Assembly: GCA_964106915.2 (NCBI GenBank)
Contig: OZ066915.1
Direction: 5' to 3' (one strand)
Source of the DNA: Podarcis gaigeae
Taxonomy: Eukaryota
DNA: 64,000 nucleotides
The position numbers and the translations under genes are program-made. The first letter of the stretch is position 1; each line of letters starts with the position of its first letter. Shown one piece after another: positions 1 through 64,000 of this stretch. The notes under the pieces were generated by a model. It made no database searches and was not told the DNA's origin. It worked only from the letters and a program-made list of their open reading frames with translations.

Positions 1-952
1 AATCCCATTTGTAATTTTTATACTGGGGTCTGTAATACATAAGTACCACTTGCAATATAAGTAAGCGAATGGTGTGAGGCTCCAGTTCTCCTTGAATACT
101 TCTTTGCATTAGCTCCACCACTAAAGAGACAAGCATTTTTACTGTTTAGGGCTTGCTTCTTCGGGATTTAGAATGGCTGAAAACAACACTTCAAAAAGAA
201 TTGCACCAGCACACACAGTTGCTATGCTTAATTGGTACATTTGGATTTCAATCTACACAATTTTGCCATTTTTCATATAGCTCTCTCTGTCTCTGTTCCT
301 CTGAGAAATCTCACTGATACATAATTTTCTTATATAAAATAACAATGCATTTTAAGCTATGATTCTGAATGATTAAACAGTTGGGGTCTTAAATAATAAT
401 GAAATTAAAGATATTTCTCCTCCACTTGGTGTTATACACAGAATATAGTAAATCACAACTCCCATTAGCGCAATTTTGCCGTTAAGAGTTACTGCAGGAA
501 GACTAAGGGCTTACAAATCAAGTGCAGAAATGTATTCTTCATTAAACCTTTCACAGCCATGATTATATATTGATAGTTTTTCCTCACACAGTCAGATTAA
601 GGTTGGTGTTGCTAAGTGCATTCTTTATGTTAGTGTGGTATTTATGACTCTCATATCATCTTTTCTGTTTCTATTATCATTCTTAATGTGAACGTTGCCA
701 AACTGAAAATCTTTGTTGAGTGGAATTCATTTGCAAGACAAACTTTGGTAAAATACAAATGTGCTCCATGGCTCATATGCACTAGAAACGTGTGGTTTTA
801 AAACTATGAGGCCTATAGCATTTTATATGTGATAAAAGCCAGTCACAAAAGCCCTCTCAATCCAGTATGTCCTCAGTGTGATGTTCCCAAGGACTCAACA
901 TGTGAATAAAGAGCTTCAGAGAAAGGGTTGAAGCTTCCTAGTGGCAATATCC

Positions 953-982
953 ACGGCATGTGCCTGAACGGCATGTGCCTGA
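953..982. repeat. 15-bp tandem duplication (ACGGCATGTGCCTGA x2)
   Basis: Two exact adjacent copies at 953-967 and 968-982. Confidence 0.9.
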
Positions 983-1214
983 ATACTGTGAAAGACTGCT
1001 ACCAGGGACCTGAAGTAAAGCTTCTGAAGCTTAATAAAATACATTAGACAGATAAAAGCCCCACCTTTGTCTTCTATTTTACAAGTCTACAAAAGAAGAC
1101 AAAAGCCAGTCTTTTCTAAGGAGAGCTAGCTATGATTCACAGCTGATTCATACAGTACACCTCTTCACACAACACTTTTTCATTCCATACCCCCACCTCA
1201 GCTTCTCTTCCATA

Positions 1215-1500
1215 AGGATTGAGGTATAATTCAGTTTGGCTACTTGATTCATGCGCCCCCAAACAATACAGGAACTGAAATGGCTATCCCTGGAAAATTG
1301 CGCTTCTCCAAATTTTGCACTGCTGTTCTCCAGCCAAAAATGTGTACCAGAGATGTGTATATTAAGGGAAGGGGTGCATTAAAATGTGCATATTAGCTAA
1401 AATAACACAAAAATGCATTCTATTATATTTGCACGTTGCTTGCATATGAGGAGAAATGTGAACTAAAATGCCATTGAATTTTTATGAGACCTTTGTTAGA
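1215..1500 (+). repeat. Old AT-rich interspersed repeat of unknown class, related to 38060-39400 and about 62120-62200
   Basis: Shared motifs CCAAATTTTGC, AAAATGTGTA/ATATTA(A/G), AAAATGC...GAATTTT(T/C)ATGAG. Boundaries approximate. Confidence 0.55.
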
Positions 1501-2411
1501 TTGGAAAAGCATAACTGAACAAGGAAAAGGAGAAACTGAAAGGGAGAGCCCCAGGGGTGAGAGATTTGGGTGATTGTAAAGATGCAGAAATGGTTCATGG
1601 AAAGTTTTCCAAAAGCAATGGATCTGGTGTGTGGACTCGAAGAGGGGAGTATTAGGCATAGGAAGGAGCAAGTCACAGCATGGGAACAGAATTGTAACAA
1701 AAAAACTAGTGATTGACAGCAGCTGAAATGAGACAAGAAAACAGATAAATTCCAGGACAACAAGATTCTTAAAAGTAAAGACTAGAAGGGTGATATTTAT
1801 GTAGAACATATTGCAATGACTTTAAGTGGAGAGCTGCTGTGATTATGAGAGGATTATGTGGAATTTAGCTTAGGCATTCTGAATTAACTGAGGAATCGAT
1901 GAGGAATCTTTGCTGATTTGTTAAATTATCATGTTTTCTTCCAAGCCAAGATTTTTTTAAAAAGGAAATGAAGAAAGATGTCTGTAGCCAGGCCATTTAC
2001 AACAGCTCAGACGTTGAAATAGTTTTTCACACTGTCAAGGGATTATTTCTTAATTAGGTTTCTAAACAGGCCTAGGATTTTCCAGATTTTTTCTTTCTCA
2101 ACAATTCATAGGAACAGAGGAACTTGCCTCATATTGAGTTAAACACTGGTCAATGTTGTACACTGACAATGTAGCATTGTCCACACCAGGTGTGGAGAAC
2201 CTTTGGTCCTCAAGATGTCATTGAACTACAGCTCCCATCAGCCCAACCACCAAAGCAAAAAGGTGCAAAATGCAAGATTGTACCCACTGACTTTTGCGTA
2301 CCCTATTTATACCAGAATAAGCAAGTGCTAGTGAAGAAGAAGAAATTTTATTTATAATTCATATTAACTTTTTTAAATGGAGATGGGACAACTACTAAGT
2401 AGCATGGTGTC

Positions 2412-2960
2412 ATGGACTGGTTGGATGCAGAAGAATGGTGGGAGGAATCAGCTGGGGAATCACCAAGGGAAGAAGGCTCAGAGCCAGAGGGTTGATGGTG
2501 GGATGATGATGAGTGGTCAGAGAGGGAGATGGGGGTGGGATGTGTTGGAAACAGGGTCTATTGAGGGGGAGAGCCTGTGACAGAGAGCAGTTCAGATTTG
2601 GAGGTAGAAGCTGAAGCAGGAAAGGAGGGAGGTCAAGAGGCAGAGATGAGTCTGGCTGGTGAAGAGGCACAGTTATCTCCCTCACCTGCTGTGACAAGCT
2701 CCTCTCCTCCCTGGTCTCTTAGAACCAGAAGAGGCACAAAGAGAGTGGAGAAGTTCCCTTCACACAGGTGCAGTCTCAGATTGCTAGGGCAGGCATCCCC
2801 AACCTTTGGCCCTCCAGATGTTTTGGACCACAGTTCCCATCATCCCTGACCACTGGTCCTGTTAGCTAGGGATCATGGGAGTTGTAGGCCAAAACATCTG
2901 GAGGGCTGCAGGTTGGGAATGCCTGTGCTAGGGAAAAACCATGAAGAGGAGAGGACTTAG
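2412..2960 (+). pseudogene. Decayed LTR-borne reading frame (acidic N-terminus, Ser/Pro middle, basic C-terminus)
   Basis: ATG at 2412: MDWLDAEEWWEESAGESPREEGSEPEG*WWDDDEWSE...VTESSSDLEVEAEAG...SPPWSLRTRRGTKRVEKFPSHRCSLRLLG|KNHEEERT* after removing the MITE plus one TSD; in-frame stops at 2493 and 2562. Confidence 0.4.
2790..2925. mobile_element. hAT (Charlie-like) palindromic MITE, 136 bp
   Basis: TIR CAGGCAT(C/T)CCCAACCT matches 15/16; exact 8-bp TSD TGCTAGGG at 2782-2789 and 2926-2933; long internal inverted repeat CCTCCAGATGTTTTGG / CCAAAACATCTGGAGG. Confidence 0.92.
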
Positions 2961-3597
2961 GCAGCTGTGGAGAGGTAGGGACCTTTGGTCTCCACAACTG
3001 CTTCACGGGGGCAAGACTTGCCAGAGAAAAGTTGCTGTGCCCATTAGGCCTGATACTCCTGTGCCAAACCTGTTTTTGCTAATAAAGAGCTAACTCCAGC
3101 TTGCTCAGTTTGGTTTCCTGCTGTCTTGCTCCTGTCACTTAGTGTCACTGGTAGAATTATTACAATCTTTAGTGCTTCACTAATAACCTGCAAGGGCATT
3201 GTCTGCTTGTTCGTGGGCAATGAAATTAAATAACTTACATAGACAGAGGACATCAGAGAATATCCTTCGCGGATTACACTTAGTTTTATTGTTTCAGCAC
3301 AGCATGATGAATGCAGAAGGGAGAACCACAGCAAAAGGAGAAATTTACGCTGCAGTGAAGCACTGCTAGTAATACAAAGGAAGGTTTAGAACTATATATG
3401 AGATTTAGTACTACGTGAAATGTGACTGAACTATTGTGGATGCCATCTGCAGGAGAAAATGCTTAGTTCTGGGTGCTTCAAGGAGAAGGTGATTGTGAAT
3501 ATTGGGTATTTGTTCTGTGAGCCGCCCTGAGACCTCTGGGTATAGGGCGGCATATAAATTCAATACATAAATAAATAGTTTACTTGATGCCCACGAT

Positions 3598-3710
3598 ACA
3601 GGGAGTGTGTGGCTTTCCAGATGTTTTTGGACTCCAGATCACATCAGCCCCAACCAGAGATGATGGAAGCAACAGTCTGGCAACATCTGGAGGGTCACAA
3701 TTTCCACTAT
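3598..3710. mobile_element. Degenerate copy of the same palindromic hAT MITE family
   Basis: TCCAGATGTTTTTGGACT...CAACATCTGGAGGG. Further copies at about 2187-2245, 8955-9070, 16380-16515, 17038-17100 and 63682-63811. Confidence 0.7.
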
Positions 3711-4369
3711 TTCACAATTTCACTATCTCTCCTACACAGGGACTGCAGGAACTTCCATGGCCTCTTATGAGAATTTTAAAAAAGTAGCAGGTGCAACATG
3801 GGTGTGTAGCAATGGCAGTGCTAGGCAAGTGGTACCATATACTTCATCCCCCAAAGCGAATCCTCTCTCTGGTTTTTCCTGCACAACTCCCTATGGTGTT
3901 CTTTGGTGTCTGCATTCTTGAAGTTTCATTTACGATCAGAGCACTCAGAATTTTGTTTGCTAGCATTTATTGGAATGTCACAGTCTGTTTCCCATACAGG
4001 TTTCATAAAGCCATTCTTTGTATACATCAGTTCAATGTATGTAATGTGGGACAAAAGTACAAAATGGACGCCCACTCCCTTTTCTCACAGAATGTCTACA
4101 AGGATAAAAATGATCTAGATGAAAGTCTACTGGATCGATAGTGGTTTAGGAGATAAAGCTGGATTTTGAAGAGGAAGGGCTGGTTTAACTCCTACGTAAG
4201 GTACAGACTCACCAGGTGACCCTTTAAAGTCACTGTCTCAAGCAGAGGACCATATCACACTGCAAACAGAAGCAGCACCATTAGGCTAAAGATGAAAATC
4301 TCAAAGCCCTTTGTATAAATAACGGACTAAATCATGATAATGGTGACTATGAGTCATGTTCAGCAAAGT

Positions 4370-4455
4370 CATACTCAGAGTAAACCCATTAAAATTAATG
4401 GACTAGTCATTGCTAACATCTGCTGATTTCAATGGGTCTACTCTGACTTAGTCAG
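4370..4455. repeat. Short old palindromic MITE-like repeat
   Basis: CAGAGTAAACCCATT(A)AAAT ... ATTTCAATGGGTCTACTCTG inverted pair. Similar palindromes at about 16705-16845, 29395-29470 and 49130-49220. Confidence 0.55.
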
Positions 4456-5848
4456 ATAAAACCCCAAATGTTGGCTAGTGCCTTAAGATTTTAGCGAGAT
4501 AAAACATTTACTACAGAGCGCAGAGTAAAATAGAACTGGCTGGAATTTATATGCATTGTCGCAGGAGGAAATTAATATTCTGACCTTTTTGTTCGTTTGT
4601 AAACATTTTTGCCCCCAGCAGTTTAATCATGTTGACCTTTTCCCTCTGAGGCCACTTAAGGCTTTGTGGGAGGGGAGGGAGAAACCATGCCTTCCCCCTG
4701 CACAGGTCAGCTGTAATGCATCCAAGTAGAGTACAAAGCCATAAGTACTGGAAGTTGCCCTATGGGGAATTGCAGTTCCCATACACTTATGATTCCTTTG
4801 GGGGTCACACTTCTGCCCAGAGGCACAACCAGAAGGAAGCTGGAAGAGGAAAACAAATGTTCCTGCCAGAAAACAGAGTTATAATAAGTATGTTCTGCTT
4901 GGGCTTCATTTGAAACACATTTTCTGATGGGAAATGGTTAGGTGGAGCCATATCTAGAACACACCTAGAATGAAACAAGAAGCAGATGATTCTGTTAACT
5001 TTTGCAAGTCATCTGTGAAATCTGTTCTCTTGCTATTAAATAAAGTACATTATACATGGTTGGCCTGTTCAAAAATAACTGTTTCCAGGGCTAAAGCATT
5101 TGCATTTATTTTGCTAATATATCCTCTCCAGATAGATTCACAGCAGGCTGCGTCTTAAAGAGAAAAAAGAAGTTTTTATTTGAAGGTCTCAATGATAAAG
5201 CAGTCAATTAATTTAATTAATTTAATTTAATGCACAAAAATGCAATATTAAATAAACAGTTCAAATAAATCATTATTTATCTCTGACCGTTAAATACTTG
5301 CCTTTAAAAAACAAAAACTCTTAATTTTATATGAATGAGAACCATTAACCCCTGATTATGTTGTATGTATTCCTATCATTTCAGGAAATGAAAGCCTAAA
5401 TATTCTACTTGTACCTCAGGAGACTGGCTAGGAATAACTTTTGCCTCTGTGAACAGTAAGGACAATCAAATGTAATTACCCTGTAAATGTTCTCAGTAGA
5501 AATGGCCTGCCATATGGGAAATTAGCAGAATTAGTTAACTAAGATAATTTTTGTTTTTACTGTATGTGGCTGTAATGAGGATATATGCTGACAGCTTTGT
5601 CAATTTCCACTGCAGTGGACATTATGCAATCTGCTTTAGTTCAGGGATTGGTGTAGTACTCATTCTTCTGTTTTTTAAAAAGAATTTTTTTAAAAAGCAA
5701 AACTGCTAATTGCTTTTAAGGGTTGATGGTTGGTAGATATCTTTGACATCTACATTCCTTCTTGACTTGGCCCTTTTTAACAAAATGGCGCATCATAAAA
5801 CCTGTAAAGGTTAGCAGTCATAGAGGCTGTCACAATTATATAATAAGA

Positions 5849-6034
5849 TAGGGCTGTCATACGTTTGGATTTTCCCGGACATTATAGGGATTTCAAAGGC
5901 AGAATTGACCTCTGGGGAATTTCCAAAAGGTGGCGCTTTATCCTGGATCTTATTCAGGCTCTTATTCAATTGAAAAATTGCTCAACAACTTTCAGGGTGT
6001 TCTAGTTTTTACTTTTTGAAATATGGCAACCCTA
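5849..6034. mobile_element. hAT-type MITE with TAGGG(T/C)TG(C/T)CATA termini
   Basis: Left end TAGGGCTGTCATA, right end TATGGCAACCCTA; flanks AATAAGA/AACAAGA. Related copy at about 20831-21092. Confidence 0.7.
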
Positions 6035-6284
6035 AACAAGAGTTGGATCTATTGCTAATGGTGTCTATACAAAACTGAACTGAATTCTTAGAGACAGAAA
6101 TCTATGTACAACATGAACAGCCAGTTAGAAATAAACTGCACACAATTCAATGTGGCATATGCATGTATGTAGTATACTGCCCTATACCCACAGGTCTCAG
6201 GGCGATTACAAAGACTCTCCTCCTGGAAGAGAGGGGACTGGTTGTGGGCGGGAGCCCAAGCTCTGCCTCTAGCAGGGGGCGTTA

Positions 6285-6677
6285 TGTTACGATATAGAAG
6301 CAATGCAGCTGCGAGCTGCTAGCTTGAAAACATCACATGATGGAATGTTGGGACTGTTCCGTGGGAAACAGAGGGACAGTCAATTCACAGTGCGAAGCAC
6401 CGGAATTAGCTCAGAGTGTAATATGAGCTCTTCCTATTGTTCCTGTACAGGAAGTACAGGAAGTGTTTCTCTATCGACTGCTGGAGCTTGAAGAGAGCAG
6501 TCATGTTTTTTGTAACGCTGCAAAGACAGAAATAAAGGCATGTAAATACGTTTCTGTCTATCTCTTTCCCCTGCCGGAGGGCAGGAAAGAGGGGGGGTGT
6601 TCTTCTCACGCTGAGAAGAATCGCCTATCGTGACCTAGCCTGGATCTTGCTGGGGAATGCAGACAAGGAGGTCAACA
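6285..6677 (+). mobile_element. Possible nested solo LTR
   Basis: TGTTAC...GTCAACA termini and AATAAA at about 6530; no TSD found. Confidence 0.3.
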
Positions 6678-7305
6678 GGAGATCAAGCCGGGTGCCTGGA
6701 GAGTTGCCAGTTACTACTGATATAGGCTTGAATTCCAACATGTTAGCCCCCTGCCTCCCATTCACCTGGCTGGCGCCCACGCCCATCGGCAGGCACCCAA
6801 CCAGGTGCCTTCGAGGGGGCGTGTACAGCAGCCTAAATGCTGCGGCGCCAGCCCCTCCTCGGCCTCACTCTTCATTGTCCCGTCGCGAGTCACCCACCCT
6901 CCATTCCCTTTGAGCTCAGGGTCTTAGTTTTCCTTGGCCTTGCTATGGACCTTAGGTTGGTGTCGCCCTGGTTGTCCGGGGGGCCTGGTAGAAATTTTTC
7001 CATTTGGCATTAGGCTTTTTGGTTTTTTCGCCTACCTCGTAGCAATCGTCACAACTTTCGTGGTATTGGTGAGTAGGTTAGGCATTGGAATAACGTGTTG
7101 TGGTGTGTTGAAGGGCTAGATGTGGCCATCGCCTATGCCTTCAATTTTTGGGTATTCCCTTAAAGGAATCTGGCGGTCGTGTATTCTGTCCGATGCCTGC
7201 TTGGTGGGAGGCCATGGCACGACCCTCGGTGACATCAGGGGAGAGCCTATAGTTGGATTAGCATCAACAGGCTCCACCTACTGGTGAATAACCCCCATTG
7301 TTTTA

Positions 7306-8510
7306 TTTTTATTTTTTAAAAAATTTTTATTAACAATTTTTTGTTTAAATCACAATGCCAATAAAGCAATACAATATCGCCTCTTTTAACATAGATCTTT
7401 TCACTTCTTTGGACTCCCTCACATCTCCCGCTCCTGCATTCCTGGTTATAATTTTATTCAGCAAATTTATCCCCTTATTTTTAATCTTCATAATTAATTT
7501 TCCAATGTTATATCTCTAGTTTTGGCTATCCTTTTATTCAAGTCTTAAAAAGTTTAGACATAACCAATATAATCCAAAATTTTTATCATTTCTTAAATTT
7601 ATCTTATCTTCATAATTCACTTCCTTAAACTCAATGGTGCCAAGTTGTTTATACTCTAGCATCCTTCTTAACATTCATACAATTTACAATATTTTTGTAA
7701 ATAAGTCTTAAATTTCTTCCAATCTTCTTCCACCCTCTCCTCTCCCAGGTCTCGGATTCTGCCGGTCATCTCGGCCAGTTCCATGTAGTCTATCAGTTGC
7801 ATCTGCCACTCTTCCAGTGTGAGTAGATCTTGTGTTTTCCAATGCCTAGCGACGAGTGTCCGTGCTGCTGTTGTTGCATACATAAAGAATGTTCGGTCCT
7901 TCTTTGACACATTCTGGCTGACAATACCCAAAAGAAAGGCCTCTGGTTTCTTAGGGAAGGTATACTTAAATACCTTTTTCAACTCATTATATATCATTTC
8001 CCAGAAAGCCTTCACTCTAGGGCAAGTCCACCAGAGGTGAAAGAATGTTCCTTCATTTTCCTTACACTTCCAGCATTTGTTATCAGAAAAGTGGTATATT
8101 TTTGCAAGTTTGACTGGGGTCAGATACCATCTATATATCATTTTCATAACATTTTCTTTCAAAGCATTACATGCAGTAAACTTCAGCCCAGTAGTCCACA
8201 ACCTCTCCCAGTCTTCAAACATAATGTTATATCCAATGTCCTGTGCCCACTTTATCATAGCCGATTTAACCGTTTCATCTTGTGTATTCCACTTCAGCAG
8301 CAAGTTATACATTTTTGAAAGTACTTTAGTCTTAGGCTCTAACAGTTCCGTTTCTAGCTTCGATTTTTCCACCTGGAATCCTAGCTTTTTATCAAGTTTA
8401 AAAACTTCTTTAATCTGAGCATAATGTAGCCAGTCTCGCACTTTGTCTTTCATTTTCTTCTGACTCTGCAATTTCCAATTATCTCCATCTTTTTCTAATA
8501 TTTCCCAATA
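7306..8510 (-). mobile_element. 5'-truncated L1/Tx1-clade LINE (ORF2 3' end, 3'UTR, A-rich tail)
   Basis: Flanked by direct repeat CTACTGGTGAATAACCCCC(A/C)TTGTTTTA at 7278-7305 and 8511-8538; T-rich tail on + from about 7301; intact ORF2 C-terminus. Confidence 0.92.
7668..8471 (-). CDS. L1/Tx1-type ORF2 C-terminal fragment with CCHC zinc knuckle (truncated, non-autonomous)
   Basis: 267-codon open frame with CWKCKENEGTFFHLWWTC (C-x2-C-x8-H-x4-C), preceded by IYRWYLTP and followed by AAR..ARHWK and W..F..YL motifs typical of L1-clade ORF2 ends. Confidence 0.85.
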   Translation of the reverse strand: MQSQKKMKDKVRDWLHYAQIKEVFKLDKKLGFQVEKSKLETELLEPKTKVLSKMYNLLLKWNTQDETVKSAMIKWAQDIGYNIMFEDWERLWTTGLKFTACNALKENVMKMIYRWYLTPVKLAKIYHFSDNKCWKCKENEGTFFHLWWTCPRVKAFWEMIYNELKKVFKYTFPKKPEAFLLGIVSQNVSKKDRTFFMYATTAARTLVARHWKTQDLLTLEEWQMQLIDYMELAEMTGRIRDLGEERVEEDWKKFKTYLQKYCKLYEC

Positions 8511-8706
8511 CTACTGGTGAATAACCCCCCTTGTTTTAGACTCACCCCTCTCTGAGGGGGTGGAGTCGGCTGACGTAATCCAATGCCTAAGCCAATACCT
8601 TTTCACTTGCTGTAATCAATAAAGTTGTGGCCTTTTCTTGCCCATTAACCTTATATCACATGTCCTTGTGTATTCATTCCACATTGCGGGGATCGGGTCC
8701 TCGAAC

Positions 8707-8880
8707 CACAACATAAAATCCCAATATAAAAATACAACATGAAAATAAAAACAACCCAATAAACTTCCCTCCCCAGCACATTTTAAAAGGGCTTTCCATG
8801 TCAGTCAACCAAAGGGCTGGTTAAAGAGAAACGTATAATGAAGGCAGCAGCAGGACCTCCCTGGGGGAGAGCATTGCAAA
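8707..8880 (-). mobile_element. L2-like LINE 3' tail (continuation of about 6170-6210)
   Basis: ACATTTTAAAAGGGC, CAACCAAAGG..CTGGTTAAA and CCTCCCTGGGGAGAGCATT are reverse complements of motifs in 54520-54930. Confidence 0.65.
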
Positions 8881-10081
8881 AATGGCAACAAAAGTTTCAA
8901 GGAAGTAGCAGCTTCTCAGAGCAATTTGAACTGTACCTATAAGGTGAAGGAGTCCGTTGTCCTCCAGTTGTTGTTGTACTCCCAACTCCCATCAGCCAGC
9001 ATGGCCAACGGTCAGGGATGGAGAGAATTGCAGCCGAGAAACATCTTGAGGGCAACAGAATCCCCACCCCTGCTAAAGGTTCATGTTACTTTGTTAATTG
9101 CCATCCTATGAATGGCAGGCTGGCAATTTCTGTAAGATATCCTAGAAGCTGACAGTAGTATCTGACTCCCTTGTTCTGTTAACATAATTTCTGCTTGTGC
9201 AATGGGAGTTCCCTCCCCTCTTCAGCCCTGTGCATGCCCCATGCCCTCTCCAAATGAAATGCATTTGAATATACCATCCTTCCTCATTGAAATGCACACC
9301 TAAATGCACTTTCCACTGAAAGTGGGTGTTTAACATCTGTACTCAGATGTGCATTAGGACCCTCAATTTATTTATTTATTCATTATTTATTCATTACTTT
9401 ATTTATTAAATTTATACTGCCCTTCATCTAAAGATCTCAGGGTGGTTCAAAGCATAAAAATGAAAGAGGAAAAACACAAAATGCATAATAGACTTCTCCC
9501 TCAACTGATACACAGAGGCATATGTTTGCAGATATATCAAGACAGCTGTGATCAGTTTATCAAAGTACCATGGAGACAGTAACAGCCTAAATAATCCTTT
9601 AATATATCTCTCTCTGACCTCCTTCTGATCTCTGTCCTACAAATGCTTATTATTCACACACCCATTTCCCCAAGCATATAGAGTTCCTCAATTGTTAAAC
9701 GGGGGAAAAGGCCTTTTTTATCTCTGTGACAAGAATATGTTTGAGAGGTACTAGAGCAGAATTTAAATATATAAGAGATGTTTGGGGAAGCAGTAGAGTG
9801 CTCACAATGACCCATAGAATACCACAGCAATAGTCAAGATTCAAGATGGGTGCATTTCAATTAAAATTCAGGGAAGCTTCCAGAAAACATCCCCTGCCCT
9901 CCCAGTTGCCCACCTTCCCTAAGGAAAGTATGGAAATTATTTTACTGGCTATTTCAACAACAGTCTGAAAAAGCACCTCGAAGTCTAATGGATATCCTGC
10001 TTCTAGGCAGGACATTGAGCAAGGCAATTGTTCTTTCAATCATTCTGCAATGAATGTATAATACATTAAGGAAAGGGGACA

Positions 10082-10117
10082 TCAGCCAGACAAAATCCTC
10101 AGCCAGACAAAATCCTC
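10082..10117. repeat. 17-bp tandem duplication
   Basis: TCAGCCAGACAAAATCC x2. Confidence 0.85.
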
Positions 10118-10379
10118 CTGTTCTCTTAAATGTCTCCAAGCAATCTGCTTTGCAGCCCTATGTGTCTGGAATGCTTCCCCAAAACACCAAGGTGTTGCCA
10201 CCTCTCAGAATCTGCCTCTTTCAGAAAGTGCAAATTAGGTAGGTTCACCTGTACAGGAGAAAGGAGTCACATTTCTCCTCCTTGCACAATGTCAGTGCAT
10301 CCGAGCATATTCATTTCCCATTACCTATGTTTCATCCTCCTCACCCTTAGCTGCTTCTCAAATGCCTACATTTGAACTA

Positions 10380-10977
10380 CAGTAGCACCTTGGCTTGCAG
10401 GTGGTGCTGTGGTCTAAATCACTGAGCCTCTTGGGTTTGCCAATCAGAAGGTCGGTGGTTCGAATCCCCGCGACTGGGTGAGCTCCTGTTGCCGGTCCCA
10501 GCTTCTGTCAACCTAGCAGTTCAAAAGCACGCCAAAAAGTGCAAGTAGATAAATAGGCACCACTCCAGCAGCAAGGTAAATGGCTTTTCCATGCTGTGCT
10601 TTGGCTTCAGTGTTCCATTGTGCCAGAAGCATCATAGTCATGCTGGCCACATGACCCAGAAAAACTGTTTGTGGAACGAACAAACGCCGGCTCCCTCGGC
10701 CTGTAAAGCAAGATGAGCGCCGCAACCCCAGAGTCATTCACGACTGGACTTAACTGTCAGGGTTCCTTTACCATTACCTTTTCAGCACGTCACCCTTGGA
10801 TAACATAAACTTCAGATTGCGAAAGCAGCAAACCCGGAAGTGTTTCGCCGTGTGTGCATGCGCAGAAGCAGTCTGCTGCCACGTGTACATGCACAGAAGC
10901 GGTCCCTCTGGTTGCGAGAAGCTCGGGATCCGACCAAAGCTCCGGAACAGATCCTGTCTGCAACCGGAGGTACCAGG
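10380..10977. mobile_element. Tigger-like (Tc1/mariner) MITE split by a Sauria SINE
   Basis: Left TA|CAGTAGCACCTTGG and right AACCGGAGGTACCA resemble the CAGTGGTACCTCGGGTT TIRs of 52689-52922. Confidence 0.55.
10395..10781 (+). mobile_element. Sauria SINE, near full length
   Basis: GGTGGTGCTGTGGTCTAAA head, B-box GGTTCGAATCC, CTAGCAGTTC(A/G)AAAGCAC, GTGCAAGTAGATAAATAGG, and an ACCTTT-like tail. Confidence 0.9.
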
Positions 10978-12053
10978 TCTTTGGGGGCAGGGCTCTGTGT
11001 TTTGTATAGCTTTCTTCTGTAAACTTCTCCATATGTCAAGAAATTGCAGGAAGACTATCTCTTTAAGTCATCTCTTTTGAGGCTTATCTACCCAAATATT
11101 TTGTTCTGGTCTACATTTGTTTCTCTAGTATTGCAGGTTTCTAAAAGCAGGTGTTAGTCCAAAGTGAACTGGCAAAACAGTTTGAATGGGAAGCTTGCAA
11201 ACTCCCTTCTGCCATTCAGACTTCCAGTCATTGTTCATTCTTTTCACAGGAGAAAATTGCTGTCATTTTCTCTTACATTCTTTCCCCAAATTGGCCAAGT
11301 TGCCATCTCTAGAAATGTCAGTTTGCAGAGGATATAGAAGAGAATGATGTAAAGTCTAAGGCGGAAGGCCCAGAATTCTTTCCCAGCTGCCCAATCAAAG
11401 CTTTTTTCTTGCAATTCAGTTGCTCACATGCTGGGCATTGGGCCTGTTAGACAGCATGATGCTCAAAACATGCACAGGCTGGCATTCCCCTTCTGGGAGT
11501 GGAGGGCAAGGGCACACTGTATCTGAAACTAGAAGGATGCAGTAGTCAATGAGCGTTGGGATGAGGACTGGCTTAAGAGGCAGCTCCTGCCCTGTGCTGC
11601 CCCATTCATTTATCAGACCAGAAACCATTGCACCCCAATAACCATTGGCGATTACAGAGAGGGGTTATCCAATTATCATTTTGCAGTTGAATAGAAATGG
11701 ATTTTTTTAAAAACCCAATTTGTATTATTTTCATAATATGTTGTCCCTTATTTAATAGAGATTGTTTGGCTTACACCTCACAATTGGTGTTAAGAGAGCA
11801 CCTTTAATTGTCTACCTTATGCTGTAGTGGTCTAGTGAAGACATTGGGTAATTCTGTCTGATTTTTTAATCTATTAATTGGAAGATTCAGTGAGTTGAAT
11901 AGATTCTGGGCACTCCAAGGCATCTTTGTGGTGAAGGGACACTTACCTAACCAGCCCTTCATGGCTGACAGGTGAGAGAGGTTATGGAAGGGGAGCTACC
12001 CTCAGTTCTGTGGCTGCCTAGCGAAGGGGCACTCAAATGGCTTCCAGCTTCTT

Positions 12054-12559
12054 CTTTTTTTAAAAAAAAAATGATATTTATTGAAATTTTACAGACAAAA
12101 TAAAATTACAGAATAAGAAAAGAAAAAGAAAAAAAATACAAAAATACAAAGAAAAATACAAAATACATGAAAAATAGAAAAAAACAGTTAAAAACAGATC
12201 AATCTTTTCGTGTCTTATATTTCATTTACTTGTTTCTCAGACCTCCTCGGACCTCCCTTTTTTGTATTCCAATTCAATATATTAGCTCAGCAGTTTCTTT
12301 CCCTCTTTATTCTACCCAAATCTTTAATCTTAAATTATTATAACCTTGAATTTTTACTTATAAAAAACCATTTTTTTCATATTTCTTTTATACCATTACA
12401 GCTAGAAACCACTTAATTTCATTCCAACATCATTCTAAGATTCATTAATTTTACAATGTCTCTGTAGATAGTCTTTAAATTTCTTCCAGTCTTCTTCCAC
12501 TGACTCTTCTCCCTGATCTCGGATCCTGCCAGTCATTTCCGCCAATTCCATGTAATCCA
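12054..12559 (-). mobile_element. Short 5'-truncated L1/Tx1 copy, related to 7306-8510
   Basis: 12475-12558 closely matches 7708-7795 (DYMELAEMTGRIRD..EEDWKKFK); candidate TSD GGCTTCCAGCTTCTT (12039-12053) / GGCTTACGGCTTCTT (12560-12574), 13/15. Confidence 0.85.
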
Positions 12560-12949
12560 GGCTTACGGCTTCTTAGCATATCTTTAAGCCCATCTTTTCT
12601 GCTTGAAAAAGCTTTGACTAAGGCTCCATTGCATGTATGGGGAAGTAGCAGTTTTAGAATCACGAACGGAAAAATAAATACATTAATTTCCCAACTTAGC
12701 AAGAATATGGGATTTATACAGATCATTGTTCAATAGTAGTGCAATGAGATTCAGGATTAAACACAAGCTTTAAAATGGGAATGGGAAATGATCTTTTTTG
12801 ATGCAAAGGCTTGTTAGATGAATGCACCATTTTATCTTATGCAGGAAAGAAGAGAAAATAAAATGCCGCAACTCTTCCTTGGATTGAATACTTCCAAATT
12901 CTGTGCAATCTCTTAACAGAATAGCTTAGGGGTGGAAATCAACAAATAC

Positions 12950-13125
12950 AAGACAGGACAGAATTTGAAAAGGTAATATGGAATTGCAAAGGATTTCTTT
13001 CAAATTTTTCTGTATTATTATTGAAATATGAAATGGAACTAGAAGAAAAGCCATTTATATGGTAAAATGGGTGCAAAACACGAGAGACAATACTTTCATG
13101 GAGACATGAGAAAGTCTGGAAAGAT
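12950..13125 (+). mobile_element. Old L1-clade ORF2 fragment
   Basis: Frameshifted translation LLLKYEMELEE..MVKWVQNTRDNTFMET.EKVWK aligns by eye to LLLKWNTQDETVKSAMIKWAQDIGYNIMFEDWERLW of the 7668-8471 ORF. Confidence 0.6.
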
Positions 13126-13405
13126 TGGAACTGGCCCAAGACATTTTACTGCCTGAGGTGAGGGACAAGATGGAAACTTCCCCCTTCCAACTCCATGTTC
13201 AGAAGCTGACTGGACTAGCAGTTGAAAAGTTACTTGAACACTGGCATTCTCTTTCACCACAACTGAGAGCAGCAGGCTAAACTATGGGATAGTGGCCAGA
13301 CTGTGTGGTACATACAGCTCCAACATCTTGCCGCTGTTTCCCGCTCCCTAGCACTTGCTGCCTGAGGCAGCTCCCTCACACTGCCTAATGGTAGGGCCAG
13401 CCCTG
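13126..13405. mobile_element. hAT MITE (CAGGGCTGGCCC-type termini)
   Basis: Right end GGGCCAGCCCTG with internal TGCCTGAGGCAGC; same family as 20439-20687 in opposite orientation. Confidence 0.65.
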
Positions 13406-13621
13406 ACAAACATCATAAATTATCACTAACTCTGGCAATTAAAAACAACAACAATGTTACAATGTTTTGACAAGAAGACAAGACATACTTTCCATTTATT
13501 TTGCTTATAACTGGAGTTATCAAAAATGCTGGAAATGTCAAAAGCAAATAGGGGACTTCATATTTTGTGGGAATGTGGGATGGTGGTGGGGGAAGAGCCA
13601 TATGCAAAATACATGCAAGTA

Positions 13622-13790
13622 CATAGGAACACAGGAAACTGCCTTTGACAGAGCCAGACCATTGCTCTATCTAGCTCATCACTGTTTATATTGACTAGCA
13701 GAGGCTCTTAGGGACTGCATTCAGGAGACTCTGCCAGCTCTACCTTGGTATGCCGAAGATTGAACCTGGGCCCCTGTATCGCTGTGGTAT
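13622..13790 (-). mobile_element. Old tRNA-head SINE remnant (Squam3-like)
   Basis: CATAGGAAC..GAAACTGCCTT tail and GATTGAACCTGGG (reverse-complement B-box). Similar remnants at about 19250-19350, 43670-43760 and 44670-44850. Confidence 0.5.
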
Positions 13791-16700
13791 CTCTTTACTG
13801 GAAATGTACAATAAAGGAATGAATTTAATCCACATAGACAAAAGTGAGCAGGCAAGGACAAGCACAGGCCAGTCAGCAGATTTGTTTGGTTCCTAGAGCA
13901 GAGTCCCCCATGGCAGGTAGACATCAGAAGAGGTTTGTTTTCACTTCTCGCCTAAAGTTCAAGGACCTGCACAGCTGGTTTTGTTAGCCAGTTGTTAACA
14001 TGTTTTCTGTTCATTGCAGAGTTTTGAAAGTAATAATATTGTTGCCCATTTATTCCACAAAACACCTTGCACCATCATTCCTGTTAGGAGGCCAACCCTG
14101 TAGCAAAACAGGACCAAGAAGCAGAATTGGCCTTGCAGGAAATACTGGATGCCAAGATTAAAGGCCTTTGATGCAATTCTGAAGAGAAAAAATTAATCTC
14201 CTCCCTCCTGATTTTACCTATCTCTGCCTCAGAGAAACCTTGGGAATTAATTATAAATGCTGTCTCCCACTTCATGAAACTGAATGCTTGAACATATGGT
14301 GCAGGTGTTACTAAGATAACACCTAAAATAAAGTTTCTTGAATTCCTGTCAGCCTGGCTTCTGGTGTAGTTTTTGAAACTGTTCTTTTAACCATTGTCTA
14401 GATAAGTGGATGCATAACCAATTTATCCCAATTAACCAGGGTTCAAGGTGTCAGGATATCATTCCAGATATATAAATAAAAATACTTAGTCACATATACA
14501 TTATGAGTGAAAAGTTCTTTGCCATGCAGTCCAGAACCACAGAATGCTTACCAGGGCATAACTTTTATTTGCACAACAAGATAGAGGTTAATATGCATTT
14601 TCCGACTAGTAATAATATAAACCATGGGTAAAATTGCAAACTGATCTTTTTTTACCTGGAGCCAAGGTGAACCTTAAGACTGTCATCTCCTTTTATGGTG
14701 GAAGGGGGTTGTGATAATTTGTACCCACTGAATAGAACCAGATTTATAGATGTTTATCTGGTCCAACTGCTACATTCACAAATGAGTCTGACAGCCACTT
14801 TTGCCTGTTCTGTTTGCACAGCAGCATTGTTAATCTTTACTTATGATACATTTACTATTTAATAATACCCTTTGATTATGAGTTAATGTAACTGCTATTT
14901 AAGAAATAATGCATGCTAACGCCTTTCTACACAATTTGATGCCTCTCTGATTCCATAATTGCCAGTTTCCAAGGATATTATGCCACAAAACCTGAAGAAA
15001 TAATTGCTTGTTTCATTGCAGACAATACATTTCAGAGATGCATAGAGCTTAACTGGCAGATTTGTAACAGTGTTGTAAAGGCAAAACGAAAAGAAATGCT
15101 AAATGTGGAGTAAGATTGGGCTATGTAAACGTGCATAGCAACAGCAGCCAAACCTGTTGCAAGGGTAAGATTTATTTTATGCAAATGCTGTTTAGAAAGT
15201 TTCATGCCTGAGGAAAGGCTGTTTCACACCAGCAGTGCGTGCCAACATGGAGGACAACAAAAATGCAAAACTGGTTTCTGAAAAATAGGGTACATTGGAA
15301 TATGCAACCGCTCAACTATAATTATTCTTATTTGTTGTTTACTATAGAGGTACTGAAGTTTAGATGAACAACAGCAGGTTTTTGTGTAGGCTTGTTTTCT
15401 TAAGTTCACAACTGCAAAATGAATGAGTGCTTTCAAGTATTCATTTCTAAATACTGTTTTGAGGACTGGGTACCCTAAGCAAAAGCTTGTGTTTAAATCA
15501 TTTTGAAATCCATGCAAGTAACAGGACAATTCATCCCTATACCTGCCTATTCAGAAACAACTCCCTCACAGTCACAGTATACATTCATGTGAACCATAAA
15601 ATAGCTACCAATGGAAATATTTCAGTCAATGTTTTAACTATGGCAACGGACTAATGAAACAGCACTAAGGTCTGTTAGTAATTGTATTCCAAAAGAAAGA
15701 GACATGAGTTAATGTCCCCAAGTGCCAGAACTACTTGTTCCCATTTGTAATTGGTGTGTCAGAGGCCCATAGCAGGAGGTGATGTACTGTATATATCATT
15801 GTCTACCTTGACTTATTAATAAGGTCTCTCAGTGGTCTGACTGAAGATTGACTCATCATCAGAATAAATTCCCAGATGCCAATTGGGCAAGTTCAAACAA
15901 GTCATGGGTATTGTAATTCAAGTCTGAGTATAGACTACCTGGCTAAATTAAAACAGCAAGCTGGGAATCTTCTTAATTAAAATAACAACTTTTGACATTT
16001 TAGTCCAGCCATACATATGCGACATATACAGACAATAAATCATGCCTTTTAAGAGAATTGTGGTCGCAAATGTGCAACATTTGATGAGAAATGAGCCTCA
16101 CTTCCCCATTATGGAATATAGACGGTGACATTGAGGATGTGTGAACTTGAAAGAAACTCATTTGGAGAATGGATTTAAAACAAAAAACAAACCCTTCCAT
16201 ATGTGTGTGAGTACCTGTCACTCTGTATGTAATATGTCTGTTTGTGTGATAAAGAATGAATCAATCTGATTATCAGGTGGCTTAGAGAACTAACAATAAA
16301 AGGCCATTTTAATAACCTGGGAAACAGGTCTGGCTTTATCAGAAAGCACTGGTTAAGAGAAATCTGCTCTGCAGGAAAATGTTGGGAATGGTTCCTATGT
16401 GGCTCTGCAGATGTTGTTGGACTCTTACTCCCCTCAGCTGCAGCCAGCATGGCCAGCAGTCTGGGATAATGAGAGGAGAACTCCAATAACATCTGGAAGT
16501 CCACAGCTTCCCAATCTCTACACTAAAAGAAAGCTTTCCTTCTCTTAACTTTGTCTTCTACTTCTGCTCATCCCTTTCTTGTATAATTCTTGTCCCTAAT
16601 TGATGCTTTTTGCAACTCTCGTTAGTCTTTTATATGCATTCTGCTATTAGAAACATTCTCTACTTTGTTCAAATAGAAATATTTATTATTATATATGAAT

Positions 16701-19024
16701 AAAGTTGCAGTCCTATACCCACTTACCTTCGAGTATGAGTCACTGAATTCAGTGGGACTTACTTCTGAAAGGATATTTATATGAAATCCTAATCCCACGT
16801 ACATGAGAGAAAGTCTCATGAACTCATGAACTTCTGAGTAGACATTAATTAGCTGGTACGGACAGTATCTTGTAACAATGTTTTACATTTTACTCCTTAT
16901 ACTGGAAGGACCTGGTTTTCTAAAATTGTCCAATTTGCATACAGCATCCACATGTCCTTGGTTAAATATTTCCTCTTAGAATTCAAATCCTTTGCAATTA
17001 CTTGAATAACTCCCCTTATATTGATGATTTCTCATCTATAGGGGTGGAGAACCTATGGACCTCCAGATATTTTGGGGACTCTAGCACCCATCAACCCTGC
17101 CCATTCAGTTGAGGACATCACTGCAAATGAAAGCTTGCGTTCATATGATAATGTATTCCATGAGTCACAGCCTTACTGGAGCGTCTCAAAGTTGCCATTT
17201 ATCTTTCACCCAAAGATCACAGGGCAGTTCACAACATAAAAATATAAAATGAGAAAATAAAATACATAATAAAAAAGCTTGTGCGTATAGAAAGTGTACT
17301 GAAAGGATTTTGAAACTGTCTATAAAAAGAGTATAGTCCTAGGGATGTGACAGATTGTTACTTCTTTTCAATTCAGTAGTCTATTCTTCCAGATATGTTC
17401 TTGTTCATAAAATATACATTATAAGAAAAATCAGTCGGTAAAGAATGGTAACTTGCCTGTACTTTTTACAAAACTGGCTTGGTAATGACAGTGTCATTGC
17501 ATTAGCAGCACTCATAATTGCCACCTTCATCACAAGGGAAATAATGTAATTCTAAGTCTGTTCACTCCAGCCAGCTAATACAAGTCTCACATTTTTTTTC
17601 CTATAGATGCTATGGTAACCAAAAAATATTCTACCCAGCCATTTGTTCTTCATAAAGAAAAGCTGCTGATTAATATTTAGGTTACAAATAGCTCAATTGA
17701 AATGTCCTTGTGCAACACTTTCAAGTTTTCATTACTGGCACCTGCTGTAATTGCATACATTGTGACTTCTGATAGAAGGGTATGCTTTTATAGCTATCAG
17801 CTTTGAAATGGAGCACAAAAGACATTTCCTACAATTTCCCTAAGGAATTGTGTGCTTTAAAGCTGCATTCTTCAAAACAGATTTACCCTTGCTTCTACCC
17901 TCCTACTTATAAGAAATCCTGGTCCCTACTATATTCAAAGCATTTTTATTTCATTTGCTAGAACTCAAGGCCAAAACAAAGGCTCAAAGTAGGTGACAAT
18001 CACATACACACATTCCAAGATCCAATTGACTTCAGAGGTCTCCGCTTCTTTTATAGGGACAGCAGAAGAATTTTGTCTCTGTGTTCTGGTAATGGCAAGA
18101 TTTTTTATGGGGCCAGTTATGGAATGGATCTACCACAGTCACTGAGGTGAGGAGCTACCATCTAACACATTTATTAAAAAGAGAAGGCTTTGAAAACTAG
18201 AAATCTACAAGAATTTTTCACACAGCCACCATGAGGAACATCCCTGAAATCTCCTTGGTTTTTTTTTACATATTCATTGACATAGGGAAAAGGAGAATTC
18301 TAAGGTATTTGTTTGGATGAGCTCGAAAATGTATGTGGCAAGAGTCGCCTGCCCTTCAACACAAAATACTTACCACATTCATATAACATAATTGTTCTTC
18401 ATTTGGAATTTTCTGAAATTGGGTTGGACCATTCCTTTCACAAAGTTGACTTTCAGTGCCAGATGTCATATGTATAGTACAAATCGTCTTGATTATATGA
18501 TTGGTAGAAATGCTTATGTTTTATGATGCTGCAAAAGCCAACGGCTTTAACTATATTACCATCTTCACGGCTGATTTATTTCATTGCATCTTTCTTTCCA
18601 CTTCTCAGGGAAACCCCTTGTCAAGATTCAACCCCCCCTCCACTTCTCTACTTCTCTGAGCACGATGCAAATCTTATGTGCATGACTCTAATGTATTAAC
18701 AAATTTATTTTAAAAATGTTCAAAGTCTATTATAATTGTTTACATCTTGAAAGTGGCTGATGTCTCATTACCAGTCTTCACAGTGACACAGAAAGCAACA
18801 AACAAGGGTGGCATTTTCTTTTATACAAGAGCAAGATCTCAGAAGCTTGTTAAACCCATAGCAATTGGACAGAGCAGTCCAGTGGGTTGTTTATATTAGT
18901 AGGAAAAGGGAAGAGATCTGCTGGCCCAGACAGGAGATTTTTGTTGGAATTTGTTGGTCTCCCGAGATAGACATTTTTTTTTACAGTATTGGGAGGGGAG
19001 GGCAGCTGGTCTTATGCCTCTAGC

Positions 19025-19199
19025 CAGTGCTTTTTTTCCTAAAAAAATGTTTAGGGGTACTCTCATTTAGACTCAAGAAAATCACCATTTTATAGTTCAA
19101 ATCGGGAAAAATAAATATAGTAAATGGACAAAAGTACAAAGATTCACAAAATGTTTAGGGGTATGCGTACCCCTGTGTACCCCCAGAAGAAAAGCAATA
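19025..19199. mobile_element. hAT MITE (CAGTGCTTTTT termini)
   Basis: TSD CCTCTAGC (19017-19024) / CTTCTAGC (19200-19207), 7/8; internal repeat AAAATGTTTAGGGGTA x2. Related element at 45501-45632. Confidence 0.8.
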
Positions 19200-20438
19200 C
19201 TTCTAGCCCAGTATTGTTTGACACCTTGGTGCATGATGGCTCTCAGACATCTCAGGCAGAAACCTTCCTGACTCTGCCTCCTGAGATCCTTTTAACTAAT
19301 TAAAACTAGGACTTGGCTGCATGCAAAACATGTACCCTGACCCTGAGCTACAGTACCTCACCATATTGTGCATTAATTATTTCTTCCTCCCCAAGTCATA
19401 AAAAAAGCCCAAACATAGAAAAACATAGAAACATAGAAAAAGTTATATTCAATGTCACTGCAAGTGCTTTTTTTTCTTAGAAAACCTTTGATAAACAGCC
19501 TTGAAATAATGTTTCAAGCTCTTTTCAGAAAAGAAAAAAAATGAAATGTGGTGTCAGCTGATAAGAGCAAGCAAGCAAGAGGGAAAATCAATATATGTTT
19601 TATAACAGTATTCAAAGGCCCTAAGGTGAAACTCTCCACGGCATTTAGTTATACATCAGTATGAAGAAGCCATTTAAGATGCAATAAAATCTCAACTTTG
19701 AACCCTTCCCATAATGCTTCAAGGACATGACTAACACTAAACGATAGCATTACAAAAGAAGGGATCAGAATGTGAAGTGTGCTTGTAACAATATGAAAGA
19801 GCACTTAAATGTCATATATTTATTTAAACTGAGATGGATATAGAGATGTTGAATAATGGACAGAGGTGCTGGATAAAAGCTCTTAGCTTTGGAATAATGT
19901 TTCCTATTGGTTTTCTTCTTCAGTAGAATTCCACTTAAGTGAAGTAGGGAGAAGTATGGTAAAAGGGGTACTGCCCAACCAATCTCAATTGGCCTTCAGA
20001 CATCCCTCAGCTTTCCTACTTACAATCCAGCAGGTGGAACTACCTGCAGTTTCCTCCCTTTTAGTCTCAATGTTGCTATTATAGAACTCAGAAGGAAGGA
20101 GTTCTATAATAAGTTGGCTCTGCTTGTTGCTGCCTCTGGCTCCACCTACTCTTGGTCTTCCTTCCTTTCATAGCACCAGTATAAATGGTCACCTGTGACT
20201 ACTGAGCATGCTCAGTGATGTTCTTGCTGAGTGCCCAGTGCCCACAGCAGAAAACAGAGGCACATTTGTAAGCTTGACGCCACATTCATTGACTTCTAGC
20301 AGGCTGTTCTAGGTTTGTAGGTTGCTCCCATTGCTTGCTTCAGAGCATTAGCTCTATTGAGGAGCACCAAGGACCACTCTTCTGGTTTGCTTATATCACC
20401 CATAGCCTCTTGATTTATGACCATCACACAGGGAGGAT

Positions 20439-20687
20439 CAGGGCTGGTCCTACTATTTGACAGAGTAAGGCAGCTGCCTCAGGTAACACATGCTGAGGAG
20501 TGGGGAGAACAGAGCTGTGCAGGCCATTCAGCCTGCCCACAATCCCCTAAGCTAGCCTGCTTCCCTCAGCTGCAGTGGATGAGACACTGTCCCATTGTCA
20601 GCCAGTGTTGAAGTCAGATTCAGCTGCCAGTCTGGTCGACTTCTGTAAATGGGCACCATCTTGTCCTTAGTTTAAATCCTGGTCCTG
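20439..20687. mobile_element. hAT MITE
   Basis: CAGGGCTGG...CTGGTCCTG termini; TSD GGGAGGAT / AGGAGGAT, 7/8. Confidence 0.75.
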
Positions 20688-22549
20688 AGGAGGATTGCTT
20701 GAAATCCATCTGAATTAAAGTTCAACCACTGTTTTTGTCATCTATGCCAAGATCCAGGAAAGCTAAGTGTATACACAGGAGGGAACCTTGAGCACATTGT
20801 TTGGTGAGTAGAGACAAGCGATGTGAATGTTCGGGTTGCCATGTGTCCTCTTTTTCCAAGACACATACTCTTTCAGGGGTAAAATTTCTGCCCGGATGGT
20901 GTTTTCTAATTTGCCAAAATGTCTCTGGCTATACTTTCTGGATGTGCCATAACTTGGTGGTTGAAGACTTGCTTTCCTCTTCTCTTCTCCAGCAATATAT
21001 CACAGCTTCTATAGACTACATATAGGAGGGGTATTTAAAATGAAAGTTGTCATAGCGTCCTCTTTTTTGCTCTTCAAAATATGGCAACCCTAGAAAGTGT
21101 TAGTGGGGTGAGTCCTGCATATTGTGAGCCAGGATGTACCTTGGCAAGACGAAGGAAAGGATGCTCAACTCTTAAGACTTTTTGAAAATTGTGATGTTAT
21201 GATTTTGCATTGGGTTAATGTTTTTAATATTGCTATACACTTAGAGATTGCCTTGGTATTAAGCAGTATATAAATATATGAAATAAATAAATAAAGTAGC
21301 AAAAGGAGAAGCAAAGTTTCTATGCCCAGAGATTCTGCTTGGAGTGGCAGCACCACAGAAGGGTCTAAAATCACATGTTCGCTGGCACAGGCTCCTTTTT
21401 GTTACATAAATGCTTTTAACACTGTCTATCTGTATGTGACTGAAAATACCAGAGAGGATAATCTTGCATTGACAATGAGTATGCCAAAGACTTTTATCAT
21501 GCTAATATTCCTATTTGTTACTCCCTTATACTAGGTGCTTTGAAAAGCTGTAAAACCATAGCAGAAGAGACAGAAGTGAGTGTTCCAATCATTGCATCCA
21601 AAATAGTTTTTAAAGCCTTATCTATTTTTGCTGGAGCAACTTGTTCTTGACCTCAAAGTCTGTCTAAGTGTGGCAACAGATTGTGTAGCAGACTGAGTGA
21701 TAGAGCGGCCTTTCAACTGTTGTGATTAGGGATGAGGGAAGCATTTTAAAGGTTTGCTATATAAGATGAAAGTAACCTATGGGTTTCTCCTCCCATATGC
21801 ACACCATACTGAATATTCCTCAGGAATCATGTCTCAGTGGGTTTCTTCCAGCTTCCATACATTTACCAATGCAAGAGACCCACACAAGTCATGGATCAAG
21901 ATATGAACCTGAACACTGTCTGACTCCACAAACACACTCCAAATGGTGAGCTATTTAAAGATAACCTCTTTCATTCATTAAAGCATATTTTGATTGTCTC
22001 ATATCGTTCTGTGGCTCTTTCTCATGATGTCACTATGCTAGTCTAGACCAGCGACAGCAGTATAGTCTATTATTCCTGCTTTTTTATTTTTGTTTTGGAT
22101 TGGTGAATGTTGGGAGATAGAACCCAGTTATGGACACTGTGTCAAAGGTCTACTGAAGTTTGCCACTAGTCCTGCAACCCCTGTTTTTTATCTCTTGTGC
22201 TTCCCTTGGAAAAAAATAATAGTACATGGATTATCAAGTGGATTACCTTCACAGATGGGTTTAAGATCTATAGAACACAGAAAAAATGTTTGGATGGTAT
22301 AACTTCAGTGATATTAAAGAAACCAGGAATCATAAAAGTGGGTCAGTTCAATCAGCATTTCCCTTTGGTTTAGTTATGCTGCTTACTCAAACAAAAAACT
22401 TTTAGCAGGTTATGAAAACAGTACAGCAAAGGGGCCTGCCTAATAGTAGCAGAGCAGGGAGTTCCAAAGACTGGACGCTGCCACACTAAAGGGTTAATTT
22501 CTTGCAAGTGCAGAATGAACATTACACACCACTAGTAGAAGTACCAGTA

Positions 22550-23350
22550 GAAGTGGGTACATATGGAGTGAGGTGATCCTTCAGGTAAAGTGGTCACAAG
22601 TTGTTGAGGGTTCTATATATCAATTGTTGTTGTTGTTTAGTCGTTTAGTCGTGTCCGACTCTTCGTGACCCCATGGACCAGAGCACACCAGGCACTCCTG
22701 TCTTCCACTGCCTCCTCCAATAGTGACACCTTAAATTTGGCCTGGTGACAGATTGGCAGCCAGTGCCAATTTCTGAGCGGAGGGGTGCTATATGCTAGCA
22801 GGGTTTCACTCCTGTCATCGAATGTGCTGCGGCATTCTGCATTAATTGGGCCAAATGCAAGGTGAGCCCCATATAGATTGTGTTGTGTTGAATTATTTGT
22901 GTTTGAGCTACCAATGCCTGAGCTACTATGGTCAAGCTCTCCCAGTCCAGGAATGGTCACTGCTTTAGCCAAAGTTGATCAAAGGGGTTCCTAGACATTA
23001 GAGCTACTTAAGCCTCCAGTGACAAAGCTGAATCCAGAAGCAAACCTGCTCCTTCAGGACAGGCAACTGGCCAATTTCTTTGACATGGTATTGCTCAACC
23101 ACAGTGCCTCTGTCTTGCTGGGATTCAGGGTCAGCTTATTCTATCCTTGCTCTATGGGTGGTCCAGGGCCTGCACAGTCTCTCCTGATTCAGATGTTACG
23201 GAGAAATAGATCCATCAGCATCCTGATGGCACCTTGCCCCAAAGCTCCTAATGATCACTCCCAATGGCTCCATGTAGAAGTTAAATAGCAATGACGGTAA
23301 AATGGCGCTCTGTGGCACCCCATAGCATAACCACTCTCCCAATGTTACTT
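22550..23350 (-). mobile_element. Old L2-clade ORF2 fragment
   Basis: Minus-strand translation contains HWLPICHQAKFKV, the L2 motif LHWLP..R..FK. Related old copy at about 62510-62830. Confidence 0.65.
22625..22715 (-). mobile_element. RTE-BovB 3' terminal fragment with (CAA)n tail, inserted in L2
   Basis: GTTGTTGTTTAGTCGTTTAGTCGTGTCCGACTCTTCGTGACCCCATGGAC; translates AWCALVHGVTKSRTRLND, the BovB ORF end. Confidence 0.88.
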
Positions 23351-23369
23351 TCTGGACATGGCCACATAG

Positions 23370-24318
23370 TAGTAATAATATTATAACAATAATTTATTAT
23401 TTATACCCTGCCCATCTGGTTGGGTTTCCCCAGCCACTCTGGACAGCTTCCAACAAAATATTAAAATACAATAATTAATCAAAGATTAAAAGCTTCCCTA
23501 AACAGGGCTGCCTTCAGATGTCTTCTAAAAGTCAGATAGTTGTTTATTTCCTTGACATCTGATGGGAGGGTGTTCCACAGGGTGGGCACCACTATCGAGA
23601 AGGCCCTCTGCCTGGTTTCCTGTAACTTCGCTTCTCACAGTGAAGGAACTGACAGAAGGCCCTCGGAGCTGGACCTCAGAGTCCAAGCTGAACGATGGGG
23701 GTGGAGATGCTTCTTCAGGTATAAAAGGTAAAGGTACCCCTGCCCGTACGGGCCAGTCTTGACAGACTCTGGGGTTGTGCGCCCATCTCACTTAAGAGGC
23801 CAGGGGCCAGCGCTGTCCGGAGACACTTCCGGGTCACGTGGCCAGCGTGACATCGCTGCTCTGGCGAGCCAGAGCTGCGCACGGAAACGCCGTTTACCTT
23901 CCCGCTGGTAAGCGGTCCCTATTTATCTACTTGCACCCGGAGGTGCTTTCGAACTGCTAGGTTGGCAGGCGCTGGGACCGAGCAGCGGGAGCGCACCCCG
24001 CCGCAGGGATTCGAACCGCCGACCTTTCGATCGGCAAGTCCTGGGCTTTAAAGGTCAGACTAACACTTTGAATTGTGCTTGGAAACCTACTGGGAGCCAA
24101 TGTAGGTTTTTCAAGGCCACTGTTAAGTGGTCTCGGTGGCCACTCCCAGTCACCAGTCTAGCTGCTGCATTCTGGAGTAGTTGTAGTTTCTGTGTCACCT
24201 TCAAAGGTAGCCACATGTAGAGTACATTGCAGTAGTCCAGGTGGGTGATAACCAGAGAATGCACCACTCTAGCAAGACAGTCTGTGGGCAGGTAGGGTCT
24301 CAGCCTGTGTACCAGATA
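23370..24318 (-). mobile_element. L2-clade LINE 3' portion with AAT-rich tail, split by a Sauria SINE
   Basis: RLRPYL...LDYCNVLY..LPLK..QKLQLLQNAAARLVTG..DH.T..LKNLHWLPV...FKVLV; tail ATAATAA..TTTATACCC; matching tail copy at 56330-56455. Confidence 0.88.
23724..24042 (-). mobile_element. 5'-truncated Sauria SINE, CpG-rich and young
   Basis: AAAGGTAAAGG tail, CCTATTTATCTACTTGCAC, TTCGAACTGCTAGGTTGGC, GGATTCGAACC B-box. Confidence 0.9.
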
Positions 24319-25994
24319 GATAGGTGCTCTCAGTTCCCACCCCATGGAGTTGGTACAGGAGTATATTATGGACAATGATAACAAAAGCCATAAGGAGAAA
24401 GAGAAGCAGGAGTAAGGTTGTAGTTCCCCTGGTTCCACTCTCAGGGGTTACTTAAGCCAGTGCAGTCCCATAGCTTGGCATAGACATAATGCAAAAACAA
24501 GAGTAGTTGTGTGCTTTTTCCTGTTATTCTTTGTCTGCCTTCCTTCTTTAAGCTACTTTAGTTGTAACATGTCATTATCTCCATGATACTTGCATATTTC
24601 TTTCACTGGCTTTTTCATGCATTCTCATAGTTTCTGCTCATTGAACACATCTAGTTGCATTTGCTGTAGGAGGAGAGACACAAATTGCAGAATGCATACT
24701 CAGATATAGCTCGTAGGGAGCAAGTTCCTTGCCCAACACAGACAAGCCTCTGAAAGAGCTATTTCACCGTATATTTGATGAAAAGTGCCAATTTGACTCA
24801 CTGCCCATATAGCAACTTTAATGAAAATAAGTATGTTAGTAACAAAAATGGGCATTAATTCCTGTCTCAATCCTTTTAAATATCATCAGCTACTCTGTTA
24901 TATCAATGCACCAAGTTCAATCATGTATAAACAGGCAAAATAAGCTGCTTCAGGGGAACACAAAATTTAAGGAAGTGTGTCCAATCAAAACAGAAACTGA
25001 AGCAGGCTGTTTTCGACAGATTTGGGATTTCTTTGAACTTTTGAAAATCTAGTGGAATACTGCAAAAATTTAGCACTCATCTCCGTGTTAATTGCTTCTA
25101 GAAAAGATCTATTTGCAACCTCTTTAAACTGGAAAATTGTGGGAGTTTTGAACTGTAATTTCCCCATGGTTTTCATGGATCATGCCATTGCCATTCACAC
25201 AACAAAATTTGGAGCAGTATTCTGGCATACAGTTCTTTCCCACCATTTGCATGGATGAATCATGAAGTGCAATATTAGACATTTCTTGCAATTTGGCTTT
25301 TAAACACTAATTTTAGCTATTATTATTAAGCAGCATAATTAAGATGCTAATTTGTAATATATACCTTGAAAACAAATAGGACAGTAGAATAATAGCATGC
25401 AACATCTGCTGTGCTTTGTCTCATGGTAAGTAGCTCAGTACATAAATCTTGGTACTGAGATGCTACCAGTGTTTGGGCATTTTCTTAGAATTCAACCAGC
25501 AGGATGCCAAACAGCTGTCCCAATTGTTCTAAACACATTCAGGCAGCACACTCATTCAAGCATGCTCTCAACTCTCCAGTCATTCAGCACTTGAAGAAGT
25601 TAAATCTGTTATTGTGACTTATACATACGCTCATTGCTAAAATTATTGCAGTGCTATTATATGATCTTCACTTCCGGATACAGCTTTTGAATAGAGAAAA
25701 CACTCACGCCTTTTTTCCTTAGATGGTGTGAAGCTAACGCTGTCCATTGTAGAAATGTCCCAATCTTTCTCAGACACTATTTTTACTGAGATGTCTTCTT
25801 TTTTCATGTCTTGGTCAGGTTTTTGCATTCTCCAGGCAAACCAGAGCTGTTCAAAAGATTCACAGGCAAACAGAGCTGTTCAAGGGACAATTCTGCTGTT
25901 TTCCAGGTGTAACACATGTGCTAATGGTTTGCACATAGTGGGAATTTCACCCCTATTATCAGAGCCATATTTGAAATGCAAAAACCTAGAGATC

Positions 25995-26489
25995 CTAATG
26001 GTTGGGATTCATCTGTCTTGGGACACATTGGAGGAGTGCACCTTTGCAGGTGAGGTCAGGCTGTTGGAAGATTGCAGCATCTGCTGTGGCTGTAGAGACT
26101 GATGTGGGAGACATGTTTGTTGCAGCTAGGGCTGATGAAGAAATCCAGTTGTGCTGCTGCAGATGCACCATGGCATTTCTTTTCTCTGTGCTCCTCCCAG
26201 CATTCATTTCTCTTCTGGTCACTGACATAGACACACAACTTGACTGCCTGTCTCCAGGTCCTGCTGTTGTCTGCAAGGGATTCCCACATGGCAGGATTAG
26301 TGTTGCCAGCCTTCATGTGCTCTCCCAAGCCCACATTTACAGCATTTACTCCTGTCTCAGTGACATCTATGTTGTCTTGGTCAAATCCACAGAATGGAAG
26401 ATGGCAAGATCCCAAAGGACGTGCTCTATGGGGACCTGGCTTCTGGCACCAAGCAGACCAACTCTGCATTCCAAAGATGTCTACAAAGT
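25995..26489 (-). mobile_element. RTE-clade LINE 3' fragment with inverted 5' segment
   Basis: Minus strand 26318-26040: MKAGNTNPAMWESLADNSRTWRQAV...SPSCNK...LYSHSRCC. Plus strand 26315-26489: LSQAHI...HRMEDGKIPKDVLYGDLASG...RPTLHSKDVYK. Confidence 0.8.
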
Positions 26490-28746
26490 TCATAATATTA
26501 TGCAAATTACTAAAATTAGGCCTTATGAACTGGTCTTTGTCATTTATGTTCTCATCACTTCCAGATTAGATTAGTGTAATGCACTTTCTATGGGGCTGTA
26601 TTTTAAAGGGCAGATTATCTTAATCTGGAAACTGCTTTTTCTATCTCCAAGGATTTGTACTGATTCGTTTTGGGGAAGGAATGATCTTCCACCTCACAGC
26701 GTTGTTATTCCACCACATCCAATTCTGTTGGCATGTTGGGACCCAGAGAGGAAATGTCTGTATTAATATTTGGAGTGTGGGAATGTATATTTATCCATGG
26801 AATTTCTAATCATTTTTACCCCTCCCAAGTGAAAAAACAATCTGAGTTTGCAGCTTGCTTGTTTTATTTCTAAAACATAGCAATCAAAGGAAAAATAATC
26901 AATTGGGCTAATAATGGACATCTCCCCCTTGGGCTTTTCCATTATTTTGTAACAGAGTTATCCCAGGGCTTGTATGAGACTGTGACAACATCAAAAAATA
27001 TTTTCTAAAGAAAGAAATGGCACAAGAGAGGCGGACACTGAATGACAAAACTCCCAAGGGCAAAAGGCTAAATGAGCCTAGCCAGTAACAAGAATGTATA
27101 TTTTCCTATAATAGGACAGTCAATGTTCTTCTTGTTTCCCATGATAAAAGTTCTTCGTTCATTTGAGGATGCATAAGACCACAAAGCTCCCTTCAAGGAC
27201 AAACCCAGGTATTTACTTAGCACAAAATAAGGCACAAAAATTAGTCCGACCATGGCGTATTTGCAGCAAAATTTGTTCAGACTGACAGATTTCCATTTTC
27301 TGTTGGTTGGTTTGCATCACTGTTTTTACTCCTGTCATGGCTATTACAACACTTAGGGCTTAACTACACATTAAAGCAATAAACGCCTACTTCCAGTTCA
27401 CTTCTCCCACATTTCCTCAGTATCTTTTTAGCTTAACAAGATGCAGGTATGGCCTCTTCACATTCAGTGTTCCCCTCCTAATGCTGCACTATGTTGATTA
27501 CCTGCTGTAAACAATGGGCATGCTAAATGTTTGGGTCAACTAAATTTTACTAGGGAGATGCATGCTGGGAATGGCCATATGTTCCTCATACTAGCTAGTT
27601 AGTCATTCTCATTATGCAAGCCTTCCATGTTTCACCGCAATATATGTGCTCAGACACATGTGGTACATGGGCCATATGTCACCTGTCTAAGCCTTTCCTT
27701 TGGCCCTCCAGGGTTGCCCAACCTGTCCCACTGATTTCACCCTATCCAGTGCTCCTGTTGGCCCAGCAAACAGCTGTTTGATGGGTTGCAGGGAGAATTT
27801 GCATGAAAGGAGGGTATATGGGGATGACTTCCTCCCCCATCACAACTGTGCTTCCTTCAACCTAAGGAGAGTGTGGTTGCCAGCATGAATTAGCTGGGGT
27901 GTGCAGGGAGGCACATGATGAGATCCCATCATGCACCCTCTCCCCACCCTCAGATGATTGACACTTGGACAAACTGAGCAATCACAAGTTACCATCTCCT
28001 CTGCACCTGCCCCAGTTTATCATCTTTTAAGAATTTGAGTCAGGGACACTTTTGGACATATGATTACAGCCAGAGAATAGATGCACCTACAGAGTAATCA
28101 GATAAGACCTGGAACATTGTAGTGTTGGGACAAAGTGCCACTCAGCCTACTATAAGTGCCTGTTGGTCACATTTGCAAATTAAGGAAATAAAATGTTTTC
28201 TGTTTACCGAAACACGGGCTTGACAAATTGGGTAAAAGAGGAGTGCATTTGGGAGGAAATTGGAAAAGGATATAGTCAAGATAATGTTATGTTAATGAAA
28301 CCCGCAAGGGGACTCATTTTGGTCTAATAGAATGGCAGAAAGAGGTGATTTATGAATCCCCACTGTTCAAAAATGAGATAAAATACAGGATTATTCAACG
28401 CAAGAAAAAGGCTCAGATATCAGATTTGGCAGCTTTAATCTGATAACAACCCTCTAATTTATCGTCTTTGTGCAGCTCTGCCAGCTGTGATGAGTCCTCA
28501 TAAACCTTCAATAAAAGTAAGAATATGCCAGAAGATTTTGTCCTAAAAAGAGTTATCAAAAGTAAAGAAGATAAAGCCCCCTGTGTGATGTCATTTCATT
28601 AGCAAGCCCTTCTGCCCTAGCTGTGTTTATTGCATCATCAGCCTGGGTTCCACAAAGATCTCTGGGGCCTTGGTCCCCTATCACCCAAGCCCATTTGCCC
28701 TTGCTCCCCTTACCTTGAGAGGCTAAGAAGGAGGAAGTAATATGGT

Positions 28747-28865
28747 GGGGAAGGGCCAAATGCTTGGTTGTAAAGCATCTGCTTTGCATTCAGAGGGTCC
28801 CAGGTTCAATCCCTAGCATCCCCAGGAGAGCTGGGATACACTCCATCTGAAATCCTGCAGAGCTA
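28747..28865 (+). mobile_element. Old tRNA-head SINE (Squam3-like)
   Basis: GCATCTGCTTTGCAT..AGGGTCCCAGGTTCAATCCCTAGCATC (B-box GGTTCAATCC). Confidence 0.65.
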
Positions 28866-29949
28866 GTATACATAAGTCTGGTTGGAAAATAGGGCTACAA
28901 CATGTCCATATACAAATATGCTGACAGATGTTTTAGAAGCATGAACTGCATGGGATATCAATGGGAGATGAACAGCTTGATCCTGTACTATTGCTGGCGT
29001 GTTTGCACTGCACCAACCTCCCTATCACCTCTGCATCTCACTCACACACTAAACAACAGCAGCTCACCTGCCAAGAAATTAGCACAGCAGCTCTGGCCCA
29101 CCAGAGAAGCAGCTTCTGAAAGATGCTCCCTGCATCAGAAGTTTATCCTCCTTCTCAGGGGGTGAGAGGGATGACAATAGAGGAAGGTGTAGCTCTCCTA
29201 ACATGATGCTACCCTCTTGGGAGATTAGCAAGCTTGAAGAAGGCTACAAAAATCCGATTTCTAGAACCCCAAACTCTAATCTTGTGGTGAGTTTCAATCC
29301 TTTTTATTGTTTCATGTTACAGAACAGAGATATGCCTACCATAATGGCCACCAAGGGCAGGTGTTGCTCAGTTTTGCATTTCCTTGCATTTTGCATTATG
29401 CATGTCTACTGAGATGTAAGGCCCATTACATGGGCTTTCCTGGGTAAGTGAGTATGTAGAGCTACAGCCCAATTCCCCCTGTTTTAGGAGTCACTAACTG
29501 GCAATGGAGATCTTGGCCTTGGAGAGACTTTATAAAAATGAAATCATTTTTGTGGTGTTAATTGATAATGAAAATAAGCATGAACTAATGTATTAAAAAT
29601 CTCTGCATGATGAGCAATTAACTCAAATTACTCAAGCAATTACCTAGAGACAGATTATTCTACAACTCTGAAGCCTTTTATTGTGGTGATAGCTATCTCC
29701 CTACAAAAATTAATCCTAATTTATTTTATCATGATCTTCTAACTATTTTAAATAACAAGAAAATGTTGGACATTTTGCCTGAGGGAAACTTTTTGCAACT
29801 TTAGAAAGCACACCTGCCTAGCTAAACCTTAAACTAATACATGGAAGTATTTTCATGCAGAAGTTTAAGGATCACCCTATGATGTACATAAAATTGGGGC
29901 GACCCCTTGAGATCACCATTTTGGGAGTGCTTTGTCATTTTGTGCCCAG

Positions 29950-30900
29950 GCTAGAAGACCCCCCCCCCGACCCCAGAGAGTCCACCAGAAGGAAAGAATA
30001 ACTCATGACAACGTGTTATGAGATTAAATTGGCCTCAACTTTATCAATTCTGTCAGATGTAGCTATTATCCCTCCCAGCCCCCCAGCTGGGGGACTGGGG
30101 CTCATCAGGGTTAATCAGATCTGGGGATGGGGCACTGCAAGACACTTGTGTACACAGGCTGCCCACCCCCTTTCCCACACAACAGAGGGGAGTTCACTGA
30201 CAACCTTTCAGTGTATGACCAGTGGCTCCCTTTTACACAAACACAGGGAGGGTCGGGTGGGTGAAGCTCCAGAGCTGACTGTGTGCTTTGCCATCGGCTC
30301 CGCCCCTAATGAACATCATGAGCGGACCAGAGTGAAGCCTGCTCACTGTTCGTCCACTTGGCTGGCCCCGCCTCCACCAATGTCGCCGATTGGATCATTT
30401 GAATTGAGGTTTGGCAGGAACCTCCAATGGCTGTGACATCAGACAGGCGGGCCTGCGCAAGCAGCTGGGAAGTCCCATGCGGAGTGAGCATTCATTGTCC
30501 CATCAGACCCCATTTGGGCATTTGAACAAACTCTCCATCCACCTGGATTAAGGATCCAACCTAATGCCTTATCCGCCATCAAGTTGTTACAATTGTTATG
30601 AGGTAGGTAAAACCCCCAGACAGGCCCAATCTGTTTGAAGGCAAATTCATCTCTGACCCAAAATATGGTGACCAAAGGCTTCCATTTCAAGGTCTAATGC
30701 AGGGCATGCCCACCTACCTGCGTGCAGTCCCACACCTAAAACGTGGGTTGGGTTGGTGGGGAATCTAGCATAAACTGAGGCTGAGGCCTGGACACAGCTG
30801 GCTTTTATAACCCTCTTCCCAAACCATGCCCCCAAGCTTCCCCACAATTGGCTGCAACTGCCGGCGAGCCCCAGCAGCCAGCACGGCTAGAAGAGGAGGA
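29950..30900 (-). mobile_element. Second, more diverged DIRS/Ngaro-like non-coding element
   Basis: On the minus strand: TATAAAAG (about 30805), GGTTTTACCTACCTCATAACAATTGTAACAACTT (30581-30614, homologous to 7021-7057), CACCCACCCGACCCTCCC (about 30250) and GATAAAGTTGAGGCC (about 30031-30045). Confidence 0.5.
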
Positions 30901-31863
30901 AGTGATGCCTTTCCCTGGCTGTGCCAAGGCTGGAAGACCATCCCACTGCTGCAGCCATGCCGGACCATGACATCCCCTCCAGCTGGCTGTAAGTTATTAT
31001 GCAGAAAGGGAATATGACTGAATCCAGGTACATCTTCCCATGGCGATGTGATAACTATGTGTAACTCCCTGCACCACCAATTGTTTCTATGTAAATAAAA
31101 CGAGGAGAGTGTGGTTGGCTTCCCTTTTGATCTCTACTTCAAGGTGTGATGATTTAAAGCTTTAGCTTGCAGTGAGAGAATCTGCAGATGCCTCCAAGTA
31201 TTTTATGTGCCCTTTGTCTCTGGCCTTCTTTGTACCTGGCACTTCTTATTACCTCCTTTCCCTTTAGTTCCCGTGCAGAGTAGGCCCTGTTAACTTGCAT
31301 TAACAACATCACACCCTTTGAGCCAATGCAATGTGAAAATGTGCTTTCAGTGCTTCCAAACACGTTCTTGCAGCATGTTCAACACACACGCAATTAAGAT
31401 GCTGAGAAGTATTGAATGCTGGACAGCAACGCTAATAATAGGGACAACCACCGCGATGCAAATATTGAAAGCATTCTTGTGTCTTGATGGTTGAATGTCC
31501 TCCACACAAAAGCGGGAGCAGCTAAGTAGAAACTTGATGAGCAGTACCAAGCGTAGCTATTTTTAGAACTAGGCATGTTAATGTTTCTATTTGTTGCAGA
31601 GCCCCAAGGAGTTCTTCAGCACTCTTGCTTTTATGGTATTTCTGCTACCAGGGAAACGTGTGTGTGCGCTGTACAACTGCAATTTTTCCCATCTTGACTT
31701 AAAGATGCAAAAAATCAGTTCCAATGTAGATATTCCAAAATTTCGGTTCCAAAATAGATATAGAAATAGATGGATAGATACTGTATTTTGTTAATGCCAT
31801 TTATTTTCTTGGCAATGAATGACGCCTTCCTTTAGCAGTATTTGTCCAAATGACCTTTTGTGG

Positions 31864-32191
31864 NNNNNNNNNNNNNNNNNNNNNNNNNNNNNNNNNNNNN
31901 NNNNNNNNNNNNNNNNNNNNNNNNNNNNNNNNNNNNNNNNNNNNNNNNNNNNNNNNNNNNNNNNNNNNNNNNNNNNNNNNNNNNNNNNNNNNNNNNNNNN
32001 NNNNNNNNNNNNNNNNNNNNNNNNNNNNNNNNNNNNNNNNNNNNNNNNNNNNNNNNNNNNNNNNNNNNNNNNNNNNNNNNNNNNNNNNNNNNNNNNNNNN
32101 NNNNNNNNNNNNNNNNNNNNNNNNNNNNNNNNNNNNNNNNNNNNNNNNNNNNNNNNNNNNNNNNNNNNNNNNNNNNNNNNNNNNNNNNNNN
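31864..32191. other. Assembly gap (328 N)
   Basis: Run of N. Confidence 1.
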
Positions 32192-33728
32192 TTTGAAAAT
32201 ACAGGCAACTAAAAATAACCCCACAACTTTAAAGCATAACAAGCTCATTAAAAGAATAAAGAAACAAACTGATTACAATCCTTAGTATATTGTGCTTACA
32301 GAACAACTAGGTCACTATATACTATCTCCAAAATGCCCCATATTTTGCCACTTTCAATTGTCTAGTAGGATACACTGAAGAAACAGGCTCTAGGCAAGGA
32401 GGCCTGGATCATCTAGGAAGATATCCAGCAGGATACAAGCTGCAGTAACTGGGCCCTCAGACTGATGGACCAAAAACCATCCTTATGGAGATGTTACACC
32501 TGTAACTATCAGACAGTAAGTTTTTTCTAGTTGATCTTCATGGAACTCAGCAGATCCCTGGTCAAGAGCATGTGTCATCCATGATTTTTGTTACAACAGA
32601 GTGCATCCTTTGGGAAGTGTGCAACATTCTTTTTGAAACGCAACAACATAATTATGATTATTTTATCTCTTTCATAATTACGAGTAATCGTTTTTTCATC
32701 CATATGAAATGAGAAATATGAAATGGTTATTATTTTCATGTTCATTAGTTATTGGGAATTTATAAGGAAACCCCACCCCCAATTTTATCCATTGCTTCTC
32801 TTTCCAGACATGACCAGGGTCCCAAAGACCCCTCTTCCCTTAGTGGTGCCTATAATAGAAAGAGTCACAATTCTGTGATGTGATGGTTATGCAAAGTGAC
32901 AAGTGGCTGGGAGATTGAAGCATCTGTCTTTCTTGGTCTCTTCCCGCAAGAGGCAGCAGTGAACAGACGTGACATGATCAGAACAGAAGTCTGGACTAAA
33001 TCTTTCACAGTCTGTTAGGGGAGGCAGAGATGGCTGCCGGAGAATGTTTCTCAGCAAGATGCCATACTACTATAGTATTTCTACAAAAGGGGGCGGGAGA
33101 AATCCATACATTCATTTTTTAAAAAATAAAAATGTCATTCTTTATTCTCTGACAATAAACATGTGGCAGAAATTAATATCTATTTCCATCTCCCCTTTTT
33201 ATTCCATCTTTTGGGACCTGATTTAGATTTTGACTTTTAAAACATGCATATATATTTCCCTCAAGACCTGCTAGTAAAATACTATTATGGGCTTTGCTAT
33301 CAGATTTTAGTGAGCAAAAGAATCACTGTGTTTGGCAGGATGCCCTGGAAAACTCTGGGAGTGGGCTGAGCTGGTGCTGATAATTGTTTGTTGTGGTATG
33401 TATATTTGTATTGTAAATCGACCTGTGGTCTTCAGATGAAGGGCAGTATAGAAATTTTCATAATAATAATGTTCTGAATAGGAAAAACCACATAGAGAAG
33501 GGGAAAGGGACATAATTTGCATCAGCGGTGCAATCTGGATATATGTTTCAAAATAAACCACAGCGGCTGCAATTTGAGGGAGAGACACAAAGAATAAGAT
33601 TTGAGTTGGTAGGGGGAATCTGCAAGTTAGTAGAACCAGGAGATACAGTGGTGTGTCTCTCTGAAGATCTGATAGATTTAGCCATCCATTGGAATGGTCA
33701 AGCTGTGCCTCTACCACCAGTGCTCAGC

Positions 33729-33732
<4 letters not shown>

Positions 33733-33776
<44 letters not shown>
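33733..33776. repeat. (TG)n microsatellite
   Basis: About 22 perfect units. Confidence 0.95.
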
Positions 33777-33780
<4 letters not shown>

Positions 33781-34842
33781 AAAACAAAATATTACAAAAT
33801 TCCAATAAGCCTCCAGTAACCTCAGAAACTGGGGTAAGCACTGCTCTCTAGAAAACTGCTTATACTTCTTTGTAACTAGAAAAAAATGCTAGTAAATTGC
33901 TAGTATTGGTTCACTCTGAACCCAAGGGGGGGAAAATATGTAATTCTGAATGCTTTATTAAACTAGAAAAATGCAGGCCATGCACAGTAGATTTCCTAGC
34001 TTCCCCCAGCCCTCCTGCACCCCCTGTATCCACATTTTGTAGCTTCTGGGTATGTTTAGAGACATTGCTGAATTACAATTTAAAAAAAAAATCTCCCAAG
34101 GCAATCCAAGAAGGCATAATGTATTTTCTTTTAAAAAGCCAATTATTGGATTTCATTGCACACTCACATATCATGTTTGCTACAGCCATCTTCCACTTAT
34201 TTCAGTAAGCATAATCATGTTGAAACTCACTGCTGTCAGCCTGAAAAGAAACCATTTATGCCTGTGGATTCACAGCATGTATAAGAAAATATAGATCAAT
34301 ATGGTGTGTGCTGGTGGCATCTCTGTTTCTCTGCCCCCATCCTACTTTCCACCAAGAGAGGGGTTCTTATTGCCAAGGTGAATCTCTCACTCCAAACTCC
34401 ATCGCCAAGCTGGCATCTGAAAACACAGTGTACACCTCCACCCTAGCATTCACAGGCACTGCCCCTCTATAAGGTCAGGCACAATGTCTCTCTCACTCAA
34501 ACATCTCAGGAGCAGGTGGGTGGAGTGGATGCCTTAACTCCACAGAATCAACACATCACGAACATCTGAGAATGCAATTGAGTGAGGCAGAGATCTCAAG
34601 TTCCTTGAATACTCTTCGCTACCTGAAGAGAATTCGCAAACAACTACAGAGTCTAGCGGAGTCCGATTCAAAGATATTTAACCCACTTATACACAGTAGC
34701 ATTAAAATAAGCAATGTCTTCCACTGTATTCATGCCTTAGGGTGCTTTTAGACTGTCCCTGCTTTCCAGAAGGGATTCAAGTGCTTACCAGAACTCTGAG
34801 TTTCTGCAGTTAAAGCTGATTAAGATCTCTGCTGCCCTAGTG

Positions 34843-35200
34843 CAGGGATGTCCAACAGGTCGATCGCGATCTACTGGTAGATCCCCTGGGAAGATTTGGT
34901 AGATCGCAGTCAATCGCTGGGTCCCTTTCCTTAGCGTTGGCAAAATCTGGCCCTGCCCTCCATTGTTGCAGAATCTGCAGAACGGAAGACGGAGTTTACT
35001 CAGTGATGCTGTTTGTTTCCCCAGCGATTTGTTGCTGAGTGGCTGTTCCCCTTTCTCCCCAGAGCTCAGGCTTCAATTCTCAAAAATCAGGGCTTTCCTC
35101 CTCCCTAAAAAAAGCCCAACAACCTTACCCTTCACCCCGAAAAATGGGTCTTCTCTTCCTTAAAAAAGCTGAACAACTTTGACCGGAACCTCCCCCCCCC
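34843..35200. mobile_element. One end of a hAT-Charlie-like DNA transposon
   Basis: CAGGGATGTCCAAC start followed by GATCGCGATCTAC/GTAGATC subterminal repeats; no partner TIR seen. Confidence 0.55.
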
Positions 35201-38200
35201 CAATGGGAATTTCAAGACCTGGGCAAGTTTTCTGGATCAAGTTCAAGAAATCATTGAGCATATGTTTTTAACTTTGAGCCCATGGCTACATTCCATTTTT
35301 GGTATATTAGCCAGAAAGTTTATAGCAGCAAACTTCATAGTTATTGAGACATTTCTTAAATCTCAGGGCTGGTCAATCTTGCTAAGTACTTACAAAAGCC
35401 ACACATATTTGTGTGCATATCGGTTTATAGCATTTTCTGAGGTTTTTTAAAGCATCAGCAGAGCTGTTTTTAGTGCACCTGAGGAGAGGAGCCCAATTTA
35501 TTTATGTTGATGTCACTTAGCAGAGAAGCTAGCATCATTCATGTAACTGTAAGCATTATAATTTTGGGAGTAAAGGGTACACCTGCAGGTTTATAAAAAG
35601 CTGAATTTGTGTTTTTTAAAAACAACTATATGAAGCCACTGGAAACACTCAGCAGGAGGGTTAGGGTGAATGATACCCACCTCTATTTTTCCTTGTCATC
35701 CGAACCAGGGGAGGCCATGCAGGTGCACAATCAGTGCTCAGAGACAATAATGAGAGCTCCCAACCACCTCCTGAGCCAGTTTTGGGAGGTGCAAGGGACA
35801 TGCAGCGGAAAGAGGGGGAGGGGAATTGTACAATCATAAGCCTCTGGGTGGGGTTTCCTCTGATGGGGTTCATTAGGTGACTCCCACCCTCTGTAACAGT
35901 TTTTGGGGGCACAGTGAGCTGAAAAGGAATCATAGTGTGAGAGCACTATGAGTGAAGTACCACTCATGGGGAGTTTGGGTTCAGCCCACTGAATATATAT
36001 TGATTTTGAGTGTCTGAAAGGGGTTATTATGCAACTGCACAGTTCAGATTATTGTTTCAGTAACTGGTTTTCCCAAAGTTGTGTGTGTTCCTTATTAAGT
36101 GTTGTAAAACAGTTCTGCCTAATTTCCCTTTCAGTATGGATTACTCTACTAAAGGGATTCTGTTAACACAAAGTCTCGCGTGCTCTTAATTCCAAAGTCT
36201 TCTCTGAGGAACAATAAAATGACAACAATAAAAGGCACTCGATGATGTGTGTTCCTTATGAGCTGTTTTATGGGATTGGTCGTCAGCAGTGCATTAATAA
36301 AGGCCGCTGATGCTTTGTGGGAAGCACTGAAATGTGATCTACTTTGTAACAGCTTGTGCTTATGACTTCTTGAGACTTTTATGCTTTGTTCTAGCACTAA
36401 AAAGGCATATTTGCAAAACTGGAATACTGATTCCTAAAAAATTCTTTGTGCTTCTCCTATTGATTCACTATCTGAAGTCATAACTCCCTATTGCCTATAA
36501 GGCAACAGAGAAACATTTCCCCCACTACTGCTTTTAAATGAGCTGCAAACAGACTCACATTTCTGCACATGGAGCAAATTATTGTGTGATACCTAGCCTC
36601 CTATACACATTAAAGCATCAATCAGTGCAGCTTGTTAAATGATGGTGGTAGTATAATTAGGACTTCAAACTCAGCTGAACTCCAAATGCTGAAAAAATAT
36701 GCCAAGTGCATTATTCATGTTGGTTTGACATATGAATAACCTCCTGAAAGCTGTTTGTTAGACTGAAGGGAGCGGGTGGCGATCTTGCATTTTCTTAAAT
36801 TATGCTTGGGGAACTAGCTTATTGCACATTCCAGCTTCCCAGTTGAGACTAGTCTTTACAGAGTATAACTTTTCTCAGGATTTTTGTAGATGAGATAAAT
36901 TCAGATATTGTCATAAATTAGACCAGTTCAGTGGTGATGACCATGAAGACCAGAGACCATGGTGGTATATGCAGATTCTTGAGAAACACCTATGTGCTTT
37001 TTACATTTTTTTTGTGGGGAGGTGGAAACACTGTGCTCGGTGCACAAAGTTTCCAATCATGAGTATGCAAGAGAGATTGGCAAGCCAAGACAACATGCCA
37101 GCACCCTCAGATTCACTTATGAAGCTACCGTTCACCAAGTCATGAGCTTCTCCTTCACTTAGTCTGCGGTTGGGCAGGCTCACCACTACTTCTACTTGGA
37201 CAATTGCTTCTACCAGGGCAAGTAAACTGAAGACTGGAGAGCAGCATTTTGAGAGGACTTCTATGAAGAGTAAATAAGTTGAAATCTTCCTTTCAGCGAG
37301 TCAAGAAAAGGATAGCTTAAAAAATAAATAAATGTTGAGGCATCTAGGTGCCAGAATTTATTAATTTTAGAGGAAAATGTTGTCCCCCAAAGCAGCTAAC
37401 ATTTCACTTGCAAGCAATTAAAACAATTGGTTTAAGCAATATAAACAGTATTGAAAAGTAGGCAGTTAAAATAGTACACCGAGGGTGGTCATGGATAATT
37501 ACTCTGCAGCCTCCAGCCAGGTTAAATGCATGCTGCAAAAAAATAATAATTCCTTCAGCAAACACTGGAATGGGCATCAGGATGAAGGCCGAACAAATCT
37601 CCCATTGCAGGGAGTTTCATAACCTGGATACTTCAGTGGAGAAAGGCCCTTACAAACATTGTTCACTTCACATGGAGGTGAGCAAAAAGAAGAAGGGGGG
37701 GAGCCCTCCCTGATGAGTCTCAATGAGGGGACAGGATCATATGAAAGAACACTATCCTCAGGCCTCACAGATTGAATTGCATGCTGGATTAGTTAGGTGT
37801 GTTCAATTAAAAGAGCATTATGGCACTCTGTTGCCCTACCACAACAAATCCACTTTTAAAAAGAAACAGGTTTTTGTTTTCTGGTTAAGAAAGTAAGATG
37901 AAAATGCATTGAAAAGTGTGGAATGAACAAATGATTAGCAGGAAGATAAATTAACACCCTGCAAGGAAATCAGTGTGAAGTGCCCTTGTCATATAACTGT
38001 CCTGTAAACAAATCAGAATGAATGCACAGTAAATGCATGGTATAACCTAACCTCTGCATAGGGTTGTGGGGGAGAATGAATCATTTCACATTTAAAGGAG
38101 AACTTACCTATGTAGCCATCCTTCAAAATTCACATTTACCCAAATTTTGCTGTACAGGTCTCCAATCAAGTAATGCATACAAATATGCATGTATTCAGTA

Positions 38201-38354
38201 CAAGCATCTATAAAAACACTGTCAGGTCTGCCTCTAGATCCCAGCTCACAGAGGACCAACGCCCGGTGGATATAATGTACAAAAGTCTTTATTGAAGTTT
38301 AGTTTCCATTTCAAAGCTCTGGGCGCACAGACCCACGTCTTGACGCTAGACCGG

Positions 38355-39115
38355 CTAAGTCCCCTCTGACTCACTGCTCCACCCCAGTGGCGTAGTGTGG
38401 AGGGTGCAGGGGGGGCGGCCGCACCGGGCGCAACATCTGGGGGGTAGGTTTAGGGGGCACAAATCCACGGGTTAGGGGGCGCAAATCCATGGGTTAGGGG
38501 GTGCAAATTACTTGCCTTGCCCCGGGTGCTGACAACCCATGCTACGCCACTGCTCCACCCACACCAGTTTAAGATTCTAGCCCGGCTCCACCTCCTACGC
38601 TGTTCTTTCCTTCGCTGGGTCCTTCTGCCCTCTGGGGTTTCCTCCTTCCTGGACTCCTCTGATGCTGAGCCCCCTGAGTCTTGTCCCTCCCTCCGGCGGG
38701 CTTTAGGACCTGGCTCCCTTCCCGGGCTCCCCGCTGTGCCGCGCTCCTGTACATTTGAACTTGGCGCGCGCGCCCAGCCGGTGACTTTCCTTCTGACCGT
38801 TTCCCCGCTTCCTGATGTGGGCGTTGCCAAACCTGACTCCTCTCCTCCCGCTGGTGGTGAGGACACTGGTCCCGACTCCTGGGACTCCCCCTCCCCACTG
38901 CGCTCTGGTGGAGAAGCTGGTCCTGATTTCCAACTGCTGCTCAGGGACTCCCCGCTGGCCCCTTCCTCCTGGGGCTTCCCCCCTGGAACCCCCCTCGCTC
39001 TGGCCACCGGCGCTCCCTTCTGTGAGTCCTCCGATTCGCTAGAGAGGCTTGTGGAATAACTCTGGCCACTGTCACTGCCTGCGCCCCCCTCGTACTCCTC
39101 CTCCTCACTCTCCAT
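38355..39115 (-). CDS. LTR-internal ORF, 194 aa after MITE removal; low-complexity, acidic N-terminus and Arg-rich C-terminus; function unknown
   Basis: ATG at 39115 (MESEEEEYEGGAGSDSG...RRTQRRKEQRRRWSRARILNWCGWS|SESEGT*). 761 bp minus 176 bp (MITE plus one TSD) = 585 bp = 195 codons with no internal stop. Confidence 0.4.
38385..38552. mobile_element. hAT MITE (CAGTGGCGTAG TIR), 168 bp, nested in LTR B
   Basis: 11-bp perfect TIR; exact TSD CTCCACCC at 38377-38384 and 38553-38560; three internal TTAGGGGG(C/T)(G/A)CAAAT units at 22-bp spacing. Confidence 0.93.
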
Positions 39116-42100
39116 TTGCTTCCCCTCCTGTGTCTCTCCTTCTGAACCCCTGACAAACACACATATCAGTGAATATAACATTTAGAAATGCATTATTTTA
39201 GGGGGAATTGTTTTGTAAAACTGTGTATATTAGACAAAATCGCATGCAAAAATGTGTATATTAAGAGAAATTTGCATTAAAATGCTGGTGAATTTTCATG
39301 AGGACCTTTTTCAAAAATGCAAACTGATGTGGAAATGTTGAGAACTGAACTTAAGCCTCGATAAAATGAAAAACAGAGAAACTGAAATTGACAGGTTCAT
39401 CTGTATTAGCATTGTGCCAGCAAATCAGGTGGCATGCTCAACAGATGGGTCGACTGGAAGAGCCCAAGGTCAGGGCAAATGCGAGAGATTTCTAATCTGC
39501 AAAACGCTTCACAAACTTGTCACAGTGGGCTGTTAAGGGATCCTCCATCTCACTCCAAAGGTCAAAAGACAAGTAAGCAAAAATAAAGCACTGACCAAAT
39601 TCCAATGACTTCAGCTATCATGTTGATTCTTGCTGAAATATAACTGTCACTGAATTTTAAGTAGTCACAAACGAGTACAAAATGGGTAAATATTTCAGGA
39701 TATGTGAATAAAATGAGTTGTGTGGGATGTCACCTCCCTCTGTAATGAGCCAGAAAAAAAGTGAAGAGGTTGAGGCTAAAGAGTGTTAAAGTTTAAGGCC
39801 AACTAAAACAGTACGAGGCGTCCATTAGAAAAAGATAGTTTGTTGCAGCAGAACCCTCTTAATTGACAGCACTCTGTCAGAAACAAGATATGTAATACCC
39901 ATTAAATGAGCTTCCTCGGTTGTTTTCTATGTATATATTTGTAGTGGGAGTTCATGGTACTCGTGTGGGAGCAATGAGTGGCCAGTATGCTAACTTTACA
40001 AAATGTCCCATAATGGTGCATTCGAGCAACTGTTAGCCAAAAGAAAATATCCATGATTATAAGGGAAAGTGAAAGAGCAACACGGTGGGAAACTGATGTG
40101 CAAGAACTCTAACTCCCACCTGAGCTATAGACTGCTTGGCAGAAGTCAATCTGAAGCTGCTTTATGGTCTCCACTGAGCAGGTCATTAAAGCTCAGGCAA
40201 GCGGAACAATTTATCTGCATTTGAGCAACACTGCAAGCCAACGCCCCACAGCCATTTTCTGCCCATAGTTTCCCATTATGCAGACAGGCCATGTTGTCAG
40301 TACACTATTTAGATGGATCTCATTTGACATGCTGCAAAGCAGCTGAGAGCAGGAGAAAGGGATGCATTTAAAATGCTGAGATATTATCATGCTGCACTCC
40401 TACCACTCATGTAACAAAGTTGTGGCATGTACTGTCTTGTCCTCTTGAGCACACTGGGTGGCATTTGCTTATGTTTTACTCAGAGTAGACCCTTTATTGT
40501 CAATGAACATATGAGCCCTTTAACACCTGGAACAGGGCTTCTACCATTATCAGTGAAGCCCATGCTTAAAATAAAGAGTGCTCTTAGCACAGTAGTACCA
40601 TGGGAGCAAATTTACAGTCACCTCCATGACTCTTGATGGGCAGCATATTGATTCCCATGTGTATTGCATACAGGCAGAGAAAAATCAATTTATCATTGGT
40701 ACATCATTGAATAATCACAGCAGGCATTAAGAATAACACGAATATATCAGCTTGGCACATTAGCCTAACAGCACGATCCCCTGGAACTGATTTCAGGAGA
40801 ATTTGGCAGGGATATAATTATTTTGATTACCCTTAATGTTCTTGAGCATTCAAGAAATGTTCAAGTTGAAAGTTGAGGATAAAGCACCGAAAGAAGACTG
40901 TGTTGGTTGCAAGAACTGAATATTAGGAGAAGGCACATGAAGTATTTTCTGTAGTATTCCCCCCCCCCCCGCCCAAATGCACACGTTGGGACTCATTTGA
41001 ACGATTTGATTTGCACTTCTGATTTTCACTGAAAAAAATATGTCAGACAATTAAGGTCCATTGGGGTGGGTCCCAAGTTGTCATTCCACACATGGAAGAC
41101 ACGGATAGGCTGTGCTTGATACCTCTTACTAGGACATTGCACAAGCAAACAGAAATGAAATCCAAGCAGGTCAATTGAACAATCTCTTACCCATTACAAA
41201 GCATGAGAACTGCTACAAATTCCTCCTATATAGCAATGCTTGAACAGTGTTTGTGTAACAGCATGGGGGGGGGACAGCCCTAGAAGCTGCCATTTGCCTT
41301 CTGCCCATAGTTCTTTGGCACCAGCTCAATGGTGAGCAAGCTTAGATATGATGTTGCTTCCTTGGTGTAATTTATTGTGGAAGAAAGCAGATGTGCATGT
41401 CTGTTTGCTGTTGTTGTTGTTGTTTGTTTTGCAAACTGCCCCTTGAATTGGAAAACCTCACCTCCTCCATTTGAGCCAATGCTTTATCTTCCTGACAAAC
41501 CCCATGCAGGGGACACCCACACCCACTGGGGTAATCAGAACAATGCTCTCCAAATAGACACCTTCCAAAGGGCAGGCAGCTATGTCCACATTCCTCCAAT
41601 TTACCACAGGAACTGTGTAGCTCAGGAGGTTTCTGGCAAGCAGCAGCATGATACAAAATTAATGCACTGAATATGCAGCGATCTCGAGAGTTGAGGGAGA
41701 TCATACCCTCCTCCCACTTTAAATGTTCAGGATGGGATCATTTCTGTCTTTTCTCCAATGAGGTGCATGTCAAATGGGTCATCACAGTAGTATGCCAAAA
41801 TAATCAGAGTCAATCTATATAATACCTTTTGCTTGCCTGGACGGTGGGTGGAGAGGCATGCTGGTAGAAATCTCTCAGACTTTTGAATAGCTAGACTCTA
41901 TGCTACTGTACGAAGGGAAGTGTCCGGGGGTGTTATGTGCCATTTCGCCACTTTAGGTCAAATAGGAATGTGCTGCCCCCCCTCACTGCCACACACACCC
42001 CGCCACCCCACTGCCCGTGCTAAGCCTCTCTTACCTGCATTGTGGCAGCAGCCATGAAATACTGACAGTAGTGCCAGCTTCCAGCAAGATCTTGCACACT

Positions 42101-44949
42101 CCATGAGATCTTGTGGGGTCTCACCAGAAACACTGCCACTTCCCAGCTGGTGGGCTTGCACCACTCAATGTGGGCAGCTCACCTCACCTCATTTGTGGGC
42201 TGGGCTTGTAAGTCTTACATCCATTGCTCCACCCACTTTTGCCTCTGACCCTATCTTTCACTGACCTGTGCCCCCCTCCCAAAGGTTCCTCATAAGCTAA
42301 TGTGATGCTCAGACAGAAAAAGGTTCTCCCCTCCTAAATTACGGTTTTGTAGAAAATAAAGCATCCAGATGCCAATTCTTGGGGTTTCATATTTTGTATT
42401 ATCTAGCCATATGACTTTATCACTACTTTAGTATATAACTGAGGTGATCTTTTAATCTTCCACTAGCAGTTTTGTAGATCAACCCTCCTTTTTTGTGGCA
42501 ATGGAAATAGCCATTATAAGATGGCTTTTAGAAAGGGCTGGACATTTGCCATGGAGGATATGAACCAGCAATAGTAGCCAAACAGAACCTCTATTTGCAG
42601 AAAGGGAGAAGACAACAGGGAATGCTTTTGACCTTCAAACTCTGCTTGGCACGTCTTGAATTATCATTATTACTCATCCTTCATCATAAGTTCCTGAGGT
42701 GGATTACAACAATTTAAAACACAAAGCAGAACTACGTTGATCCTCTAGTTGGATCAAATGGATCTTCTGACCCTTTAGGTGAATCTGATGGATCCTCTGA
42801 TCCAGGTATGCCATGCATATTTTCTTATTTTCCCGATTTTATCTTATTGAATCATCAATGCTGTGCAGAAAAGTTAGACGCATTAATTCTATTGAGCACA
42901 ATGTAAATGAGAGAAATTAACTTGAAGAGACGTGGAGAGAAATTGGGTGTTTTTCTAAAAGCTGCAAGAAGTTGGATCTATTGAAACACCTAATGATTCA
43001 CACTGTAGTCGCTTTGATTTGAAAAGCTCAAAGTGAAAGAGATTTTAAATACGGTTCTTTTAGAGAAGCAATTACTTGTGATTTAATCAGCTATGCTTTT
43101 TTACTGGGGGGAGAGGGGAGAAGCAGCAGCAGCAGAAGAAGAAGCTATTTTATGTAAGAGAGCAAAAATGACTCATAAAATGAACCTTCACCATAGAAAG
43201 AGAGGTGGGGGAAAGAGAGGGCTTGCATTACCATCAAAGTGGTGAGCATGATTCAAAGAAATTTGCAATCAGAGTTGACAGTGAAGATGTGCAAGCCAGA
43301 GAGAGCCACTCGAGTTCATTCGGCAGCCGACAGCCATCGGAGTCTTGCACTTCATTATGCTCTATTTCTAAGGAAGATCGCTCTGCGGGAGGTGGGGATA
43401 TGGTGACTTGTGGAGCAAGCAGACACCGGCCCTGATCTCAGTCTCTTTAGAGCTAATTATTTGGCCTTCTGTTCTGTGAAATTTGCACAACGGGATTCTG
43501 ATTGCTGCAATATCAAAACAGCTCTTTCAGCTCAGGGATGTTAGTTGTGGGCAGGCAGTGCCCTGAAAGGCTTTGGTGACTCTTCTGGAGTCCATCCACA
43601 CTGAACTTCAGATTACAAAACCTGAACTGCCACCATGCCATATCAGTAGACATGCCTTGCTTTTGTACAATGGCTGTGTAAGGCACCTGGGGATTCCAGC
43701 CAGGGGTTTGGTCAACTGGGCTCTGATGCCTCACATCCAAGAGGACTAAGGCAGCTCTCAAGCTGTTCCTGAGAAGCAAAGAGACTGGGAAGGAAAGAGA
43801 AGCATGAATTCAGAAAAGTCCTCAAGTCTATTGCAGTCAAAGCTCATTTCAGGAATACAATTTCCCTTCTTCAGGGGCAATCTCAGTACAAATCTTGCCC
43901 AGGCTGCAGTGCCACCCTTATAATGGCCAAAGAAGGAAATGCAGGGGGAATCTGACAGTGCTAAATGGGGTATGTGCATGGAGGGGGGGGGGGAATGAGG
44001 TTCTTTTGTGCAAGACTTCCCTCTCTCCCACACACACCCTACACCTGTTAAGGGGGCATGGGGGGGCAGAGTACTGTGCACAGCAATTGAGTTGAATCAA
44101 TTTACATCTCATCAAACTGATCATGCCAAGTCACTGTAGGAGGCAGTGGGGATGTGGTTGGCTCTGACTCTTAACACAGACTCTCTGCCTTGTCTTGCAT
44201 CTCCCCACCAGTCTGACCAGCTGCCTGCCCATCAACACATCTCTTGCCTCTAATCCTTGTTTGCCTTTTCTAGAAACTGACTCCTGTCCTGTCCTAAACC
44301 ATATCACCTACCTTTAGGTGGTCCTTTAGACCTTGGTCAGCCTGTGACTGCATCAGAACCACACACCCAGAGTTTGGCCAATATCTGACCAACCTTTGGA
44401 TCCCACCAACAAATCTGTGTTCCAGGCCGGAAACCTTTTGTTGCCATTAAATCAGACCCCACAAATCTACTCCATATTCCACTCCGAGAGTAATTTGGGA
44501 GCTTTCCAAGATGTAGTTAAACATGCAGAAACCAGAGGTGTCTCATACGGCGAGCAATTTCAAAGCGTAGCAATAATTGGTGAGCACAGATCCTTCTGAG
44601 ATATTTCAGTGAGATGATGTATGTACAGCAGGGTTCTGAATTTCAGTCAGGATCATGGATAACAGTTCAGGGGGGTCCCATGTCACAGTGCTGGAGCACA
44701 TCCATTCCTTACATAAGGTTCCCAGCTCATTTCCTAGCATCTCCAGTTAAAGGATCTCAGGTATCAGGTCTAGGAAAGGCATCCACTTGAGACACAGCAG
44801 GGCCACCGCTAGCCAGACCAGACAATAGACCAATCAGCAGTTTGAGCCAATAGAAAGTGATTTCACTTTCAAAGGGATTGGAGAAAGATCCTTCAATAAT
44901 TTTTTTAAATGAATAATTATAGCTACATCATATATACACACGTATACGT

Positions 44950-45021
44950 GATCTCTATCATCTATCATCTATCTATCTCTATCTATCATCTATCTACCAT
45001 CTATCTGTATCTATCTATCTG
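44950..45021. repeat. (TATC)n-type microsatellite, imperfect
   Basis: TCTATCATCTATC... array. Confidence 0.85.
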
Positions 45022-45022
45022 C

Positions 45023-45096
45023 CTGGCTGACTGTGCTTGTGCATTTTCTGACTCACTTTCTGGCTGACTGTGCTTGTGAACTTTCTGACTCACTTT
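45023..45096. repeat. 37-bp tandem duplication
   Basis: CTGGCTGACTGTGCTTGTG..TTTCTGACTCACTTT x2 with 2 mismatches. Confidence 0.9.
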
Positions 45097-47051
45097 CTCT
45101 GGGAACAATTCTGATTGATTTCTCAGTATCCTAAACACACATGCACATGGCCTTCAAAGGTCCCATCCTCAGATCTTTTCACTGACCAGCATACAACACA
45201 TATACGTCAGTAGCTGCAGCCTCAATGTTTAGTAGGTGGCTGACTCGGTGATTGCATTGTGTATTGCCAATTGCCTATTTAATTAAAAGAAGGAAGAGAA
45301 TATATGGTTCCATCAGGACTCATTTCAAGGTGACTTGGAAATAGATGGCACAAAACATAAGAAGCAGGCTGTGTCACCTGTATCCACAAATCCCTGATGC
45401 ACAGGCTTCCATTTCTTTCTTTGTTTAGAAGGTTATACCCCATTTTTCAAAGGATTCTTATGACAGCTCACATCAGGTTGTAATATTGCAACACTCCACA
45501 CAGTGTTCTTTTGGGGGGAGGGAGGTGCCGGTACGTACAATGAAGTTGCTACAGTGAGTGCCACACTTTTAACATTTGAGAAAAAAGGATGTTGGTACCT
45601 CGTAAACTTGAGTACCCCAGAAAAAAGTACTGCTGCTCCACCATGCCAATTCACACAACTCAGTGGCACTTGGTCCTTTGCCTGATGGAGAGTTCCAGAG
45701 AAACAAACAGTGGGGAGTTATTTCAGGAGGGAAGCAAACACCTCGAAACTGATTGTTTTCTGGCTCGTAGATGGAGCCCAACAGGTCTTCCCCTTGCCAC
45801 AAACTTCATCTGGGTATGAGCTGGGGCTGCCACCTGTCCTGTATAATACAGGATTGTCCAGTATTTCAATGTAAAATACTATTTTTATTGAGACATCCTT
45901 TATTGAGACATCATCATCATCATTGTTTTATTTGTATGCCGCCTTTCCATAGTTGAAACTATGCTCAAGGCGGCTGACAACATGACAAGATTTACATAAT
46001 TACAAACATAACAGAAGTCATAAACAATAAATAAAACACATCAAAAAGTACACAACCCAGTGGAAACAATTTCCACATAAATCATAAGATCTAAAACTAA
46101 AGATAAAACAATAATAAACAGACAGTTTTGTCCTGTAGTTCAGATCTTCTTTCTCTCAGCCTCTTTCCTTTCTCTCAGCCTCTCTCCCTCCCTACCAAGT
46201 TAGGGATCATTTCCAAATCCACGTGTTTGAAAGCGTGTGTGAAAGGTCATGTATTTAAGCTCTGGGTAGCCAAGCACCGACAGATTTATTCATGTGTGTA
46301 CGCACATGTTTGTGGGACAAATTCCAGAGGGGCCTTCCTGTTAGGCTGCAATGGATTGCAATGGATTGCTCTGAAGTAACTGCAGCACCAGATGCAGTTT
46401 GTTTTGTGATTCCCCCAGTAGCAAAATTGGATTTGGTGGCAGCGGAGGTGGCTGTGGAAGGCTCCATGCAACCCATGGGCAGTCCCAATGTATCCTAAAC
46501 ACAGAAGAAGGAGCACATTCTGCAGTCTAGGTGACACCACACAAAAGACCCTGGTGGAATCTACACACATGTTAAAAAAATTGTGAAAATGCATTTTTTA
46601 AAAAATTGTTTTGAAAAATGCATTGAATTTGCTATAGCTCACAGTCGCCACCTAGTGTTGCAATTGTACATTGCACTTTACAACACATTCAAAACGTTTT
46701 ATTTGCAGCTGTATAGCTGAGTCCAAAGTCATACCTGTCAGAGTCATATCGCTAGCATCATTGGGAGACTTCCAAGGTTTGTAGGATGGGGCCCACACTG
46801 ACAGAAGGGTCCCCTAAGAGCCTGGAGCTGGCACAGGCAAGGTCCCTCACTGGTGTGTGAGTAAAAGGGTTGTTTCCTTTCATTCATCTTTAGAGAATCA
46901 CTGTCTTTTGAACCAGTTATTTTTCTCCTCCCTCTTTCTTCTATATATCTATCATTACGGCAAGCCATTGAAGTGCCCACTACAGTGTTGTCATTTCAAA
47001 GCCCTCTGGCCATTGTGGTTGCATTACTGTATATGGTACCACGGAGATACT

Positions 47052-48412
47052 CAGTGCTGGATTTATGTATAAGCTAAACAAGCTGTAGCTTAGGACCCCA
47101 CTCTCTTGGGCGCCCCAAAAAAAATTAAAGGAAAAAAAACCCCTGGATGTATATTTCCAAAATATAAGATAAAAAACAAATAATATAAAACCTACATACA
47201 ATTAGAGCTTAATAATTATTTCACTATTAATATACTTCTTAATTGTAAATTTTTTTTATTAATTTTCAATTATAGACATTCCAGTTAATAATAAATCAAA
47301 TCAAATCTTGCCACATTAAAACACAAATAATAAAACCAATTATACAATCTGAATTAAATAATTTCAGGGGACTTCCCATGTTCTGGATGTCAGGAGAAAG
47401 TCTCTTGATTTTTTTTAACTCTCTTGATTTTTTCCAGTTTCATAAGTCCAATCTTAACCCATTGTTTTATGCAGTCCTGGTGTGTGATTCTCTCTCGTGT
47501 CCAAATAAATCCATATTTCTATTCTCACACATAAGGCAGATTCTTCTGTATTGTTATTCTTCAATTTATTTTGTTTTATTTTATTTTATTTGTGTAATCC
47601 TCTCCGTGGCCCCATCTTTCATTTTCTACTTTATCTTCCAGTCTCTGGGCTCTGTTCCAGCTTTTTGCAATGTACGCCATCTCTCTTTCTTTTGATAAGA
47701 TTTATGGCGCAGAAATCTTTCAGTAATTTGGTCTTTTGATGAGTTTTTTTAATGAATTAGTATTCCAAATATAAATACACTTCCATAGAAAAGCAATGCC
47801 ATGGGGTATATTTCACTAATTGTTTGGTGAATGTTTAGCTTAGCTCATCTAAGATCCACACCCGCTTCCCTGGGCTGCTCACCTCCCGATGAAACACCAT
47901 GATGAAAGTCCTTTTCAAATCAAAGCTCTGAAATCCAGTGACTGATTTAATTAGCAGGCCTTATTTACCTCCTTCTTTCCAGAACACGCCTGTTTCTTAG
48001 TCCTAATTTTAATGATTGTTAGGAAACAGAGATCTCCCGCTCATGGCGATGACTCTGGAGAGTTGCCAGTTCGTTCAGTGCTCGCACCCAGCATCCCTAC
48101 CTCCACTTTCTGTAGCGAACGGCAGTTATCGCATGAACTGCAGGTGACGGCCAGTCCCCCTCTACCCTGGGAAGGGGGGTTGCCAGATATAATTACCCCC
48201 ATATCATCCCTGAAAACCTGCAAGTTTGTCTTTCAGTTCAACAATTACTTTGATAAAATACATATTTTGTTATGTGCAAATGGTTTTAGATACCTATAAA
48301 GTCTATAAATTAGCATATAGTCAACACACAAAAAACAACAATTTGTTGTTGACAAAGGACAGCTGGACATATAAAGGTCCCCATTACCTTCAGTAGCTTA
48401 AATCCGGCCCTG
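47052..48412. mobile_element. Non-autonomous hAT element carrying a roughly 1-kb internal insert
   Basis: TIR CAGTGCTGGATTTA vs CAGGGCCGGATTTA (12/14); exact TSD GAGATACT at 47044-47051 and 48413-48420. Confidence 0.88.
47250..48230 (-). mobile_element. Probable retroposed (L1-like, internally deleted) insert inside the hAT element
   Basis: T-rich end TTTTTTTATTAATTTT resembling the L1 tails at 7301 and 12054; purine-rich minus-strand body; CpG-rich far end (48035-48200). Boundaries approximate. Confidence 0.4.
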
Positions 48413-50104
48413 GAGATACTACAGATATATTGAATATTTCTTCTTGGCAACTAAGATCACAGCTGTGGGTCAGACTCTGCTGTGAAGAAAAGCAAGAAAT
48501 ATATAAAGAAACCCCAATTATTCTGCTAAGAGTGTTCCTTTTTTCCTCAAGAAGGAGGTTTTCCCCACAGGAAATAAGTCCTTACAGAAAAAATTCATAT
48601 CCATCTGATTTGTTACTCTAAAACCTTCCTAGCCTTTGGCTTTTTGCTGCTACACAGGAAGCTGCTATATCAAGTTAAATTTGCAATCTTTCTAAATGGA
48701 GCCCAATCTTTTCCAGTGAATGCCAAATGCAGACCCATTAGATCACATCCCAAATATTGCAATACCCCAAGATGAAATTGTATGCTGTTCTCAAAACAAA
48801 TCTAATCTCACAAATCTTGCAGCATAGACATTTGAAAATGAGTCAAAGTCCCTCTTTTAGAAGATATATTTTAAGATTTCTTTGGAAGGGAGATCTGTCA
48901 AAGTAAATATGACAAAAACCTTCTGAAGGGAATGGACAAGAAAGGACAAAATACAATGGGATGAAAAGAACCAAATGCGGCAAGAATTGCTGGTTTCTGA
49001 ACAAAATTTGTGCTGCCTTACCTTGGAATTCGTCTTTAAAGTTTCTCTAGAATAGCACAGAAGGCAAATCATATACGTTTCAATAGCAAAGCTATAGACT
49101 TCTGCTTGAGGGAAATTTATCATTAACAGTACAATCCTTTGCATGTCTACTCAGCTGTAAGCCCCATTGAGTTTAGTGCTCCTTACTCCTGGGTAAATGG
49201 ATATTGGTTTGCAGCCTAAGCAGCAGCAAGTATACAAAAAAGTGTTTATCAGCTAGGACAGTATGTTCTTGGAAAACACACACACACACACACACACACA
49301 CGGATAGGTTTTTAAAATTCCACTCCTCTTCCAAAGAGTTCAGAATAGGACGTATATACTAGGGCTGTGCATGGAGTCCCCAATCCAAACTGTGACCCAG
49401 ATTTGTAGAATCCAGATTGGACCTGATTCGGTCAGGACAAATGTGGACCCAGTAGCAACCAGATCTCCAGAAATCCAATTGACTTGCATAGCAAAACCAA
49501 AATGGTCATCACTTTCTTAATATTTCACATTGAGGCATGTAATTTGGGGTGGGGGTGGGGCAATAGTAGACCCTAAAGGGGAGATCAACCCTGCCAGATT
49601 TCAGATAGATTTTCAAGATAGCTACATTTAAATCTTAAAATGTTTTAAAATGAAAACAGACACAACATTTTTGTTTTTTCATACTTATATCTTGAAATGT
49701 GCAAGTCCCTATAGAGGGGATTTATTGTGCCAAACTTCAGATGTATGACTCCAGGAGTTTACATGCTAGCCCCTTGGAAAGCTGGTTAGGTTAGTTATCC
49801 TTAGGCTAAGAGCTCCAGAGCGAAGCTTGGATTTAAACAGTAGCTGAAGTAGCAGCACCTCTCCTGCCCCCAAATGTTAAAAGTGTGGCACTTACTGTGA
49901 CAAGTTCATGGTGAGTACTGGCATATTTTTCAAAGGGACTTCTTTGTAAACATGTATATGATTGCACTGTAAAACATTTGTATTTCAAGGACAAATTATA
50001 CAGTTGTGTTTTCAGGTTTCAACCTTTAGCATTCAAATGGCTACACTATGTGTAATGGCAAATATTATCAAACATTCTTTCCAGCTCTACCAGTTTTGAG
50101 TTCC

Positions 50105-50340
50105 TAGAATCACAGAATTGTAGAGTTAGAAGGGACCCCAAGGGTTTTCCAGTCCAGATGACAGATGACCATCCAACCTCTGCTTGAAAACATCCAGTGA
50201 AGGAAAGTCCAAAAGAGTCGGTTCCATTGTCTGACAGCTTTTGCTGTCAGAAAGTTCTTCCTGATGTTTAGTCGGAATCTCCTTTTTTTTGTAACTTGAA
50301 GCCATTGGTTCGAATCCTACCCTCCAGAGCAGGAGAGAAA
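50105..50340 (-). mobile_element. CR1 LINE 3' fragment
   Basis: TAGAATCACAGAAT tail; minus translation DFPSLDVFKQRLDGHL; homologous to 55836-56251. Confidence 0.85.
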
Positions 50341-50844
50341 CAACTACCATTAATTTGACATCAGAGTTATCCCGTGGAAACAGTAAAACCTTCCAGAAAT
50401 GGATAGGTAGTGGTTTCTGATGAGTGTAGTTATGAGAGCATATCAGAGACCAAACGTTGCCTAACCCTGCAACCAATTCATGAAGGTTTTGCCTCTGTCA
50501 GAGTAGCTTTTGTCAAGAAATAATGAGATGCCATCAAGAAAGCCTTGCTTGGTACATAATGGAAAGCAGCCAGCGCAGAACTGAAGACTGCTGCAACTAA
50601 AATGCCATTCAAAGCCACTCTATAAATACCTGTAAGGCAAAGAGGTTCCCTTCCCTCTGCATTTAAAACACACACACATTCCCAACAGAAAAAATAAAAA
50701 TCACCCTGCTAAGCTTGTTTCGGTGGGAAAGCGGCTCCTGGCTATTTCAACCATTTTACTGGATTTCATTAAATGATATTAAAAGGCCACCATCCCACAT
50801 CATTATGATTGCAATACATTTTAAGGGACTCATTAGAAGACAAT

Positions 50845-50900
<56 letters not shown>
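50845..50900. repeat. (CA)n microsatellite
   Basis: About 27 units with one interruption; a shorter array lies at 49276-49301. Confidence 0.95.
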
Positions 50901-50903
<3 letters not shown>

Positions 50904-51433
50904 ATTTGTATCCACAAGTATTTTAACTCCACTCCTCTTTTATCTATTTTACAAGTGTTATCTATTATGTGTGAGGGCACATGCTGAGGAAAAAGTGGGC
51001 AAGGCATCCCACTGGGCAGAAAGGAGAAAAGTAGAAGTTGCCTTGCCTATGAGTAAGCCCATTGAACCTCAAACCACTTGCTGGGGACAGCTGCCTCACT
51101 CTGCCTAATGGTATATGTTAAAAGGGTATTAGTTATAAGGTTTGGGGAAGGCACAAGGGAGGTTTCAGAAAGGCAGGAGGCAGAAAGGCAGGGAGGGAGG
51201 TTGGGATATGAGAGCAGATGAGCACACAAGGAAAAGATTATGTAAGGCTGACAACTGGGGAAGATGACACAGATCCTTTACAAAAAGGCCGGAGGGAGGG
51301 GCACAAGCTCCAGATAGGTAATTTAAACTTTGCCCCCAGACCCTTGTCTAGAGTGCTCATATAGCCAATATACACAACCAATAAAGGAGCATAGCATTGT
51401 ATTCAGCCCTTTCCCACCACCATCACAACTATA

Positions 51434-51668
51434 TATATGGTACCTTGGGTTACAGATGCTTCAGGTTACAGACACTTCAGGTTACAGATTCCGCTAACCA
51501 AGAAAGAGTACCTTGGGTTAAGAACTTTGCTTCAGGATGAGAACAGAAATTGCGTGGCGGCGGCAGTGGGAGGCCCCATTTGCTAAAGTGGTACCTCAGG
51601 TTTAGGACAATTTCAGGTTAAGAATGGACCTCCAGAACGAATTAAATTCTTAACCCGAGGTACAACTG
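51434..51668. mobile_element. Tigger-like (Tc1/mariner) MITE
   Basis: GGTACCTTGGGTTACAGA...TAACCCGAGGTACAACTG|TA; same family as 52689 and 55867. Confidence 0.85.
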
Positions 51669-52688
51669 TAATTTGTAAAACTAGATCACTAATGACTTAC
51701 TGATGCTAGCACAGCTTTGCCCATTCACACCAGCTGTTAAACCATCCCTGAAAAGTCTCAGGTGCATTGTCATTGTTCATTAACTAAAGCACATTAATGA
51801 ATGTGTCGCTATTGCTTCTCGCTACTTAAAACTACTAATGGGATTTGTAAATATGTGATACAACCCAATAACTAGTGTTGACGTTGTAAAGCTCTTCATG
51901 AAAATGTTCCTTCCAGGGTCTCCTTTTGTCAAGGCGCGACACTCCATTTCCTGGTAACATGAGTCATATTTTACTTTTGTGCTTCCACTGTGAGATCAGT
52001 GCTGTTGTTCAGCGGCGCTTAATCAAACTGAATAATGAAATTACGGTCCTGGCTATCAAGGAATGAAAAACTCAAACTCGGTATTTTGTGGCAAAATTAA
52101 TGCTTAGTTCAGTATGATACATAGGCCTATCAGGTACTGAGATATTAGTGATGACCTCAATTACTATATAATAAATTCCCCTTTGGGAATCTTATCAGAA
52201 GTAGGTGGAAAACAATGCTTGAATGAGGGTGGCCACTTCCACCCCCCCAAAAGAGGACAATAGAAGAGACAGATTTGCATATGCTAATTGATGCAATTTT
52301 TGAAAATAATTACTAGAATTTTTAAAAGAAATGCAGTGTGGAAATGACTGTGACTGGGTGACTTGCTCAACCTGCTATCCAGGTGCTGCCCAGGTGAGCA
52401 ATTTTTATTGCCCAAGTAGGCTGGGCTATAATTGTCCAGGTGGGCAATTCCTCTCCCTTCTTAGGGTTTGTTTTTTTAAGATCTAAACCATACTTGAATA
52501 TCTTTAAACTATCTTTGGATACAGGATGGCTTTAAATAGATGTCTGTTCCTTGCAAAACACAACAAGTGGGCTTCCATTTGAATTACTAGGGGGAGGAGA
52601 GAGTTCCGCGGGTATCTACACATTCCAACCTCCCATTCCCTCCCATTTGTAGACAACCTGGCCTGTCTATGCTGTTCTTAAAACAATA

Positions 52689-52922
52689 CAGTGGTACCTC
52701 AGGTTACAGATGCTTCAGGTTACAGACGCTTCAGGTTACAGAGTCTGCTAACCCAGAAATAGTACCTCAGGTTAAGAACTTTGCTTCAGAATGAGAACAG
52801 AAATTGCGTGGTGGTGGCACGGCGGCAGTGTGAGGCCCATTAGCTACAGTGGTGTCTCAGGTTAAGAACGGTTAAGAACAGACCTCCGGAACGAATTAAG
52901 TTCTTAACCCGAGGTACCACTG
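52689..52922. mobile_element. Tigger-like (Tc1/mariner) MITE
   Basis: TA TSD on both sides; TIR CAGTGGTACCTC(A/G)GGTTA; internal CTTCAGGTTACAGA repeats. Confidence 0.92.
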
Positions 52923-54519
52923 TAGTTGAAGCAGCCATCACAAAACCCTGTCATTTGAGCAACAGCAGATCTGCAGAGAAAAAATAAAAAACCCTATTTT
53001 GTTCATCACAGTAACAAATATTTTAGTGATTAACCAAATCCTAAAAGGGATTGAGCAATCTTGCATGGCACTGTTTGATGCTTTTCTGTCTATCCATCTT
53101 TCTATGCATACATATTCACACAGTTATTTTATTTCTGTGTACCTAATTCTCCTGTTAAATCATTCTTCCCCCGATCTATGATCTTAGTCCACAGAAATAA
53201 ATCAGTTCTCTGCATGACTGTTTGATGTTAAAAAATTATGCAAAATAGGACTTTTGGGAAGTAATTGAAGCTAAAAACTTGTGATCTCCTTAATATATGC
53301 CTTTCTTTCTTTCTTTTTCCTGCCTGGAAATAATTTCGAATGTGATGCAACTCATTTTAATTTATTTGAATTAGTAACTGCAGCACCAGGGCAGAATGTG
53401 AAGTTAGTGGCATTTCTATTAACAAAAAGCAATTAACTTCTTTTCTTTCTAAAGGAATTCATTCTCCTATAATTCCTTGCTATATTTAATTAAATGGTTG
53501 TGTATTTGAGCTCTTTTCAAATTTGCCTTCATGTCTATTTAAATGTGGTTTAATTCATTCCTATTTCATTTTTGTCCAACATGTTAACTTTCTGACAGTC
53601 TTTGGATCCATTAAAATGGATTGTGAAAAGTACATTTCTGTACCCGGCAGAGGTTTCAGGGAGCTGCAAAGTAGCAGAAAATTGGAGGGGAAGAGAACTT
53701 TAAAGATCTGAAACTTTGAATTTGCAAGGCATTGATTCTTTGGAACTTTGGAGTTCTTTCATTTGATCACCACTTTTTATGCCTGCCCTTTGCTCAGTGC
53801 TTCTAGAATTGCGTGTTGAAGTGTGAAATGCAGAGAAAAAAATGTGTGTGGTGGGTGAGAATCAGAGGAAGGGGATTCTGCCCTTGTTTAAGATCATTTG
53901 TAGGAGTCACTGGGATGCTTCCACAAGAACAGAGCTGTTTGTTCTTTGTACATGGAAGGGCAGAGGAATCACCATTCTGTGCCAAGATGACCCAAATTAT
54001 GCACCAACAGAGCTAAATTTGCAAATGTCCTTTTGTGAGTAATGAGGTGAAGGAAGCGATATGCACTCGCAGTGGTTTGCTATTTTTACTTACTTTATTT
54101 AGAAAAATTTCCAAACCACTTAATATTTTAAAATCTCAAAGTGGCATACAAACATGCAACATAAAAACAATACTATAAGATAATTACAGGGATTCAGTAA
54201 ACAACCACCATGTTAATGTTAATACTAGACATTAACGTTCAATCTTTAATGTTCACACAGCATGTGATAAGGGGCTTAATTATGACTTTAGATAAATTGC
54301 AGGGAGCCTTAAGCAGCAAGAATGTGGGTCAGTTTCTCCGCCTGCACACGGAAATTCCATCTTCTGCACAACTATTAACAGTGCTGGAGTCTTGTCTTCT
54401 TTTACATCTAGCTGTCCTAGAAAAGCATCATTTACTGCAGCAGTAGGGTATTGCTCTTAGGAAACAACTTTCAAGTTCAATGGGACAATAAGGCATGACT
54501 TTTCATGTTGCAGATTTGA

Positions 54520-54930
54520 TATTGCTCAGGGCCACAATACCTCAAGGACTGCCTCTTTCCATATGAACCTACCTGAACCCTGAGATCTTCTTCTGAGGCC
54601 CTCCTTTGTGTGCCCCTCCTTAAGAGGTCCGGAGGGTGGCAACACGAGAACGGGCTTTCTCTGCAGTGGCTCCCCATCTGTGGAATGCTCTCCCCAGGAA
54701 AGTTCACCTGACGCCTTCATTATACACCTTTAGGCACCAGGCAAAAATGTTCCTTTTAACCAGGCCTTTGGTTGATCTGATTTACATCCTATGCCCTTTT
54801 AAAATGTGGGGTTTGGGGGGGGGCTATTGGGTTGTTGTTTTTTGTTATGTATTTTGTGGTTTTATATCTTGGTTTTATTCTGAGACCCCCGGGTATAGGG
54901 CGGTATATAAATTCAATTAATAATAATAAT
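54520..54930 (+). mobile_element. L2-clade LINE 3' end
   Basis: ATRERAFSAVAPHLWNALP motif; ends GGTATAGGGCGGTATATAAAT plus (AAT)n. Confidence 0.85.
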
Positions 54931-55835
54931 AGTTCTGAAAGGTAAAACAACAACCCCAACAACTGAAATGTGTGGAGCATTTTATGTATACACAGCTTCC
55001 CTGTCTCTTCTAAAGAATTCACAGGATATGGTTCATTTCCATGAGCATTCTGTGGGTAAAAGGATGGCTGCCCCATCATGGAATTTAGATAAAATTTAGC
55101 TAAACTTGCAAAGTTCCACTAGTGGAACCTCTGCCCCACAATAAGCCTTGCTCTGTTCCACCTTACTGGGGCTGCAGAACAGAGCATCTCACACAGGCAA
55201 TGGAAGAGTGGATAATTGCTGCAATTGTCTCCCCATCCACTTTGCCATATACAGTACTGTGTCCCCTTAGCTTTAATTTCCTATCATCTATTAAATGAAT
55301 GCACGTCCCTAGTAATGCCATATTGTAGAACCACGAAGGAACGGACTAAGTTTCAGAGGAAGCACACAGGAAATCATCTTGTTAAAGGTTGAATGAGGTT
55401 GCTAACAAAAGTGAGATGGATGGAAGAATTATACATCATTAATATGGTAACTGCACTGCAGAGAGAAATTAAGTGCTAATCATTTTCAGAGGGTTATTTT
55501 GCAGTGGGTCCTCCATGCACTTCAGTGAGGCATTCTAACCTGTTACAAACATTTTGATTAACGATTTACTAACAAGAATGGATAATGGATGTTCTAAGTA
55601 CACTGTCTAAAACATTGTCAATATCAAAATTTCCAAGCAGAATCAAGATCCAGCCACAGCAAAGAAGCTCCAGAATGTCACAGTCATCCTTGCTGTTTAC
55701 GGTTGAGTTCTGGTAAAGTACATCCAACGGAAAATATAGAGGCATGGATCAGAAGTTCAGAGTATGCAAGCAGAGATATTCACCTGCACACACAAATTTG
55801 CAGTCCCTCGTGCTACAATAAACAGGTCCACTTGA

Positions 55836-56251
55836 GGGTAGGACCCAAACCAATGGCTTCAAGTTACAGTGGTACCTCAGGTTACAGACGCTTCAGGTTA
55901 TAGATGCTTCAGGTTACAGACTCCGCTAACCCAGAAATAGTACCTCAGGTTAAGAACTTTGCTTCAGGATAAGAACAGAAATCAGCGGGACACCCCATTA
56001 GCTAAAGTGGTACCTCAGGTTAAGAACAGTTTCAGGTTAAGAACGGACCTCCAGAACGAATTAAGTTCTTAACCTGAGGTACCACTGTACAAGAAAGGAG
56101 ATTCCAACTAAACATCAGGAGGAACTTTCTGATGGTAAGAGCTGTTTGACAGTAGACTCCCTCAGGAGGTGGTGGACTCTCATTCCTTGGAGGTTTTTAA
56201 GCATAGGTGGACTGGCCATCTAGCTTCCAACTCTACAATTCTATGATTCTA
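55836..56251 (+). mobile_element. CR1 3' fragment split by a Tigger-like MITE
   Basis: CCAATGGCTTCAAGTTA|CAAGAAAGGAGATTCC.ACTAAACATCAGG...ATTCTATGATTCTA tail. Confidence 0.85.
55867..56087. mobile_element. Tigger-like MITE nested in CR1
   Basis: TA TSD (55865-55866, 56088-56089); perfect TIR CAGTGGTACCTCAGGTTA. Confidence 0.93.
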
Positions 56252-56328
56252 ACCTCCAATGGGATGTTTTCAGCAGCTGTGGGGACTGCTGCGAAAGAAA
56301 AGAGTGGGATAGTCCCTTAGTGTGAAGA

Positions 56329-56377
<49 letters not shown>

Positions 56378-56455
56378 TATTTATACCCCACCCATCTGGC
56401 TAGGTTTCCCCAGCCATTCTGGGTGACTCCCAACAAAATATTAAAAACATGATAA
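56329..56455 (-). mobile_element. L2 3' tail with expanded (AAT)n microsatellite
   Basis: About 15 AAT units followed by TTTATACCC..CCCATCTGG..GGTTTCCCCAGCCA, as at 23400-23460. Confidence 0.85.
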
Positions 56456-58182
56456 AAGCAACCTCACACTACTTTTGGATTCCAGTCGCTGATTTTGTTG
56501 TTCATCACTCACTTCCACAGTTGCAGAGGTTCAATTAATACTGCTCCTGGAGTGATTCATCAAACTGAAATGAAGGTGTTTGTTTCTACTAGAGCAGTTT
56601 GTTAGCAGAGCTGTAATAAAGGCCCTGTCACTGTTTTCATGTCCAAGTTTACAGTGAATGTCAGAAATGCATTGGTTGTCAACAATCATGTTGAAGTATT
56701 GACAATCTCAGACTTATTCAGATTATATGGTTATATTCACCAGGGCATCCTTCACATCCCAGATGAATTTTGCTAGTGATCATGTTTCTCATCTTGACTG
56801 TATATTATACTTTCATCTCAGTACAGAAGGGAATGAATATTTTTCAGTCCAAGGACCACATTGACAGTCGCTGATCTGAGCGCCGTATGCCAGCTGTGGG
56901 TGTGGCCAATATATGCGTGTACACACACACACACACACCAGGCATGTGCACAGCACTCTCTACTTCTCACACACACATTTGCAGTCATACATTCATACAT
57001 AAACTCTCACAAAAGCGCATGCAGATGCATGTGTGCACACACAGCACTTGGGTGGAGGGTGATTGAAAATGTTGCCTTTTCCTTTGCAGTGAAGGATCTG
57101 GGCAAACTATAAGGCAGCATTTACAACCCAACCCACTCTAGGGGTGGGGAGAAATGCTGTCGTTTATTATTAAGGAGCACCCAGGATTTATATTGTCCTC
57201 CAGTCTTGATGCTGTGGTGCTTAATGCTAAGACCCGAGGTAAAAGATAAGAGAAAATCCCTTTGTCCACTCCTTAAGCCGCATTTTGCCCATCACAGTGC
57301 TGGAATGAGGCTGTGGAGAAATGCTGCCTTTTACTCTAAAACAGCAGGCAGAGAGCTTGTCCCCAATCTCAGAGCTTTAGAGGGGATCTCTAAAGTGCAT
57401 ATGGAGGGGTTTTATAAGAGCTGTGCACAAGCCCACAACCTGGTCCATGTCTGAGGAACACTCAACTGGACCCAAATCTAGCCCCAAATCAATTATGGGT
57501 GGGACTCATATTCAATTAGAAGTTTAAACATACAGGCAGGAAGGGGTGGGAGAAGGAGACACTGCATCTCTTCCCCTGCCCTGATTGCAGAGAACAGGAT
57601 GCTTCAGTCTTGTGGGGTGCTGCTTTGCAAGCCCCATGAGGTGCAGCGTAAATTAATAATGCATAGTTTTAAAGAATAAAAGCTTTACTAAATTAAAATA
57701 AACTTCTTCATAAACAACATGGTTCCAAACAGTTTGACTGAGATTACATCACATGTCAGAATGACTCAACAGTTAGCAGTTAGGCCTTAATAACTTTAGT
57801 AGGCCCAAATGATTGTGCAGTCCCAGCACTTCCCAGTCTGCTTTGCTGCTTCTGCTCTCATGTGTCTTTGTCACATGACACCTATCCCTCCACGGAATGG
57901 TTTTGTGAAGGAGCAGTCTGCAGCCAGCAGGACTAAATCCTCCATTCACCAGCTGATGTTGGAAGGTTAAATCCTGCTGGGTGCTGTTTTGTGAAGGAGT
58001 ATCCTACAGCCTTCCCACCTGACACTCTTGCCACCTGACAGCTCCCGGATCACTCCAGGAGGTCTAACCTGACCTGAGGCAATTTGCAGCTGTCTTGACC
58101 TGACTTGGCCAAAGCCCAGAGTCCCTGCTGAATCATGCCGAATTGGTTCAGGATGTGACCAAATCCAGTGCACAGCCTTAGG

Positions 58183-58218
58183 TTTGATCAAAAAGACCAC
58201 TTTGATCAAGAAGACCAC
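58183..58218. repeat. 18-bp tandem duplication
   Basis: TTTGATCAA(A/G)AAGACCAC x2. Confidence 0.8.
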
Positions 58219-60243
58219 CTCCTAATCAAGAGATAAAACTGCAAAAAAGAAAACCAGACTCCCTTGGGTTGATTTCCAGATGCCTGGTTATGAATCTGAT
58301 TGAAACATATCTTAATTGGGGTAACAGAATTCCCTCCAACCTTTGTTTCTTTTGGAAGAGGGGTACTGAATTGTACATAATGGCTCTAGACACAAAACTG
58401 GGGACAAGCAGTTCACAAAGCATTCATCGTTCATTTTCCACCACAACAGACTACTGATTTTTAAAATGATGGAATAGCACCTTGCAATTTTAATTATGGT
58501 GGACCAGAGTTTACCATAAAAAAGCATTGCCTAGAAAGCTGGCCTCTGGCTAGCTCTTTGTTTGACCTAAGAAAATATTTTCTTTAAAAATAAATAAATC
58601 CTAAACGTCACACTTCATCCAAAGAAATCATGTAGGAGCCGCTTCTCTTAAATTCCATCTAGAAAGCTAATCCTTGCAAAGGAGACCAAGGCTTCTATTC
58701 GGGTAACTCAAACCTTCACCTAAATGTTATAGTTAGAACAGGCACTTATGCAAAAGAGTCACTGACCACCCAGAAACCAAACATATTGCTGAAAATAGCC
58801 CCCTGTCCTTGCTAGCAAAGCAAGCGACCCAGGGCAAATCTGTTCCAAAGATCCCTGCTTATCAGAGCAGAAAGAAAACCAGTGGTGGCTTTGAGCAACC
58901 GCTGACTGATTTAATCAGGATGATTTGTACTACAGTGGGAGCAGAACGGGGCTACAAAGCTGAGTGCAAATACAGGATTAAAATTGCATCTTCAGCCCAT
59001 TTGTTTGTTGATCTCTCGATCGCTCTCTCAGCTAGTTTATAGCTTGTCGCTTTCTAGATCACAAAACACTGTCAAAACATGCAGGAATCATTTTAAGGGC
59101 CTTATCTCTGAGAATTGTGCTCACACATCACGTTTAACTCTTCAGTTGCATGACCTCTGGATTAACAACAAGGGCTGCACCCCTTTAGAATGCATGTGGG
59201 GAAACGGCCTGACTGAATTCCTCTAAGGAAGCATGTCAAGTGATTGGACAGGCTAGAATGCTTATTTCTGGCAGGTTGCTTTTACAATTCCCCCACCTAT
59301 ACTCTGAAATGGTTAAGTCTCTAGGGGGACGTATCCTAGAATCAGCAAGAGGTTGACCCAATTAGGTTACTGGGGCATAGACCTCCAAACCAGTAATGAA
59401 CCCCTGCTGGCGATGCCTTTGGAGACTAGATTGCCTTCAGAAATATTTATCCCACATTTCAGATGGGAGAACAGCAAAAACTGCAACAAAAGTGGGGCAA
59501 CAACCTCACCCCAGAACATCTGAGGAATGAAAAATTAAATGATTTTGGCAGGAAGCTGCAGGACATAAATGAAGTGAGATGTCCACTTTTCAAACAGTAT
59601 TGAAAGTGGGATTGTATGTATAACTGCATATAATATCATCATGAGCACATCATCAAAGCCCCATAAAAAGGATGTCTGGAGGGGTCCTCACTTCCTGAAA
59701 CATCACAGAAGGACGTGGGATTCAGCCCTGGTAAGGAACTGCATATGGCATTATTACAAATACAGTTTTCACTTGTGGCAAATGGGATCTGACTTGGCTT
59801 GAGGCAATTATGCTGCACAAGCTCCTTGCTTTCCGTACATCACATTTCCACATATAATGCAATAGACTGTCAGGACCATCCATTCCATTCAGCTTCTTTA
59901 TATCCTTCAGTACAGCAGTCAGGAGAGATAACATTTGGCTCAAACTTTGACTCAAATATAGGCTGTCATAAAATCAGATGTGAGTACTAAATGGAAAAGT
60001 TATTACAATAATAGGGTGATAATGGACAGGGATATCGGTTCACATTCAGGTTTGTGTGACAATATCATCTCAGGTCTCTGGGTAAGATCCAGTGTCACCC
60101 CCATGGATGCAAGGAAACATCTCCTCCTTCTCTCCTCTCTCTGCCTGCAGCTACCTGCACCCTCCAGAGGGGTTCCAAGGTTAGGGAAGGGTGTGTGTGT
60201 CCTGTTTTCACAAGAAGAAATCCATTGTACAAGTGTGCCACCA

Positions 60244-60297
60244 CAGTAGGATATATTGATTGATATATATCAGTAGGACATATTGATTTATATCAAT
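60244..60297. repeat. 27-bp tandem duplication
   Basis: CAGTAGGA(T/C)ATATTGATT..TAT x2. Confidence 0.75.
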
Positions 60298-60446
60298 CAA
60301 TAAAAACCAAACAAACAAATATCCCGCCCAAAGGTATTAATCCTCATTCTCATCTCTGCACTGAACTCATCCTTAATGCTCATTTTTATGCTTCCCATAG
60401 ATTCTCAAGAACTCTACTCATTTCAGATAGTAAGCTTAGCAGTCAT

Positions 60447-60512
60447 TGAATAAGATGAGACAACATAGAGAATAACAACTGAATAAGATGAGACAACATA
60501 GAGAAAAACAAT
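60447..60512. repeat. 33-bp tandem duplication
   Basis: TGAATAAGATGAGACAACATAGAGAA(T/A)AACAA x2. Confidence 0.9.
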
Positions 60513-60619
60513 TCCTCTTGTGAACCAGGAATTGGTTAAGCAGCAGGAACCAGAGAGACAGAACAAATGGCTATCTGAGTATAGAAATTGGAGTTCCTCA
60601 GAAACTGGTATTGAGACCC

Positions 60620-61055
60620 GTGCTTTTCAATTTGTTCATAAATATTATACAGTTAGGGATGAGCGGTGAGGTGGCAAAGTTTGCTGCTGATACTAAATTG
60701 ATCAGGGTCATTAAAACAAACAAATAAAAAAAGATTGTGAAGCGCTCCTAAAGGACCTCTCTAGACCAAGTGAATGGGTGGCAAAATGTAGTCTTCATGG
60801 GTAGCTTGATGAAGGTGTTGACACCGTGTGTGGCATCCGTGAAAACGGCAAATTCCATGCTGGGGATCATTAGAAAGGGAATCAAAATAAAGCTGCCAAT
60901 ATCATAATGCCATTATGCAGACCTATGGTGCAACCACCTTTGGAATACTGTGTACAATTCTGGTCTCCTCATTTCAAAAAGGATACCGTGGAGTTGGAAA
61001 ATGTTCTGCAAAGTGCAGCCAAAATACTTAAAGGGTTGGAGAACTCCCCTATGAG
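60620..61055 (+). mobile_element. Old CR1 ORF2 (RT C-terminal) fragment
   Basis: AAGTTTGCTGCTGATACTAAATTG = KFA(D)DTKL; MVQPPLEYCVQFWSPHFKKD..ELE motif. Confidence 0.8.
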
Positions 61056-61294
61056 GAGACCTCCTGACTGAAGCACTGCAACAAATAGAATGAGCAGAGC
61101 AGTGGTGAGAACAGGTGAAGCTCTGGCAGCAGTGGGGACAGGTGTGCATGTGTCTGCATCTGCCAGCACCCCAACCCGGTATTCCTTCAGCGCTACCCTG
61201 CGCTGCCCCATCCTGCCCTCTGCAAGAAGCAGTGGCAATGCTCACCTTACTGCTTACAATCCTTCACCCCATTTGTAAATATACCTGCAACTGA

Positions 61295-61365
61295 AGATGA
61301 CATTTCATGTGCCTGATGAAATGGATTCTAGTTCGCAACAACTTGTGCCATGATAAATTTGTCTT
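61295..61365 (+). mobile_element. Penelope-like element terminal-repeat remnant with decayed hammerhead core
   Basis: CTGATGA at 61313-61319, short hairpin, then ACTTGTGCCA.GATAAATTTGT; resembles squamate PLE repeats; GAAA core lost. Confidence 0.45.
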
Positions 61366-64000
61366 TGCATATTGGTTGTTCTCACGCTTTAAATATGTAT
61401 GGTGACCCTTGCTTCTGTGAAAGAAGAAGGGAGAAGGAAAGCTGAGCATTCTGATTTTAGAAATATTTGGCTTGGCATATTTGACAAATGGTCTGCTATA
61501 GCTCATTATGAATACGTATGAAGTTGTAGAATGGTAATATTATAGTCACCTTTCACATATGTATACCTACATTTTTTGCCAGTAACTGACAAATGCTAGC
61601 TGCCCTCCACCTATTTTATTATTGTGATCCAGTAATCTTGGCAGTAAAAATGTGTTGTCAGCTGAAATGTGAATGCCCCAGAAGGGGGGGTGCCCAGCCC
61701 CCATTTCCTTCCTGCTTCTGATTGAGTCACTCACTGCTTCTGCAATGCCAGGCACGATGCGTTGACTTTTAGGGTACCACTGACTTGCCTTACATCCAGT
61801 CGCTATTAGTGATTACAAATGAGGAACACTTTCATGTAAAGGCAGTTTTCTTCTCTGTGTTTGCACTGTAAATGGGGCAGGGGGCTACTTGGCACAGCTC
61901 ATTCAGGTGTGTATAAATCACTGGTGGAAACACCAGTAGAAACATCTAAAGTCTGTGTACAGATTTTGAAGTGAAGGGTTCAAGATCCTGTGGAAACCTG
62001 TAAGTGGCTAGACCTTGCCTCATTGCAGGTTAGTGGGGGCGGGGGGCTATTAGTGGGCCTACCCTATCCAGGACTGAGGCACAGGAAGATCTTTCCATCA
62101 TGGGCAAAAAATAAAATAAAAAATGAATTGATTCATTTCACATTTAAAGGCAATTTTACCTAATTTGCACTTTGCAGTTTATCTCCCAACACAAACTGAA
62201 AACTCTTCCAACTAGTTGCTTATGTCAAATTCAGACATAATTCATTCATGACTCTCTACAACCATAGGCATATGCAGAATTCCCTTTGCTCCTATTATAT
62301 GGAATAGACATCAGAGCACTCAACTATCTTTAGCAGGAAACCTTCAGAACGGTTTTGAGTGGAATGTTCAAAAGTGGAGGGGAGGTCCTTGCAAAGGAGA
62401 TCCCCCCACCCTGCAGAATTGAACTCTCCTTTGAACTTTGCCCAGCAGCTAACGGGCCGCCAATGCAATTATTTTAGTAGTGATGGAAAATGGTAGCCAT
62501 AGTGTGTCCCAGTGAGAAGTCAAGCCCTGAATTTTGCACTAGCTGCAGCTTCATAGGTAACCTCACATAGAACATATTGCAGTAGCTCAGCCTGTGGGTT
62601 ACCATTACATTAATGAACAATGGTCAGGTTATCCTGGTCCAGAAAAAGCTGTAGATGTCTTGCCAGCCCAAGCTGGTAAAAGGTACTTCTAGACACTGAG
62701 GTCACCTCAACCTTTAATGATGGAGATAGATCCAGGAGCATTCCCCAGCATATAAACCTGCTCCTTTAGGGCAGTATGACCCTGTTCAAAACAGGCAGTT
62801 GACCAATTATCCAGACTCAGGAACTGCTCATCTACAGGATTCGAGCCAGGATTTGAGCTCAAATGTATGTTCGGCAGAGAAAATACATTTGACACCCAGA
62901 GAGGGCAGTCTCAACAAATAGTCTTGATTTCATTAAATATGAAGAATGGTTGGAGTGTGTGTGTGTGTTTGTGTGTGTGTTCTGTTATTTTAAAGAGATA
63001 TCATCATTCTGTTTTCCAAGTGATTACAAGTCTGATATATCTAAAACTGCTAATTTGGAAACCTGTCATCCATCAGTTCTTTCTCAAGAGCAAAGTCAGG
63101 ACATGTAAATCAAAGCTATTTATTAAGGAACAAACATGAGCATTTTAAATATACCACTGTTGTCTTCAGTTGTGAAGTGCTGGTTCTTTATTAGGAGATG
63201 CGAATGTACATGAAGCCAGGCAGAAACTGATTTAAGCTCTACAGTATTATTTTTAAAATACATTAATTCAGGTCCTGAAACAAATCACTGCATGGTCAAC
63301 ATATAAAATACTAAATAAAATGAAAATACTCAAAACTTTTCTAACATTCTGGGGAACTTTGGGTTTTCTTTGTTAAATGTACTTTCAAAAATCCCAAAAG
63401 AAAACTTTTTTAAAAAAAGTTTTTGAAAACTCTACAACTCAGTTATGATCAATTATTCAGGGTGTGGCGTACCTGCCCCTCCTGTTTTATTCAAGTAGGC
63501 TTGGGCTATGACAAAAGTTGTCTGCCTTGTCTTGAGTCCAAATCAGAAACCTGCTTCAAAAAAATTAAGGTCCCCTGTCTCCCCATTCACTATTATGGCT
63601 GCAATTCTTTTGCTTTTTGATGGGTACTACATAATTGCAGAAAGGTAACTGCAGAATTTTCCTGACATGGCAGCTTTTATAGCAGGGGTGGCTAATCTGT
63701 GGCCCTCTAGGTAGTGTGGGTCCTATTTTCCATGACTATTGGCAATGGTGGCTGGGACTGATGGCAGCTAGAGCCCAGCAATATCTGGATGGCCACTGGT
63801 CAACCACCCTTGCTTTTAAATTTGGGAGCAAATAAGGCTACGCACCTGTTCACTTCTACTCTAGCTCTAGTGTGTTCCCACACCTGTTTTTTTTAAAAAA
63901 AAATCTGTACATGCTATTACCCATGATCCACATGTATCCATAGTTTCTTCTGAAATGTTGAATTTTGACGCAGTTCCCTGAAGCCAGCTTCACACTGACA

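What the first reader, a model, noticed from the sequence alone, without database searches (positions are those of the whole stretch)
38355..39115. Solo LTR encodes an intact 194-aa acidic/Arg-rich ORF once the nested MITE is excised
Seen: the LTR has a TGTCAGG/CCTGACA terminal repeat and an exact AACAC TSD. Removing the 168-bp MITE plus one 8-bp TSD gives a stop-free 585-bp frame from ATG 39115 to TAG 38355, covering about three quarters of the LTR and stopping about 60 bp before AATAAA. The protein has an E/S-rich N-terminus, SP-rich middle and an NLS/RNA-binding-like C-terminus (RRTQRRKEQRRRWSRAR). The frame is also open from the LTR's first bases, so it could be the tail of an ORF entering from the internal region. 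Known: LTR-overlapping ORFs exist in a few retroviruses (MMTV sag, lentiviral nef) but are atypical. Inference: a possible undescribed accessory protein of a squamate LTR family. Caveat: GC/purine-rich DNA is stop-poor, and the opposite strand is also open for 180 codons.
Basis: partly seen in the sequence, partly recalled or inferred. Interest (0 to 1): 0.75.

Follow-up and report, generated by a model that had tools for sequence, protein, structure and literature searches.

The report
Lizard retrotransposon integrase tail inside LTR
The reading frame in this lone repeat is not a separate gene but the conserved tail end of a lizard jumping gene's integrase protein, which runs unusually far into the element's terminal repeat and may help steer where new copies land.

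Summary
The anatomy is real: a 936-bp solo LTR (minus strand, 5-bp target duplication) holding a nested 168-bp MITE. The frame is real, but it is not a stand-alone accessory gene. It is open from the LTR's second base. Of 64 proteins held, 15 (14 Podarcis muralis gene models, one Logan contig protein) run in one chain from an integrase chromodomain across the LTR edge to the same C-terminal motif, so it is the last ~200 residues of a Ty3/Gypsy chromovirus-type Pol. A natural uninterrupted 194-aa copy exists (94% identical). The frame is under purifying selection: 18 of 32 listed variants are synonymous, against 9.4 expected (P=0.0013, omega about 0.3). The antisense ORF is a shadow. Pol running into the 3' LTR is known from plant chromoviruses; I found no vertebrate report in nine searches. 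The new features are a ~370-aa acidic, low-complexity tail ending in a basic patch, placed behind a conserved chromodomain that has lost its aromatic cage. Most likely it works like the disordered NLS/tether tail of Ty1 integrase (inferred, untested).

The parts
38215..38219 (.). 5-bp target-site duplication, left copy
   Evidence: empty-site joint skipping 941 bases in runs X4, X8, X10
38220..39155 (-). solo LTR of a lacertid Ty3/Gypsy chromovirus-type family (936 bp with the nested element), 7-bp inverted ends
   Evidence: no second copy in the window
39156..39160 (.). 5-bp target-site duplication, right copy
38561..39154 (-). 198 stop-free codons: LTR-encoded C-terminal part of Pol/integrase, open from the LTR's second base
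   Evidence: synonymous excess
   Evidence: 0 of 14 full-length relatives checked have Met there; two partial relatives (P0012, P0058) do
39008..39043 (-). 12-residue acidic/serine block invariant among five compared rows; holds a synonymous variant
38753..38791 (-). second conserved stretch (residues 122-134), with synonymous variants at codons 123 and 124
38561..38626 (-). basic Arg/Lys patch followed by a conserved Trp...Leu-x-Trp-Cys end; candidate nuclear localisation or tether motif (inferred)
38568..38572 (-). AT-rich 5-mer, the only one of the four searched for upstream of the poly(A) signal; candidate TATA-like box, which would place the frame in U3 (inferred)
   Evidence: Sushi LTR description in PMC3601003 section 12
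38385..38552 (.). nested 168-bp MITE with 16-nt terminal inverted repeats and a 22-bp internal tandem repeat; interrupts this copy's frame; hAT-type by its 8-bp duplication (class recalled)
38553..38560 (.). 8-bp target-site duplication of the MITE (other copy 38377-38384)
38355..38384 (-). nine codons and TAG equal to the end of natural protein P0003
38288..38293 (-). AATAAA poly(A) signal, 68 nt from the LTR end
38454..39059 (+). antisense ORF in the frame sharing third codon positions; by-product of the sense frame

Best explanation
The window holds a solo LTR left by recombination of a young Ty3/Gypsy chromovirus-type retrotransposon of lacertid lizards. In the full element the pol frame (protease, RT, RNase H, integrase, GPY/SH3, chromodomain) does not stop before the polypurine tract. 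It runs on for about 370 residues, the last ~200 encoded in the U3 part of the 3' LTR, and ends about 60 nt before the poly(A) signal. SHOWN: frame continuity in relatives, a preserved frame across subfamilies 49-75% identical, and purifying selection. INFERRED: the tail is translated only from the genomic RNA as part of Gag-Pol and stays on the mature integrase as a flexible acidic, Ser/Gly/Pro-rich arm. Its short conserved blocks and terminal basic patch would serve nuclear import and docking on a host chromatin or transcription factor, as the disordered C-terminal half of Ty1 integrase does. Confidence is about 0.93 for 'C-terminal part of Pol' and about 0.5 for the import/tether role. The solo LTR cannot make this protein as Pol, and this copy is further interrupted by a MITE.
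For: Longer-protein search: best hits are Podarcis muralis Gypsy polyproteins P0008, P0009 and P0010, with protease, RT, RNase H, integrase and SH3_Tf2-1 families in Gypsy order; best PDB match is Ty3 Gag-Pol, E 1e-132. Of 64 proteins held, 33 have the chromodomain start, 21 reach the LTR edge in frame and 15 run on to the terminal motif, 9 of them with the RT motif too; all 15 end 12 residues after it. Chromodomain-to-LTR-edge spacing is constant within groups (204, 203 or 186 residues, with single cases of 191 and 239), which argues against invented introns. P0011 comes from one 1384-bp Logan contig. The first four residues of the window's LTR frame equal those after the G-rich 'GGFEGGMD' stretch in relatives. 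18 of 32 listed variants are synonymous, 9.4 expected, P=0.0013, none makes a stop, omega about 0.33; without four rows that rest mainly on one contig, 17 of 28. No insertion or deletion at 10% share is listed in the body (table 4). Hydrophobic residues make up 8% of the LTR part against 40% in RT; charge is mostly negative or near zero along the tail and +10 in the last full 30-residue window. Ty1 precedent: PMC8487063 abstract, PMC10050235 passages.
Against: No full-length Pol of the window's own subfamily was found; those that carry the whole tail are 49-68% identical. 14 of the 15 are gene models whose exon structure I could not see. 12 of 33 chromodomain-bearing proteins do not reach the LTR edge in frame, and 6 of 21 that do lack the terminal motif; I read these as decayed or truncated copies. 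The variant test uses 32 rows of 40 shown, with 99 more hidden by the tool, and the rows are not independent events on a tree. The antisense shadow frame also shows a synonymous excess (16 of 32, P=0.018), so that test alone does not fix the strand. The tail is far less conserved than the enzymes (55-57% against 87-90% between P0008 and P0051). Nothing here shows translation, lack of protease cleavage, import or binding.
Confidence: 0.8

Rival explanations
1. The tail is made as part of Gag-Pol but cut off by the element's protease and acts as a free accessory protein (RNA chaperone, anti-silencing factor or import helper).
For: It is long (about 370 residues), evolves at its own rate and ends in an Arg-rich patch that could bind RNA.
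Against: No cleavage site was identified or tested. In Ty1 a disordered half of like kind stays on integrase (PMC8487063 abstract).
Confidence: 0.2
2. The tail is a near-neutral passenger. The frame is kept open for RNA-level reasons (stop codon close to the poly(A) site, or U3 promoter motifs), and the protein sequence matters little.
For: Purine-rich, stop-poor DNA: 86 of 5000 shuffles keep this frame open; omega of only about 0.3; the terminal Leu-x-Trp-Cys overlaps the candidate TATA-like box.
Against: Selection against stops alone would not double the synonymous share (18 against 9.4). All 6 listed variants in invariant columns are silent, so the DNA changes there while the residue stays (partly circular, since the columns were defined by invariance).
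Confidence: 0.15
3. A separate LTR-encoded accessory gene with its own start (nef- or sag-like), expressed from a spliced or upstream-initiated RNA, also from solo LTRs.
For: ATG at codon 14 gives a 194-aa ORF in natural copy P0003. 11 of 14 full-length relatives have some Met within 25 codons of the LTR edge. Six gene models begin in the LTR frame and continue into gag-pol (P0013, P0060-P0064).
Against: The Met position varies (codon 14, 18, 25 or 36) and 2 of 14 have none in the first 40 codons. The frame is open upstream and continuous with Pol. The candidate promoter box lies at the frame's end, so an LTR transcript would start after it (inferred).
Confidence: 0.06
4. Chance open frame in GC- and purine-skewed LTR DNA.
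For: 615 of 5000 shuffles give a run of 185 codons or more in some frame; no Pfam family and no usable Atlas hit.
Against: Same frame, same end motif and in-frame length differences across subfamilies about 50% identical; continuity with Pol; synonymous excess.
Confidence: 0.02

Closest known systems
Plant chromoviruses whose gag-pol frame extends into the 3' LTR (CRM group A; beet Beetle7 and Bingo1-4, 7)
   Same: [quoted passage not shown]
   Different: In CRM group A the LTR encodes the CR motif that stands in place of a chromodomain. Here a chromodomain is kept about 200 residues upstream of the LTR, and the LTR part is a ~200-residue low-complexity tail, in a vertebrate. No CR motif comparison was run.
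Tf1/Sushi group of vertebrate and fungal chromoviruses (Sushi-ichi, Amn elements)
   Same: SH3_Tf2-1/GPY module followed by a chromodomain-like fold; AATAAA close to the LTR's 3' end; vertebrate host.
   Different: Fungal and vertebrate chromodomains are described as group I, with the aromatic cage (PMC3350952 passages). Here the cage positions are Asn, Lys/Arg and mostly Thr. No RT tree and no primer-site check were done.
Ty1 integrase disordered C-terminal half (bipartite NLS and Pol III tether TD1)
   Same: Long, poorly conserved, low-complexity extension of integrase with short motifs and basic patches near the end (PMC8487063 abstract; PMC10050235 passages).
   Different: Ty1 is a Copia element and its tail is internal to Pol, followed by RT. 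No sequence homology was tested or is claimed; it is a works-like comparison only.
Retroviral LTR-overlapping genes (lentiviral nef, MMTV sag; recalled)
   Same: Coding sequence inside U3.
   Different: Those are separate genes with their own start in env-bearing retroviruses (recalled). This frame is fused to Gypsy Pol and has no conserved start.

Membership tests
Ty3/Gypsy LTR retrotransposon | Pol order protease, RT, RNase H, integrase | tested here: met
   P0008: RVP_2 32-132, RVT_1 241-402, RNase H 491-597, integrase 696-866; tested on relatives, since the window holds only the LTR
Ty3/Gypsy LTR retrotransposon | TG...CA ends and 4-6-bp target duplication | tested here: met
   empty-site joints
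Ty3/Gypsy LTR retrotransposon | Polypurine tract directly before the 3' LTR | tested here: inconclusive
Chromovirus | Chromodomain after the GPY/F module of integrase | tested here: met
   Pfam Chromo E 6.3e-5 but 23.2 bits, under the 25.1 cut-off; Atlas 28 of 30 hits Chromo, best 0.92; gap-free match to CBX5, E 0.0013
Chromovirus, Tf1/Sushi group | RT/integrase phylogeny within Tf1/Sushi; self-priming in place of a tRNA primer site | not testable with these tools
   no named reference set and no internal DNA were available
Group I chromodomain | three-residue aromatic cage | tested here: not met
   31 whole domains: first site Asn 30, Gln 1; second Arg 20, Lys 10, Glu 1; third Thr 27, Phe 3, Ala 1
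Group II chromodomain | first and usually third aromatic lost, central Trp kept | tested here: not met
   central Trp absent in 31 of 31; definition from PMC3350952 and PMC6317226 passages
CRM group A | [quoted passage not shown] | tested here: met
CRM group A | CR motif in the LTR replacing the chromodomain; plant CRM clade | tested here: not met
   a chromodomain is kept upstream of the LTR; the LTR part hits no Pfam family; no direct CR alignment was made
nef/sag-type retroviral accessory gene | separate ORF with its own conserved start in a retrovirus | tested here: not met
   start not conserved, frame fused to Gypsy Pol
hAT-type MITE (nested element) | 8-bp target duplication, short terminal inverted repeats, high copy number, no coding capacity | tested here: met
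   the superfamily label is recalled and no repeat library was searched

The most novel reading that the evidence does not exclude
A recently active vertebrate chromovirus has turned most of its U3 into coding sequence for a new integration-targeting arm. Its chromodomain is conserved like the enzymes (87%) yet has lost the whole methyl-lysine cage, and a ~370-residue flexible tail with conserved short motifs has taken over or redirected chromatin targeting. This would parallel the plant CR motif and the Ty1 tether by convergence, against the published statement that integrases other than Ty1's lack a large disordered linker to their targeting domain (PMC10050235, passage). Thousands of LTR copies would then carry a dual-coded promoter/protein sequence.
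Probability: 0.3. Interest if true: 0.65.

Novelty: new variant of a known kind. Interest (0 to 1): 0.4.

Why it matters
It corrects the reading of the locus: not a new retroviral accessory gene but the end of a Gypsy integrase. What remains of note for retrotransposon biologists is a vertebrate case of Pol running about 200 codons into U3 under selection, behind a cage-less chromodomain. That gives a concrete, testable candidate for how a high-copy lizard element enters the nucleus and picks its sites, and an example of an LTR that cannot be treated as neutral non-coding DNA when copies are dated or annotated: its ORFs already appear as 'hypothetical proteins' in Podarcis annotations.

Tried and rejected
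No whole genome is held for the window, so copies could not be collected from an assembly. Metagenome scan: 508 pattern matches, none confirmed. Pfam on the LTR frame and on the antisense frame: no family at E 0.1. ESM Atlas on P0003: no usable hit. Rfam on 37500-40000: none. Bacterial promoter scan: not applicable, none found. AlphaFold2 on P0023 with a 19-row alignment: mean pLDDT 32.6, and the integrase core itself was not folded, so the model says nothing on disorder and no fold search was run. No RNA holder was listed among sequencing runs; this is no evidence on expression. Earlier findings of the scan: three look-ups, nothing. Antisense ORF as a gene: rejected, since 1483 of 5000 codon-order shuffles of the sense frame give an antisense run as long as the native 165 codons. 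A CK2-regulated tail (6 S/T-x-x-D/E sites; Ty1 precedent PMC9673352 abstract) is only a lead: such sites are expected in acidic serine-rich sequence, and that abstract reports no mobility change from removing the sites. Depth ratios of LTR body to flank (about 500-2100) were not taken as copy numbers, as the tool warns. The search for relatives of the chromodomain-plus-linker region returned 5 proteins, all Podarcis muralis; word-based and length-limited, it does not bound the family's range.

Full report
OBSERVATION. The element spans 38220-39155, with 7-bp inverted ends and identical 5-bp flanks. A 168-bp element with 16-nt inverted ends sits at 38385-38552 between identical 8-mers, and AATAAA lies on the minus strand at 38293-38288. 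No second copy of the LTR lies in the window. On the minus strand one frame has no stop from the LTR's second base (39154) to the insertion, 198 codons; natively it ends inside the MITE. Beyond the insertion nine codons and a TAG follow. I left the interrupted frame as it is and looked for natural copies. P0003, from a 910-bp Logan contig, is 194 aa, 94% identical, and ends in those nine residues. Contigs of runs X1 and X10 cross the site without the nested element. By length alone it would be unremarkable: 86 of 5000 dinucleotide shuffles keep this frame open, 353 keep some frame open, and 615 give a run of 185 codons or more.

WHAT IT BELONGS TO. A search among proteins of similar length gave 4 hits, an unindexed phmmer search 4, and a search among longer proteins 6, five of them Podarcis muralis Gypsy polyproteins. 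P0008 carries protease, RT, RNase H, integrase and SH3_Tf2-1 families in Gypsy order, and its best PDB match is Ty3 Gag-Pol. The match to the window is the last 209 residues of P0008. Cluster members were then listed (15 of 23, 15 of 24, 12 of 12, 3 of 3, 7 of 7, 1 of 1). Among all 64 proteins held, 33 have the chromodomain start, 21 reach the LTR edge in frame, and 15 continue to the terminal Trp...Leu-x-Trp-Cys motif and stop 12 residues later; 9 of the 15 also hold the RT motif. The distance from chromodomain to LTR edge is 204, 203 or 186 residues by group, with single cases of 191 and 239. One of the 15, P0011, is a 415-aa product of a single 1384-bp Logan contig; the other 14 are gene models whose exons I could not see. 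The window's LTR frame begins with the same four residues that follow a Gly/Glu-rich stretch, the likely translated polypurine tract, in these proteins. Against this reading: the remaining 18 of 33 break or end earlier, and the 15 are only 49-68% identical to the window, so continuity in the window's own subfamily is inferred from the shared frame, not seen.

THE ATG IS NOT A CONSERVED START. Of 14 full-length relatives with the LTR-edge motif, none has Met at codon 14; ten have one at 25, one at 18, one at 36, and two have none in the first 40 codons. Two partial relatives share codon 14. The only AT-rich 5-mer among those searched upstream of the poly(A) signal lies at 38572-38568, in the frame's last codons. 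Sushi-type LTRs are described with an AT-rich stretch and an AATAAA near the 3' end (PMC3601003, section 12 and passages read). If that is the promoter, the frame lies in U3, before the start site, and is transcribed only at the 3' end of the genomic RNA. This is inference; no start-site data were available.

SELECTION. Contigs of four runs from four organisms were laid on 38160-39195 at 80% likeness. The tool showed 40 variant rows and hid 99; 32 of the 40 fall in the LTR body. In the Pol frame 18 are synonymous against 9.4 expected when each change is moved to a random place with the same base (P=0.0013); 18 lie at third positions (10.6 expected); none makes a stop (1.4 expected); omega is about 0.33. 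Leaving out four rows that rest mainly on one contig gives 17 of 28. Four of the five other frames show no excess. No insertion or deletion at 10% share is listed in the body, though short contigs tend to be clipped at indels, and three single-contig joints (skipping 90, 113 and 31 bases) are listed there. Between subfamilies about 50-75% identical the length differences are in frame, with the caveat that protein databases favour open frames. Between P0008 and P0051 identity is 87-90% for RT, RNase H, integrase, SH3 and chromodomain, 55% for the linker and 57% for the LTR part. Conservation sits in short blocks; 76 of 198 residues are invariant among five rows.

AGE AND ABUNDANCE. Runs of organisms B, D and E each have a contig joining the two flanks with one copy of the 5-bp site; none is listed for organism A, whose run shares most words with the window. 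The insertion is therefore young or polymorphic. Summed depth over the LTR is about 500-2100 times that of the flanks, which suggests many copies but is not a copy number.

THE CHROMODOMAIN. Residues about 1075-1129 of P0008 match Pfam Chromo (E 6.3e-5, 23.2 bits, under the 25.1 cut-off), Chromo clusters in the Atlas (28 of 30 hits, best 0.92) and CBX5 without gaps (E 0.0013). At the three cage positions, read from that alignment (the first by extending it two residues; HP1 cage positions and recall), 31 whole domains have Asn 30 times, Lys/Arg 30 times and Thr 27 times; three keep Phe at the third site (two broken domains left out). Group I keeps all three aromatics and group II keeps the central Trp (PMC3350952, PMC3605345, PMC6317226, passages). 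This domain fits neither, yet is as conserved as the enzymes.

HOW IT MOST LIKELY WORKS. Shown: the frame is the end of Pol and is under moderate purifying selection. Inferred: about 370 residues follow the chromodomain; the LTR part is 8% hydrophobic and 42% Ser/Gly/Pro; charge is mostly negative or near zero until a +10 patch near the end. That is the make-up of a disordered arm with short motifs. Ty1 integrase has such a half (PMC8487063, abstract and opening read), carrying a bipartite NLS and a 16-residue Pol III tether on a ~230-residue flexible linker (PMC10050235, passages). I put the import/tether role at about 0.5, release as a free protein at 0.2, a near-neutral passenger at 0.15 and a separate gene at 0.06. 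A structure prediction failed even on the integrase core and was discarded.

COMPARISON AND NOVELTY. Pol running into the 3' LTR is known: all CRM group A elements do so and encode the CR motif there (PMC3059260, passages), as do beet Beetle7 and Bingo1-4 and 7 (PMC3605345, passages). Nine literature searches (listings and abstract starts only, apart from the papers named) showed no report of this for a vertebrate or lacertid element. The library lacks most subscription papers, I could not see Repbase, Dfam or GyDB entries, and I read no supplements; such entries may well note ORFs overlapping the LTR. The sequences already stand in UniRef under generic names. Verdict: a new variant of a known kind, interest 0.4. 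The boldest reading not excluded is a new targeting arm that replaces a cage-less chromodomain (probability 0.3, interest 0.65).

Noticed in passing
window 7668-8510 (-): A 280-codon stop-free frame that reads like the C-terminal end of an L1/Tx1-type LINE ORF2, with a Cys/His knuckle (label recalled); no Pfam family passed its cut-off.
   Followed up: partly
proteins P0013, P0060-P0064: Six Podarcis muralis gene models begin in the LTR frame and continue into gag-pol; the three shown in full have the same junction. Probably an annotation artefact at the 5' LTR, but a real splice is not excluded.
   Followed up: partly
window 38385-38552: The nested MITE belongs to a far more abundant family than the LTR (depth several times higher in all four runs) and sits just after the candidate TATA-like box, so this LTR's promoter is probably disturbed too (inferred).
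   Followed up: partly
window 31864-32191: A run of 328 N; the cluster of long ORFs listed at 31791-32285 comes from this gap.
   Followed up: yes
window 51438-51673, 52687-52927, 55865-56089: Three copies of a ~240-bp repeat, 82-85% alike, each with a 16-bp tandem unit; probably a SINE-like family.
   Followed up: no
window 25999-26574 (+) and 26056-26565 (-): Overlapping long frames on both strands with no Pfam family above cut-off; perhaps an antisense shadow of a LINE fragment.
   Followed up: partly
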